A stretch of DNA of 64,000 nt from Bacteroidales bacterium (GCA_020438135.1 JAGQVF010000083.1:4415-68414), one strand, 5' to 3'; positions 1 to 64,000 are shown, numbered from the stretch's first letter. Notes: generated by a model not told the origin, from the sequence alone. Made by a program: numbers and translations.

Positions 1-346
1 GTATCTGCTTTTCGATTTTTGCGCCTTCTTCGCTTACTTCGCTGAAACCTGCCGAGAGGATGATGAAGGCTTTTGTGTTTTTTTCTTCGGTGAGGACTTT
101 TACGGTGTCGAAGGTGTAGCGGGCGGCTATGGCGATGATGGCCATTTCAACCGTGGGGATGTCGCTGATATGGTTGAAGCTTTTGATGCCCTGTACTTCT
201 TTTTCTTTTGGGTTGACTACGTAAAGGTCGCCTTTATAATTTCCGTCGAGGAGGTTTTTGAGGACTTTGCCGCCGGGTTTGGCGATGTCGTTGGAACCTC
301 CGACGACTACGATGCTTTTGGGATCGACTATTTGTGGGGTTATCAT
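1..346 (-). CDS. ADP-forming acetate--CoA ligase family protein, N-terminal CoA-binding domain (3' end beyond window)
   Basis: Absent from the ORF track because it is open at the window edge. The reverse-strand ATG at 346..344 translates to MITPQIVDPKSIVVVGGSNDIAKPGGKVLKNLLDGNYKGDLYVVNPKEKEVQGIKSFNHISDIPTVEMAIIAIAARYTFDTVKVLTEEKNTKAFIILSAGFSEVSEEG. This is the CoA-binding Rossmann pattern of succinyl-CoA-synthetase-like enzymes. The listed + ORF 170..373 is its antisense shadow. Confidence 0.7.
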   Translation of the reverse strand, partial: MITPQIVDPKSIVVVGGSNDIAKPGGKVLKNLLDGNYKGDLYVVNPKEKEVQGIKSFNHISDIPTVEMAIIAIAARYTFDTVKVLTEEKNTKAFIILSAGFSEVSEEGAKIEKQI

Positions 347-414
347 TTGTTTCTTGTTTTTAGACGCGGCTAAATTAAAAAAAATGGAGAGGAGAAAGGT
401 GGGAAAAGGTTAAA

Positions 415-570
415 ATGGTTGAAGTTGTTGAATCGGTTGAACGGGTTGAAAGCTGTTTCACAGAGGTGCACTGAGGTTTTTAATGAGGTTGCATGGTTGA
501 AGTTGTTGAACCGGTTAAATTGGTTGAAAGCTGTTTTACAGAGGTGTACTAAGGTTGCATAGAGGTGAAA
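415..570. repeat. Tandem ~78-bp direct repeat (2 copies plus a degenerate third start) built from 9-bp-spaced GGTTGAA heptamers
   Basis: Copy 1 starts at 415 (atggttgaagttgttgaatcggttgaacgggttgaaagctgtttcacagaggtgcac). Copy 2 starts at 493 (atggttgaagttgttgaaccggttaaattggttgaaagctgttttacagaggtgtac). A ~60-bp core is conserved and the tails vary. Within each copy (G)GTTGAA recurs four times at 9-nt spacing. Confidence 0.85.
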
Positions 571-659
571 GGAGGTTTTTGAATTTTGGAATGGTGGAAT
601 TGCTGAGCATAACGAAGCTTCTCCTTTGAGGGGTTGGACTGTTGGATTGTTGTGGATGT

Positions 660-2471
660 TTACTCTAGCAGGAATCCGAGGCCGACGACTCCGGGTCCGA
701 CGTGGGCGCCGAGAACGGGTGATGCGAAGTTGATGAATTTTGGTTTTTGTCCGGTGATGGCTTCCATTTCGCGGGCATACCAGGCAGCGCCTTCTTGGTT
801 GTCGGCGTGAGATATGGAATAACCCCAGACTTTATTGCCGTTCATAATACGGGCGGCTTCTTCGATGACCATCTTCATGGCTTGTTTGGTGGACCTGGGT
901 TTTCCGAATACTTCGGTTTTGCCTTCCTGGTTTACGGTAACGAGGGGCTGAATACCCAGCAATTTCCCAACAAATCCGCGTACTGCACTTACCCTTCCTC
1001 CGCGAATCATATATTTTAATGTGGGGGCACTTACAAATAAATGTGTATTGGCGGTCCATCTTTCGATTTCGCGGTTCAACTGTTCGTACTGCATGCCGTT
1101 TTCGATGGCTTCGGCAGCACGCAACACTATAAGACCGAGCGCTGCAGTGAGTTTGTTGGAACTGTGAACAGTGATTTCGGACTGGTTCCGCTCTTTAACG
1201 GCGAACCCGGCTTTTTTGCTGTTGGAAAAGGTGCCACTCATTTTTTCGCTAAGGTGAATGCCTACTATCTGATCGTAGTGGCTGGTGAGGTAGTTGTAAC
1301 GATTTGTAAAATCTTTGTAGGTTGGTTGTGAAGTAGTCGGGTTGTAATCGACCTTTTCCATCAGCTTGTAAAACTCATCGGAAGTGATGGTTAGCGAATC
1401 GAGATAAAAATCGTTTTTGAAATGGACTGTGAGTGGCACTACCTGTATCTGGTATTGTTCGACAATTTCCTGGGGTAGATCGCAGGTAGAGTCGGTGAGC
1501 AGCGCGATCTTGTATTTGCGTCGATGGACGATATCGCTCTGCATTTTCATGTCGTCAACCTTTTTGAAGGTGATGTTTCCAATGTCTTTAATATCGGAAA
1601 AGAGTTTTGCAGGATTGTCGGTATGAATGTGAAACCTGAGTCGCCTGGGTGAACCAGCAACAACGAGAGAATCACCATAGGGTGCGATCACATCGCGGAG
1701 TTTTGTTTTGTTGGCAGTATCTTCGGTGTCGAAACCGATGAGGGCTTCGGTGCAATAACGGAAGGTGATGTTAGATTCGTCGTGAATCATTTCTTCGAAA
1801 TCTTTCACCTTGATGACGTTACGTGCTGTTGCCAGCCTTTTGAGTTCGCCGTGTTTGAAAAAATCGATCATCCCTTCGAGGAACAAAACAAACCCTTTGG
1901 CTCCTGCATCGACCACATTTGAACGCGCCAGAATTTCGAGTTTTTTGGGTGTGTCTTCGAGGGCCTGCATTGCTTTTTTGTAGGATTCGGCAATGAGTTC
2001 GTTGAAAAATAAAAATTTATCCTTAATGGCATAGACATACTCGGCCCATTCGCGCATAACCGAAATCATGGTGCCTTCTACCGGATTTGCAATGGCTTCG
2101 TAGGCATATTGAACGGCTTTTTTGATGACTTCGGCAAAGTCGGAAATGGTTAGGTTTTTAACGTTTGGAATTTCGTTGCTGAATCCATAGAGGAATTGAG
2201 CAAAGATGATCCCGGAATTGCCTCTTGCCCCGATAAGGGCTGCATCGGCAAGTGCAACAGCGGTGACCTTGATGTTGTCGGTCGGAATGGAGGTGTCGAT
2301 TATAGATCGCATGGTAGATGCGAGGTTAGTACCCGTATCTCCATCGGCAACAGGAAATACATTGATCTTATTGATGCCCTTGTAGTGGTCGAAAATTTTT
2401 TGGGCACCTGCCAGGAAGCTGTAGTAGAAACGCTTTCCGTCGAGTTCGTTTGTATCTGTTTTATATACCAC
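660..2471 (-). CDS. DhaL/Dak2-domain (FakA/YloV-like N-terminus) fused to a complete DegV lipid-binding domain
   Basis: 603 aa with a GTG start. aa 1-320 carry Dak2/FakA-type motifs: NVFPVADGDTGTNL, GARGNSGII, PVEGTM, RYCTEALI, GDSLVV..RFHIHTD. aa 321-603 (nt 663..1511) are DegV-like: KIALLTDSTCDLP, TTSQP, LSEKMSGTF, LKYMIRGGRV. Confidence 0.85.
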   Translation of the reverse strand: MVYKTDTNELDGKRFYYSFLAGAQKIFDHYKGINKINVFPVADGDTGTNLASTMRSIIDTSIPTDNIKVTAVALADAALIGARGNSGIIFAQFLYGFSNEIPNVKNLTISDFAEVIKKAVQYAYEAIANPVEGTMISVMREWAEYVYAIKDKFLFFNELIAESYKKAMQALEDTPKKLEILARSNVVDAGAKGFVLFLEGMIDFFKHGELKRLATARNVIKVKDFEEMIHDESNITFRYCTEALIGFDTEDTANKTKLRDVIAPYGDSLVVAGSPRRLRFHIHTDNPAKLFSDIKDIGNITFKKVDDMKMQSDIVHRRKYKIALLTDSTCDLPQEIVEQYQIQVVPLTVHFKNDFYLDSLTITSDEFYKLMEKVDYNPTTSQPTYKDFTNRYNYLTSHYDQIVGIHLSEKMSGTFSNSKKAGFAVKERNQSEITVHSSNKLTAALGLIVLRAAEAIENGMQYEQLNREIERWTANTHLFVSAPTLKYMIRGGRVSAVRGFVGKLLGIQPLVTVNQEGKTEVFGKPRSTKQAMKMVIEEAARIMNGNKVWGYSISHADNQEGAAWYAREMEAITGQKPKFINFASPVLGAHVGPGVVGLGFLLE

Positions 2472-2500
2472 TGTTAAAGATCTGAAGTTTTACCTGGGTG

Positions 2501-2508
2501 CAAAGATA
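2501..2508 (-). promoter_or_regulatory. Bacteroidetes-type -7 box (TATCTTTG on the - strand)
   Basis: The + strand reads caaagata, which is TAnnTTTG on the - strand, 30 nt upstream of the start at 2471. Confidence 0.4.
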
Positions 2509-2555
2509 ACTATAAAATAATTTTAAAATATAAACGAAAAAACGGCCTTATGGTT

Positions 2556-3305
2556 TTAATTCATAGGCTTTTCGTACTTGTTTCGTAAAAATTGTTCAAT
2601 TTTGCCTGTGAACGCCCGGTCGATGGTATTTACTGAAATAGTAAGTGTTTTGACGCCTCCGCTAATTTGCTTGAGTGATATTGCAGGTTCCTTTTTGATA
2701 GATGTCCACGGTAATGAAATCAGAGTCGTTTTGATTTTTTGAGACAGAACTTCGAATGAGTCTTCAGAACGGACATGAAGATCGAATGTGAAACCCGGTG
2801 AGAGCATTTTGCTTTCACTTTTCATGAAAAAACCTTTATGCAATTGCGAATAAGACAGATAGATGGTATGACCTTCCTGGTTTTCAAGTTCGATGAAGGT
2901 ATTCGCGCATCTGATTACTTTACCTTTCAGATTTTGCAAGTGTAGCATATCGCCTTCGGAGAGCTGATATTGATTCCGGAACAAAATACCGGAGATGAGA
3001 TCGGTCAGCCAAAATTTGTAAAGCAGATATAATAATGCGAGTAATACCAACCCGATAATCAAAGTGAACCAGGACCGTGTGTCTGCAAAAAGAAAAAAGA
3101 ACCAGCTGAAGTAGAATATCCAAACCAGTAATTGCAGCAGCTTCCATTGCTCCCGCCGTTTAGTCATGCTTGACTTATTGCGGATAACATAGGGCATGAG
3201 CAGTCGTACAGGAACAAAAATCAGGAGAATTATAATTCCCCAGAGAATCATTTTCCAAATTACATTTTGCCAGTCGTATTGAATGATATCAATCATGTTG
3301 TTCAT
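2556..3305 (-). CDS. MscS-family (small-conductance mechanosensitive channel-like) membrane protein
   Basis: 249 aa with three hydrophobic helices. These are followed by an MscS-type beta-domain pattern (DLISGILFRNQYQLSEGDMLHLQNLKGKVIRCANTFIELENQEGHTIYLSYSQL) and an alpha/beta C-terminal domain. The ATG at 3305..3303 overlaps the upstream TGA at 3304..3302. Confidence 0.6.
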   Translation of the reverse strand: MNNMIDIIQYDWQNVIWKMILWGIIILLIFVPVRLLMPYVIRNKSSMTKRREQWKLLQLLVWIFYFSWFFFLFADTRSWFTLIIGLVLLALLYLLYKFWLTDLISGILFRNQYQLSEGDMLHLQNLKGKVIRCANTFIELENQEGHTIYLSYSQLHKGFFMKSESKMLSPGFTFDLHVRSEDSFEVLSQKIKTTLISLPWTSIKKEPAISLKQISGGVKTLTISVNTIDRAFTGKIEQFLRNKYEKPMN

Positions 3306-6300
3306 TTTAACTGTTGGCTTGCATCTCCTCCGAAGAGTATACGATTTATATGCACGAACATATACTTGTCGATCTCATACACATGGCCTGCGGTTTCAAC
3401 TACCAATCCTGCTCTTTTCATAAACCGGATATTCTTTTCAACGGTTTCTTCGTTGTCGAGTGTTACCCTTTGAAGTTTTTCGAAACTGAGTCTTTTGTGA
3501 AAGATAAATTGCATCAGGTATAGCCTGATGACCGGAGGTAATTCTTTCAGAATAGTTAAATCAGGCATTTCAGGAGATTTGATCTCAATCTCCTTTCCGT
3601 TTACACCGGTAATGTTAGCCACCCAGGTAAGTAAAGCAATTCCTATGTTTCCACCGGTATAATTGAAATATCTTGAGAATAACCGGGCCGTTTCCGAGAC
3701 GTGGAAAATACCGGATTGTTTGTTTTTCATTTTCATTGTAAAGCCGCTTGTCCGGTGCCTGAAGAGGATCACGTCCTGAAGTTGTTTCGAATTCATCGGT
3801 TCAAGGTCGATGATGTTGAGGAAATAACGATTGATTTCGATCATTTGGTTGATCACCTCAAAACTTTGTGTGTTTACCGTTATCATAAACAACTGCCTGT
3901 TGCCAAATTTCTGAAGTATGTCGGCCAAACATTTGATCACCTCAAGTCCATTTTCGGTTTTTTCCCACCATAATTCGAGGTTGTCGATGATGATCAGCGA
4001 GTTTTCGTGCAACCTGGTGAATATATTAAGGTAAGGTTCAAAAATTCCTGTAGCCTCCTGTAGTGCATTCGTAAAAGTATTTACCTCGGTGCTTCCACCG
4101 GTGGGTACCTGAATGTAATATGTATTTTGATTGTTGAACTGCGCAGATGCGATATAATTGACGAAAAAGGTTTTTCCGCTGTTTTGTTCTCCACGAACAA
4201 GAATTGCTCCTGAAAATCCACTGGAATGCCGGTTGATGGCTTTAACGGTTTCCTGTATTTCTTTTTCGCGGTTAAACCAGAATTCGTTCTGGTAGTTAAA
4301 TTTGCGAAGGAAAAGTTGCTGGTAATAAAACGGAAGTTTGTCAACCACCATTTTCGAAGGTGAAGTTTTTTCCCTGATATTTAACAGTGCATTTACTGTT
4401 GAGCCTGACTTATTGCCCGATTCAGCCACTTTTCGGGCAAACAAAATGGCGTCACTTTTCCGGTGCCACAACTGTGCGGATTTACGTTTGATGTTTTCGT
4501 TCACTGACTTGAGCCGCTGTGGTATAGTTTTTTTCACCTTGCCGGTTTTCCTGAGATACCTGCGGTATTTTTCAGGAGTTTTAAGGAGTTTGTAAATTGT
4601 CAGATCATCCAGTGTACTTTGCATATCTTTCAATAGCTTAACACGCAGATCATCCACAATTGCATCGACGGCTTTTGTTTCCGCTTTGGCCGTTTCTTTC
4701 TGTTCCCTCACAAATTCAAGATAGGTATTGTCGTCGTAAATAAAATCCTGTTCTTCAGAAACCAGGTCATTCCTTTTGTTGCCGAAGCTGATCCGCCTGA
4801 TGGTATCTCTCACATTTTCCATCGAATCGAGTACCTGACCGGCTAGTTTGCCTGTTCCGTCGATCATGGGTTCAAGGAGGTTTCCCTGGATATAGTAATC
4901 GACCAGTTGAAGGGTGGAAAGTTTAACTGTTTCCGTTTCTTCAAATAAAGTATTTGTAATGGTATTAAAAGATTCGGTGCTCAGAAATTCAGAGGTTCGC
5001 GGAAGTTTATTGATCACTGTTTTAATATTCCGGAAAGCTTTGTCAGTGATCTTATCGATGGAAAGCTGGAGTTCGTGTCTGCCCGGTAATTGCATTTCAA
5101 AGGCAGGTATTTGTTCACCTGTCTTTTTACCCGATTCAAGGCTTTCAACATACTCTTCAAGCTTCGCAATGGTTTTTTCAGCTTTCATGACAACATTTTC
5201 CTGAACAACCGTTTCGATTTCGGAAAGTGATTCAGCTATGGTTTTGTTTACCCTGTATTTTATTTGTGCAATTCTGATATCAACATGGGCGGCATTATGC
5301 AACAGTATCAGTTTTTCTGCGAGGAATACAGGGGCTTTTTCAAGCTGTGAAATGAGGCTTCTTACCTTGTGGGCCGGGTATTCATTCATGAAGTAATTGG
5401 CAGGTATTTTTGAGGCGATGCCATTCATTTCGTCGGTTGCCCTTGAAAGTGCTTCCATTAAGCTGGCGATCAAAATACCGGAAGATACTGAAGAAAATGA
5501 AGTGAATTTCCTAAGTGCTGCCGCTATTTTTTCTTTTTCTTCTTTCATTCTTACATCGCTGAACTGTACTTCAGGTTGCAGTTCAAACAGGGTGAAACTT
5601 CTGTTTACAATATCGATCAGTTTTTGAAATTCAATGACTGATTCTACCTGCAACCTTCCGTATTTATCGAGAGATTTAAGAAGGTTGTTATATACGTTAA
5701 TGGGTATCTCACTTCTGACAAGTTTTCTTAACCTGAAATGATAATTGATCCCGCGTTTCTTTTTCTTAGAAGAATGTATTGTTCGTTTCCAGGATTTGAA
5801 AAGCCTGCTTCGCGGATGATCGGCCATGTTCTTTTCCAGGTCTTTGCCAAAATAAGTAACGTTGATGCTGGCAGGTACCAGGTCGGCAGTATTTCCAATC
5901 CGGTTAATCAGGTAATTGATTCCGTTGCGAATTGTTTCGGTTTGTTCTCTGATGGTTGTTTTGTACATATCCTCAGGGATACGGGCTGCCTTGATCAGGA
6001 AATTGATCTTTAATGCAGAGATGATCCTGAGTCGCTGTTCTTGTTGTGCTTTCCTGAAGCTTTGTGATTGAAAAGTGCTGAAGATGTCTGTCACCATATG
6101 ATCAATGGTGAGGTTTACATGACGGTGGAAATCCATGGCAGGTTCCATATAGCCGCTCTGAAACTCGTTTAATATGCGTGAAAAAGCAGATAACTGGTTT
6201 TTTATTTCAATTGCCAGTTCTTCCTGCTCAGGGAAGTTTTCTTTGTTCATAAACACCGGATCGGTTGCTATGGCAAGGTCACTGTCTTTTTCAATTGAAG

Positions 6301-8506
6301 TTAATTGTGGTGTTTCTGAACCCAATTTAAGTTTTTTAAAGGTACTTGAGGCTCTGATCATTAATACCGTACCTATTTTATGCAGCAGTTTGTTGGTAGA
6401 CTTTACAAATTCTTCTTCTTCGCCAGCTATAATTTCGGGCAATCCAACGATAACCAGATCACTGCTTCCCGACTCGGCATACATCAGATCATACAGAGAT
6501 TTTTTTTCTATTTCGTTGTTGATTACTTTAATATTTGCATTAAACCTGATGTTCTCGAGCAGTTGTTCGGCCTTTCTGTGTATTTTTTCGTTTTGATCGT
6601 TGCGGCTGTTTGCGATCATTAACCTGACAGTTGCATTTTGCCAAGTACCTGAAAGCAGAATAAGTTTAGCCAGACTGAGGGCAAGATTTCCCTGATTGCT
6701 TACATCTTTCCACCAGATATCAATGGTTTGGTATTTCCCAAACCCTGCGTTTTTATCATAATCGAGCACCAGCACATTGAGGTCTAGTCCATTAAGTGTG
6801 TTCAGAGATTGTACAAATCTGCCCGGGTTTCTCGATTGTCGTGCCCATCCCAGCAAAACGGTATTGGGTTCGAAACCACTAAAACCATAAATGGCTGATA
6901 TCGTTTCAATTCCTTCATAAATATCACGAACCGTTTTTTTACGTGTGAATATTCCCGGATCATCATTTTCATCAATGATCGATTGTTTTCTTTTTGGAAA
7001 AAGAACTGTAGCAGACTTGTTTTCGATCAGGTCGAAATTTGATAAAACACCATGTTTTCCAATGATATATTTTCCGAACTCAATGAGATGGGGTCTTTTT
7101 TTTGTGCCACCGCTAAAGAGGATGATGTTGGGTTTCCAGTTTCGTTCTTCCTCGTCCTGACGGTCCATTTTGTAGAGCGCATTTTTAACTACCGAAGAAT
7201 ATACACTTTGCCACACATCTCCATAACCGGTGCGTAGGTTTTTACGTTTCAGGAAAAAGAATAGTCCCCACATGATGATCAAAGCAGCAAACATCGAAAC
7301 CATATCGAGCTTAAACATCACACCAAAGGCGGCAATAAAGCCAATTAAACCGATATAACGATTTACTCTGAAGGAAGGTCTGAAGTCGGTACTTGCCCAG
7401 CTTTCCAGGAAAAAAGCAAGATTGATAAATCCATAAGAAGCGAGATAAAACATCGAAACGATTCCCGCGATCACATTTAGTTCTCCGATTAAAATTCCCG
7501 CTTCGGCAATCAGGAAAATGAATATCAGCGCATTTCGAGGTTCATTGTTTTTTCCATAAGTTTTTGCAAATATCCGGGGAGTGATTTTATCGGCAGAGGT
7601 TGCCTGCAAAATCCGCGGACCTCCAAGAATTCCTCCAAGGGCTGACGATAATGTGGCACCCCAGATCCCCGCTATCACCAGTGGCGAAATCCAGGCAATC
7701 TTAAGTAAAAAATTGTAATCGGAAAGCAACAGTTGCCTATCAACAAAAAATGCAAAACCGATGGCAAGGCCGAGGTAAACTATCAAACCGGTTCCAATGG
7801 AAGCTAGCGTTCCTCTTGGTATTGCTTTTTTTGGATTGGCCAGATCACCAGACATGGCTACCCCTGCCGTGAAACCGGTAACAGCCGGGAAAAATATGGC
7901 AAAGATCACCTCGATGGGAAGTGCTTCAGGGGCCTTGCTGAGAATCACGCCTCCTGCATCGGCATTACCTCCTGTAAAAAGTCCGACACCTATTGATACC
8001 AGTGAAAGTGCAATAAAACCCAAAATGTAGAATTGGGTTTTAATGGCTAAGCTTGTACTGATAAATGCAACCACCACCAAAACAACTATACTTGCCGAAC
8101 CAATGATCCGGTAGCCCATATCATTTTGTTCGAGCCCAAGAAAGTTGCGAATGCTTTCAATACCGAGGAAACTCTCTGCAAACCCGACCAGGTATAGTGA
8201 TATGCTCAGTGCTGTACCGATGAATAATGCGATGCCAATGGCTCCACCCATGGGCAATCCAAGACTTCTCGATAAAATGTAATAAATACCTCCGGCCCTT
8301 ATCTTTTTATCGGTGGCGACGGAAGAAATGCTTAATCCGGTAGTCACAGAGATTATATGGGCGATCAGTATAATTGTCAGTGTGCTGACCAGCCCGGCCT
8401 GACCTACGACCCATCCAAGCCGCATATACATAATCACCCCAAGGATGGTCAGTAGTGAGGGTGTGAATACGCCTGCAAAAGCACCGAATTTTTTAGCTTG
8501 TGGCAT
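3302..8506 (-). CDS. Giant fusion protein: SLC12/CCC-type (APC superfamily) cation-chloride cotransporter + long helical region + C-terminal P-loop NTPase with winged-helix-like tail
   Basis: One uninterrupted 1,734-aa ORF. aa 1-~728 look like a full transporter: FGAFAGVFTPSLLTILGVIMYMRLGWVVGQAG, ~12 hydrophobic spans, and a soluble SLC12-like C-terminal domain. Walker A GEQNSGKT is at nt 4169..4192 and Walker B-like LIIIDNLE lies ~60 aa later. The C-terminal KRAGLVVETAGHVYEI is winged-helix-like. Confidence 0.85.
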   Translation of the reverse strand: MPQAKKFGAFAGVFTPSLLTILGVIMYMRLGWVVGQAGLVSTLTIILIAHIISVTTGLSISSVATDKKIRAGGIYYILSRSLGLPMGGAIGIALFIGTALSISLYLVGFAESFLGIESIRNFLGLEQNDMGYRIIGSASIVVLVVVAFISTSLAIKTQFYILGFIALSLVSIGVGLFTGGNADAGGVILSKAPEALPIEVIFAIFFPAVTGFTAGVAMSGDLANPKKAIPRGTLASIGTGLIVYLGLAIGFAFFVDRQLLLSDYNFLLKIAWISPLVIAGIWGATLSSALGGILGGPRILQATSADKITPRIFAKTYGKNNEPRNALIFIFLIAEAGILIGELNVIAGIVSMFYLASYGFINLAFFLESWASTDFRPSFRVNRYIGLIGFIAAFGVMFKLDMVSMFAALIIMWGLFFFLKRKNLRTGYGDVWQSVYSSVVKNALYKMDRQDEEERNWKPNIILFSGGTKKRPHLIEFGKYIIGKHGVLSNFDLIENKSATVLFPKRKQSIIDENDDPGIFTRKKTVRDIYEGIETISAIYGFSGFEPNTVLLGWARQSRNPGRFVQSLNTLNGLDLNVLVLDYDKNAGFGKYQTIDIWWKDVSNQGNLALSLAKLILLSGTWQNATVRLMIANSRNDQNEKIHRKAEQLLENIRFNANIKVINNEIEKKSLYDLMYAESGSSDLVIVGLPEIIAGEEEEFVKSTNKLLHKIGTVLMIRASSTFKKLKLGSETPQLTSIEKDSDLAIATDPVFMNKENFPEQEELAIEIKNQLSAFSRILNEFQSGYMEPAMDFHRHVNLTIDHMVTDIFSTFQSQSFRKAQQEQRLRIISALKINFLIKAARIPEDMYKTTIREQTETIRNGINYLINRIGNTADLVPASINVTYFGKDLEKNMADHPRSRLFKSWKRTIHSSKKKKRGINYHFRLRKLVRSEIPINVYNNLLKSLDKYGRLQVESVIEFQKLIDIVNRSFTLFELQPEVQFSDVRMKEEKEKIAAALRKFTSFSSVSSGILIASLMEALSRATDEMNGIASKIPANYFMNEYPAHKVRSLISQLEKAPVFLAEKLILLHNAAHVDIRIAQIKYRVNKTIAESLSEIETVVQENVVMKAEKTIAKLEEYVESLESGKKTGEQIPAFEMQLPGRHELQLSIDKITDKAFRNIKTVINKLPRTSEFLSTESFNTITNTLFEETETVKLSTLQLVDYYIQGNLLEPMIDGTGKLAGQVLDSMENVRDTIRRISFGNKRNDLVSEEQDFIYDDNTYLEFVREQKETAKAETKAVDAIVDDLRVKLLKDMQSTLDDLTIYKLLKTPEKYRRYLRKTGKVKKTIPQRLKSVNENIKRKSAQLWHRKSDAILFARKVAESGNKSGSTVNALLNIREKTSPSKMVVDKLPFYYQQLFLRKFNYQNEFWFNREKEIQETVKAINRHSSGFSGAILVRGEQNSGKTFFVNYIASAQFNNQNTYYIQVPTGGSTEVNTFTNALQEATGIFEPYLNIFTRLHENSLIIIDNLELWWEKTENGLEVIKCLADILQKFGNRQLFMITVNTQSFEVINQMIEINRYFLNIIDLEPMNSKQLQDVILFRHRTSGFTMKMKNKQSGIFHVSETARLFSRYFNYTGGNIGIALLTWVANITGVNGKEIEIKSPEMPDLTILKELPPVIRLYLMQFIFHKRLSFEKLQRVTLDNEETVEKNIRFMKRAGLVVETAGHVYEIDKYMFVHINRILFGGDASQQLK

Positions 8507-8658
8507 AAATAATTTTGAGGGCTAAAAATACGAAAATATTGTAAACCTGCTAGAAATAAACCAAACCACGTGATTCGGGAAACGGTATCATCCACAATTT
8601 TTTATACTTTTATAGTCTGAGTTGCAACCGCAAAAATGCATTTTTTGTCATAAGAGAA

Positions 8659-11436
8659 ATGAAAACTGCTCTATACCTCTTCGTTATATTTATCGTGATT
8701 TCAGCCGGAGCTAAATCACAATACCTTTATAATCCCTCATTTGAAGGACAAATACTGATGATCGGGCCGCCTCCGGATTGGGATATCTGTATTGAAAACA
8801 GCTCCCCCAATGTACAACCAGGTAAATACAATGTTTTTCTTCCTCCCTCTGACGGCATAACCTATATCGGCCTTTACACCCGCGACGACTTTACATGGGA
8901 AGATATAACTACCACCCTGCAAATACCACTGGCCCATGATTCATGTTACACATTAAAAATTGATCTTGCCTTCCAGGATTTTCTTTCGTTTACGTTTGTA
9001 GATCCGGTTGTACTCAAGTTTTATGGTGGTAACAGTGTTTGTGATAAAAGTGTTTTGTTATGGCAGTCGCCCCCGATTTCAAATAACAACTGGCTCACCT
9101 ATGAGTTTGATATTCATAATGATGAATTCGATATAACCGATTTATCGATTGATGCTTATTACGTAGGAACATTTCCATATGCAGGATATGTGTTGTGCGA
9201 TAACATCCGCATTGAACGATACCCTGAGTTTAACCTTGGAAATGATACGACTGTTACCATTTGCTCCAACGACTCGATCCTGCTCGATCCGGGACCCGGG
9301 TATGTTGAATTCCTGTGGCAGGACGGTAGTACTGGACCGGTATATTATGCAGATACAACAGGATTGTATTGGGTGCAGGCATTTAATTCAGAAGGATGTT
9401 CGTGGACCGATTCAATTTATATCACAGTTGAAGAGTATATAGAAATGATCCCTGAAATGATCGATTCAACCTATGTATGCGAGGGACAACAAATCAGTTT
9501 TGAAGTATCGGTTACGAATGGAGCAGGGCCATATTCTTATCAATGGCAGGGTTTTCCTGATACAACTGCAACACTGTCGGTAGTTGCTGATTCAACAACA
9601 TTTTATTATGTTACGATTACCGATAAATGCGGATCATCCATTACGGATTCCGTTAAACTGGTTGTAGCACCTGATCCCGAAATCGATCTTGGCGAAGATA
9701 CACTCGTTTGCATTGACGGAAGTTATGAACTTAACGCTGGAGGTGGGTATTGGAAATATCAATGGCAGGATGGGAATGAGGATTCAATTTATTTGGTAAC
9801 AGAACCAGGTTTATATTGGGTTCAGGTTACTTCGTTTTTTGGTTGTACTGCAGCCGATAGTATTTACATTGATGTTTTTCCCCCCATCAATCTGAATATA
9901 GGAAATGATACGATCCTGTGCCTTGGCGAAGAGCTTACCATCAATGCTCCGACAGGTTTTATAAGTTATCTGTGGCAGGATAATTCGACCAATAACTCTC
10001 TAACTGTTGATTCAACCGGAATATTTTGGGTTGAGGTTACCGATAATAACGGTTGTCATGCAGTTGATTCCATCCTGGTTGAATTTCTTTCATTACCTGA
10101 AATTGATCTCGGAAGTGATTTTAATATATGCGAGGGTGATGATCAAACCATTACGCCCGGTGAGGGGTTCGAAAGCTATCTCTGGCAGGATGGGAGCACG
10201 GGAGAAGCCTTTGTGGTTACCGGTGCAGGAATATATTGGGTAACGGTAGATAACGGTTGTGGTATTGACACCGACTCAATCCAGGTATATGTTGATCCTT
10301 CTCCCCAGGTTGATTTTGGTGCAGATACTGCAATTTGCGAAGGAGAGAGTATTACACTCAATCCCGGATTCGGTTTTGTTAGTTATCTCTGGCAGGATAA
10401 CACCAATAACCCGTTCTATACCGTAGTCAACACAGGAAGCTATTCTGTTACTGTTGAAAATATTTATGGATGTTTTGGTGAAGATGAAATATATATAGAT
10501 ATATCCGATCCGCAGGTTGATCTTGGAGCAGACCGAAATATTTGTGAGGGCGATACACTTATTCTTGAAGCAGGAGAAGGATTTATCCAGTATCAATGGC
10601 AGGATAATTCAGCTAATCAGCAATATGCAGTTGATTCTCCGGGAGCCTATTTTGTTTGGGTTCAGGATCAGGTGGGTTGCACAGCCACCGATACGGTAAA
10701 CATTAGTTACTATCCTTACCCCAATGTGAATCCTACAGAAAATGCAGTGATCTGTGAAGGTGAAACCACCATACTGGAAGCGCCCGAAGGTGAATACACC
10801 TATTATTGGAATGGTATCCCCGGGTCGTCAACACTGGAAATCGCTACACCCGGCCAATACCTGTTGAGCGTGGTGAATCCTTGCGACAGTGTTTCGGGGG
10901 TAATCAATGTAGATGTGAATCCGATTCCCTATGTTAATCTCGGGATTGATCAAATATTACTGCCTGGCGAAACGCTTGAACTCGATGCCGGGTCGGGATA
11001 TGATGAGTATGTTTGGCAAGATGGTTCAGGGAGTCAGTATTTTCTCGTTTCTGAAGCTAACGTTAGTGCAGATAATCCTTTTTATTTTGTTGAAGTTACC
11101 GCAGGTGGTTGCAAAAATAGCGATACCATCAGGATCGAATTGTTCAAAATCTGGGTTCCGGCATTAATCACACCTAACAATGATGGGAAAAACGATTGCT
11201 TTTGTGCTGATCCTGACCGTTGGTCGGGGATCAATGACCATGTGATGTCGGTATTTAACCGATGGGGCGAAAAAATCTGGGAGTCGCAGGATTTTCTTAC
11301 GGGATGGGATGGTAAACGAAATGGCAGACTGGTATCTGATGGCACTTATTACTGGATACTTGAAGTCGACTATGGTGATCAACACCTGAGCCAAACAATG
11401 AAAGGTACCCTTACCTTATTGGGAGGGGATAATTAA
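8659..11436 (+). CDS. Secreted adhesin-like protein with nine SprB-like repeat modules and a T9SS type-B (gliding-motility-associated) C-terminal domain
   Basis: Signal peptide MKTALYLFVIFIVISAGAKSQ. Nine ~75-aa modules follow the pattern LG.D...C.G....L.AG.G...Y.WQDGS...V...G.YWV.V....GC...DSI.V. The C-terminus reads VPALITPNNDGKNDCF...VFNRWGEKIWES...WDGKRNGRLVSDGTYYWILEV. Confidence 0.85.
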   Translation: MKTALYLFVIFIVISAGAKSQYLYNPSFEGQILMIGPPPDWDICIENSSPNVQPGKYNVFLPPSDGITYIGLYTRDDFTWEDITTTLQIPLAHDSCYTLKIDLAFQDFLSFTFVDPVVLKFYGGNSVCDKSVLLWQSPPISNNNWLTYEFDIHNDEFDITDLSIDAYYVGTFPYAGYVLCDNIRIERYPEFNLGNDTTVTICSNDSILLDPGPGYVEFLWQDGSTGPVYYADTTGLYWVQAFNSEGCSWTDSIYITVEEYIEMIPEMIDSTYVCEGQQISFEVSVTNGAGPYSYQWQGFPDTTATLSVVADSTTFYYVTITDKCGSSITDSVKLVVAPDPEIDLGEDTLVCIDGSYELNAGGGYWKYQWQDGNEDSIYLVTEPGLYWVQVTSFFGCTAADSIYIDVFPPINLNIGNDTILCLGEELTINAPTGFISYLWQDNSTNNSLTVDSTGIFWVEVTDNNGCHAVDSILVEFLSLPEIDLGSDFNICEGDDQTITPGEGFESYLWQDGSTGEAFVVTGAGIYWVTVDNGCGIDTDSIQVYVDPSPQVDFGADTAICEGESITLNPGFGFVSYLWQDNTNNPFYTVVNTGSYSVTVENIYGCFGEDEIYIDISDPQVDLGADRNICEGDTLILEAGEGFIQYQWQDNSANQQYAVDSPGAYFVWVQDQVGCTATDTVNISYYPYPNVNPTENAVICEGETTILEAPEGEYTYYWNGIPGSSTLEIATPGQYLLSVVNPCDSVSGVINVDVNPIPYVNLGIDQILLPGETLELDAGSGYDEYVWQDGSGSQYFLVSEANVSADNPFYFVEVTAGGCKNSDTIRIELFKIWVPALITPNNDGKNDCFCADPDRWSGINDHVMSVFNRWGEKIWESQDFLTGWDGKRNGRLVSDGTYYWILEVDYGDQHLSQTMKGTLTLLGGDN

Positions 11437-11451
11437 TCGGGTCAGGAACTG

Positions 11452-11850
11452 CTATAAAAACTTATCCAGCGTTTCGGCCTGCATGTAGTTTACAAAATCC
11501 TCAGTCATTTTCCTTGTTACATTATTAAAAATGCAACGTCCGAAAGGGCAAACCGGATTGTCGAGAGGGCAATCGCCTATGGTTATCTTGCCTTCGATCG
11601 ATTCGTAAAGCTCAAGAAGCGAAATCTCGCCGGCCGGTTTTCTAAGGGTAAAACCACCTGTTGGCCCACGATGGCTGTTGAGGTAGCCATCCTTCACAAG
11701 TCTTTGCATAACTTTGGCTACATGATGTTTTGAGCTGTTTAACTGATCGGCAATTTGAATTACATTGGTTAGCGTCTTCGATTTGGCAACGATTACCATA
11801 CCATGCAAAGCAATAAATGCTGCTTCTGAAAATTGAATAACATGGGCCAT
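11452..11850 (-). CDS. Rrf2-family transcriptional regulator (probable Fe-S cluster-binding)
   Basis: 132 aa. The N-terminal wHTH is LTNVIQIADQLNSSKHHVAKVMQRLVKDGYLNSHRGPTGGFTL. A C-terminal Cys cluster reads CPLDNPVCPFGRC. Confidence 0.9.
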   Translation of the reverse strand: MAHVIQFSEAAFIALHGMVIVAKSKTLTNVIQIADQLNSSKHHVAKVMQRLVKDGYLNSHRGPTGGFTLRKPAGEISLLELYESIEGKITIGDCPLDNPVCPFGRCIFNNVTRKMTEDFVNYMQAETLDKFL

Positions 11851-11879
11851 ACAATACGTATTATATATGTTTTAAATTG

Positions 11880-12050
11880 CTATTTAACAGTGTAATAGCA
11901 CCTTTTAGGACTTGTGATCTTTTCCTGGCTTTTTAATATTTTTATTGCCTTGTCAACATCTGCTTTTTGCAATCCGGTGGCTTCTGCAATTTCACCTGAT
12001 TTCATCGGTTCACCGGTATTTGATAAAACCTCTATGATTTTGTCTTCCAT
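11880..12050 (-). CDS. Small (56 aa) winged-helix DNA-binding-like protein, below the ORF-track size cutoff
   Basis: The reverse-strand ATG at 12050 translates to MEDKIIEVLSNTGEPMKSGEIAEATGLQKADVDKAIKILKSQEKITSPKRCYYTVK, ending at the stop at 11880..11882. The pattern is helix-turn-helix plus wing. It lies 29 nt upstream of the Rrf2 gene on the same strand. Confidence 0.55.
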   Translation of the reverse strand: MEDKIIEVLSNTGEPMKSGEIAEATGLQKADVDKAIKILKSQEKITSPKRCYYTVK

Positions 12051-12303
12051 TGTTTTCAAGTTTTAAGTATTAAATTACTGGTTTGCAAATATATATAAAT
12101 TACAACTGCAATCAATAGCCCGGATTTATACCCAGAATATTTTTCAGTCTCTGAAATGTATTTTGCTGATAATTAAAGTTTTATTGGTGTTTTAAAGAAG
12201 AAAAATAGAATCATTCCAAATAAGGTTGCGGCATCTGGCCAACGTGCATAAACTGATTGTCATCAATTTAAGGTATTTAAGACAATACTTAACGCGATTA
12301 TAC

Positions 12304-12311
12304 TATTTTTG
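12304..12311 (+). promoter_or_regulatory. Bacteroidetes-type -7 box TATTTTTG
   Basis: Matches TAnnTTTG, 28 nt upstream of the ATG at 12340. Confidence 0.4.
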
Positions 12312-12339
12312 ACAATTGATTTTTGACCCGGAATAAAGG

Positions 12340-14304
12340 ATGAAATTATCGGTCGTAATTGTAAACTACAATGTTAGATATTTCCTTGAACAGTGTCTGC
12401 ACTCGGTCAGGAAGTCTGTTGAGGGCCTTGAGGCAGAGGTTTTTGTTGTGGATAACAATTCTGTCGATGGCTCCCAGTCGATGCTGAAAGAGAAATTTCC
12501 TGAAGTAAAGTTAATAGCAAATGATGAGAATGTTGGATTTTCGAAGGCCAATAACCAGGCCATCAAAATAGCTTCAGGCAATTATGTGGTATTGCTCAAT
12601 CCGGATACGGTTGTTGAGGATGATACTTTCAGGAAAGTTGTTGAATTCATGGATGCTCATCCCGATGCCGGCGGCCTTGGTGTAAAAATGGTGGATGGGA
12701 AAGGGCGTTTTCTTCCGGAATCGAAAAGAGGGTTACCAACCCCTGATGTAGCTTTTTATAAAATATTCGGTTTAGCAAGATTATTTCCAAAGTCCAAAAC
12801 CTTTGGCAGATATCACCTGGGATACCTCGATAATGACGAGGTACATGAGGTAGAAATCCTTTCAGGTGCTTTTATGGTATTGAGAAGTTCTGTCCTGGAA
12901 AAGATCGGTTTGCTGGATGAAACTTTTTTTATGTATGGTGAAGATATTGATCTTTCATACCGCATCATCAAGGCCGGCTATAAGAATTATTACTTTCCCG
13001 AAACAAGGATCATTCATTATAAAGGTGAGAGCACAAAAAAGAGCAGTATCAACTATGTTTTTACCTTTTATAATGCGATGATCATTTTCGCAGCTAAACA
13101 CTTTTCCTCAAAAAATGCACGAACGCTTTCAATACTGATCAATTTTGCTGTCTATTTCCGGGCCTTTGTCGCGATATTAAACCGCTTTTTTTCAAAGATT
13201 TTGCTTCCAGGTGCAGATTTTGCCCTTTTAACGCTGGGACTGATTGCCATCAAAAATTATTGGGAAAACAATGTAATTTTCCCGGAGGGAGGTCATTATC
13301 CCCTTACCCTGGTTGCAGTGGCAATTCCACTTTACGTTCTGGTTTGGATTTTCAGTGTATTCATGAGTGGTGGTTATGATAAACCTATACGGTTGGGGCG
13401 AATAATACAGGGTTTGTTGATCGGAACCATCGTAATACTTACTGTATATGCACTGCTACCTGAAGATTACAGGTTTTCGCGGGCAATCATAATTTTTGGA
13501 GCCATCTGGGGAGCTGTATCAATCCCTGGATTAAGGTTTATTCTGCATTTGATGAAGTTTAAGAATTTCAGGATTGGTGTGAAAATGAATAAACGATACC
13601 TGGTGGTTGGAGACAAAAAAGAAGCTGAACGGGTGGCCGCCTTGTTACGCACAGCGGCTATGAATCCCGGATTTATCGGATTGGTAGGTGTTGCACAGAA
13701 AAACGGTAATGGAGATGGATTTATCGGACATGTTGATCAGATAAAAGATATAATACATATCTATAAAATAGATGAGGTAATATTTTGTGCCAAAGACATT
13801 CCTGCAAGGAATATTATCGATAAAATGTCGGAATTAAACATTTCGCAGGTAGGGTTTAAAATTGCACCCCCTGAGAGTTTATCCATTATCGGGAGTCAGA
13901 GTATCAATACCTCAGGTGATATTTATATTGTCGATCTCGATTCGATCACAAAAATCAATAACAAACGAAATAAACGATTTTTAGACATACTTTTAGCCGG
14001 CATTTTTCTCCTGTTTTCTCCAGTTGTTGTATGGGTGATGAAAAATAAATCTGGATTTATAATAAACATTTTTAAGGTAGCCTTCGGACGGAAAACCTGG
14101 GTTGGCTACCGAATGACTGAAAAATCGGAAAGTCATAAACTACCTGGTATTAAGAGGGGAATCCTCAATCCTACCGATGCTTTAAAAGATCAGCATTTCT
14201 CCACTGAAACCATCGACCGGCTTAATTTGCTCTATGCCAGGGATTATAAAATCAGCAATGATCTGAATATTCTATACAATGGTTTCAGAAATTTGGGAAG
14301 ATAG
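12340..14304 (+). CDS. Family-2 glycosyltransferase fused to a membrane region, a Rossmann-like linker and a degenerate polyprenyl-phosphate sugar-transferase domain
   Basis: The N-terminus is GT2-like (KLSVVIVNYNVRYFLEQCL..VVDNNSVDGS, YGEDIDLSYR). Next come ~5 hydrophobic helices and KRYLVVGDKKEAERVAALL. The C-terminal KRFLDILLAGIFLLFSPVVVWV...GRKTWVGY...LPGIKRGILNP...DLNILYNGF resembles a bacterial sugar transferase. Confidence 0.8.
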   Translation: MKLSVVIVNYNVRYFLEQCLHSVRKSVEGLEAEVFVVDNNSVDGSQSMLKEKFPEVKLIANDENVGFSKANNQAIKIASGNYVVLLNPDTVVEDDTFRKVVEFMDAHPDAGGLGVKMVDGKGRFLPESKRGLPTPDVAFYKIFGLARLFPKSKTFGRYHLGYLDNDEVHEVEILSGAFMVLRSSVLEKIGLLDETFFMYGEDIDLSYRIIKAGYKNYYFPETRIIHYKGESTKKSSINYVFTFYNAMIIFAAKHFSSKNARTLSILINFAVYFRAFVAILNRFFSKILLPGADFALLTLGLIAIKNYWENNVIFPEGGHYPLTLVAVAIPLYVLVWIFSVFMSGGYDKPIRLGRIIQGLLIGTIVILTVYALLPEDYRFSRAIIIFGAIWGAVSIPGLRFILHLMKFKNFRIGVKMNKRYLVVGDKKEAERVAALLRTAAMNPGFIGLVGVAQKNGNGDGFIGHVDQIKDIIHIYKIDEVIFCAKDIPARNIIDKMSELNISQVGFKIAPPESLSIIGSQSINTSGDIYIVDLDSITKINNKRNKRFLDILLAGIFLLFSPVVVWVMKNKSGFIINIFKVAFGRKTWVGYRMTEKSESHKLPGIKRGILNPTDALKDQHFSTETIDRLNLLYARDYKISNDLNILYNGFRNLGR

Positions 14305-14372
14305 CAAAATCAATATGCGTGTTAGGTTTCAGCAGCACATCCATACCCGATTCCAAGCTTGAAAAATATTAC

Positions 14373-14380
14373 TAATTTTG
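14373..14380 (+). promoter_or_regulatory. Bacteroidetes-type -7 box TAATTTTG
   Basis: Matches TAnnTTTG, upstream of the E2 gene (ATG 14449). Confidence 0.35.
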
Positions 14381-14448
14381 CAAAACATTTGAAAAAGCCT
14401 GTTGTTTTGAACTAACGGCTTTAAATAAAAATAAATCAAAAAGAATTT

Positions 14449-15750
14449 ATGGCAGCTTTTGAAATAGTGATGCCCAAGTTGGGTGAGAGTATCATAGAGG
14501 CAACCATTACGAAATGGCTGGTGAATGAAGGTGATACAATATCAGAGGAAGATCCGGTAGTGGAAATTGCAACCGATAAAGTTGATTCCGAAATTCCATC
14601 ACCGGTTGACGGCGTAATTACAAAACTACATTATAGTGAGGGTGATACAGTAGCCGTTGGCGCTGTTATCGCACTGGTTGAGATGGATGGTGATGAGGAT
14701 GCAACTGAACCAAAGGCGGGAGAAAAAACAGAGGTGAAGGTCGAAAAAGAGTTTCGTGAACCCGATAAAGCTACTGAAAAGGCTATAAAAGAAGTAGCAC
14801 CCGAATCAGTTGATTTCTCGGATGCCAACAGGTTTTATTCGCCGCTTGTGAAGAGTATTGCAAAAAAAGAGGGAATAACAGTCAATGAACTTGAAAACCT
14901 TACTGGTACCGGTAAAGATGGAAGGGTAACCAAAAAAGACATTCTTCAATATCTCGACGACAGAGGAACAGGCAAGGTTTCTGCTCCGGTTAAACAGACT
15001 GCGGCTAAGACCATCGAAACCCCTGCGGTTCAAGCTGGTGCAGGCGATGAGGTGATTGAAATGGATAGAATGAGAAAACTTATCGCCGATCACATGGTAA
15101 TGTCGAAACAAACATCACCACACGTTACGATGTTTCATGAGGTTGATATGACCAGAATAGTAAACTGGCGTAATCGTATCAAAGATGATTTTCAGAAAAG
15201 GGAAGGGGAGAAGCTGACATTTACACCCATTTTTATTGAGGCTGCTGCCAAAGCTTTGCGTGAATTCCCGTTGGTAAATGCTTCGGTTGATGGCTATTCG
15301 ATCATCAAAAGACGAAACATAAATGTTGGGATGGCCACAGCTCTTCCGAGCGGGAACCTAATCGTTCCGGTTATCAGGAATGCCGATCAGAAAAACCTGG
15401 TTGGTTTGGCTAAGGATGTTAATGACCTGGCTAACAGGGCCCGAAATAATAAACTGAACCCCGACGAAATTCAGGGTGGAACATTTACAATCACCAATTT
15501 CGGTCAATTTGGAAACCTTACAGGAGCACCCATTATCAACCAGCCACAAGTTGGAATTTTGGGAATTGGAACGATCACTAAAAAGCCGGTTGTTGTCAGC
15601 ACCGAAGATGGAGATGTGATAGCAATCAGGCATATGATGATCCTTTCACTGGCTTTTGATCACAGAATTGTTGACGGCGCACTGGGAGGTATGTTCCTTC
15701 AGAAAGTGGCTCAAATACTTGAACAATTTGATACAAACAGAACATCTTAA
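14449..15750 (+). CDS. Dihydrolipoamide acyltransferase, E2 component of a 2-oxoacid dehydrogenase complex
   Basis: Lipoyl domain (EIATDKVDSEIPSP). E3-binding domain (SPLVKSIAKKEGITVNELENLTGTGKDGRVTKKDI). Catalytic domain with DHRIVDGA. Confidence 0.9.
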   Translation: MAAFEIVMPKLGESIIEATITKWLVNEGDTISEEDPVVEIATDKVDSEIPSPVDGVITKLHYSEGDTVAVGAVIALVEMDGDEDATEPKAGEKTEVKVEKEFREPDKATEKAIKEVAPESVDFSDANRFYSPLVKSIAKKEGITVNELENLTGTGKDGRVTKKDILQYLDDRGTGKVSAPVKQTAAKTIETPAVQAGAGDEVIEMDRMRKLIADHMVMSKQTSPHVTMFHEVDMTRIVNWRNRIKDDFQKREGEKLTFTPIFIEAAAKALREFPLVNASVDGYSIIKRRNINVGMATALPSGNLIVPVIRNADQKNLVGLAKDVNDLANRARNNKLNPDEIQGGTFTITNFGQFGNLTGAPIINQPQVGILGIGTITKKPVVVSTEDGDVIAIRHMMILSLAFDHRIVDGALGGMFLQKVAQILEQFDTNRTS

Positions 15751-15787
15751 ATATTTTCTGCTATCTTTTATAAGCTTTTAGAATATA

Positions 15788-15857
15788 AGTCATTCCGGTT
15801 AAATCATCGAAACTTTCTCACTACTTGCAAAAATTGATGACCGGGATGACTTTTTTT
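15788..15857 (+). terminator. 12-bp stem (one G-U pair) enclosing ~40 nt, followed by T7: probable terminator of the E2 gene
   Basis: agtcattccggt (15788..15799) pairs with accgggatgact (15840..15851). A T-run then extends to 15857. Confidence 0.5.
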
Positions 15858-15871
15858 AATTTTCAGAACCA

Positions 15872-16696
15872 ATGGAACTAAACCTTACAAAACCGATTAT
15901 TTTTCTTGATCTGGAAACAACAGGTATCAATGTAGCAACTGACCGTATCATCGAGATAAGTTTAATAAAGATAAATCCCGATGCTGAAAAGGAAGTGCTT
16001 ACACAACGCTTAAATCCTACTGTACCTGTTTCAGCACAAGCCTTTGCCGTACATGGTATTTCAGACGAAGATCTGAAAGATGAGCCAACGTTTGCCGATT
16101 TGGCATCCAGGTTTTTAACTTTTATCGGAAATGCTGATCTGGCCGGCTACAACGCTATTAAATTTGATGTGCCATTGCTGGTGGAAGAATTCCTCAGGGT
16201 TGATGTAGATTTCGATATTAAAAACCGAAGGTTGGTGGATGTTCAGAATATATTTCATAAAATGGAACCCCGAAATCTTTCCGCAGCCTACAGATTTTAT
16301 TGCAACCGGGATCTGGTTAACGCCCATAGTGCCGAAGCCGATGCCATGGCCACATACGAAATCCTGAAAGCCCAATTGGATAAATACGATGGTGTGGCTT
16401 ATGAAGATAAAACAGGCAAGGTATCCCAACCTGTTGAAAATGATGTAAACAAACTTTCAGCTTTTTCTTACCATAATAAAAATGCTGATTTGATCGGACA
16501 TATTATCTACAACGATAAGGGAGCAGAGGTGTTTAATTTCGGTAAATATAAAGGCAAATCTGTCGAACAGCAATTCAGGAAAGAACCCCAGTATTACGAC
16601 TGGATGATGAAAAGCCAGTTTCCCTTATCAACCAAAAAAGTGATAACTGCTATTTATCTTCGTGGATTCAACAACGAATCGGTAAACATGAGGTAG
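15872..16696 (+). CDS. DEDDh 3'-5' exonuclease (DnaQ/epsilon-like) domain protein
   Basis: Exo I motif IIFLDLETTG, HSAEADAMATYEIL (Exo III, DEDDh), plus a ~90-aa C-terminal extension. Confidence 0.85.
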   Translation: MELNLTKPIIFLDLETTGINVATDRIIEISLIKINPDAEKEVLTQRLNPTVPVSAQAFAVHGISDEDLKDEPTFADLASRFLTFIGNADLAGYNAIKFDVPLLVEEFLRVDVDFDIKNRRLVDVQNIFHKMEPRNLSAAYRFYCNRDLVNAHSAEADAMATYEILKAQLDKYDGVAYEDKTGKVSQPVENDVNKLSAFSYHNKNADLIGHIIYNDKGAEVFNFGKYKGKSVEQQFRKEPQYYDWMMKSQFPLSTKKVITAIYLRGFNNESVNMR

Positions 16697-16704
16697 TGCG
16701 AATT

Positions 16705-18396
16705 CTACTTTTTAAGTAACTTCTTACTTACAGTTCCATTCCCTGTTTTTATCGTTAAAAAGTAAATTCCTTCGCGAAGATTACTGAACCCATTCATTTT
16801 TATGTGTGTATTGGCTTTCAGAATGGTATCGTACTTGCGCGAATAAACGATTCTTCCAGAGATATCAGATATGGTAATGGAAAGAATTTTTTCATGTTCC
16901 CTGCCGGCTGACAATTTTATTTCATTTCTGAAAGGATTTGGTGAAACAACAATCTGGCGTTGTGTGATGGTCTCCGAATCAATTGAAGTCGGAAGCATCA
17001 GGTGTGCTTCAAGGTAATCAGGAATGCCATAGCCCAATTGATTATTCGGATTATTGGCCAGTGTAGCACTTTCCTGGATAGCTTCCATGATTTCTGTATT
17101 TCGTGCATTGGGATTGGCTTGCCATAAACAGGCTACCATACCTGCCGTAATCGGTGAAGAGAATGAAGTTCCGCTCCCGTTAGATACCGAACCTCCCCAG
17201 GGTTCAATCAAGGCCGATCCCTGACCCTGTGCTACAACATTGGGTTTGAAACGCCCATCTGCAGTCGGTCCTGTTGAACTAAAGTTTGCATAGTTTCCGC
17301 TCCCGGTAACTGCCCCAATGCTAAAAACACTGTCGCCATCAGCCGGAGCACCGATGTATTGCCATGGGTCACCGCCACTGTTGCCTGCACTGTTTACTAC
17401 GATCATACCTTTGCTTACAGCCATGTCAGCACCTATCGTGATTGGAGTTGTATTACCATCCATATCGCTGTATGTATGGTTTTGTGAAGGATCGTCAAAC
17501 TCAGTATAACCAAGTGATGAATTGATAATATCAGCACCCACACTATCTGCAAATTCAGCCGCCGAAACCCAGTTTAATTCTTCGATAAGTGTTTCCGAAT
17601 CGCCATCTTCTGATCGAAGTAACCAATAATCGGCCATGGGTGCTGTTCCAACCAATTGTCCCGGAAGATAGGCTCCCATCGTGCTTAAAACCATGGTTCC
17701 ATGTGAGTGCGATCCAAAAAGATTTGGATTCGTTGGATTGACAAAATCTTTGTATCCCAATATTTGTCCGTTACTCCAAAGGTTATCAAACGCTGAAATA
17801 TCATCGGCATTTAAAAAACCGGCATCCAGCACTGCTATGGTCATCCCTGCGCCATCATAACCTAAATCATGAAGAGCAATTCCATTTAACATTTCAATCT
17901 GGTTATAACCCTCACCATAATCATAGCTTTTACCGGCCGTTGTTTTTTTTAGTGATCCGGTTTCAGGAATGCCGGATATCGTTTCATTGGCAAAAAATGG
18001 CTTTTCAAATTTATCCCCTGACTTCAGCTTATTTCCTGAACTTTTATCCACTGAAACCACATGTGGCAACGCTTCAATCTGAGCAATTTTTGATGGATCG
18101 GTAGTGTAGATGGTAATCGAATTAAACCATTTTGAAGTATTCAGTAGCGTGACTCCTAAATCAGTAACACTTTGAATGTATGCCGGATTAACAGGTAAGT
18201 CACTCGTAGTAAGTGGTATTTCGAACTTCGCCCTTCGTTGAATCGCTTTCTCCGATAAAAACTCCTCCGGATTATTGATTGAATAAGGTGAATTATCCTT
18301 ATCTGTAAATTTTACCCAATATTTATTTGGTGAAACCTGGGCAAAAAGAATGCCCGATATAAAAATCGCAAAAATGAGTGTAAAAGTTGTTTTCAT
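16705..18396 (-). CDS. Subtilisin-like S8 serine peptidase with T9SS type-A C-terminal sorting domain
   Basis: Signal peptide. Catalytic triad contexts are IAVLDAGF (Asp), HGTMVLS (His) and GTSFSSPITAG (Ser). The C-terminal domain reads VVSPNPFRNEIKLS...GIYFLTIKTGNGTVSKKLLKK. Confidence 0.9.
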   Translation of the reverse strand: MKTTFTLIFAIFISGILFAQVSPNKYWVKFTDKDNSPYSINNPEEFLSEKAIQRRAKFEIPLTTSDLPVNPAYIQSVTDLGVTLLNTSKWFNSITIYTTDPSKIAQIEALPHVVSVDKSSGNKLKSGDKFEKPFFANETISGIPETGSLKKTTAGKSYDYGEGYNQIEMLNGIALHDLGYDGAGMTIAVLDAGFLNADDISAFDNLWSNGQILGYKDFVNPTNPNLFGSHSHGTMVLSTMGAYLPGQLVGTAPMADYWLLRSEDGDSETLIEELNWVSAAEFADSVGADIINSSLGYTEFDDPSQNHTYSDMDGNTTPITIGADMAVSKGMIVVNSAGNSGGDPWQYIGAPADGDSVFSIGAVTGSGNYANFSSTGPTADGRFKPNVVAQGQGSALIEPWGGSVSNGSGTSFSSPITAGMVACLWQANPNARNTEIMEAIQESATLANNPNNQLGYGIPDYLEAHLMLPTSIDSETITQRQIVVSPNPFRNEIKLSAGREHEKILSITISDISGRIVYSRKYDTILKANTHIKMNGFSNLREGIYFLTIKTGNGTVSKKLLKK

Positions 18397-18746
18397 TGTA
18401 AGATAATATTTTTAACAAAAGTAATATTAAACCTGAGATAAGTGATTATTTCTATGTAACGACCCGAAGACAATTCAAATTATATTTCTGTTGCGTTGCT
18501 TGCGTAATGAATTTTTAACAGAGGCACAACTCATTTGTTCAGAATCGAATAAATACGGTCTATATTCGCCGACAAAATGAATTTATCATCATAAGCCGGA
18601 AGGTGCCGTAGTAATGAGAATCTGACCAATCTGTTTCAATATAAAAGTTTCTATATTGCAATTTGGATTTTAAATGGCAATGAATATAGCGGACTGCCGA
18701 AATCCATACGGGTTGAAACATGGATCATAATTAGGCGATAGTTTGT

Positions 18747-18754
18747 TACTTTTG
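18747..18754 (+). promoter_or_regulatory. Bacteroidetes-type -7 box TACTTTTG
   Basis: Matches TAnnTTTG, 15 nt upstream of the trmD ATG (18769). Confidence 0.45.
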
Positions 18755-18768
18755 TTTAAAATTATGAT

Positions 18769-19449
18769 ATGCACATCGATATTCTTACCATATTTCCCGA
18801 AATGTTTCATGGGGTTTTTTCGCAGTCCATTATCAAAAGGTCAAGAGAAAAGGACCTTGTAACCATACGTATGATAGATATCCGGGATTTTGCAACCAAT
18901 AAACATAAGCGGGTTGATGATTATCAGTATGGGGGTGGTGCCGGAATGGTGATGATGATCGAACCGATTTCTGCATGCATTGAACACCTGCAAAAAGAAA
19001 AAACTTACGATGACATTATTTTTATGACTCCTGATGGCGAATTGTTTGATCAGCAGGCAGCGAACAGGCATTCGCTTCAAAACAATATCATGATCTTGTG
19101 CGGACATTATAAAGGGATTGATGAACGCATCCGCGAGCATTATATCACAAAAGAAATTTCTGTTGGCGATTATGTATTGTCAGGTGGTGAAGTTGCCGCA
19201 ATGGCTTTTACTGATGCAGTGGTTCGACTGATACCAGGTGTATTGAACGATGAAACCTCGGCTTTGTCCGATTCATTTCAGGACGGAATGCTTTCAGCAC
19301 CTGTTTACACCCGTCCTTCGGAATTCAGAGGAATGAGAGTCCCGGATGTATTGCTTTCAGGTAATGATAAAGAAATTGAGAACTGGCGTTTGCAAAAGGC
19401 TATTGAGAGAACCCATGAAAGACGACCGGGTTTGATGGATAAGGAATAA
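18769..19449 (+). CDS. trmD: tRNA (guanine37-N1)-methyltransferase
   Basis: MHIDILTIFPEMF...RVDDYQYGGGAGMVM...CGHYKGIDERI...SVGDYVLSGGE is the canonical TrmD pattern. Confidence 0.95.
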   Translation: MHIDILTIFPEMFHGVFSQSIIKRSREKDLVTIRMIDIRDFATNKHKRVDDYQYGGGAGMVMMIEPISACIEHLQKEKTYDDIIFMTPDGELFDQQAANRHSLQNNIMILCGHYKGIDERIREHYITKEISVGDYVLSGGEVAAMAFTDAVVRLIPGVLNDETSALSDSFQDGMLSAPVYTRPSEFRGMRVPDVLLSGNDKEIENWRLQKAIERTHERRPGLMDKE

Positions 19450-19459
19450 AATTCTTATG

Positions 19460-22294
19460 CTAATTTTTGATACACCTCAGGTTTTGACCATATTCACCAC
19501 TTTGCTTTTTCCTTCTTACCGATGTTAAATTATAACTGAGACTTCTTGTGATGGTTTGTCCAGGCAACCAGGTTGGGGTTGATGTGAAAAATTGGGCATA
19601 CATCCCGGTACCTTCCAGCTGGCCCGTATTGAAATCGTAATAACCACCCGGTATTGCCGAAAATCCAAACTGGTTGGATGCTCCGTTATTGGGCTGCATC
19701 CACAAATCGGATATGGCTTTAAATTTGCCTCCTGCATCAATACCACGGTATCCATAAGCATCACAAATCACCGTATCACTATCAATATAATTTTCCAAAA
19801 CGCACCATTCAGAATCAGAGGGAATGTGCCAGCCCTCGGGACAAATTCCCTGAATGCCTTCTGTCTCAGTATAGTTCATGATTTCACTCCATTGATAGCT
19901 GGCACCAAAGATTTCGCAATTAGCTTCAAGGTTATCAAGGCAATATTTTTCGATGATGTCGTTATCGGATTGATCTTCACCCAACGGAATTAAATTACCA
20001 TGGTTCAGATTTTCAGCCATCCAGCACTGAAACCCGATCATTACTGTGGAGTAGCTTTGACCGTCCCTCGAGTCGGTAAGGGCATCTCCGCAAACCCAGT
20101 TGCCGGGAGGAGTATAAACCGGCAAATTGGATCCCTTTCCGCTATTTTGCTTCCAGATGGTTTCGTAATCATCCATATCAACCATACCATCGAGGTTGTA
20201 ATCTGCCTGTAAGTAACCTGTTTGACCAATTTGTGTCAGCCAGGTCTCATTCTTATCTTCATTATCGATTTGTTGATCAGCATTGCCGTTGGCAGGGATC
20301 ATCCCCCAAAAACCTCCCGGCAATTCAACCAATGATTTTTTCCCACCATATACCTTTTCAGGTTCAAGAATGAAATTATAGTCTGTAATCCCTGAATCAT
20401 TCAGTATCGAAAAAGCACTCATAATTGCAAGGTGATTACGGTGTTGAATCACCAGGTATAAACTGTCAGTAAAGGAACCTGTAAAAACCGGCTTTCTGAA
20501 ACCAGATGTGTCTACAAGTGATCCATCGGACTTAAGCAGCACAGGAAAACGAAATATTACAGTCGAGTCAACTGCCTCTTCTGCATTTGGAGCATTTCTG
20601 TATTCAAGCAATAACCAATCAACAACATCCTCCGGTAAGTTGTCGAGACTTTCGATTCCGTTATAATTCCAGGGATCATCGCTAAATGGTTGTGATAATG
20701 GAATGAGATTGTTCTGATTTAATACAGGATTCATGAGTGCACCTTCAGCTCCACCGGCAAGCAAAACAGTTCCGCTTAACTGGTTTGAAGGGCCATTGAA
20801 TTTATTCGATTCGATAGCTCCCATATCTATTGTATCGTTATCAATCCTGGGCCTGCCGGCAATATCCACCTCAATTTCAGAAATGAAAAACGGATCACCG
20901 GCGTTTCTGCAGGGACTGGTTTCTGATAAATCTTCAGGATAAAATCCATCATTGATAAACAAAGGATCTGAATCGATATTTCCGTTTCCAGGAAATCCGT
21001 TCATAACATCTGAGTAAGTGATGTTAAACAGCCCTGAAGCATCCCATATTTGATCATTTACATTGTTATAAACAATGCTGTTGGTTAAAGTAAGAGGTAC
21101 ATACATTTGTGATTCAAGACAATACACAGCACTGCCCGATTGGGTAGCTTCGTTTTCCACAATGGTTAAATTTGACATAGTGGATGAACTGGTTACATCA
21201 TAAAGATACATTCCACCTCCAAAGGTTGATGCCTGGTTATTTTTTATCAGCAGATTGTAGAATCCACTCTGAATGGCACCATTGTAATTGCTCAGATCGG
21301 AATAAATTCCACCTCCTTTTTGGGCCTGATTATTTTGGATTGTTGAATTTATCAAGATCAAACCTCCGTTTCCGATGTGATAAATTCCACCTCCTGAATT
21401 TGTTGCTGCATTATTTGCTATTGTCGAATTCAGGATTTTTACAGAACCGTTATAAGAATTGGCTGCCCTTATTCCACCTCCGTTGCTGCCGAGATTATTA
21501 CGCACAATGCAGTTATGTAATTCGCAGAAATCGGAGGCAATGATGCCCCCGCCAATAGATCCGGGGTTTCCATTTGCCAGGAGTACTATGTTCGTTATCG
21601 GTTTCGGAAAAGATTCGTATGAAATATATAATCCTCCCTGAAAATTATTTTTTATCAAACCGTTTTTTACAGAAGCGTTTGATCCCTGTCCTAAGTATAA
21701 TCCGTAAGTTGCATTATTCAGTGTTTGGAAATTGGAGATGTCAGTTGTAAAATAGCCAGCATTGGCTATCCCGATACCTGCAGCTCCATTATTTCTGCTC
21801 GTTACATGTTCCATTGAAAGATTTCCCCAGTCTGTAAAAATGCCATTGAAACGATTAAAACGAAATTCGGAATATTGCACGTTCAGATAGTTGAACCCCT
21901 GGAAAAACAACCCATCCAGTTTGCTGTATTCAACAATTGCATAACTAATTTCAGCACTTTTGCTGTAGCTATCCATATCCCAGATACCAAACCAACCGGT
22001 GTGTGAATTATTAAAATAGCCGGTTGTGTCGGCAACAGTAAATTTCACACTATCGCCGGGTAATCCATTAACGATCAGGTGTCCCATCACCTGTAATCCG
22101 TAAAAATCCTGAAATACGACTTCAACACCCGCATGTATGATCAATGTGTCGTTCGGATGAATAACGATATCTGTTTGCACCAGGTAAGGGCTTCCATTGC
22201 TGGTCCAGCTACCCTCAACACTTGAATTGTTTACATTGGTTTGCGCTGTTAATATCAGGGGTAATAAAAGGCAGTAGAGTAAGATTTGTTTCAT
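19460..22294 (-). CDS. Secreted multidomain protein: right-handed beta-helix repeats, dockerin-like EF-hand pair, C-terminal FISUMP (Fibrobacter succinogenes major paralogous) domain
   Basis: Signal peptide. Repeated GGGIY / NSGGGIYH beta-helix turns. Dockerin-like segments NGNADQQIDNEDK and ADYNLDGMVDMDDYETIW. The C-terminus reads FQCWMAENLN...CPEGWHIPSDSEW...FGFSAIPGGY...AQFFTST. Confidence 0.8.
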   Translation of the reverse strand: MKQILLYCLLLPLILTAQTNVNNSSVEGSWTSNGSPYLVQTDIVIHPNDTLIIHAGVEVVFQDFYGLQVMGHLIVNGLPGDSVKFTVADTTGYFNNSHTGWFGIWDMDSYSKSAEISYAIVEYSKLDGLFFQGFNYLNVQYSEFRFNRFNGIFTDWGNLSMEHVTSRNNGAAGIGIANAGYFTTDISNFQTLNNATYGLYLGQGSNASVKNGLIKNNFQGGLYISYESFPKPITNIVLLANGNPGSIGGGIIASDFCELHNCIVRNNLGSNGGGIRAANSYNGSVKILNSTIANNAATNSGGGIYHIGNGGLILINSTIQNNQAQKGGGIYSDLSNYNGAIQSGFYNLLIKNNQASTFGGGMYLYDVTSSSTMSNLTIVENEATQSGSAVYCLESQMYVPLTLTNSIVYNNVNDQIWDASGLFNITYSDVMNGFPGNGNIDSDPLFINDGFYPEDLSETSPCRNAGDPFFISEIEVDIAGRPRIDNDTIDMGAIESNKFNGPSNQLSGTVLLAGGAEGALMNPVLNQNNLIPLSQPFSDDPWNYNGIESLDNLPEDVVDWLLLEYRNAPNAEEAVDSTVIFRFPVLLKSDGSLVDTSGFRKPVFTGSFTDSLYLVIQHRNHLAIMSAFSILNDSGITDYNFILEPEKVYGGKKSLVELPGGFWGMIPANGNADQQIDNEDKNETWLTQIGQTGYLQADYNLDGMVDMDDYETIWKQNSGKGSNLPVYTPPGNWVCGDALTDSRDGQSYSTVMIGFQCWMAENLNHGNLIPLGEDQSDNDIIEKYCLDNLEANCEIFGASYQWSEIMNYTETEGIQGICPEGWHIPSDSEWCVLENYIDSDTVICDAYGYRGIDAGGKFKAISDLWMQPNNGASNQFGFSAIPGGYYDFNTGQLEGTGMYAQFFTSTPTWLPGQTITRSLSYNLTSVRRKKQSGEYGQNLRCIKN

Positions 22295-22383
22295 TAAGCA
22301 CGAGTAAATAATGAGTAAAAAGGAAGATTAGCGTAAAAATAGTAATTATTAAACAGATTAAAAATAACTGGTTATGAAAGCAC

Positions 22384-22411
22384 AAAAAAAACCGGGATTT
22401 TAGTTCCCGGT
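22384..22411 (-). terminator. Rho-independent terminator downstream of rny
   Basis: The - strand reads ACCGGGA-actaaaa-TCCCGGT followed by T8 (the A-run 22384..22391 on the + strand). It begins 20 nt after the rny stop. Confidence 0.75.
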
Positions 22412-22430
22412 CTCCTTGTTTTATGCTGGA

Positions 22431-23969
22431 TTATTTTGCATAACTGATCGCTCTCGTTTCCCTGATAACAGTAATTTTAATCTGTCCGGGATAGGTCATT
22501 TCATCCTGAATCTTTTTGGAAAGATCATATGAAATTTTAGAGGCATCGGTATCGTTGATTTTATCTGCTCCTACAATCACACGTAATTCGCGACCTGCCT
22601 GAATTGCATAAGTTTTAATGACGCCGGGATAGGTAAGTGCCAGTTCTTCCAGTTTGTTGAGCCGCTGGATATACGCCTCCACAACTTCACGTCGTGCACC
22701 CGGCCGGGCTCCACTAATGGCATCACATACCTGGACTACAGGAGCAATAAGGTTGTCCATTTCAACTTCATCATGGTGTGCACCAATGGCATTACACACT
22801 TCAGGTTTTTCCTTAAATTTTTCTGCCAGTTTCATACCATGCAGAGCGTGGGGCAGTTCCGGTTCATTGTCGGGCACCTTGCCAATATCATGAAGTAAAC
22901 CTGCACGTTTGGCAAGCTTGGGATTCAGCCCTAATTCAGCTGCCATGGTAGCGCAGAGATTGGCTACTTCTTTGGAGTGTTGCAGGAGATTTTGGCCATA
23001 TGACGATCTGTATTTCATTTTACCCACCATTCTGATCAGCTCGTGATGCATGCCGTGAATACCCAGATCAATGGTTGCTCTTTTCCCGGCTTCGACGATG
23101 TCTTGTTCGATCTGTTTTTTTGTTTTCATCACTACCTCTTCAATACGGGCAGGGTGGATACGTCCGTCGGTAACCAGTTTATGCAGTGCCTGCCGGGCAA
23201 CTTCACGGCGAACCGGGTCAAATGAGGATAAAATGATGGCATCAGGAGAATCGTCGATAATGATCTCAACACCGGTAAGAGCTTCAAGCGTGCGGATGTT
23301 ACGTCCTTCACGGCCAATGATCCGTCCTTTTATTTCATCGTTTTCGATGTTAAAAACCGAAACAGAGTTTTCGATAGCATGTTCGGTGGCTGTCCGCTGA
23401 ATGGTTTCAATAACGATTTTTTTTGCTTCGCGATTGGCAGTTATTTTTGCCTCATCAACAATATCGGAGATGTGCATGATGGCCTCTGATTTTGCTTCGT
23501 CTTTCAACGTTTCAATCAATTGAGCCTTGGCTTCGGATGCAGACAACCCGGAAATAGCTTCAAGAGCTTCTACCTGTTTTTTAGTTGACTTTTCTAATTC
23601 AATTTGTTTTTTGTTAACCAGATCGAGTTGTGCATTCAGGTTTTCGCGAATGCTGTCCACTTCTTTTTGCCGTCTTTTTAATTCTTCCTGTTTCTGGGCA
23701 AATACACTTTCCTTCTGTTTCAGCCTGTTTTCATTCTGTGCGATCCTCGAATTTTTCTCATTGATGATCTTTTCGTGTTCTGATTTAAGTTGAAGAAATT
23801 TCTCCTTCGCCTGTAAGATCTTTTCCTTTTTGATGACCTCCCCCTTCTCCTGTGCCTCTTTGATGATGTTCTCGCTCTTCTTTTCAATTTTCTTCCGAAG
23901 AATGGTACTGGTGATGAGGAAACCAAGGACTAGACCTGCTACGCCGATAATAATGTCTATTATGTCCAT
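22431..23969 (-). CDS. rny: Ribonuclease Y
   Basis: N-terminal TM helix [18 protein letters not shown], a coiled coil, a KH domain ([13 protein letters not shown]) and an HD domain (LLHDIGK). I prefer the ATG at 23969. The ORF-track extension to 24029 translates the stem and T-run of the upstream RNA element. Confidence 0.9.
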
Positions 23970-24004
23970 TTTCCTGAGATTTAAGTTGAGAAGGTGATGT
24001 GAGT

Positions 24005-24219
24005 AAAAAAAAGAACCCGCATTATTCAAGGAGTTTAGTAAACCCCGATACTGTACGTTTAGGGTAGCCAGGTTTTTCGAACTTCCACTGTTTCTGAGCT
24101 AACAGAAATTCCTGGTGCGAACATCAGGATTGAGGCCTGTCCTACAAACCGTTGAGCATTCCCTTAAGTTTGTAATGTTGAGTTTACAAACGAATTTTGA
24201 ATGAATGCGGGTATGTTTT
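24005..24219 (-). ncRNA. Candidate structured RNA (~210 nt), 6S-like rod topology; 5' end uncertain
   Basis: The inverted repeat acccgcatt-attcaa (24015..24029) and ttgaatgaatgcgggt (24197..24212) forms a 15-bp closing stem with one bulge. On the - strand this is followed by T8 (24005..24012). Further collinear pairings occur inward: gttt/aaac, taaac/gttta, aggg/ccct, ggttt/aaacc. It lies directly downstream of zapA on the same strand. Confidence 0.4.
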
Positions 24220-24267
24220 ACCGGGATGATACCGGGAACTGTATTTTAAAGAACGTGACTTTCAGCA

Positions 24268-24555
24268 CTAATTCGCAATGTCTGGTAATTTTTCTTCAAT
24301 ATCAGTTAACTCACTTATTAATTTGTCGAAGCTTTCCTTTTTCATGCCATCTGTTTGTAAATAATTGATTGCATTTTCAAGGGCAACCATAGCCAGTAAG
24401 TCTTGTTTGTCGTTATAGGCAAAGTTTTGTGCATAATTCTTGACCTTCTTATTGATGTCGCCGGCAGCTTTTCTTGTCATCTCTTCTTCATCCCGCTTAA
24501 CTGTTAATCGGTAAGACCGGTCGGCAATCACCACTGATATTGTTAATTCATCCAT
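24268..24555 (-). CDS. zapA: Cell division protein ZapA
   Basis: 95 aa. LTISVVIADRSYRLTVKRDEEEMTRKAAGDINKKV...LLAMVALENAINYL is the typical ZapA pattern. Confidence 0.8.
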   Translation of the reverse strand: MDELTISVVIADRSYRLTVKRDEEEMTRKAAGDINKKVKNYAQNFAYNDKQDLLAMVALENAINYLQTDGMKKESFDKLISELTDIEEKLPDIAN

Positions 24556-24579
24556 CCTTTGAGCGTTGCGAATCGTTTG

Positions 24580-24867
24580 CTATTTGTTTAAAAGTCCTAT
24601 ACATCTGTCTATTTCCCGCACCATCTCGTCGATTCTTTTCTTTACGTCAGATTTTCCTTCTGCTTGTTTAACTAATTGAGCTAATACTAAATTACTTCTT
24701 TCTTTTTTTAAGTCTTCAATAATCTTTTTTTGATTGCTGATGGTCAGTGAATGATCTTGTAATTTGTTTTTCAGAATTTCATTTTCATCACGAATTGAAT
24801 TATATGCCTGAATCAGCTTTTCAACTTTTGTGTTAATCCTGAAAACCAACTCATTGATATCATCCAT
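24580..24867 (-). CDS. Coiled-coil protein upstream of zapA (ZapB-like by position and composition)
   Basis: 95 aa counted from the ATG at 24867, heptad-rich throughout. The ORF-track GTG at 24882 is less likely given the -7 box at 24897..24904. Confidence 0.6.
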   Translation of the reverse strand: MDDINELVFRINTKVEKLIQAYNSIRDENEILKNKLQDHSLTISNQKKIIEDLKKERSNLVLAQLVKQAEGKSDVKKRIDEMVREIDRCIGLLNK

Positions 24868-24896
24868 ATTTCTGTGACCCACTAACGATCAATCTG

Positions 24897-24904
24897 CAAA
24901 TGTA
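24897..24904 (-). promoter_or_regulatory. Bacteroidetes-type -7 box (TACATTTG on the - strand)
   Basis: The + strand reads caaatgta. It lies 30 nt upstream of the ATG at 24867. Confidence 0.4.
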
Positions 24905-24972
24905 TTTATTTGAATGTGCAAATCCAAGTTTTACTTTAAATATTTAAGTGAATCCATATGTTTAACTGAACA

Positions 24973-27864
24973 TTACACTTTAACTTCTTCTTTTTCCATA
25001 TATGCCTCCATGCTTATGTTGCAGGTGCATACCAGGTTACGATCACCATAAGCATCATCAATTCTGGTAACCGGTGGCCAGTATTTGGCATTGATAGTGA
25101 ATTCAACCGGAAATGCTGCTTTCTGCCTGTTATATGGAAATTCCCACTGATCAGTTGTGATCATGCTGAGGGTGTGAGGTGCATTTTTCAGAACATTTTG
25201 CAATTTGTCAACACTGCCTTCTTCAATCAGTTTTATCTCCTCCCTGATTTGAACCATGGCAGTAATAAATCTGTCGAGTTCTTTAAGAGGTTCACTTTCA
25301 GTCGGCTCAACCATCAGTGTCCCATGTACAGGAAATGCAACTGTTGGGGCATGGAACCCATAATCCATCAGCCTCTTTGCGATATCCATCACGGTAATGC
25401 CTGCAGTTCTGCTGAACAGATTACAATCAAGAATCATTTCGTGAGCAACCCTGTTGTTTTTGCCGCTATACAATATTTTATAATACTCTTCAAGACCTGA
25501 TTTCAGGTAGTTTGCGCTAAGGATTGCGATGCGTGTTGCTTCTGTTAAACCTTCGGCTCCGAGTAATTTTATATATCCATATGAAATAGGAAGAATAAAG
25601 GCACTTCCATACGGGGCTGCCGACACCGGCTGAATCCCTTTTTCGCCTCCGACTTTCATAAAAGGATGGGTCGGAAGGAAAGGTTTTAGGTGTGCTGCAA
25701 CTCCGATCGGGCCTACACCGGGTCCTCCTCCGCCGTGAGGTATTGCAAAGGTTTTGTGCAGGTTCAGGTGGCAAACATCTGCGCCGATGATTGCCGGGCT
25801 GGTAAGCCCGACCTGTGCATTCATGTTGGCTCCATCCATGTAAACCTGTCCGCCATGTTTATGAACGGTTTGGATAATGTCGAGAATATCTTCTTCATAA
25901 ACCCCATGAGTTGAAGGATAGGTAATCATAATAGCAGCAAGCTGATTGCTGTGTTTTTGAGCCTTCTCCTGTAAATCTGTTAAATCGATATTACCGAATT
26001 CATCACATTTTATCACGACCACTTTCAATCCTGCCATCACCGAACTGGCAGGGTTTGTGCCATGGGCCGATGCCGGGATCAAACAAATATCCCGATGTCC
26101 TTCGCCGATACTTTCAAGGTACTCTTTGATCACCATCAGTCCGGTATATTCTCCTGATGCTCCTGAATTAGGCTGTAAACTGATGGCATTAAAGCCGGTG
26201 ATTTCGCAAAGATCTTTTTCGAGATTGCGAATAAGCTCAAGATATCCCTCGGCCTGTTCCATCGGAACAAACGGATGAATTTCTCCGAATTCAGGCCAGC
26301 TAAGGGAGAACAGTTCGGCAGCAGCATTAAGTTTCATCGTACAGGAACCCAAAGGGATCATGGTTCGGTTGAGCGCCAGATCTTTATTTTCAAGACATTT
26401 CAGGTAGCGCATCATTTCTGTTTCGGAATGGTAATCGTTAAAAACTTCATGGGTCAGAAATTCCGATGTTCTTCGTAATGGAGCAGGAATGGATGAGCCC
26501 GGCTGACTGTTGTTATAGCCGTTATAGGGTTTATTGTTGGCTGCTGCAAATATATTCAACAGGATTTCAAGATCGTATTCTGAGGTTGTTTCATCAAAAG
26601 AAACCCCCACCTGTTTATCAGTGTCGTAGCGCAGGTTTACCTGATTATTCAAGGCGATTCTTTTCAGTTTTTTGATATCGGTTTCGTCATCCAGTTTTAT
26701 GGTTACTGTATCAAAAAAATACTGATTTAACACTTTGAATCCATAGGACTTAACTTCCGACGCAAATAAAGTTGCCAGGCGGTTAATCTCGAACGCCACA
26801 TTTTTCAGCCCGTCCGGTCCGTGATAAGCTGCATAAAACCCTGCCATGTTAGCTAATAATGCCTGTGCAGTACAGATGTTTGAAGTAGCCCTTTCACGTT
26901 TGATATGTTGCTCCCGTGTTTGCAGAGCCATCCGCAAAGCCCTGTTACCATTGGCATCAACAGAAACACCTATGATCCTTCCGGGGATATTCCGTTTGTA
27001 CTGTTCTGTGGTTGCAAAATAACCTGCATGCGGGCCACCGAATCCCATTGGAATACCAAACCGCTGTGTTGAACCTACAGCCACATCGGCACCCCATTCG
27101 CCAGGAGGTGCTAGCAGCGTTAAAGCAAGTATATCGGCTGCTACAACCACACCAGCCCCAGCATCGTGAGTCTTCTCCACGAAGTTTTTGTATTCGTGTA
27201 TTTCACCTGTTAAATCAGGATATTGAACCAGCACTCCAAAGGTGGTTTCATTGGGCTCAAACTCCATATGATTGCCGAATATTAAATCAATTTGTAAGGA
27301 TCTGGCACGGGTTTTTAAAATGGCTGCTGTTTGAGGGAAAACCATTTCAGAGACGAAAAAGGTATTGGCATTTCTTTTAACCTGATCACGCGACCTGCTG
27401 TTGAAAAGCATGATCATCGCTTCGGCAGCAGCAGTACCTTCATCTAAAAGTGATGAATTCGCAATGGGAAGCCCGGTGAGTTCTGAAACCATAGTCTGAT
27501 AATTTAACAATGCTTCCAGCCTCCCTTGTGAAATTTCAGCCTGGTAAGGAGTGTAAGAAGTATACCATCCCGGATTCTCCAGAACATTTCGCTGAATCAC
27601 ACCAGGTGTTATGGTATTGTAATATCCCAATCCGATATAGGATTTGAAGTTTTTATTTTTTGATCCCAGCTCCTTCAAATGTTTAAGGTATTCATATTCG
27701 TTGATACCATCCGGAAGGTTGAGGGGTTTTTTCAGCCTGATTTTTTTCGGAATGGTTTGATCTATAAGGGTATCGATCGAATCTACCCCGATCTTATTCA
27801 ACATCCTGGCTATGTCTGATTCGCGTGGGCCGTTATGTTTTTGTATGAAATTGTTTGTCAGCAT
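24973..27864 (-). CDS. gcvP: Glycine dehydrogenase (decarboxylating), glycine cleavage system P protein
   Basis: 963-aa single-chain P protein. Motifs: YTSYTPYQAEISQGRLEALLN, and the PLP-lysine context NLHKTFAIPHGGGGPG. Confidence 0.95.
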   Translation of the reverse strand: MLTNNFIQKHNGPRESDIARMLNKIGVDSIDTLIDQTIPKKIRLKKPLNLPDGINEYEYLKHLKELGSKNKNFKSYIGLGYYNTITPGVIQRNVLENPGWYTSYTPYQAEISQGRLEALLNYQTMVSELTGLPIANSSLLDEGTAAAEAMIMLFNSRSRDQVKRNANTFFVSEMVFPQTAAILKTRARSLQIDLIFGNHMEFEPNETTFGVLVQYPDLTGEIHEYKNFVEKTHDAGAGVVVAADILALTLLAPPGEWGADVAVGSTQRFGIPMGFGGPHAGYFATTEQYKRNIPGRIIGVSVDANGNRALRMALQTREQHIKRERATSNICTAQALLANMAGFYAAYHGPDGLKNVAFEINRLATLFASEVKSYGFKVLNQYFFDTVTIKLDDETDIKKLKRIALNNQVNLRYDTDKQVGVSFDETTSEYDLEILLNIFAAANNKPYNGYNNSQPGSSIPAPLRRTSEFLTHEVFNDYHSETEMMRYLKCLENKDLALNRTMIPLGSCTMKLNAAAELFSLSWPEFGEIHPFVPMEQAEGYLELIRNLEKDLCEITGFNAISLQPNSGASGEYTGLMVIKEYLESIGEGHRDICLIPASAHGTNPASSVMAGLKVVVIKCDEFGNIDLTDLQEKAQKHSNQLAAIMITYPSTHGVYEEDILDIIQTVHKHGGQVYMDGANMNAQVGLTSPAIIGADVCHLNLHKTFAIPHGGGGPGVGPIGVAAHLKPFLPTHPFMKVGGEKGIQPVSAAPYGSAFILPISYGYIKLLGAEGLTEATRIAILSANYLKSGLEEYYKILYSGKNNRVAHEMILDCNLFSRTAGITVMDIAKRLMDYGFHAPTVAFPVHGTLMVEPTESEPLKELDRFITAMVQIREEIKLIEEGSVDKLQNVLKNAPHTLSMITTDQWEFPYNRQKAAFPVEFTINAKYWPPVTRIDDAYGDRNLVCTCNISMEAYMEKEEVKV

Positions 27865-28069
27865 GTTTCTTTTTATTAATTAGCGATTCACAATGGGGAC
27901 AAAATTATAAATCTAAACAGAAAAAAAAAGTAAAATGATTTAATTGTTAACAAATTAACAGTAATTCATTTATTTCAGGATCATGAATAACAATAAGGTT
28001 TGTTTAATTGAATGAGGTTTGTTTATACCGCTTTGATAAAAATTTTTTTGTGTAAATGATCAATTGGTT

Positions 28070-28077
28070 TAATTTTG
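28070..28077 (+). promoter_or_regulatory. Bacteroidetes-type -7 box TAATTTTG
   Basis: Matches TAnnTTTG, upstream of the LamG/T9SS gene. Confidence 0.35.
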
Positions 28078-28243
28078 CGTTGTTAACCAGTTATAGTACA
28101 AAGGGAGCGGATTTTTATCCACAAAAATTATCATCATTGCCGGGGTTTTGGTTTTATCAGCTTTTGGTAAAAATAAATCCTGTATTAACAAAAAGGTTCA
28201 AAAAATGTTAAAGCTTAGAACACAACTTAATACCAATAGAATC

Positions 28244-30571
28244 ATGCGTTATACTATTTCTGTATTACTCATAGTGTTATTGACGCAGGCTATCAATTCC
28301 AAAGCGCAAAACAAAGCACTCGAATTTTACTACGACCAATGGGCACATATTGAAGGTGCCGATCCTGAAGGATTTACCGGTTTAACTCTTGAATCATGGG
28401 TTAAGCTTGATAAATATCTCGATCTGGCCGGCACTCAGTTTTCTGGTAGCTTTATTCTTGCGAAGGAAGCATCTGTTTCGAATTATTATGGTTTTTTACT
28501 TGTGGTACTTAGCTATCACAATGCCGATACAGGTCGTCTGGCTTTCGGGCTGAATTTCGAGCACATGGGCAGCAATATTCATGAAGGATTGCATTCTTAT
28601 TCAAAGGTGCCACTTAATGAATGGGCTCACCTGGCTGCCACCTGGAATGGTGATTCAATGAGCGTATTTATCAATGGCGTATTTGATAGATCACTGGATG
28701 TAAGCCAGTACGGCGGATTTTATGATCCTCCGGCCGACAGCCTCAATATCGGTATCAGGAAAGTAGGCCCTTATTTATCAGCAACTTTTGGATTGATAGA
28801 TGAAGTGAGGATATGGAATGTGGCCCGGACTGAGCAGGAGATAAGAGAGACCATGTATACCGAACTTACCGGAAACGAAAACGGCCTGTGGGCATACTAT
28901 AAGCTCAATACCGGAACCGGCCAGTACATCTATGACTCAGGACCCAATGGTTTCGACGGTATCCGGGGTTCAAGTCCGTCAACCGTGACAAATGACCCAC
29001 CCTGGCGAAATTCAACTGTGCCGTTGCCCTATTACACCGCCCAGGATGGTAACTGGAATAATGATGCCACTTGGGCACCGGGTCAAAAAATTCCACGAAC
29101 CAATTGGGCAGACATTGATATCGATCACGAGGTTAATGTTGATTCAAACCTTACTGCAAGAGATATTCACATAAATCCTTCCGGTTCGGTTACGATAGAT
29201 AATGGCTATACACTCACGATTGACGGTGATTTAACAATTCATTCGGATAATTCTGGAAGTGGTTCGTTTATCGATAACGGAACCTTAATTGCAAATCGTG
29301 AACCCAGGGTTGAAAGGTACCTGACACAGAACTACTGGCATTTTATCGGAATGCCTGTTGAAAATGATTCCGTTGGAGTGTTTTATATTCCGGGCGGATC
29401 AGATGTATATTTAAAAACCCATATCGAATCTACGAATACCTGGGGGCCTAACATCACCAACGTTAATTTGCCGCTTGTGCAAGGCCGTGGTTATGAAGTG
29501 TATGTGGATGACAATATAAGTCAGGATGAAACAATTGTTTTTCAGGGTACATTAAATTCTGGTGATTATACCACCGGCACAGGAAACTTTTACGATCTTG
29601 AATATACCTCTGGCCATGGACTGAACCTGATTTCAAATCCTTATCCTTCAGCACTGAATGGAGATATCAACTCATGGTCAAAATCAGATGTGAGCAGCAA
29701 AATTTGGGTGTGGAACAGTTCATCAGGAAATTACAGCTATTGGACCGGTATTTCCGGAACCAACAACGACGGCTGGGGAACACTTACAAATGGTGTTATT
29801 CCTGCCATGCAGGCCTTTTTTGTTGAAGCTACCGCACCAAATCCGGAACTTACAATTCCGCAATCCGGAAGAAGTCACAGCAACCTCGGATTTTACAAAA
29901 ACAATATGCCGGCAAATTCTGTTAAGATCGGTGTTTCAGGTGATCCTTATTATGATGCTGTGTTTGTTGGATTTGATGAAAATGCGAGCAACGGTTATGA
30001 CAAAGATTATGATGTAATGAAACTTTTCGGACTCGACAATGCACCCCAACTTTATTCTGTTGCAGATGAAGAAAACCTCTCCATCAATATGATGGCGGCT
30101 TTGCAAAATTCCGAGTTTGTTGATTTAAATTTTGAATGTGCCCAGGATGGTTGGTATGAATTAAATTTTGAATCCTCTGGAGTTTTTGATGAAAATATTA
30201 AAATATATCTGCAAGACAATTTTGAAGAAAGTACCACCTTATTTGAACCTGGTGATACCTACTCATTTTACCATGAGTCTCAAAATAATCCTGAACGATT
30301 TAACCTGAAGTTTTTGATGCCATCCGGCGACCCAGAAATACAGGAAAATAACTTCAGAATAATTAATACGCCTGGTCATTTGTATGTGAGGTTTACAGAG
30401 AGAACAGATGCGAAAGTTTTTCTTTATACTGCATCTGGCTCTTTAGTTGACGAAAAACAGAGCATGAATGGCGAAGAAGTTGCCTTTGCTTCAACCGAAT
30501 TGCATGGTGTATACCTGCTGAGGATCATTACTGCAGAACAATCTTATTCAGGTAAAACTTTTATCCGCTAA
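28244..30571 (+). CDS. Secreted LamG (concanavalin-A-like lectin) domain protein with T9SS type-A C-terminal domain
   Basis: I prefer the ATG at 28244, which gives the signal peptide MRYTISVLLIVLLTQAINSKAQ. The LamG pattern is LTLESWVKLD...WAHLAATWNGDSMSVFINGV...DEVRIWN. The C-terminal domain ends ...GVYLLRIITAEQSYSGKTFIR. Confidence 0.8.
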   Translation: MRYTISVLLIVLLTQAINSKAQNKALEFYYDQWAHIEGADPEGFTGLTLESWVKLDKYLDLAGTQFSGSFILAKEASVSNYYGFLLVVLSYHNADTGRLAFGLNFEHMGSNIHEGLHSYSKVPLNEWAHLAATWNGDSMSVFINGVFDRSLDVSQYGGFYDPPADSLNIGIRKVGPYLSATFGLIDEVRIWNVARTEQEIRETMYTELTGNENGLWAYYKLNTGTGQYIYDSGPNGFDGIRGSSPSTVTNDPPWRNSTVPLPYYTAQDGNWNNDATWAPGQKIPRTNWADIDIDHEVNVDSNLTARDIHINPSGSVTIDNGYTLTIDGDLTIHSDNSGSGSFIDNGTLIANREPRVERYLTQNYWHFIGMPVENDSVGVFYIPGGSDVYLKTHIESTNTWGPNITNVNLPLVQGRGYEVYVDDNISQDETIVFQGTLNSGDYTTGTGNFYDLEYTSGHGLNLISNPYPSALNGDINSWSKSDVSSKIWVWNSSSGNYSYWTGISGTNNDGWGTLTNGVIPAMQAFFVEATAPNPELTIPQSGRSHSNLGFYKNNMPANSVKIGVSGDPYYDAVFVGFDENASNGYDKDYDVMKLFGLDNAPQLYSVADEENLSINMMAALQNSEFVDLNFECAQDGWYELNFESSGVFDENIKIYLQDNFEESTTLFEPGDTYSFYHESQNNPERFNLKFLMPSGDPEIQENNFRIINTPGHLYVRFTERTDAKVFLYTASGSLVDEKQSMNGEEVAFASTELHGVYLLRIITAEQSYSGKTFIR

Positions 30572-30572
30572 T

Positions 30573-30603
30573 AAAAAAGACCGGTTCTGAACCGGTCTTT
30601 TTT
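30573..30603. terminator. Bidirectional rho-independent terminator
   Basis: aaaaaa-GACCGGTT-ctg-AACCGGTC-tttttt. The 8-bp stem is perfect, with an A6 run on one side and a T6 run on the other. It sits between convergent genes ending at 30571 (+) and 30642 (-). Confidence 0.85.
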
Positions 30604-30641
30604 ATTTAACACTTTTCAGATTTTAATTTGTGCGTGAACTG

Positions 30642-32381
30642 TTATGCCAGGTTAAGATCTTTAATAATTCCCTGTATTCTGTCATCCAGTGTTTTTTCAA
30701 CCTGATCGTATTCATCCGGATTATTGAGATTTGTATTTACACTGAAATAGAATTTTATTTTTGGTTCAGTGCCAGAAGGCCTGACAGAGATTTTACTTCC
30801 GTCCTCAAGAAAAAACTGCAACACATTTGACTTGGGAAGTTCGATCTTTTTTTCTTTTCCGGATGATAAATCCATTTCAACCTGGGTTTGATAATCCTTT
30901 ATGCCGACCAGCTTCGATCCGTTGATCGAATCGGGTGGATTGTTTCTGAATGACTCCATCATCTGCTGAATTTCTTCAGCCCCCTGTTTTCCTTTGCGAA
31001 CTACCGATATCAGATTTTCTTTATAAAAACCGTATCTGGAATAAATATCAGGCAACAGCTCGCTAAGGGTTTTACCCTTTTCTGCCGCCCAGGCAGCAGT
31101 TTCTGCGATCATACAACAAGAAATTACCGCATCTTTATCTCTTACAAAATCTCCGATCAAATATCCATAACTTTCTTCTCCACCTCCAATAAAGGTTTTT
31201 TTGCCTTCCAGTTCGCGGATAAGGGCTGCAATGTATTTGAATCCCGTGAGCGTGTCAAACGATTCCACACCATTATCAGTGGCGATTTTGGTTAATATTT
31301 CTGAGGTAACTACTGTTTTTACGATATATTCTTTTCCGGTAATTTTTCCAAGTTCACTCCAGCGGGTGATCAGGTAAAAAATAAGGAGACTTGCCGTTTG
31401 ATTGCCATTGAGCAGGACAAATTCTCCAGAAGATGTTTTTACGGCAATTCCCACACGGTCAGCATCAGGGTCGGTTGCCATTACGAGATTTGCCCCTGTA
31501 GCTTTGGCCTTTTCGATGGCCATGCTCAGAGCCGCAGATTCTTCGGGATTGGGTGACTTCACGGTTGGGAAGTTGCCATCTGAAATATCCTGCTCGGGAA
31601 CGTTAATGATGTTTTCAAACCCAAAAGCTTTCAAAGTCTCAGGAACCAGTTTAACACCTGTACCATGAATCGGGGTATAAACGATCTTCAGGTCTTTCTG
31701 TTTTTTTATAATATCTGGTGACAGACTTAGTGTTTTGATATGATCCATATAGGCTTGGTCCACCTTATTTCCAATGGTTTCAACCAGTGAATGATCCCTT
31801 TCAAACTTAACATCATGTATGCCTTTGATTTTCCCGACTTCCTCAATAACATTTTTGTCGTGCGGAGATATCAGTTGTCCTCCATCTTCCCAATATGCTT
31901 TATATCCGTTGTATTCAGGCGGATTGTGAGATGCTGTGATCACAATTCCGGTTTGGCATCCGAGATACCTGATTGCAAACGAAAGTTCCGGAGTTGGCCG
32001 GATATCATCAAATACATATACTTTAATTCCATTGGCAGACAAAACATCGGCTGTGATGCCGGCAAAAAAAGTATTGTTGTTCCTTGAATCGAATGCTATA
32101 GCCGCTTTTATCTGATCACGGTCAGCAAACTTTTTCTTCAGGTAGTTGGCCAGTCCCTGGGTAGCCATCCCGACAGTGTATTTATTCATTCGGTTGGTTC
32201 CTACACCCATGATTCCGCGAAGCCCTCCTGTTCCAAATTCAAGATCTTTGTAAAAAGCATCGGTCAGTTCGGTCGATCCTTCTTCAATCAGTTGCTCTAC
32301 TTTTTTACGTGTTTCTTCATCATAAGTGCCCTGGGTCCATTCCCGTGCCCTGGCGATAATATATTCTTCAGCTTGTTTCAT
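30642..32381 (-). CDS. Phosphoglucomutase/phosphomannomutase family phospho-sugar mutase
   Basis: 579 aa. Active-site loop TASHNPPEYNGYK, metal-binding loop ATDPDADR, sugar-binding GGEESYG. Confidence 0.9.
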   Translation of the reverse strand: MKQAEEYIIARAREWTQGTYDEETRKKVEQLIEEGSTELTDAFYKDLEFGTGGLRGIMGVGTNRMNKYTVGMATQGLANYLKKKFADRDQIKAAIAFDSRNNNTFFAGITADVLSANGIKVYVFDDIRPTPELSFAIRYLGCQTGIVITASHNPPEYNGYKAYWEDGGQLISPHDKNVIEEVGKIKGIHDVKFERDHSLVETIGNKVDQAYMDHIKTLSLSPDIIKKQKDLKIVYTPIHGTGVKLVPETLKAFGFENIINVPEQDISDGNFPTVKSPNPEESAALSMAIEKAKATGANLVMATDPDADRVGIAVKTSSGEFVLLNGNQTASLLIFYLITRWSELGKITGKEYIVKTVVTSEILTKIATDNGVESFDTLTGFKYIAALIRELEGKKTFIGGGEESYGYLIGDFVRDKDAVISCCMIAETAAWAAEKGKTLSELLPDIYSRYGFYKENLISVVRKGKQGAEEIQQMMESFRNNPPDSINGSKLVGIKDYQTQVEMDLSSGKEKKIELPKSNVLQFFLEDGSKISVRPSGTEPKIKFYFSVNTNLNNPDEYDQVEKTLDDRIQGIIKDLNLA

Positions 32382-32415
32382 AATTTTTCGGTTAGGAATT
32401 GTTAATTCATAAGTG

Positions 32416-32433
32416 CAAAATTATCCAAAATTA
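32416..32433 (-). promoter_or_regulatory. Two tandem -7 boxes (TAATTTTG twice on the - strand)
   Basis: The + strand reads caaaatta at 32416..32423 and again at 32426..32433, upstream of the start at 32381. Confidence 0.4.
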
Positions 32434-32481
32434 TGCTTGATGATATGTAGGCATGTTAACTTAAGGTAATTTAACAGAAGA

Positions 32482-33360
32482 TTAAGAAAAACCCTCAGTT
32501 TCCTTTGGTAAAAGTTTCAGACATGCAGCAAGGCTATCACGCCAGTAAGGGATGCTGATACCAAAGTCATTTTTAATTTTTGATGTATTCAAAACACTGT
32601 AATATGGCCTCTTTGCGGGAAGCGGATACGCTTCAGTAGGAATCGGTTCGATCGTGCAGTCAATTTCAGAAAGGCTGACAATAGCTTTGGCAAAATCAAA
32701 CCAACTGGCTGTTCCTTCATTTGAATAGTGATAGATATGAACTCCCTCAGGTATTTTTTTATTGCTGAGTATAATCAGGAGGGTTTCAGCGAGGTCACCG
32801 GCATATGTTGGCGTTCCTGTTTGATCGCACACGATATTTAAAGAATCCCGTTCTGTTGCATACCTGATGATGGTTTTTACGAAATTATGACCAAATTCAG
32901 AATACAGCCAGGAGGTTCTGATGATCAGTCCGTTTAAGGCATTTGCTAACATAACTTCCTCCGCGCGGGCTTTAGTAGTGGCATAAATGCTCCGCGGACC
33001 GGGTTTATCTGATTCAACATAAGGTTTGTAATGAAAGCCGTCAAAAATAAAATCAGTCGAAATATGGATCAATCCGAAATTCAGATTTTTCGATAAAACC
33101 GATAGGTTTTCAACGGCTTTGGTATTGATCAGAAAAGCCTTTACATCGTCTTCTTCAGCTTTGTCGACCGCAGTATAAGCGGCACAGTTAACCACATAAT
33201 CATAGTTGCCGGCCGAAAGATATTTTTCCAGTGCCGGCATATCGGTAATATCGAGATCCTCCACATCGGTATAGGTAATATCCAATGACGTAAATAAGGG
33301 TGCATGTTTATGAATTGATCTTCCTAACTGACCTTTGGCCCCTGTAATTAATATTTTCAT
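32482..33360 (-). CDS. rfbD: dTDP-4-dehydrorhamnose reductase
   Basis: 292 aa. [13 protein letters not shown] Rossmann start and a YATTKARAE (YxxxK) motif. The length is typical of RfbD/RmlD. Confidence 0.8.
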
Positions 33361-34301
33361 TGTTGTTTGACTATGTTCTCAAAATAGGCAATGGTTTTTC
33401 CCAATCCTTCTCGCAGCGGGATTTTTGGTTCCCAGCCAAATTTTTCCCTGGCAAGCGTGATATCGGGTTGCCTTTGCAGGGGGTCGTCGGCCGGGAGGGG
33501 TTCAAATATCAACTTCGATTTTGACCCTGTTAGCATGATGATGTTTTCGGCCAACTGAAGGATGGTATATTCTCCTGGATTTCCCATGTTTACGGGACCA
33601 GTAAAATCGTCTTCCGAATTCATCAACCTGATCATACCTTCCAGAAGATCATCCACATAGCAAAAACTTCGGGTTTGCGAGCCATCGCCATAAATGGTAA
33701 TATCTTTATTTTGTAAAGCCTGCATGATGAAGTTCGAAATTACCCTTCCATCGTCAGGATGCATACGTGGACCGTAGGTGTTGAAAATCCGCATCACTTT
33801 GATCCTTACATCATTTTGACGGTGATAATTGAAAAACAGCGATTCTGCGCAACGTTTTCCTTCATCGTAACACGATCTGAAACCGATCGGGTTAACATTG
33901 CCCCAATAACTTTCGGTTTGCGGATGGATTTTCGGATCTCCATACACTTCACTGGTCGAGGCCTGCAATATTTTGGCCTTTACCCGTTTTGCCAATCCCA
34001 GCATGTTAATTGCTCCCATTACTGAAGTTTTAATCGTTTTAATGGCATTGTACTGGTAATGTATAGGAGAGGCAGGGCAGGCCAGGTTGTAAATCTCATC
34101 CACTTCAATAAAAAAGGGCATGGTTACGTCATGCCTGATGAGCTCGAAAAAGGGTTTATCAAGCAGATGAATAATGTTAGCTTTTTGACCGGTAAAATAA
34201 TTATCAAGGCAGATCACTTCGTTGCCTTCATTAAGAAGTCTTTCACACAGGTGTGAACCCAAAAAACCGGCACCGCCGGTAACCAGAATTCTTTTTTTCA
34301 T
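33357..34301 (-). CDS. UDP-glucuronate decarboxylase (UDP-xylose synthase)
   Basis: [37 protein letters not shown] and YDEGKR are the UXS-type SDR pattern. The stop overlaps the rfbD start by 4 nt. Confidence 0.9.
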
Positions 34302-34412
34302 CGATTCGATATTTGCGTTTGTAATTGACTTAATTGTACGATTGAGTTTCCACTGAAATTGCAGAAACCATTGTACTCAAATGAATTCAATACGAAAAAA
34401 AATCTCATTGGT

Positions 34413-34904
34413 TTATATTTTAAAGGCATTTATCACGAAATAATAACCCATAATGAACGAAATTCCAAGTTTCATGAAAGTTCCTGCAACAAAACCAAGG
34501 AATGACCCCAATCCCGATCTGAAAGCTGTGTTGGTATCTTTGCCTGCCAAAAGTTCGCCTGTAAAGGCCCCTAAGAAAGGTCCGATGATCAATCCGAGGG
34601 GTGGAAAAAAGAATATACCGATAATGAGCCCGATGGTTGCCCCCCAAATTCCTTTTTTGCTTCCACCCAGTTTTTTCGTACCCCAAATTGGAACTACATT
34701 GTCAAGCACGGTCACGGCAGCGGTGATCAAGGCCCATGTTACAAGGAATTTTACTGTAAACGGTGGATTTTGTGTGAGCTGTAAAATCAGTAATGATGCC
34801 CAGCTAAAGATCTGACCGGGTAAGATCGGCAGCACGCAGCCAATTATTCCAACGATCAGACTGATCGAACCAAGTATTATCCACAACAAATCCAAATTCA
34901 TCAA
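34413..34904 (-). CDS. DUF456-family membrane protein
   Basis: 163 aa with 4 hydrophobic helices. GTKKLGGSKKGIWGATIGLIIGIFFFPPLGLIIGPFLGAFTGELL is the typical DUF456 pattern. Confidence 0.75.
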   Translation of the reverse strand: MMNLDLLWIILGSISLIVGIIGCVLPILPGQIFSWASLLILQLTQNPPFTVKFLVTWALITAAVTVLDNVVPIWGTKKLGGSKKGIWGATIGLIIGIFFFPPLGLIIGPFLGAFTGELLAGKDTNTAFRSGLGSFLGFVAGTFMKLGISFIMGYYFVINAFKI

Positions 34905-35374
34905 TATTGTATTTTATTGTCAAGCTGATTCCATTTTTCGAACACTTCAAGTGCTTCGTTCCTGAGCATTTGCTCATTGGGAATTTCCCTTTCATTGAAA
35001 TCGAGTCTTAGTTCCTGATAGATCTTTGAATCATCGAAACCTGCCATTTCTGCATCTTTGCGGTTGGCTGCAAAGAATAGTTTAGCCGGTCGTGCCCAAT
35101 AAATTGCGCCCATGCACATAGGACAAGGTTCACAACTTGAATATATCTCACAACCATCAAGTTGAAAATGCCCCAGATTTTTACAGGCGTCTCTAATTGC
35201 ATTTATTTCAGCGTGGGCTGTAGGGTCGTTCGATGAGGTTACGGTATTCGACCCTTTGCCAATTATTTCTCCATTCTTTACAACCACGGCTCCAAAAGGT
35301 CCTCCGTTTCCGTTTTTTAAATTGGAAGCCGCCAGGTTAATGGCTTCCAGCATAAAAGTTTGTTTATTTGGCAT
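34901..35374 (-). CDS. CDA-fold nucleoside/guanine deaminase (GuaD-like)
   Basis: Zinc motifs HAEINAI and CEPCPMCMGA. At 157 aa it resembles small guanine deaminases. Confidence 0.8.
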   Translation of the reverse strand: MPNKQTFMLEAINLAASNLKNGNGGPFGAVVVKNGEIIGKGSNTVTSSNDPTAHAEINAIRDACKNLGHFQLDGCEIYSSCEPCPMCMGAIYWARPAKLFFAANRKDAEMAGFDDSKIYQELRLDFNEREIPNEQMLRNEALEVFEKWNQLDNKIQY

Positions 35375-35396
35375 GTTGAAAATTTAGGAGACAAAT

Positions 35397-36077
35397 TTAC
35401 CATTTTCCGCGGTGCGTCGGAAATTTAAGTGCATCCTGGAGCTTTTTGAGAAATTCTTTTCTCGGAACAGGAACTGCACCCAAACTTTGAAGATGATCGG
35501 TTTCGACCTGTGCATCAATAAAATGGAAATCCCATTTTTTTAATCTCTCCACCAGGTGAAAAAATGCAATTTTGGAAGCATTGCTCACATGATGGAACAT
35601 CGATTCTCCAAAAAATGCTTTTCCGAGTGATACGCCATACAAACCACCTGTCAGTTTTCCGTTTTGATAAACCTCAACCGAGTGGGCAAATCCTTCTTCA
35701 TGAAGCCTGAGATACGCCTTTTTCATTTTTGTTGTGATCCATGTGCCGTCCTGATCTTCACGGGGTACAGCAGCGCATTCCTCTACAACTCTTTTAAAAT
35801 CAGTGTCAAATTTTATTTCGAAAGGGCTGTTGCGTAAAGTTTGTCTGAGGCTTTTGGAGAATTTGGCAGATTCGGGGTAAACAATTGATCTTGGATCCGG
35901 TGACCACCATAAAATAGGATCTTCTTCTGAAAACCAGGGGAAAATACCCATCGAATAAGCCAAAACCAATCTTTCTGGAGAGAGGTCACCTCCCACAGCC
36001 AGCAATCCCTGATATTCTGCAAGTGACGGATCGGGAAAAAGCATTCGGTTGTCGAGTGAATAAACAGGCATGGTCAA
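35397..36077 (-). CDS. aat: Leucyl/phenylalanyl-tRNA--protein transferase
   Basis: LLAVGGDLSPERLVLAYSMGIFPWF...PILWWSPDPR...GESMFH is the canonical Aat pattern. Confidence 0.9.
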   Translation of the reverse strand: MTMPVYSLDNRMLFPDPSLAEYQGLLAVGGDLSPERLVLAYSMGIFPWFSEEDPILWWSPDPRSIVYPESAKFSKSLRQTLRNSPFEIKFDTDFKRVVEECAAVPREDQDGTWITTKMKKAYLRLHEEGFAHSVEVYQNGKLTGGLYGVSLGKAFFGESMFHHVSNASKIAFFHLVERLKKWDFHFIDAQVETDHLQSLGAVPVPRKEFLKKLQDALKFPTHRGKW

Positions 36078-36787
36078 TCTGATTTGTTATCATTTTCATA
36101 AATGTACCGGATCATTCTGTTTTTTGCCGTTTCAATCGATCTTTCTTCCTCACGTCTGCTTTCTTCAGCCTTTATTTCTTCCATCTCCTCTTCAATTTCC
36201 CAGTTATACTTTTTTCTTTTCGGGCCATCCTTCCTGAAATAGAAGGCCAGCACGGAACCCGCTATCAAACCCCAGAAGTGAGATTCGTAGGAGATGTTTT
36301 TTTCGGGGTAAAAATCGGGGAATATGCCCCAAACAAGACTGCCATAAAGAAATGTGACCAGCATGGTTATTGCCAGCAACCTGATATCTTTTCTGAATAT
36401 TCCGCTAAAAAACAGAAAAGCTGCCAGTCCATAAACCACACCTGATGCTCCTATGTGGTAAGCTTCGCGGGCCCCCACCCAAACACTTATTCCACTGATA
36501 AGATAGATTAAAACAATGGTTTTTAAAGCTATTTCTTTGTAAAAATAAAGAATGCAGGAGCCGAGGACAAACAGTGGGATAGAATTTGCGAACAGATGTT
36601 TCAGGTCGGCATGGATCATTGGCGCAGTAATAATGCCTATCAAACCCGTAAAACTTCGTGGATATACGCCCAAAAAACCGAGATCGATATGCGCGAGTAT
36701 TTCTCCAAGTTTAATGATCCAGAGTAAGGTCAGGAACAAAAGAGGAGGAACCATACTTCGGATAATATTCGTTTTTTCGTTTGCCAT
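36074..36787 (-). CDS. Rhomboid-family intramembrane serine protease
   Basis: 6 TM helices. Catalytic GASGVVYG, and His in SHFWGLIAG. An acidic C-terminal tail follows. The gene overlaps aat by 4 nt. Confidence 0.85.
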   Translation of the reverse strand: MANEKTNIIRSMVPPLLFLTLLWIIKLGEILAHIDLGFLGVYPRSFTGLIGIITAPMIHADLKHLFANSIPLFVLGSCILYFYKEIALKTIVLIYLISGISVWVGAREAYHIGASGVVYGLAAFLFFSGIFRKDIRLLAITMLVTFLYGSLVWGIFPDFYPEKNISYESHFWGLIAGSVLAFYFRKDGPKRKKYNWEIEEEMEEIKAEESRREEERSIETAKNRMIRYIYENDNKSD

Positions 36788-36891
36788 CCGGTCTGCTCAT
36801 CAATAGTTATACCATCGCTAATTTAAACAAAAATTTACCCTGAAAGGAATCTGTACAGGCATGATTTATTTGGATCGTTGGATCATTTCTT

Positions 36892-36899
36892 TACTTTTG
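36892..36899 (+). promoter_or_regulatory. Bacteroidetes-type -7 box TACTTTTG
   Basis: Matches TAnnTTTG, 17 nt upstream of the ATG at 36916. Confidence 0.45.
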
Positions 36900-36915
36900 C
36901 CCTAAATTGATCAAA

Positions 36916-37986
36916 ATGAAAAAGTTTACATTTTTTTTCGCAGGACTTGCACTGGCCTTATCGTTAAAAGCACAGCTTACGATCACACAGTCAGATATGC
37001 CTCAGGCGGGAGATACCATACGGTTGAGCACAACTATTGATTTGGGTCTGATAGATTATGAAACCACCGGTGAAGGCATAACCTGGGATTTCAGTTCGTT
37101 GATGCCGCTGGCGCAACGAGTAGATTCTTTTGTGTCGGTTCAGCAAACCCCCTGGGTATATCAGCTTGTTTTTTTCGGTGCTGCCAACCTGGCACAGCCA
37201 CTTCAGGAATTTGATCAGTTTCCCGGATTCCAGGTGACAGATGTTTATAATTTTTATAAGAACAGTGCTTCGGATTACCGGTTGTCAGGATACGGAGTTA
37301 CCCTGAACAGCATTCCGGTTCCAACAAAATTTGGCACCGCAGACATCATTTATCATTTTCCTGTTAACTATGATAATCTTGATTCATCGCAATCGTCTTA
37401 TCAGTTTGCTATTCCGGGGCTCGGTTATTCCGGCGGATGGAAAAAAAGGATTAACCATGCCGATGGTTGGGGAACTTTGATCACCCCTTTCGGTTCATTT
37501 GAAACGATCCGTATCAAAACCGAGGTAACCCAATATGATAGCCTGCATATTGATTCTTTGGGCATCGGGTTTCCGGTTTATCGTCAATTCACAGAATATA
37601 AATGGCTTGGGAATGATTTTGGCCTACCCCTGTGTGAAATTACCAAAGAGGGGCTACTTACTACCGTCAATTATATTGATTCGGCAAGGGTTTTATTTAC
37701 CAATACTGAGACTGCAATTGAACCGGGTCAAACCATATCAGTTTATCCGAATCCTGTTAGCGAGCATATTTATATTGCATTTGGAGGCCGGTTAACTTCC
37801 GATGCTCAGGTTACAATATTTAATTCAACAGGAAAAATGGTTTACTCACAGGCCATACCTGCTTATAGTTTAAATCAAGGTGCCTTTACTATTAAAATTG
37901 ATGAAGCAGGAATGAAACCAGGAATATATGTTGCGCTTATTAAAACGAAAAATGAAGAAGTTGTTAAAAAGTTGCTTGTTCGTTAA
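36916..37986 (+). CDS. Secreted protein of unknown function with T9SS type-A C-terminal domain
   Basis: Signal peptide MKKFTFFFAGLALALSLKAQ. C-terminal domain ISVYPNPVSEHIYIAF...GIYVALIKTKNEEVVKKLLVR. Confidence 0.7.
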   Translation: MKKFTFFFAGLALALSLKAQLTITQSDMPQAGDTIRLSTTIDLGLIDYETTGEGITWDFSSLMPLAQRVDSFVSVQQTPWVYQLVFFGAANLAQPLQEFDQFPGFQVTDVYNFYKNSASDYRLSGYGVTLNSIPVPTKFGTADIIYHFPVNYDNLDSSQSSYQFAIPGLGYSGGWKKRINHADGWGTLITPFGSFETIRIKTEVTQYDSLHIDSLGIGFPVYRQFTEYKWLGNDFGLPLCEITKEGLLTTVNYIDSARVLFTNTETAIEPGQTISVYPNPVSEHIYIAFGGRLTSDAQVTIFNSTGKMVYSQAIPAYSLNQGAFTIKIDEAGMKPGIYVALIKTKNEEVVKKLLVR

Positions 37987-39139
37987 CCTGCAAAATTGTA
38001 AACTCTTTTTTCCTCTTACTAAAATTGATTATATACGAATTGCCTGTTTCTACCTGATAAATCTGGTAGTCCATTCTGGCATCCCGAAACCTGATATAAA
38101 TGTTAATCTTTTGACCGAATTCGATTTTACCCGAATTATTTCCAGCTATGTTGTAAGGCTGCCATTGTTGTTGATCAAGGCTGAGTTGAAACCTGAATTC
38201 ACGGTTTGATTGGTTGGTGATTATGAGCGAAGAATGATCGATATTGTCATTTGCAAACCTTTGAGCTTTTGCATGTTGTAAACTGTCGATAGGAATTGGG
38301 TCCGGTAAATCCAGGTGAAGCCTTTCCGGTTTAAACTGATTTCTGAAATAATTACCTTTTTCACCCAGCCTTCTTTTACCAGGCCCGGCGGTTTCTGCTA
38401 TCAGATATTTGTCGCCATCGAAACGGATAAATGTATCATAGCTGTCGGGTTCACCCTTAATTGCTGAAAGTACATGCCGCGATTGATTGAGGAAAATAAT
38501 ATCATCCCCAGGAATGAGATACATCAGAATTCCGGCGAAAAGGAGAACTTTTGAATCACAATCGCCATACCCTTCAATCAGCAATTTGGGAGGAGGACTA
38601 ACGCCACCGAAATGCCTCCCTTTTTTTTCGTAGGTAGGAATTCCATACGGTATATCCTGCACAAATCGCATTGCAATTTCGATACGGTTCAACCGTGAAT
38701 CTTTCCCATAATCTCTCAATGATGAAATCAGCATTTCTGCAATGGGCTTGCAAAATGTTTCACTATAATAGGCAAGAACAGCACTTTTATCTACCTCGAT
38801 GGTATTGTCGTTAAGCACAAATAACCCGGATTGCAATATCTTCATTCTTTCGATGCGGTTGGCTTCCGTGTCAGAGTAAGGCTCAAACATCCATGTTGGA
38901 ATTCCAAACCGGTCAATCATCTCTCCTGTAGTTGTTTTCGGTAAAGTAAGGTTATAGGTCTGGAGGGTGGAAAAAATGTCTGAAAATGTATATTTGATAG
39001 TCCAGTTGTCCTCATTTTCAGATACTTCATAACGGACATGGGGGTTCTTTTGATACTTCGATTGAGCAAAAACCCATATGGGTAGAATAATCAGTGATGC
39101 TACTACAATGGGGAAAAACAAACCAGCTTTTTTTGACAT
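37964..39139 (-). CDS. Secreted hypothetical protein with a transglutaminase-like Cys-peptidase-type motif
   Basis: Signal/anchor FFPIVVASLIILPIWVFAQ. RFVQDIPYG...GYGDCDSKVLLFAGIL...SRHVLSAI resembles the Cys/His core of the transglutaminase-like superfamily, but this is a weak call. Its 3' end overlaps the convergent gene by 23 nt. Confidence 0.5.
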   Translation of the reverse strand: MSKKAGLFFPIVVASLIILPIWVFAQSKYQKNPHVRYEVSENEDNWTIKYTFSDIFSTLQTYNLTLPKTTTGEMIDRFGIPTWMFEPYSDTEANRIERMKILQSGLFVLNDNTIEVDKSAVLAYYSETFCKPIAEMLISSLRDYGKDSRLNRIEIAMRFVQDIPYGIPTYEKKGRHFGGVSPPPKLLIEGYGDCDSKVLLFAGILMYLIPGDDIIFLNQSRHVLSAIKGEPDSYDTFIRFDGDKYLIAETAGPGKRRLGEKGNYFRNQFKPERLHLDLPDPIPIDSLQHAKAQRFANDNIDHSSLIITNQSNREFRFQLSLDQQQWQPYNIAGNNSGKIEFGQKINIYIRFRDARMDYQIYQVETGNSYIINFSKRKKEFTILQVNEQATF

Positions 39140-39195
39140 ACTTTTTGAAACGGTAGTCGGGGAATGTTATTTTGCCTGTTGAAAAAATGATGATT

Positions 39196-41538
39196 TTATT
39201 TCAGCACATCCGCCATGAATCTTTTGGTATTGAGTTTATAGGTAACCCCAACCGTGATGAACCAATATTTATCATCTTTAAACCTGATTTTCCCGTCGAG
39301 CTGGTCGCTGCTAATATAGCGAGATGTAAGTTCAGCTTCCAGGTTAATCTGGTCATTCAGGGTATAGGATACTCCAATTCCCATTGGTATCATAAATTCA
39401 GTTACAGCTTTCGATTTGGCCGGACTCGGACCATTTGCCTCAATGTCTTCGCTGATAACATCATAACCAAACCCATTCACCACATCACCTTCATCATTTC
39501 GTAACAAAACCCTGTAGTTGATCAAACCAAGGCCTAAAAAACCATAGGGTTTGAATTTCTCAAATCTGAAATTATGGTTAGGCCATTTTTTCAGGTAAAC
39601 CTTAAAATTGAGGTTAAATTCCTTGAATTTATTTTCGAAGTTCTGCTGGTTTTTCTCCCCTTTCATTTTTCCAAAATTTATCTGGAATCTTCCATGTCCG
39701 TCAATCATACCTGTTGAAATGACTTTTTTTTCAGCCGAAACTCCATAAACACCCGGGAAAACCAAAACTTTATTTACATCCACATCTCCTCTGAACAATG
39801 ATAATCCAAATTGTCCTGTAAAATACCAGTTGTCTTTCCATGTTGGCATGCTCAGTGAATAATAGCGACCACCTCCTTTCGGGATGATCCGCTTCATTTT
39901 ATGCTCCAGTTTCCATGTATCGGATTTAAAAGCAATGAGTGAAAAGCGGACATAAAATTCATCCAGGTTGTTTTTTGCCACTACCTTGGCGGTTTCGTCA
40001 TCCCTGATAAACTTGTGCGTAACCGCAATCACCGAGTTGTTGCCTTCAGCATTATAATCCTCCGTAATGGTGTTGTAAGCTTTTTGTAAACCTTCAGTAA
40101 ATGTTGATTCGCCTTCGATATATATGATATTCGAAGCTTTTACTGAAATCATTTCCAATTCCTTGGGAGTGAAAATGATTTTTCTCGGATTGATATCATA
40201 ATTGGTGGAATAGATCAATAATTTAACCTCATAGGTCCCGTCGATCTTTTCCTTGTTGTTGAGCATAAATTTATAAGCTTTCAGCGATTGTGTAAGTTTT
40301 TTTCTTTCAAAATATACATCCGCCGCATCCATCATCAGAATGATCCGGTGAGTAGGTTTCAATGTTACAACTGCCGGAATTTTAGTTGTTTCCGGGGTTT
40401 TTGAAACTTCGTCACTTTGCTTTTCCTGGGTTGTAGTTACTGCAGCAATTTCAAGACCTTCGGGGGTTAAGGCAGTCTCTGTTTCCCCGGAACCAACCTC
40501 TGGCTGTTGTTCCGAAGGTATTTCTTCTGAAGTGGTTTCTGCAATGGCAACAGGTTGTTGTGTCACGATGGGTTTATTGTCGGTAACGCTGATTATTCCT
40601 GACCGCTCGGTTCCAACAAACAATTGATTATCATGCCAGGCCATTGTGGTTACTTCATCATCCGGCAGGGAAGAATTCTGAAAATCATATACAGTCCAGT
40701 TTTTCCCATCAAATACATTGATTCCACCGATATAGGTTCCGATCCATTTGTTGTTTTTTTCGTCAATTCTGATCGGTCTTATGTTGTCGTCAGTCAGGCC
40801 TGTATTTGAGCTGTTGTATTTGATCCAGAAAACATCATTAAACACGGCAATTCCGCCACCACCTGTTCCAATCCATTTTTTGTTTTCTTCATCAACTGCT
40901 ATGGAATAGATATAATCATTGGGTAGCTTGGAGTTTCGCTCGGTATATACATTCCAGTTTTTACCGTCAAAAGAGGCAACGCCACCACCCTGAGTGCCAA
41001 GCCACAATAAACCTTTTTTATCTTTAGTTATGCAAACAACCTTATTGGAGAGGAGTGGTGAGTTTTCATCATTATAGATTGTCCAAATACCGCTGTTGAG
41101 GTGAGCCAAACCACCGAAGTAGGTGCCTACCCAAACTGAGCCGTCATCATCGCAAAACATCGACATCACCACATTAGACGGTATTCCTGAGTTGGATGTT
41201 TTGTAAACTTCCCAGGATGTACCATCAAAACGGGCTAGTCCGCCACCATCGGTGCCGATCCATTTCACATCGTTTTTACCGATGGCAATAGAGTTTACAT
41301 AATTATGCGGTAATTCCGAATTTGAGGTGTTGTAAACAGTCCATTTTTCATTCTCAAAACAGGCGATTCCTCCCATATAGGTGCCAACCCACATGGTGCC
41401 TTTTTCATCAAATGAAATACTTTTGATAGTTTGATTAGGAAGCCCGGAATTTTCGGAATTGATTACATCCCAGGAGTAATCTTGTCCCATTACCGGACTC
41501 ACGATCAGTAGCAGATATATCAGCTTCGTTCGTAACAT
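39196..41538 (-). CDS. Secreted protein: Reg_prop-type beta-propeller repeats + acidic linker + degenerate VWA-like domain + C-terminal outer-membrane beta-barrel-like domain
   Basis: I prefer the ATG at 41538 (MLRTKLIYLLLIVSPVMGQD). There are ~8 repeats of W[VI]GT..GG[LI]..[FY]...W..Y. A T/E/P-rich linker follows, then IILMMDAADVY..IEGESTFTEGLQKAY..VIAVTHKF. The C-terminus has alternating-hydrophobic strands ending WFITVGVTYKLN. Confidence 0.7.
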   Translation of the reverse strand: MLRTKLIYLLLIVSPVMGQDYSWDVINSENSGLPNQTIKSISFDEKGTMWVGTYMGGIACFENEKWTVYNTSNSELPHNYVNSIAIGKNDVKWIGTDGGGLARFDGTSWEVYKTSNSGIPSNVVMSMFCDDDGSVWVGTYFGGLAHLNSGIWTIYNDENSPLLSNKVVCITKDKKGLLWLGTQGGGVASFDGKNWNVYTERNSKLPNDYIYSIAVDEENKKWIGTGGGGIAVFNDVFWIKYNSSNTGLTDDNIRPIRIDEKNNKWIGTYIGGINVFDGKNWTVYDFQNSSLPDDEVTTMAWHDNQLFVGTERSGIISVTDNKPIVTQQPVAIAETTSEEIPSEQQPEVGSGETETALTPEGLEIAAVTTTQEKQSDEVSKTPETTKIPAVVTLKPTHRIILMMDAADVYFERKKLTQSLKAYKFMLNNKEKIDGTYEVKLLIYSTNYDINPRKIIFTPKELEMISVKASNIIYIEGESTFTEGLQKAYNTITEDYNAEGNNSVIAVTHKFIRDDETAKVVAKNNLDEFYVRFSLIAFKSDTWKLEHKMKRIIPKGGGRYYSLSMPTWKDNWYFTGQFGLSLFRGDVDVNKVLVFPGVYGVSAEKKVISTGMIDGHGRFQINFGKMKGEKNQQNFENKFKEFNLNFKVYLKKWPNHNFRFEKFKPYGFLGLGLINYRVLLRNDEGDVVNGFGYDVISEDIEANGPSPAKSKAVTEFMIPMGIGVSYTLNDQINLEAELTSRYISSDQLDGKIRFKDDKYWFITVGVTYKLNTKRFMADVLK

Positions 41539-41582
41539 GTATAGCCGTTCTTGGTAAAACACATACCTACTACGATTATACA

Positions 41583-41590
41583 CAAAATTA
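41583..41590 (-). promoter_or_regulatory. Bacteroidetes-type -7 box (TAATTTTG on the - strand)
   Basis: The + strand reads caaaatta. Its position supports the downstream ATG at 41538 rather than the ORF-track start at 41583. Confidence 0.4.
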
Positions 41591-41653
41591 TGTTACCAAA
41601 TAAATCTAAATTCAGGAGATTAATCCATTTTTAGGAAAATGTCCCGCCTGAAA

Positions 41654-44600
41654 TTATTCGTGTACGAGTTTTATACTATATAATGTATCTCCTGAAATGA
41701 CCTTTCCATAATAAACTCCTTTGCTAACGGTTTTTCCAGCGGCATTTTTGCCATCCCATTCAAAGATACTCGTTTCGCAATTTATGCAACGTTGCTGAAT
41801 TTCCCTGATTAGTATTCCTGTTGCATTGTAAATTTTGATTGTGTTTTGTTCAGCTGTTTTCCCCCCTGTCTGAATCAGCACATGGTCAGAAAATGGATTG
41901 GGGTATGCATCAATTTTAGTATTCAGCATCACGGAATTTATTCCAACAGTTGTGTCTGCTATGATATATCCGGGTTTGAGTAATGTGTCGGATGATAACC
42001 CATTGCTGATTACCAGTTTAACTGAATATTCTCCCTGATCAACATAAGTGTATATAGGGTTTTGCTCATCCGAATCAAACGTTCCGTCGTTGTTAAAATC
42101 CCAATGCCATTCTGTGATATCACCCAATGAAAGATCAGTAAATTCAACTTCCAGCGGGATGTAGCCTTGTAATGGATTGGCAACAAAATCGGCAGCAAGA
42201 AGGCTCGCATTCAAACCGCCCGAATAGCACTTAATGTTGCCTTGTCTGCCGCCTGCAACCATTTCCCATGAACCATCTCCGTTGATATCGGGGATAGCTG
42301 CAATAGCATCCAAAGGTTCTCCGTAGTCTTCTGAGAATAATTCATTTCCATTGGCGCCATCAATAAAATAAACGTAGTTGCTGCCAAACAGGGTTCCTGT
42401 CACCATGTCGCTGATCCCATCTCCTGTGATGTCAGCAATTTTGTCGATGTTCCAAACTTTATCGGCCAGAGAAGTGAGCCAGATGTTGCTTCCATCCAGA
42501 CCATCAATCATCAACGCATTTGTTCCGCTGTAGCCTAATGAAATGTCAGCATATCCGTTGCCATTTACATCATCCATCCGTTCGAATCGCAAAATGATGT
42601 TATTTCCCGCAGAACCACTTTGAAAGGCACTGCCACTGCCCGGGTCAATCAGGTAATAATTACCTGCAAAGTCTCCTGCAATGATGTCAGAGATTCCATC
42701 CCCCGTGGCATCATCAAGTTGCTCCAGTGCCCACACACTTGTTCCGGCTGTGGTAAAGGTCCATTGTGTGTTTCCGCTGCTTCCGTCAATACCAAACACT
42801 TTACCTTCGGTTTCACCGTTGTTCGATCCACCTCCAATCACATCTGGAAGATCATCACCGTTGAAGTCCTGAACTCCGATTATTGAAAATCCCGGTCCGT
42901 CGATGTAGTTGTCCCAGATCAGGGAACCATCGGTTCCATTGAGGCAGAAAAATCTTTTGGGTCCTGTGTTATTTCCATCGTTTCCGGCACAGGCGAGCAC
43001 ATCACTGATGCCATCACCGTCGTAATCGTATTTCGTCCAGACCTGGTAAACCCAACCGCCGTCACCATATATGTGCGTGTCGAAAATCCAAAGTAATGAA
43101 CCAGTAGATCCGGATAGTGCTTTCACCGCTTTCACTGCACCCGTGAGACCCACGATTACATCACTGAAGCCATCGTTGTTTATATCTTCGATAATGGTTA
43201 CATCGTTTTGTCCCTGTACACTTCCGGCCTCATTTTCCCAAATCAAATCGGCTATACCGTCGGAGTTCCCATTAAAACAACGCACATAATCGTCTTCACT
43301 GCAAATGATTACATCACCTATTCCATCACCGGTAACATCATTTATCGGAGCTATGCCTTTTATACTATTGTCAAATGAAGTATTAATTGTATAATTCCAA
43401 AAGGTTTCACCGATGGGATAATCCTGCTCATTTCCTGATCCTTCAAAAGTTAATTCAATCGGGTCCTGTGACGCATCGTTGTGATAAATCTGGGCAATGG
43501 ATTCATAATCGGTTGCTTCTTCAGGATTGAACCAAATGCCAACACCAATGGTCTCCAAAACGCTGATGGTAAGTGGAAGCTGTAAATTATAGTCATAATA
43601 AAAATGTTCATCTTCGAATGTAATGTCCGAAACTTCAAGATCTTCATTACCGTCATTTGTAATTTCCATAATCCAACGGGTTGTTGCGCTGGCTCTCACA
43701 GAACCGTAATCGTGGAATAAAACGGGTATGTTGATGTGTGGCCCGGCAAACACTGCCTCACCACCGATTGTCAATTCAACTTCCGGATTAACCGGATCAT
43801 TTGATTCGATGGTTGCTATTGTATTCAATGTTCCTGATTCGGTGGGTTTGAAGATAAACTCGATGCTGTTGCTGTTTCCGGGATCTATGGTAAAAGGAAA
43901 TGCCTGGTAGGTGAACAGAGGCACGGCACCGGGGAAGGCTACATTGTTTACTTCAAGAGGCGCTGTTCCTGAATTATTGATGGTGCAATTCCAAACAGCA
44001 GAATCTCCAACCGCTACAACTCCAAAATCATAATTTGTAACAGGAACATTGATAGCGGGGGTGCCGGCACCTCCCAGGTCCACTTTATAAAGCGTGCTCG
44101 GAGAAGAAAGGGGGCCATCGATGTACCAGAGATACTGCCCATCGAACACAATGCCAGCAGGGCGGTCGTCTTCACAGGCATGCGATTCGAGAATCGCACC
44201 CGTTTGATCAATCTTAAACAACATATTAGCATAATAATCTGCAACCCAGAGGTTATTACCCTCCATACACAAATCCCAGGGTTGATCGGCCGGAGTGTTA
44301 ATTTGAGCAATGATGTTACCTGATCCATCCACTTTGTAAATGGTACCCGGATCGGGATAATAGGTTGCCACCCAAAAATCACCATTATCCCATGCAATTC
44401 CCGACATGTAGTGATCAGGTAAATCGAATTGCGACAAAATGGACCCGGTTAGGTCAAGTTGCAGTGCGTAAGCCGGATCTCCGCTACTTAAGCCATGATC
44501 AGTTATCCACAAATCGGTGCCGTCAAAGGTCATTCCATAGGTATCGTTGATCGTTGCATTCAAAAATTGTAAATTACTTTGGCCTGTGGATGGATCAAAC

Positions 44601-44803
44601 CGGTAAATTTCATCCCCGTTTGCCCCATATATTCCATAATAAATATAGGTGCCATCCCAGGCAAGGCCTGAGGCTTTACCCGAAATTGTATGGGTTTCTA
44701 ATATGGTCCAGTCCTTCGGATCTTTTTCTCCGGGAACGGATGAAGAAAGTTGATTTGATATTACGACCATTAAAAATGCGAGAAGTAAATTATTCCGTTT
44801 CAT
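41654..44803 (-). CDS. Secreted beta-propeller / FG-GAP (VCBS)-repeat / PKD-domain protein with T9SS type-A C-terminal domain
   Basis: I prefer the ATG at 44803 (MKRNNLLLAFLMVVISNQL). FG-GAP-like loops include DVTGDGIGDVII, DINNDGFSDVIVG and DYDGDGISDVL. PKD domain: VEFTDLSLGDITEWHWDFNNDGTFDSDEQNPIYTY..GEYSVKLVISN. C-terminal domain: IDAYPNPFSDHVLI...GVYYGKV. Confidence 0.8.
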   Translation of the reverse strand: MKRNNLLLAFLMVVISNQLSSSVPGEKDPKDWTILETHTISGKASGLAWDGTYIYYGIYGANGDEIYRFDPSTGQSNLQFLNATINDTYGMTFDGTDLWITDHGLSSGDPAYALQLDLTGSILSQFDLPDHYMSGIAWDNGDFWVATYYPDPGTIYKVDGSGNIIAQINTPADQPWDLCMEGNNLWVADYYANMLFKIDQTGAILESHACEDDRPAGIVFDGQYLWYIDGPLSSPSTLYKVDLGGAGTPAINVPVTNYDFGVVAVGDSAVWNCTINNSGTAPLEVNNVAFPGAVPLFTYQAFPFTIDPGNSNSIEFIFKPTESGTLNTIATIESNDPVNPEVELTIGGEAVFAGPHINIPVLFHDYGSVRASATTRWIMEITNDGNEDLEVSDITFEDEHFYYDYNLQLPLTISVLETIGVGIWFNPEEATDYESIAQIYHNDASQDPIELTFEGSGNEQDYPIGETFWNYTINTSFDNSIKGIAPINDVTGDGIGDVIICSEDDYVRCFNGNSDGIADLIWENEAGSVQGQNDVTIIEDINNDGFSDVIVGLTGAVKAVKALSGSTGSLLWIFDTHIYGDGGWVYQVWTKYDYDGDGISDVLACAGNDGNNTGPKRFFCLNGTDGSLIWDNYIDGPGFSIIGVQDFNGDDLPDVIGGGSNNGETEGKVFGIDGSSGNTQWTFTTAGTSVWALEQLDDATGDGISDIIAGDFAGNYYLIDPGSGSAFQSGSAGNNIILRFERMDDVNGNGYADISLGYSGTNALMIDGLDGSNIWLTSLADKVWNIDKIADITGDGISDMVTGTLFGSNYVYFIDGANGNELFSEDYGEPLDAIAAIPDINGDGSWEMVAGGRQGNIKCYSGGLNASLLAADFVANPLQGYIPLEVEFTDLSLGDITEWHWDFNNDGTFDSDEQNPIYTYVDQGEYSVKLVISNGLSSDTLLKPGYIIADTTVGINSVMLNTKIDAYPNPFSDHVLIQTGGKTAEQNTIKIYNATGILIREIQQRCINCETSIFEWDGKNAAGKTVSKGVYYGKVISGDTLYSIKLVHE

Positions 44804-45035
44804 AGATGTAGATTTTATTTTCTGTTCAAAATGAAGATTCGAAGTCAAGTTTCGAAAATTTTCTGAAATCCGAGATAAATGTATAAAAAGTAGCCTTTCC
44901 ATGGGTAACTAATTGTCAATATCTTGTGGTTGTGTCGCTGTAACTTGTTCGTTGATTGTAATTTGTGAATATTGTATATAAGCCAACCATTTTGCCTGTG
45001 AACCCATGTGAAGCAAAATCATGCCAAAAAGTTTG

Positions 45036-45058
45036 TACTTTTGATCGAAATAATTTTG
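45036..45058 (+). promoter_or_regulatory. Two -7 boxes (TACTTTTG at 45036..45043, TAATTTTG at 45051..45058) upstream of dnaX
   Basis: Both match TAnnTTTG. The dnaX ATG is at 45079. Confidence 0.4.
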
Positions 45059-45078
45059 AACGATTTTAACATTCAGGG

Positions 45079-46794
45079 ATGGAAAATTTTATTGTATCTG
45101 CAAGAAAATACAGGCCGCAAACTTTTGATACTGTAGTTGGCCAGAAGTCTATCACCAACACACTCAAAAATGCGATCAGGAGCAATCATCTTGCACAGGC
45201 ATTTCTTTTTTGTGGTCCGAGGGGTGTCGGAAAAACTACCTGCGCTCGTATTCTTGCTAAAACCATCAATTGCCAAAACTTGTCTGAAAATATCGAAGCG
45301 TGTGATGAATGCGAATCATGTAAATCTTTCAACAGGTCTGCTTCATTTAATATACATGAACTTGATGCAGCTTCCAACAATTCTGTTGACGATATCCGCA
45401 ACCTGGTAGACCAGGTGAGAATTCCTCCACAGGTTGGGAAATATAAGGTATATATTATCGATGAGGTGCACATGCTTTCGCAGGCTGCCTTCAATGCCTT
45501 TCTGAAAACCCTGGAAGAGCCGCCTGCCTATGCTAAATTTATTCTTGCTACCACTGAAAAACATAAAATTATCCCAACCATCCTTTCCCGGTGCCAGATT
45601 TATGATTTCCGGCGGATTACGATCGAGGACATTACCGGACACCTTGTGTATGTAGCGCAGCAGGAAGATGTAGAGGCTGAGCAGGATGCGTTGCACGTTA
45701 TTGCGCAAAAATCAGACGGGGCTTTAAGGGATGCGTTATCGATTTTCGACCAGATCATCAGCTTTAGCGGTCGACACATCACATACAAAAACGTGATTGA
45801 AAACCTGAATGTGCTCGATTACGATTATTATTTCAGGATCGTTGAAGCTTTGCTCGCTCACGATATCAGTCAAACCCTTTTGATCATCAATGAAATTATC
45901 GATAATGGTTTTGATGGTCAACATTTTTTAACCGGCTTTGCAGAACACCTCAGAAATTTGCTGGTTTGTAAAGATTCTGCTACCATCGAACTGCTGGAGG
46001 TCGGTGGTAAACTGAAAGGCCGCTATGGCGAACAATCCCGTTCCTGTTCAGTCGATTTTCTTATCCACGCACTTGATGTTAGCAATAAATGTGATCTGGA
46101 TTATAAGATCAGCAATCACAAAAAGATTCATCTCGAACTTGCATTGATCCAAATCAGCACTTACGGTGCCGAAGGTAGAATGACCAAGGGAAACACTCCA
46201 CCCGTTTCTGTAAACAAACCAAAAGAGCAAAGCAAAGAGCAGTCATCCGGTTATATAAAACCTGAGTCTGAAAAAAAACCGGCGGAACCTGTGATTGTAC
46301 CTGTTTCAAAGCCCACTGCTACAGCTAAAGTTTCAAAACAAAGTCCGGTTCCGGGAACCATTTCGATTAAAAATAAAATGGAAGAACCCACACGGCAGAA
46401 TGACTCCGATGAGGATCTTTCAAACAAGCCTGCGGATGAATTTACCAACGAGCAATTGGAATCTGCCTGGTTAAAAATGGCCAATGATTTCCTGTCGGAT
46501 AAAAACTTTTTTATCACATTAACCAAATATAAACCGGTATTAAAAGATGGTAATCAGGTTGAATTTACGGTCGATAACAAAGTTCAAAAAGAAGATATCA
46601 TTGAACGTAAATTGGAATTGCTCCCTACTTTGCGGAAAGAACTGAATAATTTCCATTTTCAGTTTGAGGTACTTGTAAACGAACAACAGAGTCAAAATAA
46701 GGCCTACTTCCCCCGGGAAAAATTTGAAAATATGGCTAAAAAGAACCCGGCATTGAAGAAAATGAAGGATCAGCTAAACCTTGAGATTGAATAA
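45079..46794 (+). CDS. dnaX: DNA polymerase III subunits gamma/tau
   Basis: ARKYRPQTFDTVVGQ, Walker A GPRGVGKTT, a Zn module (CQNLSENIEACDECESC), Walker B YIIDEVHML and sensor SRCQ. Confidence 0.95.
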   Translation: MENFIVSARKYRPQTFDTVVGQKSITNTLKNAIRSNHLAQAFLFCGPRGVGKTTCARILAKTINCQNLSENIEACDECESCKSFNRSASFNIHELDAASNNSVDDIRNLVDQVRIPPQVGKYKVYIIDEVHMLSQAAFNAFLKTLEEPPAYAKFILATTEKHKIIPTILSRCQIYDFRRITIEDITGHLVYVAQQEDVEAEQDALHVIAQKSDGALRDALSIFDQIISFSGRHITYKNVIENLNVLDYDYYFRIVEALLAHDISQTLLIINEIIDNGFDGQHFLTGFAEHLRNLLVCKDSATIELLEVGGKLKGRYGEQSRSCSVDFLIHALDVSNKCDLDYKISNHKKIHLELALIQISTYGAEGRMTKGNTPPVSVNKPKEQSKEQSSGYIKPESEKKPAEPVIVPVSKPTATAKVSKQSPVPGTISIKNKMEEPTRQNDSDEDLSNKPADEFTNEQLESAWLKMANDFLSDKNFFITLTKYKPVLKDGNQVEFTVDNKVQKEDIIERKLELLPTLRKELNNFHFQFEVLVNEQQSQNKAYFPREKFENMAKKNPALKKMKDQLNLEIE

Positions 46795-46818
46795 TTTTCT
46801 TACCAAAATTTGATTGTC

Positions 46819-47364
46819 ATGAAGTGGATATCCCGAATTATACTTAATCTCTGGGGTTGGAAAATTACCGGTAACATTCCTGAAGATGTCAAAAAATGTG
46901 TAGTGGTTGTTGCTCCCCACACAAGCAATTGGGATTTTATAATAGGCCGTTTGGCATATTTTGTTTTGGGTTTGAAGGTTAAATTTCTCATCAAAAAGGA
47001 GCTTTTCTTTTTTCCGCTTGGGCCGGTTTTAAAGTGGCTGGGAGCCATTCCTGTCAATCGGGGAAAAAGCACACGCATGGTAGACTATATCGCAGATTTG
47101 TTTAGTCAGTACGATTCGCTGTATATTACCATAACTCCAGAAGGAACCCGTAGTCTTGTAACCCGCTGGAAACGGGGATTTTATTTTGTTGCATTAAAAG
47201 CAAAAGTTCCTATTGCACTGGGTGTACTCGATTACAAGCAAAAAACCGGCGGAGTAGTAAAGATTTTTGAACCTACGGGCGACTATGAAGCGGATATTAA
47301 AATGATTGAAGAGATATACAGGGGAAGGGGAGCCCGGCACCCCGAAAAGTTTAACCTGACCTGA
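46819..47364 (+). CDS. PlsC-family lysophospholipid acyltransferase
   Basis: HxxxxD motif in VVAPHTSNWDF, and PEGTRS. I prefer the ATG at 46819 over the TTG at 46810. Confidence 0.8.
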   Translation: MKWISRIILNLWGWKITGNIPEDVKKCVVVVAPHTSNWDFIIGRLAYFVLGLKVKFLIKKELFFFPLGPVLKWLGAIPVNRGKSTRMVDYIADLFSQYDSLYITITPEGTRSLVTRWKRGFYFVALKAKVPIALGVLDYKQKTGGVVKIFEPTGDYEADIKMIEEIYRGRGARHPEKFNLT

Positions 47365-47367
47365 TGA

Positions 47368-47907
47368 TCAGCGATACCTGTTTGAGGTAAACCGTTGCAC
47401 CTGAAGCTCCTGCCAGGGAACCTGCTGACAAATACCGGCCTTTCGTTTAACGATATGCATTTGCTGTTCGATGGTTTCGATTCCGCCAATTCCGGGAAGT
47501 AATACGGCCCGGTTGTGCTTATCATCTGAAACGATTACACCATAGATTGACGGATCCAGATCATCTTCAGCATAAACTGCTTCGGGAAGGGTTAAAATAT
47601 CTACAGAAATTTCAAGTTCGTCCAGCTCATTTATTGTTAAAGGTTTGAACCGGCCATCTCTGAAAGCCGCAGAAATAGCATTTCTTTTGATTTCTTCAAA
47701 CAGGTTATTTTCCTGGGGATAAATGGTCCCGACACACCCTCTCAGTTCACCGTTTTTTAAATGCAGTGAAACAAAACATCCTTTTCTGATCGTGAAAATT
47801 TCAGCAGGAATTTCAGGCGTTGGCTCCGGGTGGGTTATTCCCACACCAAGTTGCCGGGTGATGGCATCAAGAGCAATTTGAGTATATGGCGATTGGGGTG
47901 AATACAT
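47368..47907 (-). CDS. AMMECR1-domain protein
   Basis: 179 aa. The family hallmark LRGCVGTI is followed by RFKPLT..EL. Confidence 0.85.
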   Translation of the reverse strand: MYSPQSPYTQIALDAITRQLGVGITHPEPTPEIPAEIFTIRKGCFVSLHLKNGELRGCVGTIYPQENNLFEEIKRNAISAAFRDGRFKPLTINELDELEISVDILTLPEAVYAEDDLDPSIYGVIVSDDKHNRAVLLPGIGGIETIEQQMHIVKRKAGICQQVPWQELQVQRFTSNRYR

Positions 47908-47909
47908 CT

Positions 47910-48566
47910 TTATTTATTTTTATCCATCAAATCCTCTGTTCGTTCAAGTCCGAATTCGTTGTAATAATATTTTTTATGATCGGTTTCTGATTCATCGTGG
48001 CTGTAGTTGATGTATTCCTCTGATAACAATACACCATTTTCGTCGGGTTCGAGAATGATACGTGCCTTAACCGATCCGTCGTCATAATAACTGATGTCCT
48101 CAATCTTGTGTCCTCGCTGGTTATACTTGAAGGTATTCCTGGCTTTGCGTTGTAAAACATCGTTGGCATCGTATGAGTAAAAATTCTGTTCGATTTTCTG
48201 ATTGAGGTCGTTGTAAGTAAATACATTAACGTTTTTAAATTTCAACTCTCCTGATGGAGCATACGATTCTTTGGTTTCCCGGATCAGGTTATTATTTTCA
48301 TCATACTCGTAAAAATAGCTGTCTTTCGATCGAACGCTGTTATCCGATTTTCTGTACGAAATGGCATGCCTTTCAATTATATTACCATTATCGTCATGAA
48401 CAACTTCAGGTTTTTCCCTTTCTGATTTTGGATCCGCCTGTTTTTCTGTTTCACTTTTTTGTTCAGCCTTTTTATCTTTTGCCTGATCGCATTGCCACAT
48501 AGTAAAGCCAATCCCAATGATCAAAATAATCCAAAGGTATTTTCTTGTTCTCATAGATTTATGCAT
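47910..48566 (-). CDS. Probable lipoprotein with YD/MORN-like short repeats
   Basis: The signal ends ...IIGIGFTMWQC followed by a charged region. Short repeats recur (YFYEYDENNNLI, FTYNDLNQKI, YSYDANDVL). The start is ambiguous: ATG 48566 or 48554, while the ORF track uses GTG 48584. Confidence 0.55.
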   Translation of the reverse strand: MHKSMRTRKYLWIILIIGIGFTMWQCDQAKDKKAEQKSETEKQADPKSEREKPEVVHDDNGNIIERHAISYRKSDNSVRSKDSYFYEYDENNNLIRETKESYAPSGELKFKNVNVFTYNDLNQKIEQNFYSYDANDVLQRKARNTFKYNQRGHKIEDISYYDDGSVKARIILEPDENGVLLSEEYINYSHDESETDHKKYYYNEFGLERTEDLMDKNK

Positions 48567-48625
48567 TCTTTTTACAAAAGTCACAAATTCGTTTCAAATC
48601 TAAACTTCAAAAATGTTAATATATT

Positions 48626-49591
48626 TTAATTGTCGAGAAGGCCTCGTCCCGTCTTAACAAGTGTTTTTTCGTTTTTCAGATCCAGGATCAATTTGTCAAG
48701 TACCCCATTTACGAATACCTTACTCTTTGGTGTGCTGTAAAGTTTTGCCAGTTCGATGTATTCATTCAGGGTAACTTTTACAGGAATGGATGGAAATTCA
48801 AGTAATTCAACAAGTGCCATTTTAATCAGCAGGGTATCCATGATGGCGATCCTGTCCATCTCCCAGTTTTTAACCTTATTTTCGATCAGGTTCATATACT
48901 TTTCGCTGTTAACAATGGTTTTCCTGAAGAGCAATTTTACAAATGTTTTATCTTCTTCGGGATCATCGCTGTCGTTTACTTTAAAAATGGTGGGCAATTT
49001 ATGAGTGTTGTCCCATGATTCTTCATATGTTTTAATGGTTCTGGCCACCAGTAGGTTGGCTGTAAAAAAATCTTCTGACCAGTAGATGCTTCGCTCTTCA
49101 AAATAAAAATGGAGAATCTCTGATTTTGCCAAAATCTTTTTCAGTATTCTGATCAGTATTTCTTTATCTTCTTCGTAACCCGATTTGGCAGCACTCATAT
49201 AATCTTTATAGTCGTCTGATTCTCTTATCTCCACATAAATTTTCCGGATCATCTCCTGTTCTTCTGACCAGTTGATCTTATAGGCTTCTGCATACCTTTT
49301 GAAATCAAGATTTTCGTTGAGTTGAGCGATAAACCTGTTATCGATAAACCGGGTGTTTGGGTTGAGGTCCTCTTCGGTGGGGAAGAACTTTTTTTTGTTT
49401 TCTTCGATCCGTTTTCCCGCGAATTCAACCAATTCGGAAAGAAAAGAAAACTGGTAAATATAGTTTTCGTAAAGTTTATTCAGGCTTCTGAACAACTCTT
49501 TTTCGCCCAAATCGATACGTTCATTATCTGATTGAAGAAAAGCATATAAAGCCTGCAATACTTTAACCCTCAATATCCTTCTGCTTAACAT
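48626..49591 (-). CDS. nusB: Transcription antitermination factor NusB (long Bacteroidetes form)
   Basis: N-terminal SRRILRVKVLQALYAF. The C-terminal NusB core is DRIAIMDTLLIKMALVELLEF..IPVKVTLNEYIELAKLYSTPKSKVFVNGVLDK. Confidence 0.85.
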   Translation of the reverse strand: MLSRRILRVKVLQALYAFLQSDNERIDLGEKELFRSLNKLYENYIYQFSFLSELVEFAGKRIEENKKKFFPTEEDLNPNTRFIDNRFIAQLNENLDFKRYAEAYKINWSEEQEMIRKIYVEIRESDDYKDYMSAAKSGYEEDKEILIRILKKILAKSEILHFYFEERSIYWSEDFFTANLLVARTIKTYEESWDNTHKLPTIFKVNDSDDPEEDKTFVKLLFRKTIVNSEKYMNLIENKVKNWEMDRIAIMDTLLIKMALVELLEFPSIPVKVTLNEYIELAKLYSTPKSKVFVNGVLDKLILDLKNEKTLVKTGRGLLDN

Positions 49592-49615
49592 AGAACTATT
49601 TCAAAGAATTTGCAG

Positions 49616-49623
49616 CAAAGATA
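49616..49623 (-). promoter_or_regulatory. Bacteroidetes-type -7 box (TATCTTTG on the - strand) upstream of nusB
   Basis: The + strand reads caaagata, 25 nt upstream of the start at 49591. Confidence 0.4.
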
Positions 49624-49680
49624 AAAAATTAGGATAATTTGCGGCAATTATATGGTTTTTTCGGTGGAAAGCTTTTTCTG

Positions 49681-50340
49681 TTAACTGAACAATGACCAGG
49701 TGATCAATAATTCCTCATCTTCCTGCCATTTGATCCATCCGCTCCCTTTTTCTTTAAAGTCTTTATCGAGAAGTTTTACCTCAATCCAGGAATGGCGTAT
49801 TCCCACTGGCCTCAGAAATTCATACGGTATTGTTGATTCGGATGCATGATCGAGCGGTTTGATCTTTACCGGATTCGAAGCCGGATCTAGCTGCTCGACA
49901 CTGTTCATCGACAACAGAAAGTCAGGCCAGAATTGAAGATTCCCGTCATACCTGCTCATCCAGGCAGTGCGGCCGGTAAGTTTATTAACCACCACTTGTA
50001 TGAAATCCCCATGAATGGTTAAAACCCTGAGATAAAGTGTTTCGTAATCCATTTTCATGTGTTCGGGAACAAACCAGGGTGGAGCATACGAAATGGTAAC
50101 GCCGGTTTCAGTTCGGTGAAAAGTGAGGCTGTCCCACGGCATATGTTCCATCACACCTTTATCCAGATTTGGATCTCCATAAAAAGAAACCATTGCGTTT
50201 TCATAAAAATTGGGTGCAAACATTCCCAAACCGATCGGTATTTTATCTTCTTCCGGCGGTGTTTCTAATGGTGGCTTTGACGAGGTTAAGATGAAAACCG
50301 GCAGGCAACAAAATAAAAAGAGCTGAAAAAATGCTTTCAT
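49681..50340 (-). CDS. Secreted hypothetical protein
   Basis: 219-aa ORF with signal peptide MKAFFQLFLFCCLPVFILTSS. I recognise no family motif. Confidence 0.6.
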   Translation of the reverse strand: MKAFFQLFLFCCLPVFILTSSKPPLETPPEEDKIPIGLGMFAPNFYENAMVSFYGDPNLDKGVMEHMPWDSLTFHRTETGVTISYAPPWFVPEHMKMDYETLYLRVLTIHGDFIQVVVNKLTGRTAWMSRYDGNLQFWPDFLLSMNSVEQLDPASNPVKIKPLDHASESTIPYEFLRPVGIRHSWIEVKLLDKDFKEKGSGWIKWQEDEELLITWSLFS

Positions 50341-50424
50341 GGTTAGTTGTTTGAAATGTTTGTTTTAATAACCCGAAACAGGATTTTTAGTTTAAAACAA
50401 AATTATTTTTGTTCCTGAAATTGA

Positions 50425-50432
50425 TACTTTTG
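50425..50432 (+). promoter_or_regulatory. Bacteroidetes-type -7 box TACTTTTG only 4 nt before the ATG (leaderless or near-leaderless transcript)
   Basis: Matches TAnnTTTG. The ATG is at 50437. Confidence 0.4.
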
Positions 50433-50436
50433 GTGC

Positions 50437-50682
50437 ATGTTAGTGATTTTCGGATACGGACATAAAACAAACAAAACCGACGAACTGAGGCAAATCAGCC
50501 ATTGTTTCAATTGTGGCAACGACCGTCGCTGGATTCTTGGCAAACAAAGCACATGGTTCACTTTGTTTTTTATTCCGGTGGTGCCTGTAAAAAATGAATA
50601 TCTCGAATATTGTCCGGTGTGCGGGAAAGGAAACCGGCTTTCCGCCGTCGAATATCAAAACAAATTAAATCAAATAGTATGA
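50437..50682 (+). CDS. Zinc-ribbon domain membrane protein
   Basis: 81 aa. Two CxxC pairs (CFNCGN, CPVCGK) flank a hydrophobic segment WFTLFFIPVVPV. Confidence 0.7.
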   Translation: MLVIFGYGHKTNKTDELRQISHCFNCGNDRRWILGKQSTWFTLFFIPVVPVKNEYLEYCPVCGKGNRLSAVEYQNKLNQIV

Positions 50683-51176
50683 AAAACCTTATGATAAAAT
50701 TTGCAACAATATTTGCTTTGTTGTTCTGGTTCGGAACGAATCAAACCATTTCACAGGAATCAAAACCGTATGATCCGGGCAAAGATGGAAAACAGCAAAT
50801 CAGCGAGGCAATTGCCGAAGCCGGCGAAAGCGGCAAACATGTTTTTGTGATGATCGGTGGAAACTGGTGCCCGTGGTGTCTTCGGTTTCATAAGTTTATT
50901 CATGAAGACCAAACCATCGATTCGCTTCTGAAGGCCGATTATGTTTTTACCATGCTCAACTACAGCAAAGAAAATAAAAACGAAGATGTGCTGGTGTCAC
51001 TGGGTTATCCCCAGCGATTCGGATTCCCGGTTTTTGTGATCCTCGACGGAAATGGCCATCGAATCCATACCCAAAACAGCGCTTATCTCGAAAAGGATAA
51101 GTCGTACGATGCCAAAGAAGTGATCGGTTTTTTGAAACACTGGTCGCCGGCAGCACTTGATCCTGAGAATTATTAG
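50679..51176 (+). CDS. Secreted thioredoxin-fold protein (CxxC)
   Basis: I prefer the ATG at 50679 (MKNLMIKFATIFALLFWFG signal), which forms an ATGA overlap with the upstream stop. The redox motif is GGNWCPWCLRF. Confidence 0.8.
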   Translation: MKNLMIKFATIFALLFWFGTNQTISQESKPYDPGKDGKQQISEAIAEAGESGKHVFVMIGGNWCPWCLRFHKFIHEDQTIDSLLKADYVFTMLNYSKENKNEDVLVSLGYPQRFGFPVFVILDGNGHRIHTQNSAYLEKDKSYDAKEVIGFLKHWSPAALDPENY

Positions 51177-52117
51177 ACTTTCCGGCTTTTCCCTAATTTC
51201 GAAAGGATATATTGAACCTTTTCACCGGTTGGCAATTCACCATCGATCCAGTCGATTTGAATGCCCTGTTTTTCCATCCGCCTGAACCAGGTCATCTGCC
51301 GTTTTGCAAATTGATGGATGGCCGTGTTCAGCAATCGAAACATTTCATCTTTTGAGATTTCGCCTGTTACATATTGGGTCAGGTAGCGATATTCCAGTCC
51401 GTAAAATTTTAGCTGGTCGGCTGTGAGACCTTTGTTCAGCAATTCTTTTACTTCGTCTATCATGCCCGCCTCAAGTCTATCTTTTAGCCGGGTTGTGATC
51501 CTTTCACGGATCATTTTTCGTTCGAAATAAACACCAAAAACCTTCGCATCAAAATCAGGGAAAGATGCTCCTTTTTTTTCATGCTCACGGTAAAACTCCT
51601 GGATTTCAATGGCTCTTATCAACCGATTTTTATCCCTGGTATCGGTGGTGTTGTGGGGCGTTTTGTATGATTGAAGCTTATGTGTCAGTGTCTCGTCATC
51701 CAGCTTGCCGAGTTCTTTTCTCAATGTGCTGTTTTTCGGAACATCAAGCAGTTGGTATCCCTTTAATACCGATTCGATGTACATTCCGGTGCCTCCGCAA
51801 AGAATGGGAGTTTTTCCCCTTTCGGTAATATCATTGAAGATGCGGATGAAATCACGCTGAAATTCAAAAACATTGTATTCATGACCTGCATCTGCAATAT
51901 CCACAAGGTGATAGGGGATCATTGAACCATCCACTTCATAATCCGAGAAATCTTTGCCGGTGGCGAGATCCATGCCCCGGTATACCTGCCGTGAATCGGC
52001 ACTGATGATCTCTCCTGTAATTTGATTTGCCACCCGGGCTGCCAGGGCTGTTTTTCCGGTAGCCGTTGGACCGGTAATGACAAGAAGCAGCGGTTTGTTG
52101 TTATCTGGTTGTTTCAT
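51173..52117 (-). CDS. miaA: tRNA dimethylallyltransferase
   Basis: P-loop ITGPTATGKTALA, then SADSRQVYRGMDLATGK and HHLVD-like YHLVD. Confidence 0.95.
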   Translation of the reverse strand: MKQPDNNKPLLLVITGPTATGKTALAARVANQITGEIISADSRQVYRGMDLATGKDFSDYEVDGSMIPYHLVDIADAGHEYNVFEFQRDFIRIFNDITERGKTPILCGGTGMYIESVLKGYQLLDVPKNSTLRKELGKLDDETLTHKLQSYKTPHNTTDTRDKNRLIRAIEIQEFYREHEKKGASFPDFDAKVFGVYFERKMIRERITTRLKDRLEAGMIDEVKELLNKGLTADQLKFYGLEYRYLTQYVTGEISKDEMFRLLNTAIHQFAKRQMTWFRRMEKQGIQIDWIDGELPTGEKVQYILSKLGKSRKV

Positions 52118-53318
52118 TTTTCTGATAATTTTCTTCGATCCCGGCTAGCACATTCCTGATTTCATCCAGCTGGTCTACCTTGCAGGCATCAAAACTAAAG
52201 TTCTTACCGGGATCGATTGGTTTCCACTCATTTGAGAAAAATTGAAGCATAAAAGTACGAAGATTGTTTTCATCCGCTGAATCACTTCCTAAGTGTTTCC
52301 ATTTCAGAAATTGCAAAATTCGGAGTGCATCTATTTTATGGTGACAGGCTTTGACGAATCCGACCTCCGATGTAACGTTATCACGCAGGGCTTGCCAGAT
52401 TTTTACAGTACCAAACTTTTCCTTTAAAAAATCATCCATAGGGGTTTTAACATCTTCAGCATATAAAACATTGAAAAGATTTGTAGTTTCATCAACCAGA
52501 TCGAATAAAGGATGCGGATAAATGGGATAACTTTCCCAGTTGCCGCTTCTTCCTTTAATCATGGCCGGTCCTGTACCGAACCCAACACGGTCGGAAAAGC
52601 GTGCTGCCGGATATACTTTTTCAGGATTATGTGTGAGCACCTTCCCGTATTTCCTCAACTTCTGGATAAAATAAAAGTCTTCTCCGCTTTTGTGAGGAGT
52701 GATGCCACCGACCGCCCGGTAGTTTTTTACAGTGAGAGCGATGGCAGAACCGATGGCTGTAAATGAATAAAAACTGTTGGTCCGCCATAGGTTGAGCGCA
52801 TAATACCGCATGTAGATCTCATACCTGAGAATGGCTCTGTCTTTTTCTTCATTCCCGGTGAGCAGGTGGTAATAAGGAACCGACAAAGCAGCTGAACCGG
52901 GCGATGAACTCAGGGTGTCAGACACCGATTTAAAATACTCCGGATTGAATGTGGTATCGGCATCTAGGCTGATGATGATGTCGTTTTCGCCGGCCATCTC
53001 TGAAATGTAGTCCATCACGGTTTTCCTGGCCCAGCCAACCCCGTATTTTTTACCGGTCCATCCGTTGCCCGGTGAGCATTTGTCGATGATCACAGGCTGG
53101 ATGTCGTCAAATGATCTCAGGAAGTCAAGCGACTGAACATTGCGTTGGCAAATGCCGGCTTTATCCGGCTTGTTCCTCCAGCTTTCAGGCTGATTTACGC
53201 AAATCACCAGCTTCTTATTTAGGAAGGTCTGATTCCGGTAACAATCAATAAACGAAGGAAGATATTCAAGCTCGTCCATCGCAGGCAGTGCCACATATAT
53301 GGTGTTCAATTCCGGCAT
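52101..53318 (-). CDS. GT-A-fold glycosyltransferase-like protein
   Basis: 405 aa. [26 protein letters not shown] and the DxD-like SLDADT. Its 3' end overlaps the miaA start by 17 nt. Confidence 0.65.
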
Positions 53319-53351
53319 TTTCGCAAGGGCGTAAAATTAAAGCAATTATTC

Positions 53352-53359
53352 TATCTTTG
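53352..53359 (+). promoter_or_regulatory. Bacteroidetes-type -7 box TATCTTTG upstream of lolD
   Basis: Matches TAnnTTTG, 19 nt upstream of the proposed TTG start at 53378. Confidence 0.4.
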
Positions 53360-53377
53360 CCACCCAAACAAACGTCA

Positions 53378-54046
53378 TTGATCAGGGCAGAAAAAATAGT
53401 TAAATCTTTCGGCAAACTCAAGGTTCTCAAAGGCATCGACCTCGAAATAAAAAAAGGGGAAATTGTTTCGGTGGTAGGTGCATCAGGTGCCGGCAAATCA
53501 ACTTTGTTGCATATTATCGGAACCTTGGATAAACCCGACAGTGGTGATATTTTGTTTGATGATAAGCGGGTTGGTGCAATGAATGATAATCAATTGTCGG
53601 CATTCCGAAACAAACACATCGGTTTTGTTTTCCAGTTTCATCATCTTTTACCGGAATTTACAGCGATCGAAAACGTAAGTATGCCGGCTTTTATCGCCGG
53701 AATGTCGAAAAACAAAGCGCTGAAAAGGGCAGAAGATTTATTGGCATATCTCAATCTTTCTGAGCGAAAAGAGCACAAACCGGCTGAATTGTCAGGCGGC
53801 GAGCAGCAGCGGGTTGCTGTGGCCCGTGCACTGATCAACGATCCGGCAGTGGTGCTTGCCGATGAGCCTTCCGGCAACCTTGATTCAGCTTCTGCCCGGG
53901 AACTGCACGAGTTGTTTTTTAACCTTAGAAAAAAAATAAACCAGACTTTTGTGATCGTTACGCACAATGATGAACTGGCTGATATGGCTGACAGAAAGCT
54001 GGTTATCACTGATGGCGTGATATCTTCCGGCATAACGAAAAAGTAA
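53378..54046 (+). CDS. lolD: Lipoprotein-releasing system ATP-binding protein
   Basis: An in-frame TTG start at 53378 gives [24 protein letters not shown], matching LolD N-termini. Walker [13 protein letters not shown] signature LSGGEQQR, Walker B VVLADEP. The ORF-track GTG at 53288 would overlap the divergent gene. Confidence 0.85.
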
Positions 54047-54109
54047 AATAATTGAAGGGCATTATCGTTTCATACCATATTCAAAAAAAGTAAACATTTA
54101 TCAGGATTC

Positions 54110-57091
54110 ATGTTGTTCAGGAAATCTATCATATCCCTCTTTTTACTGCTGTTGATTGCGCTGTTACCGGGGGTTGTATCGGGACAGGATAACACCGGAG
54201 ATGCATATGCCGAAACCATACATCAGGCGGACAAATATTTCGCTGAGGGAGACTATATCAAAGCCAAAACTTCTTATCAATATGCCACCCGGTTGAAACC
54301 GGAAGAAGCATACCCGAAAGACCGTTTGCGGGAAACCATCGATAAACTTCGCGAAAAAATGGCTTTGATGGAACAATATACAGCCCTGATAACACAGGCC
54401 GATGAACTGTTTCGTGATAATGAATTTGATGCTGCAATTAAAAAATATGAAGAAGCCGGTAAAATGATCCCTTCGGAAGGTTATCCACAGGAAAAGATCG
54501 AACAAATAGAAGCGCAAAAATCGGCGCACCGTAAGTTGCAGGTGGCTTATGACGATGCCATCTACCGAGCAGAAAAATACGAGAAATATAAAAAATACGA
54601 AGAGGCCAAAACGGAATATGAAAAAGCGCATGAGGTATTCCCGGATGAGCCTGTACCAGCCCAAAAAATCGGGGAGTTAACCCAACTGATTGCAGAGGTT
54701 AAAAAGGCAAGAGAACTGTACGATGAGATCATAGCCAATGCCGACCGGCTTTTTAATCTGAAATATTACGAAAACGCCAAACAGGAATACCAGAAAGCCT
54801 CCGAAGCCAAACCTGATGAAGCCTATCCGCAAGCACAAATAAAGGAAATAGAAACATTACTCGTAAAGAAAAACGAATACGACGGTCTGGTTGAAGCTGC
54901 CGACGAAAATTATATGAACAAAAACCTGGAGGATGCCAAAAGTAATTACCAGGCTGCCCTTAAAATTTATCCTTCCGAGAGTTATCCGAAAGACATGATC
55001 GATAAGATCAATAATGCACTTCTGGAAACAAGGGGAGAGGATGATGTGTATGCTGAAAGCATTCAGCAGGCCGATGCCTTCCTGGCTGCCAAAGACTACA
55101 CCAATGCACTTAAGGAATATGAAAACGCCTCCGCCATTAAACCTTCCGAAAGTTATCCCAAAGACAAAATTGCTGAGATCAATTCCATTCAATCATCCAT
55201 GGAGGCTGACGAAAGTAACTATCAACTGGCAATTAAGTTAGGCGATCAGTATTTTGCCGGGAACGATTTTGAAAATGCCAAAAAAGAATACCAAAAGGCG
55301 CTCAACATTAAAGCAGATGCCGAATATCCCGCAGATCAACTCGCTCTGGCAAATAAAGCCCTGAAGGAAAAGAAAACCCTGATGGCTGGTTATGATAATG
55401 CCATTGCTGAAGGCGATGCCCGGTTGGAAGAAGGGAAATATGCCGAAGCACGAAATGCCTATCAAAATGCCCTCGAAACGTTGCCGGGAGATGTTTATGC
55501 AACCGGACAGATCGAGAAGGCCGACCGGCTCGAAAAAGCGTTAAAAGAAAAGGGAGAGCAATACGTTACAGTCATTGCAGCGGCCGATAAATTTTTTGCA
55601 GAAGGAAACTACCAGGAGGCGAGAAACAAATACAATGAGGCACTTAACCTTGACGAAACCCAAAGCTACCCAAAGGAAAAGCTAACTGAAATCGAAACCC
55701 TATTGGCACAACAAAGAGAGCTTGAAAACAACTATGCGAGGGCCATTGCATCGGCTGACCTGTTTATGGGGAAAGAGGAATACGAACAGGCGCTGAAAGC
55801 TTATCAGGAGGCTCAAAGTATCAAACCGGCCGAAAGTTATCCCCAGCAAAAGATAGCTGAGATCAATTCACTGTTCAGAGAGCAGGCTGATGCTGAAACA
55901 CAGTATCAGGAAACCATCAAAGAAGCTGAGGGATTGATGGCGCTCAAACAGTACGACAAAGCCAAACTTGCTTTTATGAAAGCCGGTAATATGAAACCCG
56001 GGGAGGCTTATCCACGCAATAAGATCGACGAAATTGAAACATTGATCGCACAGGCTGAAGCGCAGCAGGCAGAATATAACCAGGTGGTGGGTGCTGCCGA
56101 CCGGTTGATGGATGCAGAAGATTTCGATAAAGCACGTGAGCGTTACGAGCAGGCTCTGGAGGTGATTCCCGGTTCGCAATATCCGTTGGATCAGATCGAA
56201 AAAATCAACAATATCATTCTGGCTAACGAACTGGCCGTACAGGAATCGTACAATCAACTGATCGATGAGGCCGATGCCTTGTTTGCTTCACAATCGTATG
56301 CTGAGGCCAGGCTGAAATATAAAGAGGCTTTGAAGTTTAAACCCGGGGAGGATTACCCGGTACAAAAACTTTCGGAGATCGAACGTGCTATGAATGATCT
56401 CGAAATGCTGCAGACCAAATACAACAAACTGGTGAACGAAGCCGATCGTCTTTTTACTTCAAAAGATTACCAGGCAGCGAAAGAGAAGTACCGCGAAGCA
56501 TCAGTTTTATTCCCTGAAGAAATTCATCCCAAAGACCGCATCGAAGAGATCAATCTGATCTTCAGGGCTGCTTCTGAGAAAAATCAGGAAGCTTATGACA
56601 AGGCCATTGCTGAAGCCGATAAATTCCTGGCCGGAAAAGAATACGATCAGGCCATCAATGCATACCGTAATGCACAGTCGATTATGCCGGATGAAAATTA
56701 CCCACAATCGATGATTGATAAAATTTTGTCGATCCTTGAAGCCAATGCACAGCGTAAGATTTTAAACAGTACGATTACCATACTTAATAATGAACAGGAA
56801 AAGTTCAGTTTCGATCCTGTATCTGCTGCCGACAGCAAATCGAGCATATTGCATATCCGTGCACGGGGTATGGCTGTTAAGGAATTTAAAGTAACAGTAA
56901 GTTACGGTAAAGGTGGTTCCAAAAACGGGGGTTATGTTTTGCCCATCCCACCCGGAAGTGAATCACGTGAATTTATCATTCCCCTTGGCAATCAATATAC
57001 CTGGTATTCCGAAAACAATAACTGGATATCTCTTACACCGCAAGGAGGGACTGTAGAGGTTGAGTTGATTGAGATCACAAGAGGTGAATAA
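54110..57091 (+). CDS. Secreted protein with 15 tandem ~58-aa TPR-like helical repeats and a ~130-aa beta-rich C-terminal domain
   Basis: Signal peptide LFLLLLIALLPGVVSGQ. Each repeat follows Y..hI..AD.hF....Y..A...Y..A....P.E.YP..KI.EI. The 15 anchors are EEAYPKDRL, SEGYPQEKI, DEPVPAQKI, DEAYPQAQI, SESYPKDMI, SESYPKDKI, DAEYPADQL, GDVYATGQI, TQSYPKEKL, AESYPQQKI, GEAYPRNKI, GSQYPLDQI, GEDYPVQKL, EEIHPKDRI and DENYPQSMI. Confidence 0.8.
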   Translation: MLFRKSIISLFLLLLIALLPGVVSGQDNTGDAYAETIHQADKYFAEGDYIKAKTSYQYATRLKPEEAYPKDRLRETIDKLREKMALMEQYTALITQADELFRDNEFDAAIKKYEEAGKMIPSEGYPQEKIEQIEAQKSAHRKLQVAYDDAIYRAEKYEKYKKYEEAKTEYEKAHEVFPDEPVPAQKIGELTQLIAEVKKARELYDEIIANADRLFNLKYYENAKQEYQKASEAKPDEAYPQAQIKEIETLLVKKNEYDGLVEAADENYMNKNLEDAKSNYQAALKIYPSESYPKDMIDKINNALLETRGEDDVYAESIQQADAFLAAKDYTNALKEYENASAIKPSESYPKDKIAEINSIQSSMEADESNYQLAIKLGDQYFAGNDFENAKKEYQKALNIKADAEYPADQLALANKALKEKKTLMAGYDNAIAEGDARLEEGKYAEARNAYQNALETLPGDVYATGQIEKADRLEKALKEKGEQYVTVIAAADKFFAEGNYQEARNKYNEALNLDETQSYPKEKLTEIETLLAQQRELENNYARAIASADLFMGKEEYEQALKAYQEAQSIKPAESYPQQKIAEINSLFREQADAETQYQETIKEAEGLMALKQYDKAKLAFMKAGNMKPGEAYPRNKIDEIETLIAQAEAQQAEYNQVVGAADRLMDAEDFDKARERYEQALEVIPGSQYPLDQIEKINNIILANELAVQESYNQLIDEADALFASQSYAEARLKYKEALKFKPGEDYPVQKLSEIERAMNDLEMLQTKYNKLVNEADRLFTSKDYQAAKEKYREASVLFPEEIHPKDRIEEINLIFRAASEKNQEAYDKAIAEADKFLAGKEYDQAINAYRNAQSIMPDENYPQSMIDKILSILEANAQRKILNSTITILNNEQEKFSFDPVSAADSKSSILHIRARGMAVKEFKVTVSYGKGGSKNGGYVLPIPPGSESREFIIPLGNQYTWYSENNNWISLTPQGGTVEVELIEITRGE

Positions 57092-57196
57092 GACCATTTC
57101 TTAAAATAAATCGTATCGCCGTTTGATCCCCCTTGAACCCTCAGGGCAAATCCATGTTTTATTGCTATCTTTTTAAAACTGGTAAAACGGTGACAT

Positions 57197-58096
57197 ATGG
57201 ATCGAAAATCATTTCTTAAAACATTAATGGCTTTTTCTGCAATGGGAACACTCAGTAGTTTTAAACTTTTTACGGATAATCTTCCGATACAGGATCGGAA
57301 GATGCCTGTACTTTTTACATCGCATGGGAATCCGATGGATATACCTGTCGATAGAAGTGAGCGGGCTTTTTGGCAAACTTTGTTTGAGCTTGGAACCGAC
57401 CTGAAAAGTAATTTCGATATCAGGGCGGCGCTTGTTGTTTCGGCGCACTGGTGCACCGAAGGTACATTTATCAATATCTCTCCTGAACAAAAACAGATTT
57501 ATGATTACTATGGTTTCCCGGAACATTATTACGACCCGGTTTATCAGGCAAAAGGATCACCAGCGATAGCCGGCGAGGTAAAAAAGATTGTGCCTGATGT
57601 AAAGGAAACCACCGATTGGGGTCTTGATCACGGTGCCTGGCCCATGCTGATGCACCTTTTTCCTGAGGCAGAAATTCCCGTATTTCAGATGAGCATTCAT
57701 TATTATGCAAATCCTGAATATCATTACAACCTTGGAAAACAATTGAAATCTTTGCGTGATAAAGGAGTGCTGATAATCGGGAGTGGTTCGCTGGTGCACA
57801 ACCTCAGGCTGGCCGGACAAAAAATGCGAAACAACGATATGACTCCTTATGGCTGGGAGGCTGAATACGATGCCTGGATCAAAAAGCAGATCGATGAACG
57901 CAACACGGAAAATATCATCCATTATGAAACCAGCCATAAACTTGGTAAATTGGCAGCTCCGACTCCCGATCATTATGTGCCTGTGCTTTACAGCCTGGGT
58001 TTGATGGACAAACAAGACGAGATCAGCTATTTTTACGAGGCTCCGCCTGCTTTGCCTGCATTCAGTGAACGGAGTTTCATTATTCAGCGCAGATAG
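57197..58096 (+). CDS. LigB-family class III extradiol dioxygenase (4,5-DOPA dioxygenase/YgiD-like) with N-terminal Tat-like signal
   Basis: The core starts MPVLFTSHGNPM, followed by VVSAHW, YDYYGFP and WGLDHGAWPML. A 35-aa N-terminal extension reads MDRKSFLKTLMAFSAMGTLSSF. Confidence 0.85.
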   Translation: MDRKSFLKTLMAFSAMGTLSSFKLFTDNLPIQDRKMPVLFTSHGNPMDIPVDRSERAFWQTLFELGTDLKSNFDIRAALVVSAHWCTEGTFINISPEQKQIYDYYGFPEHYYDPVYQAKGSPAIAGEVKKIVPDVKETTDWGLDHGAWPMLMHLFPEAEIPVFQMSIHYYANPEYHYNLGKQLKSLRDKGVLIIGSGSLVHNLRLAGQKMRNNDMTPYGWEAEYDAWIKKQIDERNTENIIHYETSHKLGKLAAPTPDHYVPVLYSLGLMDKQDEISYFYEAPPALPAFSERSFIIQRR

Positions 58097-58295
58097 CTTT
58101 CAAATTTATCCAATTCCTTACACAGTTCAAATAAAGGTCTGTTTCTGCTAAAGCGAAAACTTTTACCCTTGAGGGTTACTTTTTTCCTTTGCCTTGTATA
58201 AACATATGGTAAGGCAATACATTTATTATTATGTGACAGGCCATTTATTCTGCGTAGTTAGCGGTTATGTCAACATCAAATCAGGGAGTTTAGGT

Positions 58296-58730
58296 ATGAC
58301 CATGTCAAAACAAACCGAAAAACGAATCAGGGAATTAATTCAAATCACTGAACAGGCAGCCGAAGGTTATCTTGACCAAAAAGCTGAACTCACCGAAAAT
58401 AATGACCTCCTCGACGAACTGGCTTCCGGGGTAAATCAACTCATTGAGGCTTGCCGTGAGACCACCGAAAACATGATCAATACACGGGATAATCCCGATC
58501 CCTACTTTGAAGTGGCGCGTTCGTGGATCGATGAAATGCGCGAGAGGGCAAGGATGCATGCTGATGCTGGAAAATCGGATGAAGACCTGATGAAACGGAT
58601 CAGGGAACTGGAACAACGCAACAGCGACCTCGAAAGGCTAAATCATCTTTTTATCGGCCGCGAATTCAGGATCAAGGAGTTGCGGAATAAAATCGAAATG
58701 TTGAAGAAAAAACTTAGTGAAGGAGCTTGA
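58296..58730 (+). CDS. Small helical protein ending in the LFIGREFRIKEL coiled-coil motif
   Basis: I prefer the ATG at 58296 (MTMSKQTEK..). The C-terminus RIRELEQRNSDLERLNHLFIGREFRIKELRNKIEMLKKKLSEGA matches the C-terminus of the PAS protein at 59142..62342. Confidence 0.65.
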   Translation: MTMSKQTEKRIRELIQITEQAAEGYLDQKAELTENNDLLDELASGVNQLIEACRETTENMINTRDNPDPYFEVARSWIDEMRERARMHADAGKSDEDLMKRIRELEQRNSDLERLNHLFIGREFRIKELRNKIEMLKKKLSEGA

Positions 58731-58863
58731 TCCCTTTTACCTTGAGCTTTTTTATGTGTTAAAAATCAGGGCTTTATAGTTTTAGATTTCGGATTTGTTA
58801 AGAAACATTAAAATATTCAATATTTCTGTTTGTTTTATAAAAAAATTGTATTTTCGCATCATT

Positions 58864-58948
58864 GAAGCGGGGCTACATCCTTCAAAAATTGGTTTTGGTT
58901 AATAATTAGGTTTATTCTTTTCTTCTTTCTGCCCCGCTTCTTTTTTTT
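58864..58948 (+). terminator. GC-rich 10-bp stem enclosing 57 nt, followed by T8 (terminator-like, or a small-RNA 3' end)
   Basis: gaagcggggc (58864..58873) is the perfect complement of gccccgcttc (58931..58940). T8 follows at 58941..58948. A near-consensus -7 box TATTTTCG lies at 58849..58856, with TTTG at 58829..58832. Confidence 0.4.
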
Positions 58949-59141
58949 ATCTTTCGAATGTTTTCCCCTTATAACTTCATCTGAATATCAGATTATACTT
59001 CTGCGATAATTACTTGTTTCGATTGGGGTTAGTTGTTGATCATCTTTCTGAAAACCAATGCATTTATTTGTTCCTTTAAAAGCGTTTAGGGGTCATAAAG
59101 AATTTACCACCTGCTGAAATGTGTTTTAACTTGAATGGGAT

Positions 59142-62100
59142 TTAGTCGTTGCTTAACCGGGCTTCTAACAGTTTGATCTGGTCTTTCAGCTCTTTAATTC
59201 TGAATTCGCGACCAATAAACAATTGGTTAAAACGCTCCAGTTCATCATTTTTTCTTTCCAGTTCTGATGTGCGTTCCTGCACCAGTTCCTCGAGGTGTTC
59301 TTTGTGTCGGAGCAATTGTTTTTCACTCTCTTCTAATTTTTTTTCTGCCTGTTTACGTTCGTGTATATCAGCAGCATTTATTAATACCAGTCTGGGTTTG
59401 CCAGCTTTATCAGGAAGTGGTTGAAGACTGTTCCTGAACCATCGCAATTCACCCCTGATGAATGTTTGTGATTCGATTACTATTCCCTTACCGCTGGATA
59501 ACACTTTATGAATTTCTGCCATCTGTTTGCCTGCGATGTCTGCAGGGAAAAGTTCCTTCATATGTTTACCGACCATTTTCGGCGGGGAAATATGAAAGGC
59601 ATCCGCAGCCGATTGATTTGCAAAATGAAATATACCGTCCTTGTCAACTGTAAATATGGCCGACTCAAAGCTTTCAGTAACAGTGCGATATTTCTCCTCA
59701 CTGTCATGCAATGCTTCATCAGCATTTTTGCGATCGGTAATATCGCGGAAATTAATAACAATAGCATGAATGTTCGGCACCATTAATAAATTGCTGAAGG
59801 TGCTTTCGAGCCAGCGATATGGGCCGTTTTTGTGTTTGAACCTGTATTGAATGGTAGGTACGTATGAGGGATCTTTTATTAGTTTTTCAATTTCAGATAA
59901 AACCATCGGAAGATCTTCGGGGTGTGTCAGGTCATTGGGATCCTGAAGATGAGCTTCTTCAGGTGTATAACCAAATATTTTGGATACGGAAGGGCTGGCG
60001 TAGGTGAATTTGCCATTTCCATCGATCATTACTATTCCATCCGGTGCATGTTCGATCATTGATCTGTAGCGCTGCTCTGTTTGCCGAAGTTTTTCCTCCG
60101 CTTTTTTTCTTTCGGTGATGTCTACAATTTGTGCCAACAGACACTTTTCGTTATTGATCTCGATCGCTTCACCCCAAACCAATACTTGTCGTTCCTGACC
60201 GTTTTTAAGTTTGGCTGTGTATTCGGCGCCAATTACATGTCCGTTTGTTTGTAATTGTTCAATAAATTGATGGCGATCGTCCGGTTTTCCCCATATATCC
60301 AGTTCATCGGTACTGCGCCCGATTACCTCTTTTTTTGTAAATCCATACAAAGTGCAAAAAGCTGGATTTACATCAACGATTTTAGCATCGTTTAGCCGGG
60401 TAATTCCGATTGCAACGGGGCTGTTTTGAAAGACCGAAGCAAAACGAGCTTCGCTTTTAATAATCTTATCCTCTGCCAGTTTGCGATCAGATATATCCCG
60501 GGCTGCCGCATACAATGAGATTCCGTCGGGGGATGGGATTGCATTCCATTCAAGCCATCGATAATCACCATCTTTGGTTTTGTAGCGATTAATAAATTGC
60601 ATGGTATTTTTGCCACCGATCTGTCGTTCAATCTCCTTAAATGTCGGAATACGGTCATCGGGGTGGATAAATTCCGCAAGAGGTTTATCCATTAGTTCTT
60701 CTTTTGAATAACCTAAAACCCTTTCCCATTCGTTGTTAAGTTTTTTAAAATACCCTTCGGTAGAGGCAATACAGGCCATATCGGGTACCATGTTAAAAAA
60801 TCTTTCCAACTCCTCTTCGGCATATTTACGAACAGAAATATCCTGCAAAGTGCCTTTTAGTTTAATGACCTTACCATCCTCTGAAATTGGAAAACAAACT
60901 GCTCTGACCCATTTGCGTTTTCCTATCACTGTTGTCATTTCCAGTTCAAGGTCGTATGGTTTTCCATGGTTGAGAGCTTTTTTAAATGCCTTTTCCAGTT
61001 TTTTCTGGGAGCCGGGCTCAAAACGGCTAATCTCGACCTCTGATTTTGGGGTGTAGGATTTGGGGTCACGGTCGTGAATAGCATAAGTCTCATCCGTCCA
61101 AACCTGCTGTTGTGATGGTACATCGAGTTCCCAACCTCCAACCTTAGCAATTTTTCCCATTTCATTCAGCAGCAATTCACGGTCGCGAAGTGTTTGTTCT
61201 GCTTTTTTGCGGTCGGTAATGTTTTCTGCTACAAAACTAAATTGGGGATTTCCAGATTTTCCTGTGCCGATATAGGATGCTGTTGAGCCCAGCCAAATGC
61301 TTCCGTTCCTGTGTGGATATTCATACTCAAAATAAGAAGGTTCCCTTTCTGACATACAGCGCTTGAATTGTTCAACCCACATTCGCTCAAATTCTTTAGG
61401 ATTGCCCAGTTCCAATCCTGTTTTTCCTGGTAAACTTTCCCTGTTGAAATTTACAAATTCAGCGGTTGAGCGATTTCCGGAAACAGCTACCGTTTTATCT
61501 CCATCAAGCTCGGCAATACCCATCAAAAAAGGCGCACTATCGTAAAATGCCTCAATGGTTGCCTGACTTTGCCGCAGGCCTTCCTCTGCCAGTTTTCGCT
61601 CTGTAATATCATAATTAACACCTACCATGCGAACCGGTTTTCCCGCATCGTTGCGGAAAACCTGCCCATCGGCTTTAAGCCAGTGTGTTGAACCATCTGG
61701 CCACAACACCCGAAATTCAGTGTGATAATCTGCTTCACCTTTCACCGCGCGTACTGAAATTTCGTTGCTTGACTCACGGTCGTCAGGATGAACTCCATTA
61801 AGCCAGGCTTCATACGCTTCACCAAATTCGCCGGGTTGGAGCCCATACAAAGCATACATCTTATCATCCCAAACAATGGTATTGTTTTCAATATCCCAGT
61901 CCCAGATTCCTATCCCGGCTGAGCGATTGGCCAGCAGCGCTTTAAAACATTTGTCGCCATCAAATGGTGTTTCAGTTATTTCAAAAATATCGTTAATTGC
62001 CAAAACCAAACCTCCGGATTCATCCCTATTGCTGTTGAGGGGTGTGGCTATTGCTGAAACAGAAAAGGATTTGCCATTACTTTTTACAAAATGAAATGTG

Positions 62101-62342
62101 TCGGGGTGTAGTGCAACTTTCCTTTTCTTAAAAACCTGTTCGGAAAGAATAAATGTTTTTTTGCCTGGGTGATGATCTGTAAAACGAATAATGGTCCCGA
62201 GAGGCTTTCCTATAAGCTGCTGTTGCTGATATCCGGTCAGGCTTTCAGCTGCGGGATTTAACCAGGTTATTTTATCATGTTGGTCAGTTATGATGATCGC
62301 TTTTCCGATGGCGTGCAGAATATTCTCAGCGCTGTTTTTCAT
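59142..62342 (-). CDS. Multi-PAS (eight PAS/PAC modules) sensor protein with a C-terminal coiled coil and no recognisable output domain
   Basis: 1,066 aa. PAC-end/linker motifs recur about every 125 aa: YDITERKLAEE, ENITDRKKAEQ, QDISVRKYAEE, RDISDRKLAED, VDITERKKAEE, RDITDRKNADE, ADIHERKQAEK. The protein ends ...ELERKNDELERFNQLFIGREFRIKELKDQIKLLEARLSND. I see no H-box/HATPase, GGDEF, EAL, HD or HTH motif. Confidence 0.9.
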   Translation of the reverse strand: MKNSAENILHAIGKAIIITDQHDKITWLNPAAESLTGYQQQQLIGKPLGTIIRFTDHHPGKKTFILSEQVFKKRKVALHPDTFHFVKSNGKSFSVSAIATPLNSNRDESGGLVLAINDIFEITETPFDGDKCFKALLANRSAGIGIWDWDIENNTIVWDDKMYALYGLQPGEFGEAYEAWLNGVHPDDRESSNEISVRAVKGEADYHTEFRVLWPDGSTHWLKADGQVFRNDAGKPVRMVGVNYDITERKLAEEGLRQSQATIEAFYDSAPFLMGIAELDGDKTVAVSGNRSTAEFVNFNRESLPGKTGLELGNPKEFERMWVEQFKRCMSEREPSYFEYEYPHRNGSIWLGSTASYIGTGKSGNPQFSFVAENITDRKKAEQTLRDRELLLNEMGKIAKVGGWELDVPSQQQVWTDETYAIHDRDPKSYTPKSEVEISRFEPGSQKKLEKAFKKALNHGKPYDLELEMTTVIGKRKWVRAVCFPISEDGKVIKLKGTLQDISVRKYAEEELERFFNMVPDMACIASTEGYFKKLNNEWERVLGYSKEELMDKPLAEFIHPDDRIPTFKEIERQIGGKNTMQFINRYKTKDGDYRWLEWNAIPSPDGISLYAAARDISDRKLAEDKIIKSEARFASVFQNSPVAIGITRLNDAKIVDVNPAFCTLYGFTKKEVIGRSTDELDIWGKPDDRHQFIEQLQTNGHVIGAEYTAKLKNGQERQVLVWGEAIEINNEKCLLAQIVDITERKKAEEKLRQTEQRYRSMIEHAPDGIVMIDGNGKFTYASPSVSKIFGYTPEEAHLQDPNDLTHPEDLPMVLSEIEKLIKDPSYVPTIQYRFKHKNGPYRWLESTFSNLLMVPNIHAIVINFRDITDRKNADEALHDSEEKYRTVTESFESAIFTVDKDGIFHFANQSAADAFHISPPKMVGKHMKELFPADIAGKQMAEIHKVLSSGKGIVIESQTFIRGELRWFRNSLQPLPDKAGKPRLVLINAADIHERKQAEKKLEESEKQLLRHKEHLEELVQERTSELERKNDELERFNQLFIGREFRIKELKDQIKLLEARLSND

Positions 62343-62804
62343 AAGACATTTCTTAGATCAATTCAAAAGTTAGGAGTCTGTTACAGGATAGGGTAGATAT
62401 GATTCTATCGGATTGCCTGTTAGGTTTCGAATGTTAACACCATTTGGAAGGTGCTTTAATGTGTCGTTAATTTTCATATTCAGACTATCGATTTTTAGGG
62501 TTTACAAGGCACTTTGTTTTACATATCAGGAAATCTTCCTTCGTTATTCAGATGTCAATCCAAACTTTTGTTCATGCATACAGGCGAATGTAAAAAACTC
62601 CTGATTGAGAATTAAATGTACGATAAAATGTACTTTCGATTGCTTTTATCGAAATAACGATAACAGGGGCTGTTGAGTTTCAAAGTTCTCATGGAATTTT
62701 GCTTTATGTTTTAAATACTGTTTTTTCATTATATGTCTTTATTGTTTTCTTCAAACTAAACTAAATCTTGTCCAATTCCTTAATTTAATACCGGAATAGA
62801 AATT

Positions 62805-64000
62805 CTAAATCAATCCTTTCACTGTGAGCGAATGTTTAATCCGTTCGTGCCGTTCATAAAAATTTGAATTCAGAAGCTGAATCATCTCATCAAATCCCGG
62901 ATCGTTCTGCAGGTTATCCATCAGCGGATCTATGTCCAGAAAAAGAATAGTCCAATAGTTATATTTGTTGATTTCAGCAAACAACTTCAATTGTTTCAGC
63001 GCTTCTTCACTATTTCCTGAATAGGCATAATAAACGGCCAGGCTGAGGTTTTGATAAATCGACCTGTCGTTTTGCGCATAATCGAAATATTTCCTGAAAA
63101 GGGTATCAGCTTCCCCGGTTAATCCCATTTGATGGTACACGAAGCCAATCTTTGCGTTTTCATGCGAATAAATATCCCAGTTTAATTCTTCTTTAAGTGA
63201 TAGGAACCGTTTATAATATTTGAAGGATGCCGGGTAATTTCGTTGATAAAAGAACACTTTTCCGATCTCCTGCAGTACATCAAGACGCATGGTATCTCGG
63301 GCAAGTGTTTTCAGAAGGAGGTTTTCAGTTTGTTTCAGGTTTCTGTTGCGGGCATAAATAATATATGCTTTTACATAATGAGAGTAGATATTATTTGTGT
63401 CAAAATCCAGTGACTTGTTGATATATCTTTCGGCTTCTGCTATAAAACCCAACTGAATAAAAGCATTGGCGAGGTGCAGGTAGGTAATGGAAGTGGTTGC
63501 CGAGTCCTGGGCTCCTATATCGAGCCGGATGCCTTTCAGGGCATATTCGAGATATTTTTCCGAATCGGGTAATTGATTGGTATAATACTCAGAAAGTAAA
63601 TTGATTACGAAGGTAGAGTTGGGATTGTATTCATGTGCTTTTTCAAGGTAAGGAAGGGCCTGTTCATACTGACCCGTATTTGTATGGTATAGTGCTTTGG
63701 CGATGAGGCTTTCTACGGCATGTGAATCGTTGAACATGGCTTTGTCGGCAAAATAACCAAGTGAGTCCGTAAATGTTTTTTCCTGTTTAAAAATATCCAT
63801 GTAAAAATAAGCAATGGCCAAGTCAGCATAAGCAATTGCAAAAGTTTCATCTTCTTCAACCGATTTCCGGAACCAAGTAATTGATTTCTTCAATCCATCT
63901 GTAGTTCCCTGATTTAAGAAATTGCGACCTTTGAGATAATGGTCGTAAGCCTGAAGATTTTCAGTTGGTGGTTTATTGATCCTGTTTTGCTCCTGGGGTG
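62805..64000 (-). CDS. TPR-repeat protein, C-terminal part (5' end beyond window)
   Basis: The ORF track starts it at the TTG at 63893. The frame nevertheless stays open upstream to the window edge (...PQEQNRINKPPTENLQAYDHYLKGRNFLNQGTTDGLKKSITWFRK...). TPR-like units run throughout (e.g. GQYEQALPYLEKAHEYNPN). Confidence 0.75.
   Translation of the reverse strand, partial: PQEQNRINKPPTENLQAYDHYLKGRNFLNQGTTDGLKKSITWFRKSVEEDETFAIAYADLAIAYFYMDIFKQEKTFTDSLGYFADKAMFNDSHAVESLIAKALYHTNTGQYEQALPYLEKAHEYNPNSTFVINLLSEYYTNQLPDSEKYLEYALKGIRLDIGAQDSATTSITYLHLANAFIQLGFIAEAERYINKSLDFDTNNIYSHYVKAYIIYARNRNLKQTENLLLKTLARDTMRLDVLQEIGKVFFYQRNYPASFKYYKRFLSLKEELNWDIYSHENAKIGFVYHQMGLTGEADTLFRKYFDYAQNDRSIYQNLSLAVYYAYSGNSEEALKQLKLFAEINKYNYWTILFLDIDPLMDNLQNDPGFDEMIQLLNSNFYERHERIKHSLTVKGLI

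Follow-up and report, generated by a model that had tools for sequence, protein, structure and literature searches.

A conserved C-terminal helix of bacterial sensor-only proteins, found twice at a Bacteroidales locus, and its genomic linkage to an insert-bearing HisKA kinase subtype

"PAS domain S-box proteins" devoid of an output domain are abundant in anaerobe genomes and are usually left uninterpreted. One of them, with eight PAS domains, is encoded in the stretch of 64,000 nucleotides of Bacteroidales bacterium DNA analysed here (the window), where it faces a small convergent gene whose product ends in a similar peptide. The locus raises the question of how a protein made of input domains passes on its signal and whether the small neighbour takes part in the process.

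Two convergent genes with a common C-terminus

The features of the locus are listed below (window coordinates).

59142..62342, minus strand: gene for the 1,066-aa sensor-only protein with eight PAS, a signaling helix and a conserved C-terminal tail (ORF and domain searches)
59346..62342, minus strand: PAS array, the input part, residues about 1-999 (TIGR00229, Pfam and NCBIfam matches)
59145..59345, minus strand: tail module of the large protein, residues 1000-1066, a coiled coil with the ERT signature and then GREFRIKEL (BLASTP, profile)
59187..59222, minus strand: core motif LFIGREFRIKEL of the large protein (translation)
58296..58730, plus strand: gene for the small soluble protein of 144 aa, made up of a HAMP-like part, a coiled coil and the tail (ORF; alternative annotated start 58206)
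58323..58457, plus strand: HAMP-like region of the small protein, residues 10-54 (weak Pfam/NCBIfam matches; homology to the HAMP domain of L072_3)
58578..58727, plus strand: tail module of the small protein, residues 95-144, with a degenerate S-helix signature (BLASTP, profile)
58647..58682, plus strand: core motif LFIGREFRIKEL of the small protein (translation)
58864..58940, no strand assigned: inverted repeat with perfect arms of 10 nt, GAAGCGGGGC / GCCCCGCTTC, a 57-nt loop and A-tract and T-tract flanks (MFE -22.6 kcal/mol, z = -2.7)

The large protein carries the NCBI name 'PAS domain S-box protein' (P0249). Eight of its stretches match TIGR00229 (PAS S-box), and only PAS families are found in it with Pfam and NCBIfam, neither of which detects HisKA, HATPase_c, GGDEF, EAL or HTH; its first-pass annotation as eight PAS domains without an output domain is thereby confirmed. 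No NCRFL-type flavin-binding Cys motif (LOV core) was seen on reading the translation by eye. Multi-PAS HisKA kinases come nearest to the PAS array, with only 28-38% identity, the level of the best match among 5.8 billion proteins searched, which contained no orthologue of the 8-PAS protein. The signaling helix (S-helix) that follows the array has an ERT signature, LEELVQERTSELERKN, at nt 59268..59276, alignable with kinase S-helices. GREFRIKEL stands 21 residues further on, and 14 amino acids separate the end of the core from the stop codon.

The NCBI annotation of the small gene begins at ATG 58206 and yields 174 aa (P0001). The start at ATG 58296 is favoured by the alignment of a full-length homologue, which begins at residue 1 of the 144-aa form. 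A word-indexed search with the small protein returned itself alone, and the homologue L072_3 surfaced among fetched loci (BLASTP E=2e-22 over 147 aa). L072_3 has a Pfam HAMP domain (E=2e-9, 38 bits) at the residues aligned to positions 10-54 of the small protein, which directly matches Pfam HAMP PF00672 weakly (E=0.06, 14 bits, cutoff 25) and the NCBIfam BaeS HAMP-region model at E=0.005. Three helices (5-32, 36-63 and 69-143) are predicted by AlphaFold2, the two in the HAMP-like region being both longer than canonical HAMP helices, and a PDB fold search with this model gave nothing significant (best E=0.9). The S-helix signature reads KRIREL where ERT.EL is expected (MKRIRELEQRN), and 15 aa lie between the core end and the stop. 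As a soluble protein with a HAMP-like domain and a tail, the small neighbour falls within the family described in the next section.

BLASTP aligns residues 1018-1064 of the large protein to 95-141 of the small one with 26/47 identities (E=7e-14), in agreement with the C-terminal similarity noticed at first, which spans the last ~47 aa. Recomputation of the 12-aa core gave the same result as before: it is identical in both proteins while 7 of its 12 codons show differences (8 nt in total), every one of them synonymous. Across the 47 aligned codons, 26 specify the same amino acid, 16 of these with different codons; the nucleotide identity of the aligned tails is 57% and their longest exact common word has 11 nt. 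Low nucleotide identity combined with synonymous codon differences shows that neither a recent DNA duplication nor gene conversion is at work and that, as had been proposed, the tail peptide is conserved under purifying selection.

The genes are indeed convergent, with stop codons 411 nt apart, and the inverted repeat between them is likely a bidirectional terminator. An RNA-level explanation was rejected, Rfam giving no match within 58000..62700.

A family of input-only proteins ending in one helix

Both window genes are members of one large, apparently undescribed family of bacterial sensor-only proteins. Its members are composed of input domain(s), an S-helix, the core F[VI][GDN]REFRIKEL[RK] preceded by ELE.FN.LF, and a short C-terminus, everything after the input part being a parallel coiled coil. 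The family module of ~65 aa runs from the PAS linker ('DITERK') through the ERT signaling helix to ELERFN.LFVGREFRIKELRD.VKEL, and the near-invariant F-V-G-R-E-F-R-I-K-E-L-R/K stands three heptads after ERT. The window tails, which carry LERFNQLFIGREFRIKEL or LERLNHLFIGREFRIKEL, were both entered as members of profile A2. The two proteins fit the family by their core, its terminal position and the input-only domains N-terminal to it.

Protein clusters with the tail module number roughly a thousand or more and come from at least 9 phyla, and single genomes hold several copies. An exhaustive profile search at E<=1e-10 returned 3,391 cluster representatives, an upper bound since the profile also hits PAS linkers, while species-representative genomes hold 394 exact REFRIKEL[RK] matches, again several per genome. 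This distribution upholds the shared motif as real and disproves that it is private to these two neighbours.

The core ends 9-29 aa from the C-terminus in 145 of the 146 best core-carrying cluster representatives, none of which has a kinase or GGDEF signature. The tail is likewise terminal in all 106 tail ORFs from 77 genome loci, L001 and the window (family range 7-38 aa). A Pfam census of 98 representatives revealed input domains only (PAS 81, REC 13, GAF 5), with HAMP, 4HB_MCP, SBP_bac_3, CHASE, CHASE5, PocR, dCache_1 and Tll0287 as further partners of the tail; MASE11+tail and REC+tail proteins were also found. A kinase or cyclase N-terminal to the tail was never observed in the family. 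The motif is not internal and upstream of an output domain in any of 819 locus ORFs. Among the listed proteins it is internal in P0130 only, where it precedes a second sensor-plus-tail unit. The missing catalytic output of the large protein is thus genuine and typical of the family and does not reflect a truncation.

Conservation covers all seven heptad positions of the tail, also at the surface, where position f is F in 133/144, position b is K in 137/144 and position c is E in 142/144. Conservation of exposed positions such as the f-position Phe argues for a specific protein-protein interface.

Relation of the tail to the S-helix and the kinase linker

Searches of Pfam (2025), NCBIfam 20 and the PDB sequences with the tail yielded only coiled-coil noise (best PDB E=0.007, SAS-6), and a literature search for REFRIKEL, GREFRIKEL, RELKMVELK, LLEDVNE and FSYSVSHDLRAPLR found no match. 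S-helices are parallel heptad coiled coils of ~40 aa, with ERT in the central heptad, that lie between two signalling domains and act as dimerisation elements (PMC1592074). The first half of the tail module resembles them in following PAS directly, in its heptad coiled coil and, in the large protein, in its ERT (c-d-e). In contrast to the rule for S-helices, nothing comes after it except a 30-aa conserved motif helix and then the stop. In the GRE triplet of the tail the polar Arg at d recurs exactly three heptads after ERT, as part of a motif undescribed in PMC1592074.

HisKA sensor kinases (PAS - S-helix - DHp - CA) have their input domains in common with the tail proteins, and also the linker as far as ELE.F. 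Homology of the tail module to the kinase linker extends to this anchor according to hhalign (probability 97%), the kinase having an extra insert. The ELE.F anchor places the tail Gly, a position taken by Gly, Asp or Asn, in the column of the phospho-acceptor His (F+6). Unlike these kinases, tail proteins lack that His, the second DHp helix, the ATP-binding domain and a HisKA match: Pfam HisKA does not hit the tail even at E<=1, and the 14-15 aa after the core of the window proteins contain neither DHp helix 2 nor HATPase_c. The column-profile of the tail scores negatively against the H-box helix at every offset. A degenerate DHp or H-box relic was rejected as detectable homology on the lack of profile similarity past the anchor, hhalign stopping at ELE.F. 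AlphaFold2 predicts the last 53 aa of the large protein as one unbroken helix (residues 2-52, pLDDT 96), and the idea that the helix breaks or folds back as a hairpin at the G/D/N residue was rejected on this monomer model, which is weak evidence against it.

Linkage to insert-bearing kinases and candidate mode of action

Tail genes are linked in both directions to a HisKA kinase subtype that features a four-heptad insert, SQ[QK]AL.[FYL]LLEDVNE.R.EL, placed after the kinase's own signaling helix and before the H-box. In genome loci picked for containing a tail, the next same-strand downstream gene of a tail gene is a HisKA kinase in 20/102 cases, versus 11/301 at a distance of at least 5 genes (OR 6.4, p=1.7e-6). 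Conversely, a tail gene lies directly upstream of 16 of 22 insert-bearing kinases and of 4 of the 32 other kinases from the same loci (OR 18.7, p=9.5e-6), the kinases being called by simple sequence patterns with a Pfam check in one case only. The intergenic gap is -7 to +5 nt in 6/20 tail-kinase pairs, stop and start codons often overlapping. The resulting cassette (tail gene(s), kinase, ~148-aa receiver) occurs in Bacteroidota, Cloacimonadota, Marinimicrobia, Acidobacteriota and Thermodesulfobacteriota. A reciprocal metagenome search seeded on [LF]LLEDVNE alone gave a small set of 9 informative loci with upstream sequence, in which a tail gene is directly upstream in 7, one gene away in 1 and missing in 1. 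One tail protein, L060_3, has both the insert and the tail.

Kinase adjacency is frequent, not universal, with 59/102 tail genes having no adjacent kinase and no kinase signature anywhere in the 64-kb window. In all-against-all clustering of the 819 locus ORFs every other family was confined to at most 6 of 78 loci, and a conserved non-two-component neighbour was rejected as partner on this ground. The adjacency of tail and kinase genes could also stem from common descent of the operon instead of direct contact.

Because of the genomic linkage, a specific kinase subtype is a more likely partner of the tail than the small neighbour. The first-pass idea of an output by interaction and not by catalysis remains the best reading of a protein without output domain and with a conserved surface, while its choice of this neighbour as the partner is not supported. 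We infer that the tail is a coiled-coil output module by which sensor-only proteins dock onto insert-bearing HisKA kinases in trans, a proposal whose chances of being right and wrong we consider equal. The tail would replace the output domain and act through protein-protein contact, its most likely target being the HisKA subtype with the four-heptad insert. The dimeric tail would pack on the extended coiled coil of the kinase, its basic R/K face against the acidic E-D-N-E face of the insert, as a qualitative charge argument suggests. Several independent sensor proteins could in this way tune the activity of one kinase in trans. The window proteins would be 'orphan' members acting on an insert-bearing kinase encoded elsewhere, and may also associate with each other via the same helix.

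A large subset of output-less PAS proteins is now seen to share one strictly terminal helix that spans phyla, and genomic linkage connects it with a kinase subtype bearing a matching conserved insert, which makes these proteins a testable system and a possible trans-acting device for sensor-to-kinase coupling. If confirmed, docking would explain signalling by output-less sensors, REC-only and HAMP-only proteins, add a new transmitter module to the bacterial signalling domains and supply the engineering of multi-input kinases with a portable coiled-coil interface. As a more tentative suggestion, the REFRIKEL tail and the LLEDVNE insert might form an unrecognised modular 'plug and socket', with a universal plug on thousands of sensor-only proteins and a socket for it in the linker of the kinase subtype. 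One kinase would then integrate many separately encoded inputs, a distinct two-component input architecture that would be widespread in anaerobic sediment bacteria of many phyla. For annotation, the family definition supplies a simple rule to recognise tail genes and to avoid labelling them truncated.

Other readings of the tail were weighed against docking onto kinases. The motif could be a dedicated hetero-association interface of the 8-PAS protein with its small neighbour, which would receive the signal or titrate the sensor. The two cores, identical despite synonymous divergence, are compatible with this, but hundreds of proteins have an equally identical core, with several paralogues per genome, and core identity is therefore uninformative on this pair. 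Tail genes are non-randomly adjacent across the family, another one being directly downstream in 23/102 cases, and L066 harbours a second convergent pair; yet the convergent layout is present in only 2 of about 80 loci. Nor is the pair co-conserved, the large protein having no orthologue and L072_3, the sole homologue found for the small one, no tail-bearing neighbour. Even with the natural fusions P0130 and P0165, which carry two tails per chain and would suit such an interface, a private link is improbable. The same two-tail proteins, together with tandem arrays of 2-4 tail genes in 23/80 sources, fit a general self-association module that builds mixed sensor assemblies (e.g. dimers of dimers) with no kinase docking. 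Conservation of surface as well as core positions is what would be expected if paralogues must recognise each other, and tail-tail association may occur, given the clustering of tail genes. Self-association as the whole function is nevertheless unlikely, since it leaves the two-way linkage with insert-bearing kinases unexplained and gives no account of how an input-only assembly yields output.

The tail might instead be a mere structural cap that stabilises a parallel dimer while the PAS domains signal by contacting other proteins. A generic zipper could do without the invariant G-R-E-F-R-I-K-E-L, without b, c and f being conserved in at least 9 phyla and without a tightly constrained length after the core, and the tail is also present on REC-only, HAMP-only and MASE11-only proteins that offer no PAS surface. 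This makes the cap distinctly improbable, in spite of the plain continuous helix predicted, its heptad periodicity and the role of S-helices as dimerisation elements (PMC1592074). That the genes are truncated or decaying histidine kinases (pseudogenes or assembly artefacts) is hardly credible and effectively refuted by family-wide conservation. Full-length HisKA kinases are the closest relatives of the PAS array, and as far as ELE.F the module shows homology to kinase linkers, but after ELE.F it continues with a distinct, highly conserved motif absent from kinases, as the negative column-profile scores show. Hundreds of independent members share the same end point, core substitutions are synonymous only, and the 411 nt 3' of the large gene contain no kinase remnant and bear the terminator-like hairpin.

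Two known systems resemble the proposed arrangement in part. RetS-GacS (PMC8498467) provides in-trans control of a histidine kinase by helix-helix contact at the dimerisation region and not by phosphotransfer. RetS is, however, itself a complete kinase-like protein and acts through its DHp domain, whereas the effector proposed here would be a terminal helix pair and its receptor the insert upstream of DHp. Short LOV proteins (PpSB1-LOV, PmSB-LOV; PMC4589677, PMC9758184) are PAS sensors with a coiled-coil-forming helical extension, no fused effector and a separate partner protein; the effector of PmSB-LOV was identified as a LitR-family regulator encoded next door (PMC4589677, PMC9758184). They differ in having a single LOV domain and a short J-alpha helix, without a conserved REFRIKEL-type motif or a link to a kinase subtype, while the tail is attached to many input domain types.

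Two convergent genes with a shared C-terminus

The large protein is matched in eight stretches by the PAS S-box model TIGR00229 and Pfam and NCBIfam give PAS families alone, kinase, cyclase, phosphodiesterase and DNA-binding families being absent from the matches, which bears out the description of eight PAS domains without an output domain in the first-pass annotation. The C-termini of the large and small proteins are alike, as that annotation had held: residues 1018-1064 and 95-141, respectively, are identical at 26 of 47 positions (BLASTP, E=7e-14). The 12-residue core LFIGREFRIKEL is the same in both (nt 59187..59222 and 58647..58682), with seven codons that differ, all synonymously. Of the 26 identical residues in the 47-codon alignment, 16 are encoded by different codons; at the DNA level the two stretches are 57% identical and share no exact word longer than 11 nt. 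What is conserved is thus the peptide, and a recent DNA copy does not account for the similarity, in agreement with the initial proposal. The genes and signals of the region are the following:

54110..57091, TPR protein gene, 993 aa, flanking and unrelated
57197..58096, LigB-type dioxygenase gene, flanking and unrelated
58194-58295, + strand, region of the alternative upstream starts of the small gene (TTG 58194; ATG 58206, the choice of NCBI)
58296..58730, + strand, small ORF (144 aa), convergent to the large gene
58864-58940, between the convergent genes, perfect 10-nt GC-rich inverted repeat (arms 58864-58873 and 58931-58940) with a 57-nt loop
59142..62342, - strand, large-protein ORF (1,066 aa)
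62805..63893, TPR protein gene, flanking and unrelated

The amino-terminal part of the small protein gives weak HAMP signals (Pfam, E=0.06; NCBIfam BaeS HAMP region, E=0.005), and a word-indexed protein search returned only the small protein itself. A homologue, L072_3 (152 aa, from a Bacteroidales MAG), aligns with it over 147 residues from residue 1 (36% identity, E=2e-22), and its aligned residues 10-54 are a bona fide HAMP domain in Pfam (E=2e-9). Because of this homologue, the small protein is classed as a soluble HAMP-like, coiled-coil member of the family of proteins ending in the tail, a C-terminal coiled-coil module of ~65 residues with a REFRIKEL core. AlphaFold2 predicts helices at residues 5-32, 36-63 and 69-143, and Foldseek gave no significant match to this model. 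Translation from 58194 or 58206 would add a hydrophobic, Tyr-rich amino terminus, YIYYYVTGHLFCVVSGYV. The ATG at 58296 is favoured as the better start, since AGGGAG lies 7 nt 5' of it and L072_3 aligns from residue 1. At its locus (L072, 4418-9912) a 149-aa ORF precedes L072_3, the sole homologue found for the small protein, by 26 nt, and downstream there is a 1,375-aa ORF that begins MKKILGLDLGTTSIGWAF and that we take to be Cas9-like from its RuvC-I-type N-terminus. No second tail gene was found at this locus.

The tail family and its terminal helix

With a first profile of three tails the search yielded some 100 short proteins or protein fragments, and those inspected follow the pattern ...DITERK.AEEEL.KHREHLEELVKERT.ELEEKN.ELERFN.LFVGREFRIKELRD.VKELE.. 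and then stop. When 1.84 billion cluster representatives were searched exhaustively with a profile, 24,967 matched with E<=1e-3, of which 3,391 reached E<=1e-10; both figures are upper bounds, as the profile matches PAS linkers too. The core is present in 146 of the 149 best matches and ends 9-29 residues from the C-terminus in 145 of the 146; kinase or GGDEF signatures were found in none of them. The one exception, P0130, joins REC-PAS-PAS-tail via a linker to TM-CHASE-TM-tail and reads as two complete sensor-tail units in one chain. P0130 (931 aa) and P0165 (270 aa, with tandem tail motifs) are natural fusions with two tails per chain, and may hint, in the Rosetta-stone manner, at cooperation between tail units.

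A Pfam census of 98 representatives gave input domains only: PAS (81), REC (13), GAF (5), and also HAMP, 4HB_MCP, SBP_bac_3, CHASE, CHASE5, PocR, dCache_1, Phosphonate-bd and Tll0287. MASE11+tail and REC+tail proteins were each confirmed individually. Polytopic membrane domains are combined with a tail at L024 268-1113 and L085 1287-2132, L024_0 being a MASE11 protein (Pfam, E=7e-11); the module is therefore not limited to soluble PAS proteins. Among 185,579 species-representative genomes there are 394 exact matches to REFRIKEL[RK], in MAGs of Bacteroidota, Cloacimonadota, Calditrichota, Marinimicrobia, Chlorobiota, Acidobacteriota, Thermodesulfobacteriota, Spirochaetota and Victivallaceae, some single MAGs having three to five separate loci. 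The loci under study come almost all from MAGs. The tail is terminal in all 106 tail ORFs of 77 genome loci, L001 and the window, with the core 7-38 residues before the stop. This strictly terminal position, behind input domains only, speaks against a generic coiled-coil linker of the kind that precedes ordinary output domains, and with it against a truncated gene, the outcome that the first-pass annotation had named as fatal to its proposal.

A second, divergent tail subfamily, ...ELE[TS][FY].R[VA]T[VL][GD]RE[LE][KR][MV][VI]ELK[KQ]E[IV]NELLE..G....Y..., is found at L020 2403-3164, L063 7481-8152, L081 397-1356 and the C-terminus of P0130; it is likewise strictly C-terminal and shares loci with REFRIKEL-type genes. 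L001 has four tail genes within 5 kb. Here P0063 (5001-5201) is a free-standing 66-aa protein with little beyond the coiled coil and tail, its gene lying 24 nt 3' of a 431-aa PAS+tail gene and 63 nt 5' of a 5TM-LytS-PAS-HisKA kinase gene.

The signaling helix (S-helix) carries an ERT signature at heptad positions c-d-e (Anantharaman et al., PMC1592074), and the first half of the tail is such a helix. When the register is extended from ERT, the G-R-E Arg comes to lie at position d, exactly three heptads past the Arg of ERT, and the a/d positions stay regularly hydrophobic up to the tail end; AlphaFold2 with a 79-sequence alignment predicts a single uninterrupted helix (pLDDT 96). The 30-residue motif helix occupies the slot where the domain downstream of an S-helix would stand. 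Conservation across 144 representatives extends to all heptad positions, starting at F(d) of ELERF and ending at D(f) past KELR, the solvent-exposed ones included: f is F in 133/144, b is K in 137/144 and c is E in 142/144. Conserved b, c and f positions are unnecessary in a plain dimeric zipper, so the pattern argues for an extra, specific interface beyond dimerisation. No entry in Pfam, NCBIfam or PDB covers the tail, no paper was found for its motif strings in the literature searched, and the terminal motif appears to be undescribed.

Linkage to an insert-bearing kinase subtype

Two to four tail genes are present in 23 of 80 sources (77 genome loci, L001, L002 and the window), and 23 of 102 tail genes have another directly downstream. 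The clusters are mainly tandem, a convergent pair being found only in the window and L066. Clustering of all 819 locus ORFs yielded no conserved neighbours other than PAS/two-component proteins. A HisKA kinase is the same-strand gene directly downstream of the tail gene in 20/102 cases, versus 11/301 at a distance of at least five genes (OR 6.4, p=1.7e-6), and the intergenic gap is -7 to +5 nt in six of the 20 pairs.

An insert of ~28-31 residues, SQ[QK]AL.[FYL]LLEDVNE.R.EL, is present in 16 of these 20 kinases between the kinase's own S-helix and the H-box ELE[AS]FSYSVSHDLRAPLR; in 19 of 23 insert-bearing kinases the His follows 35 residues after the start of LLED. A tail gene lies directly upstream of 16/22 insert-bearing versus 4/32 other kinases of the same loci (OR 18.7, p=9.5e-6), these counts coming from loci selected for having a tail, with kinases and inserts identified by simple patterns and checked with Pfam on one example. 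Because of this preselection, the reciprocal test was a metagenome scan seeded on [LF]LLEDVNE only. It gave 15 loci, six of them with the kinase cut by the contig start or beginning <=18 nt from it; in the small sample of nine informative loci the tail gene is directly upstream in seven, one gene away in one and absent in one.

The recurrent cassette has the order tail gene(s), insert-bearing kinase, ~148-aa single-domain receiver and, often, a second hybrid kinase; the first kinase in L003 is 4HB_MCP-HAMP-PAS-HisKA-HATPase_c. Examples lie downstream of tail genes at L003 10243-14743, L024 1106-5555, L085, L088 and L089. Their receiver has ~143-150 aa and ends ...GLYWLL[LI]NE.., and the next gene codes for a ~640-aa REC-PAS hybrid kinase.

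For tail module and kinase linker hhalign gives an alignment of 97% probability that begins at the DITERK linker, passes through ERT and stops at the Phe of ELE.F, the insert being extra on the kinase side; hence tail proteins and the sensor-linker part of insert-bearing kinases are assigned a common ancestry. The ELE.F anchor places the tail Gly on the phospho-accepting His column of the kinase. The REFRIKEL helix is not recognisable as an H-box relic, as column-profile scores against the H-box are negative at every offset past the anchor. A single tail protein, L060_3, has both insert and tail.

Proposed mode of action and the window pair

In the best-supported reading the tail is an output module acting by protein-protein contact, with the insert-bearing kinase subtype as its preferred target. 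In the consensus sequences, set in a common heptad register, the insert would present E-D-.-N-E as an acidic face and the tail R..R.K..R/K as a basic one. It is therefore plausible that a tail dimer packs against the extended coiled coil of the kinase in a four-helix contact. Several separately encoded sensors would thereby modulate one kinase. Binding of tail to kinase, the place of contact and the direction of the effect are all inferences.

Bundling of tails among paralogues fits in part, agreeing with the clustering of tail genes and the double-tail fusions but leaving the kinase linkage unexplained. A mere dimerisation cap is contradicted by the conserved surface positions and by the existence of REC-only, HAMP-only and MASE11-only members, while conservation across the whole family refutes a collection of decayed kinases. 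Nothing specific supports the private hetero-association of the two window neighbours through their shared tail that was originally put forward. No orthologue of the large protein was found, its top matches being multi-PAS HisKA kinases (28-38% identity), and L072_3 lacks a tail-bearing neighbour; co-conservation of the pair is therefore not observed. The two window proteins are orphan members of the tail family, with no kinase within the 64-kb window, like about 60% of the members, which also have no adjacent kinase.

The proposed action of the tail resembles that of two known kinds of system. Short LOV and PAS-only sensors (PMC4589677, PMC9758184) likewise end in a coiled-coil helix and have their output via a separate, adjacently encoded effector, and in RetS-GacS (PMC8498467) a kinase is regulated in trans by helix-helix contact, as is proposed for the tail family. 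By analogy the family would work most like these systems, being a member of neither: its proteins are output-less sensors that would act through partners, marked by a conserved terminal motif and a matching kinase insert. An S-helix is present in the tail module, yet against the rule that it stands between two domains, and none of the defining features of a DHp domain is found in the tail.

The 411-nt convergent spacer of the window has no Rfam match. Its inverted repeat, preceded by ATAAAAAAA and followed by TTTTTTTT (A- and T-tracts), folds as RNA with -22.6 kcal/mol (z = -2.7) and resembles a bidirectional terminator whose loop is unusually long; a simple terminator scan did not detect it. 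The 993-aa protein (54110-57091) is built nearly throughout from regular TPR-like repeats, in which the signature '...YP.[DE]KI.EI...' recurs, and the AT skew near its gene is strong (0.28 in 54001-56000).
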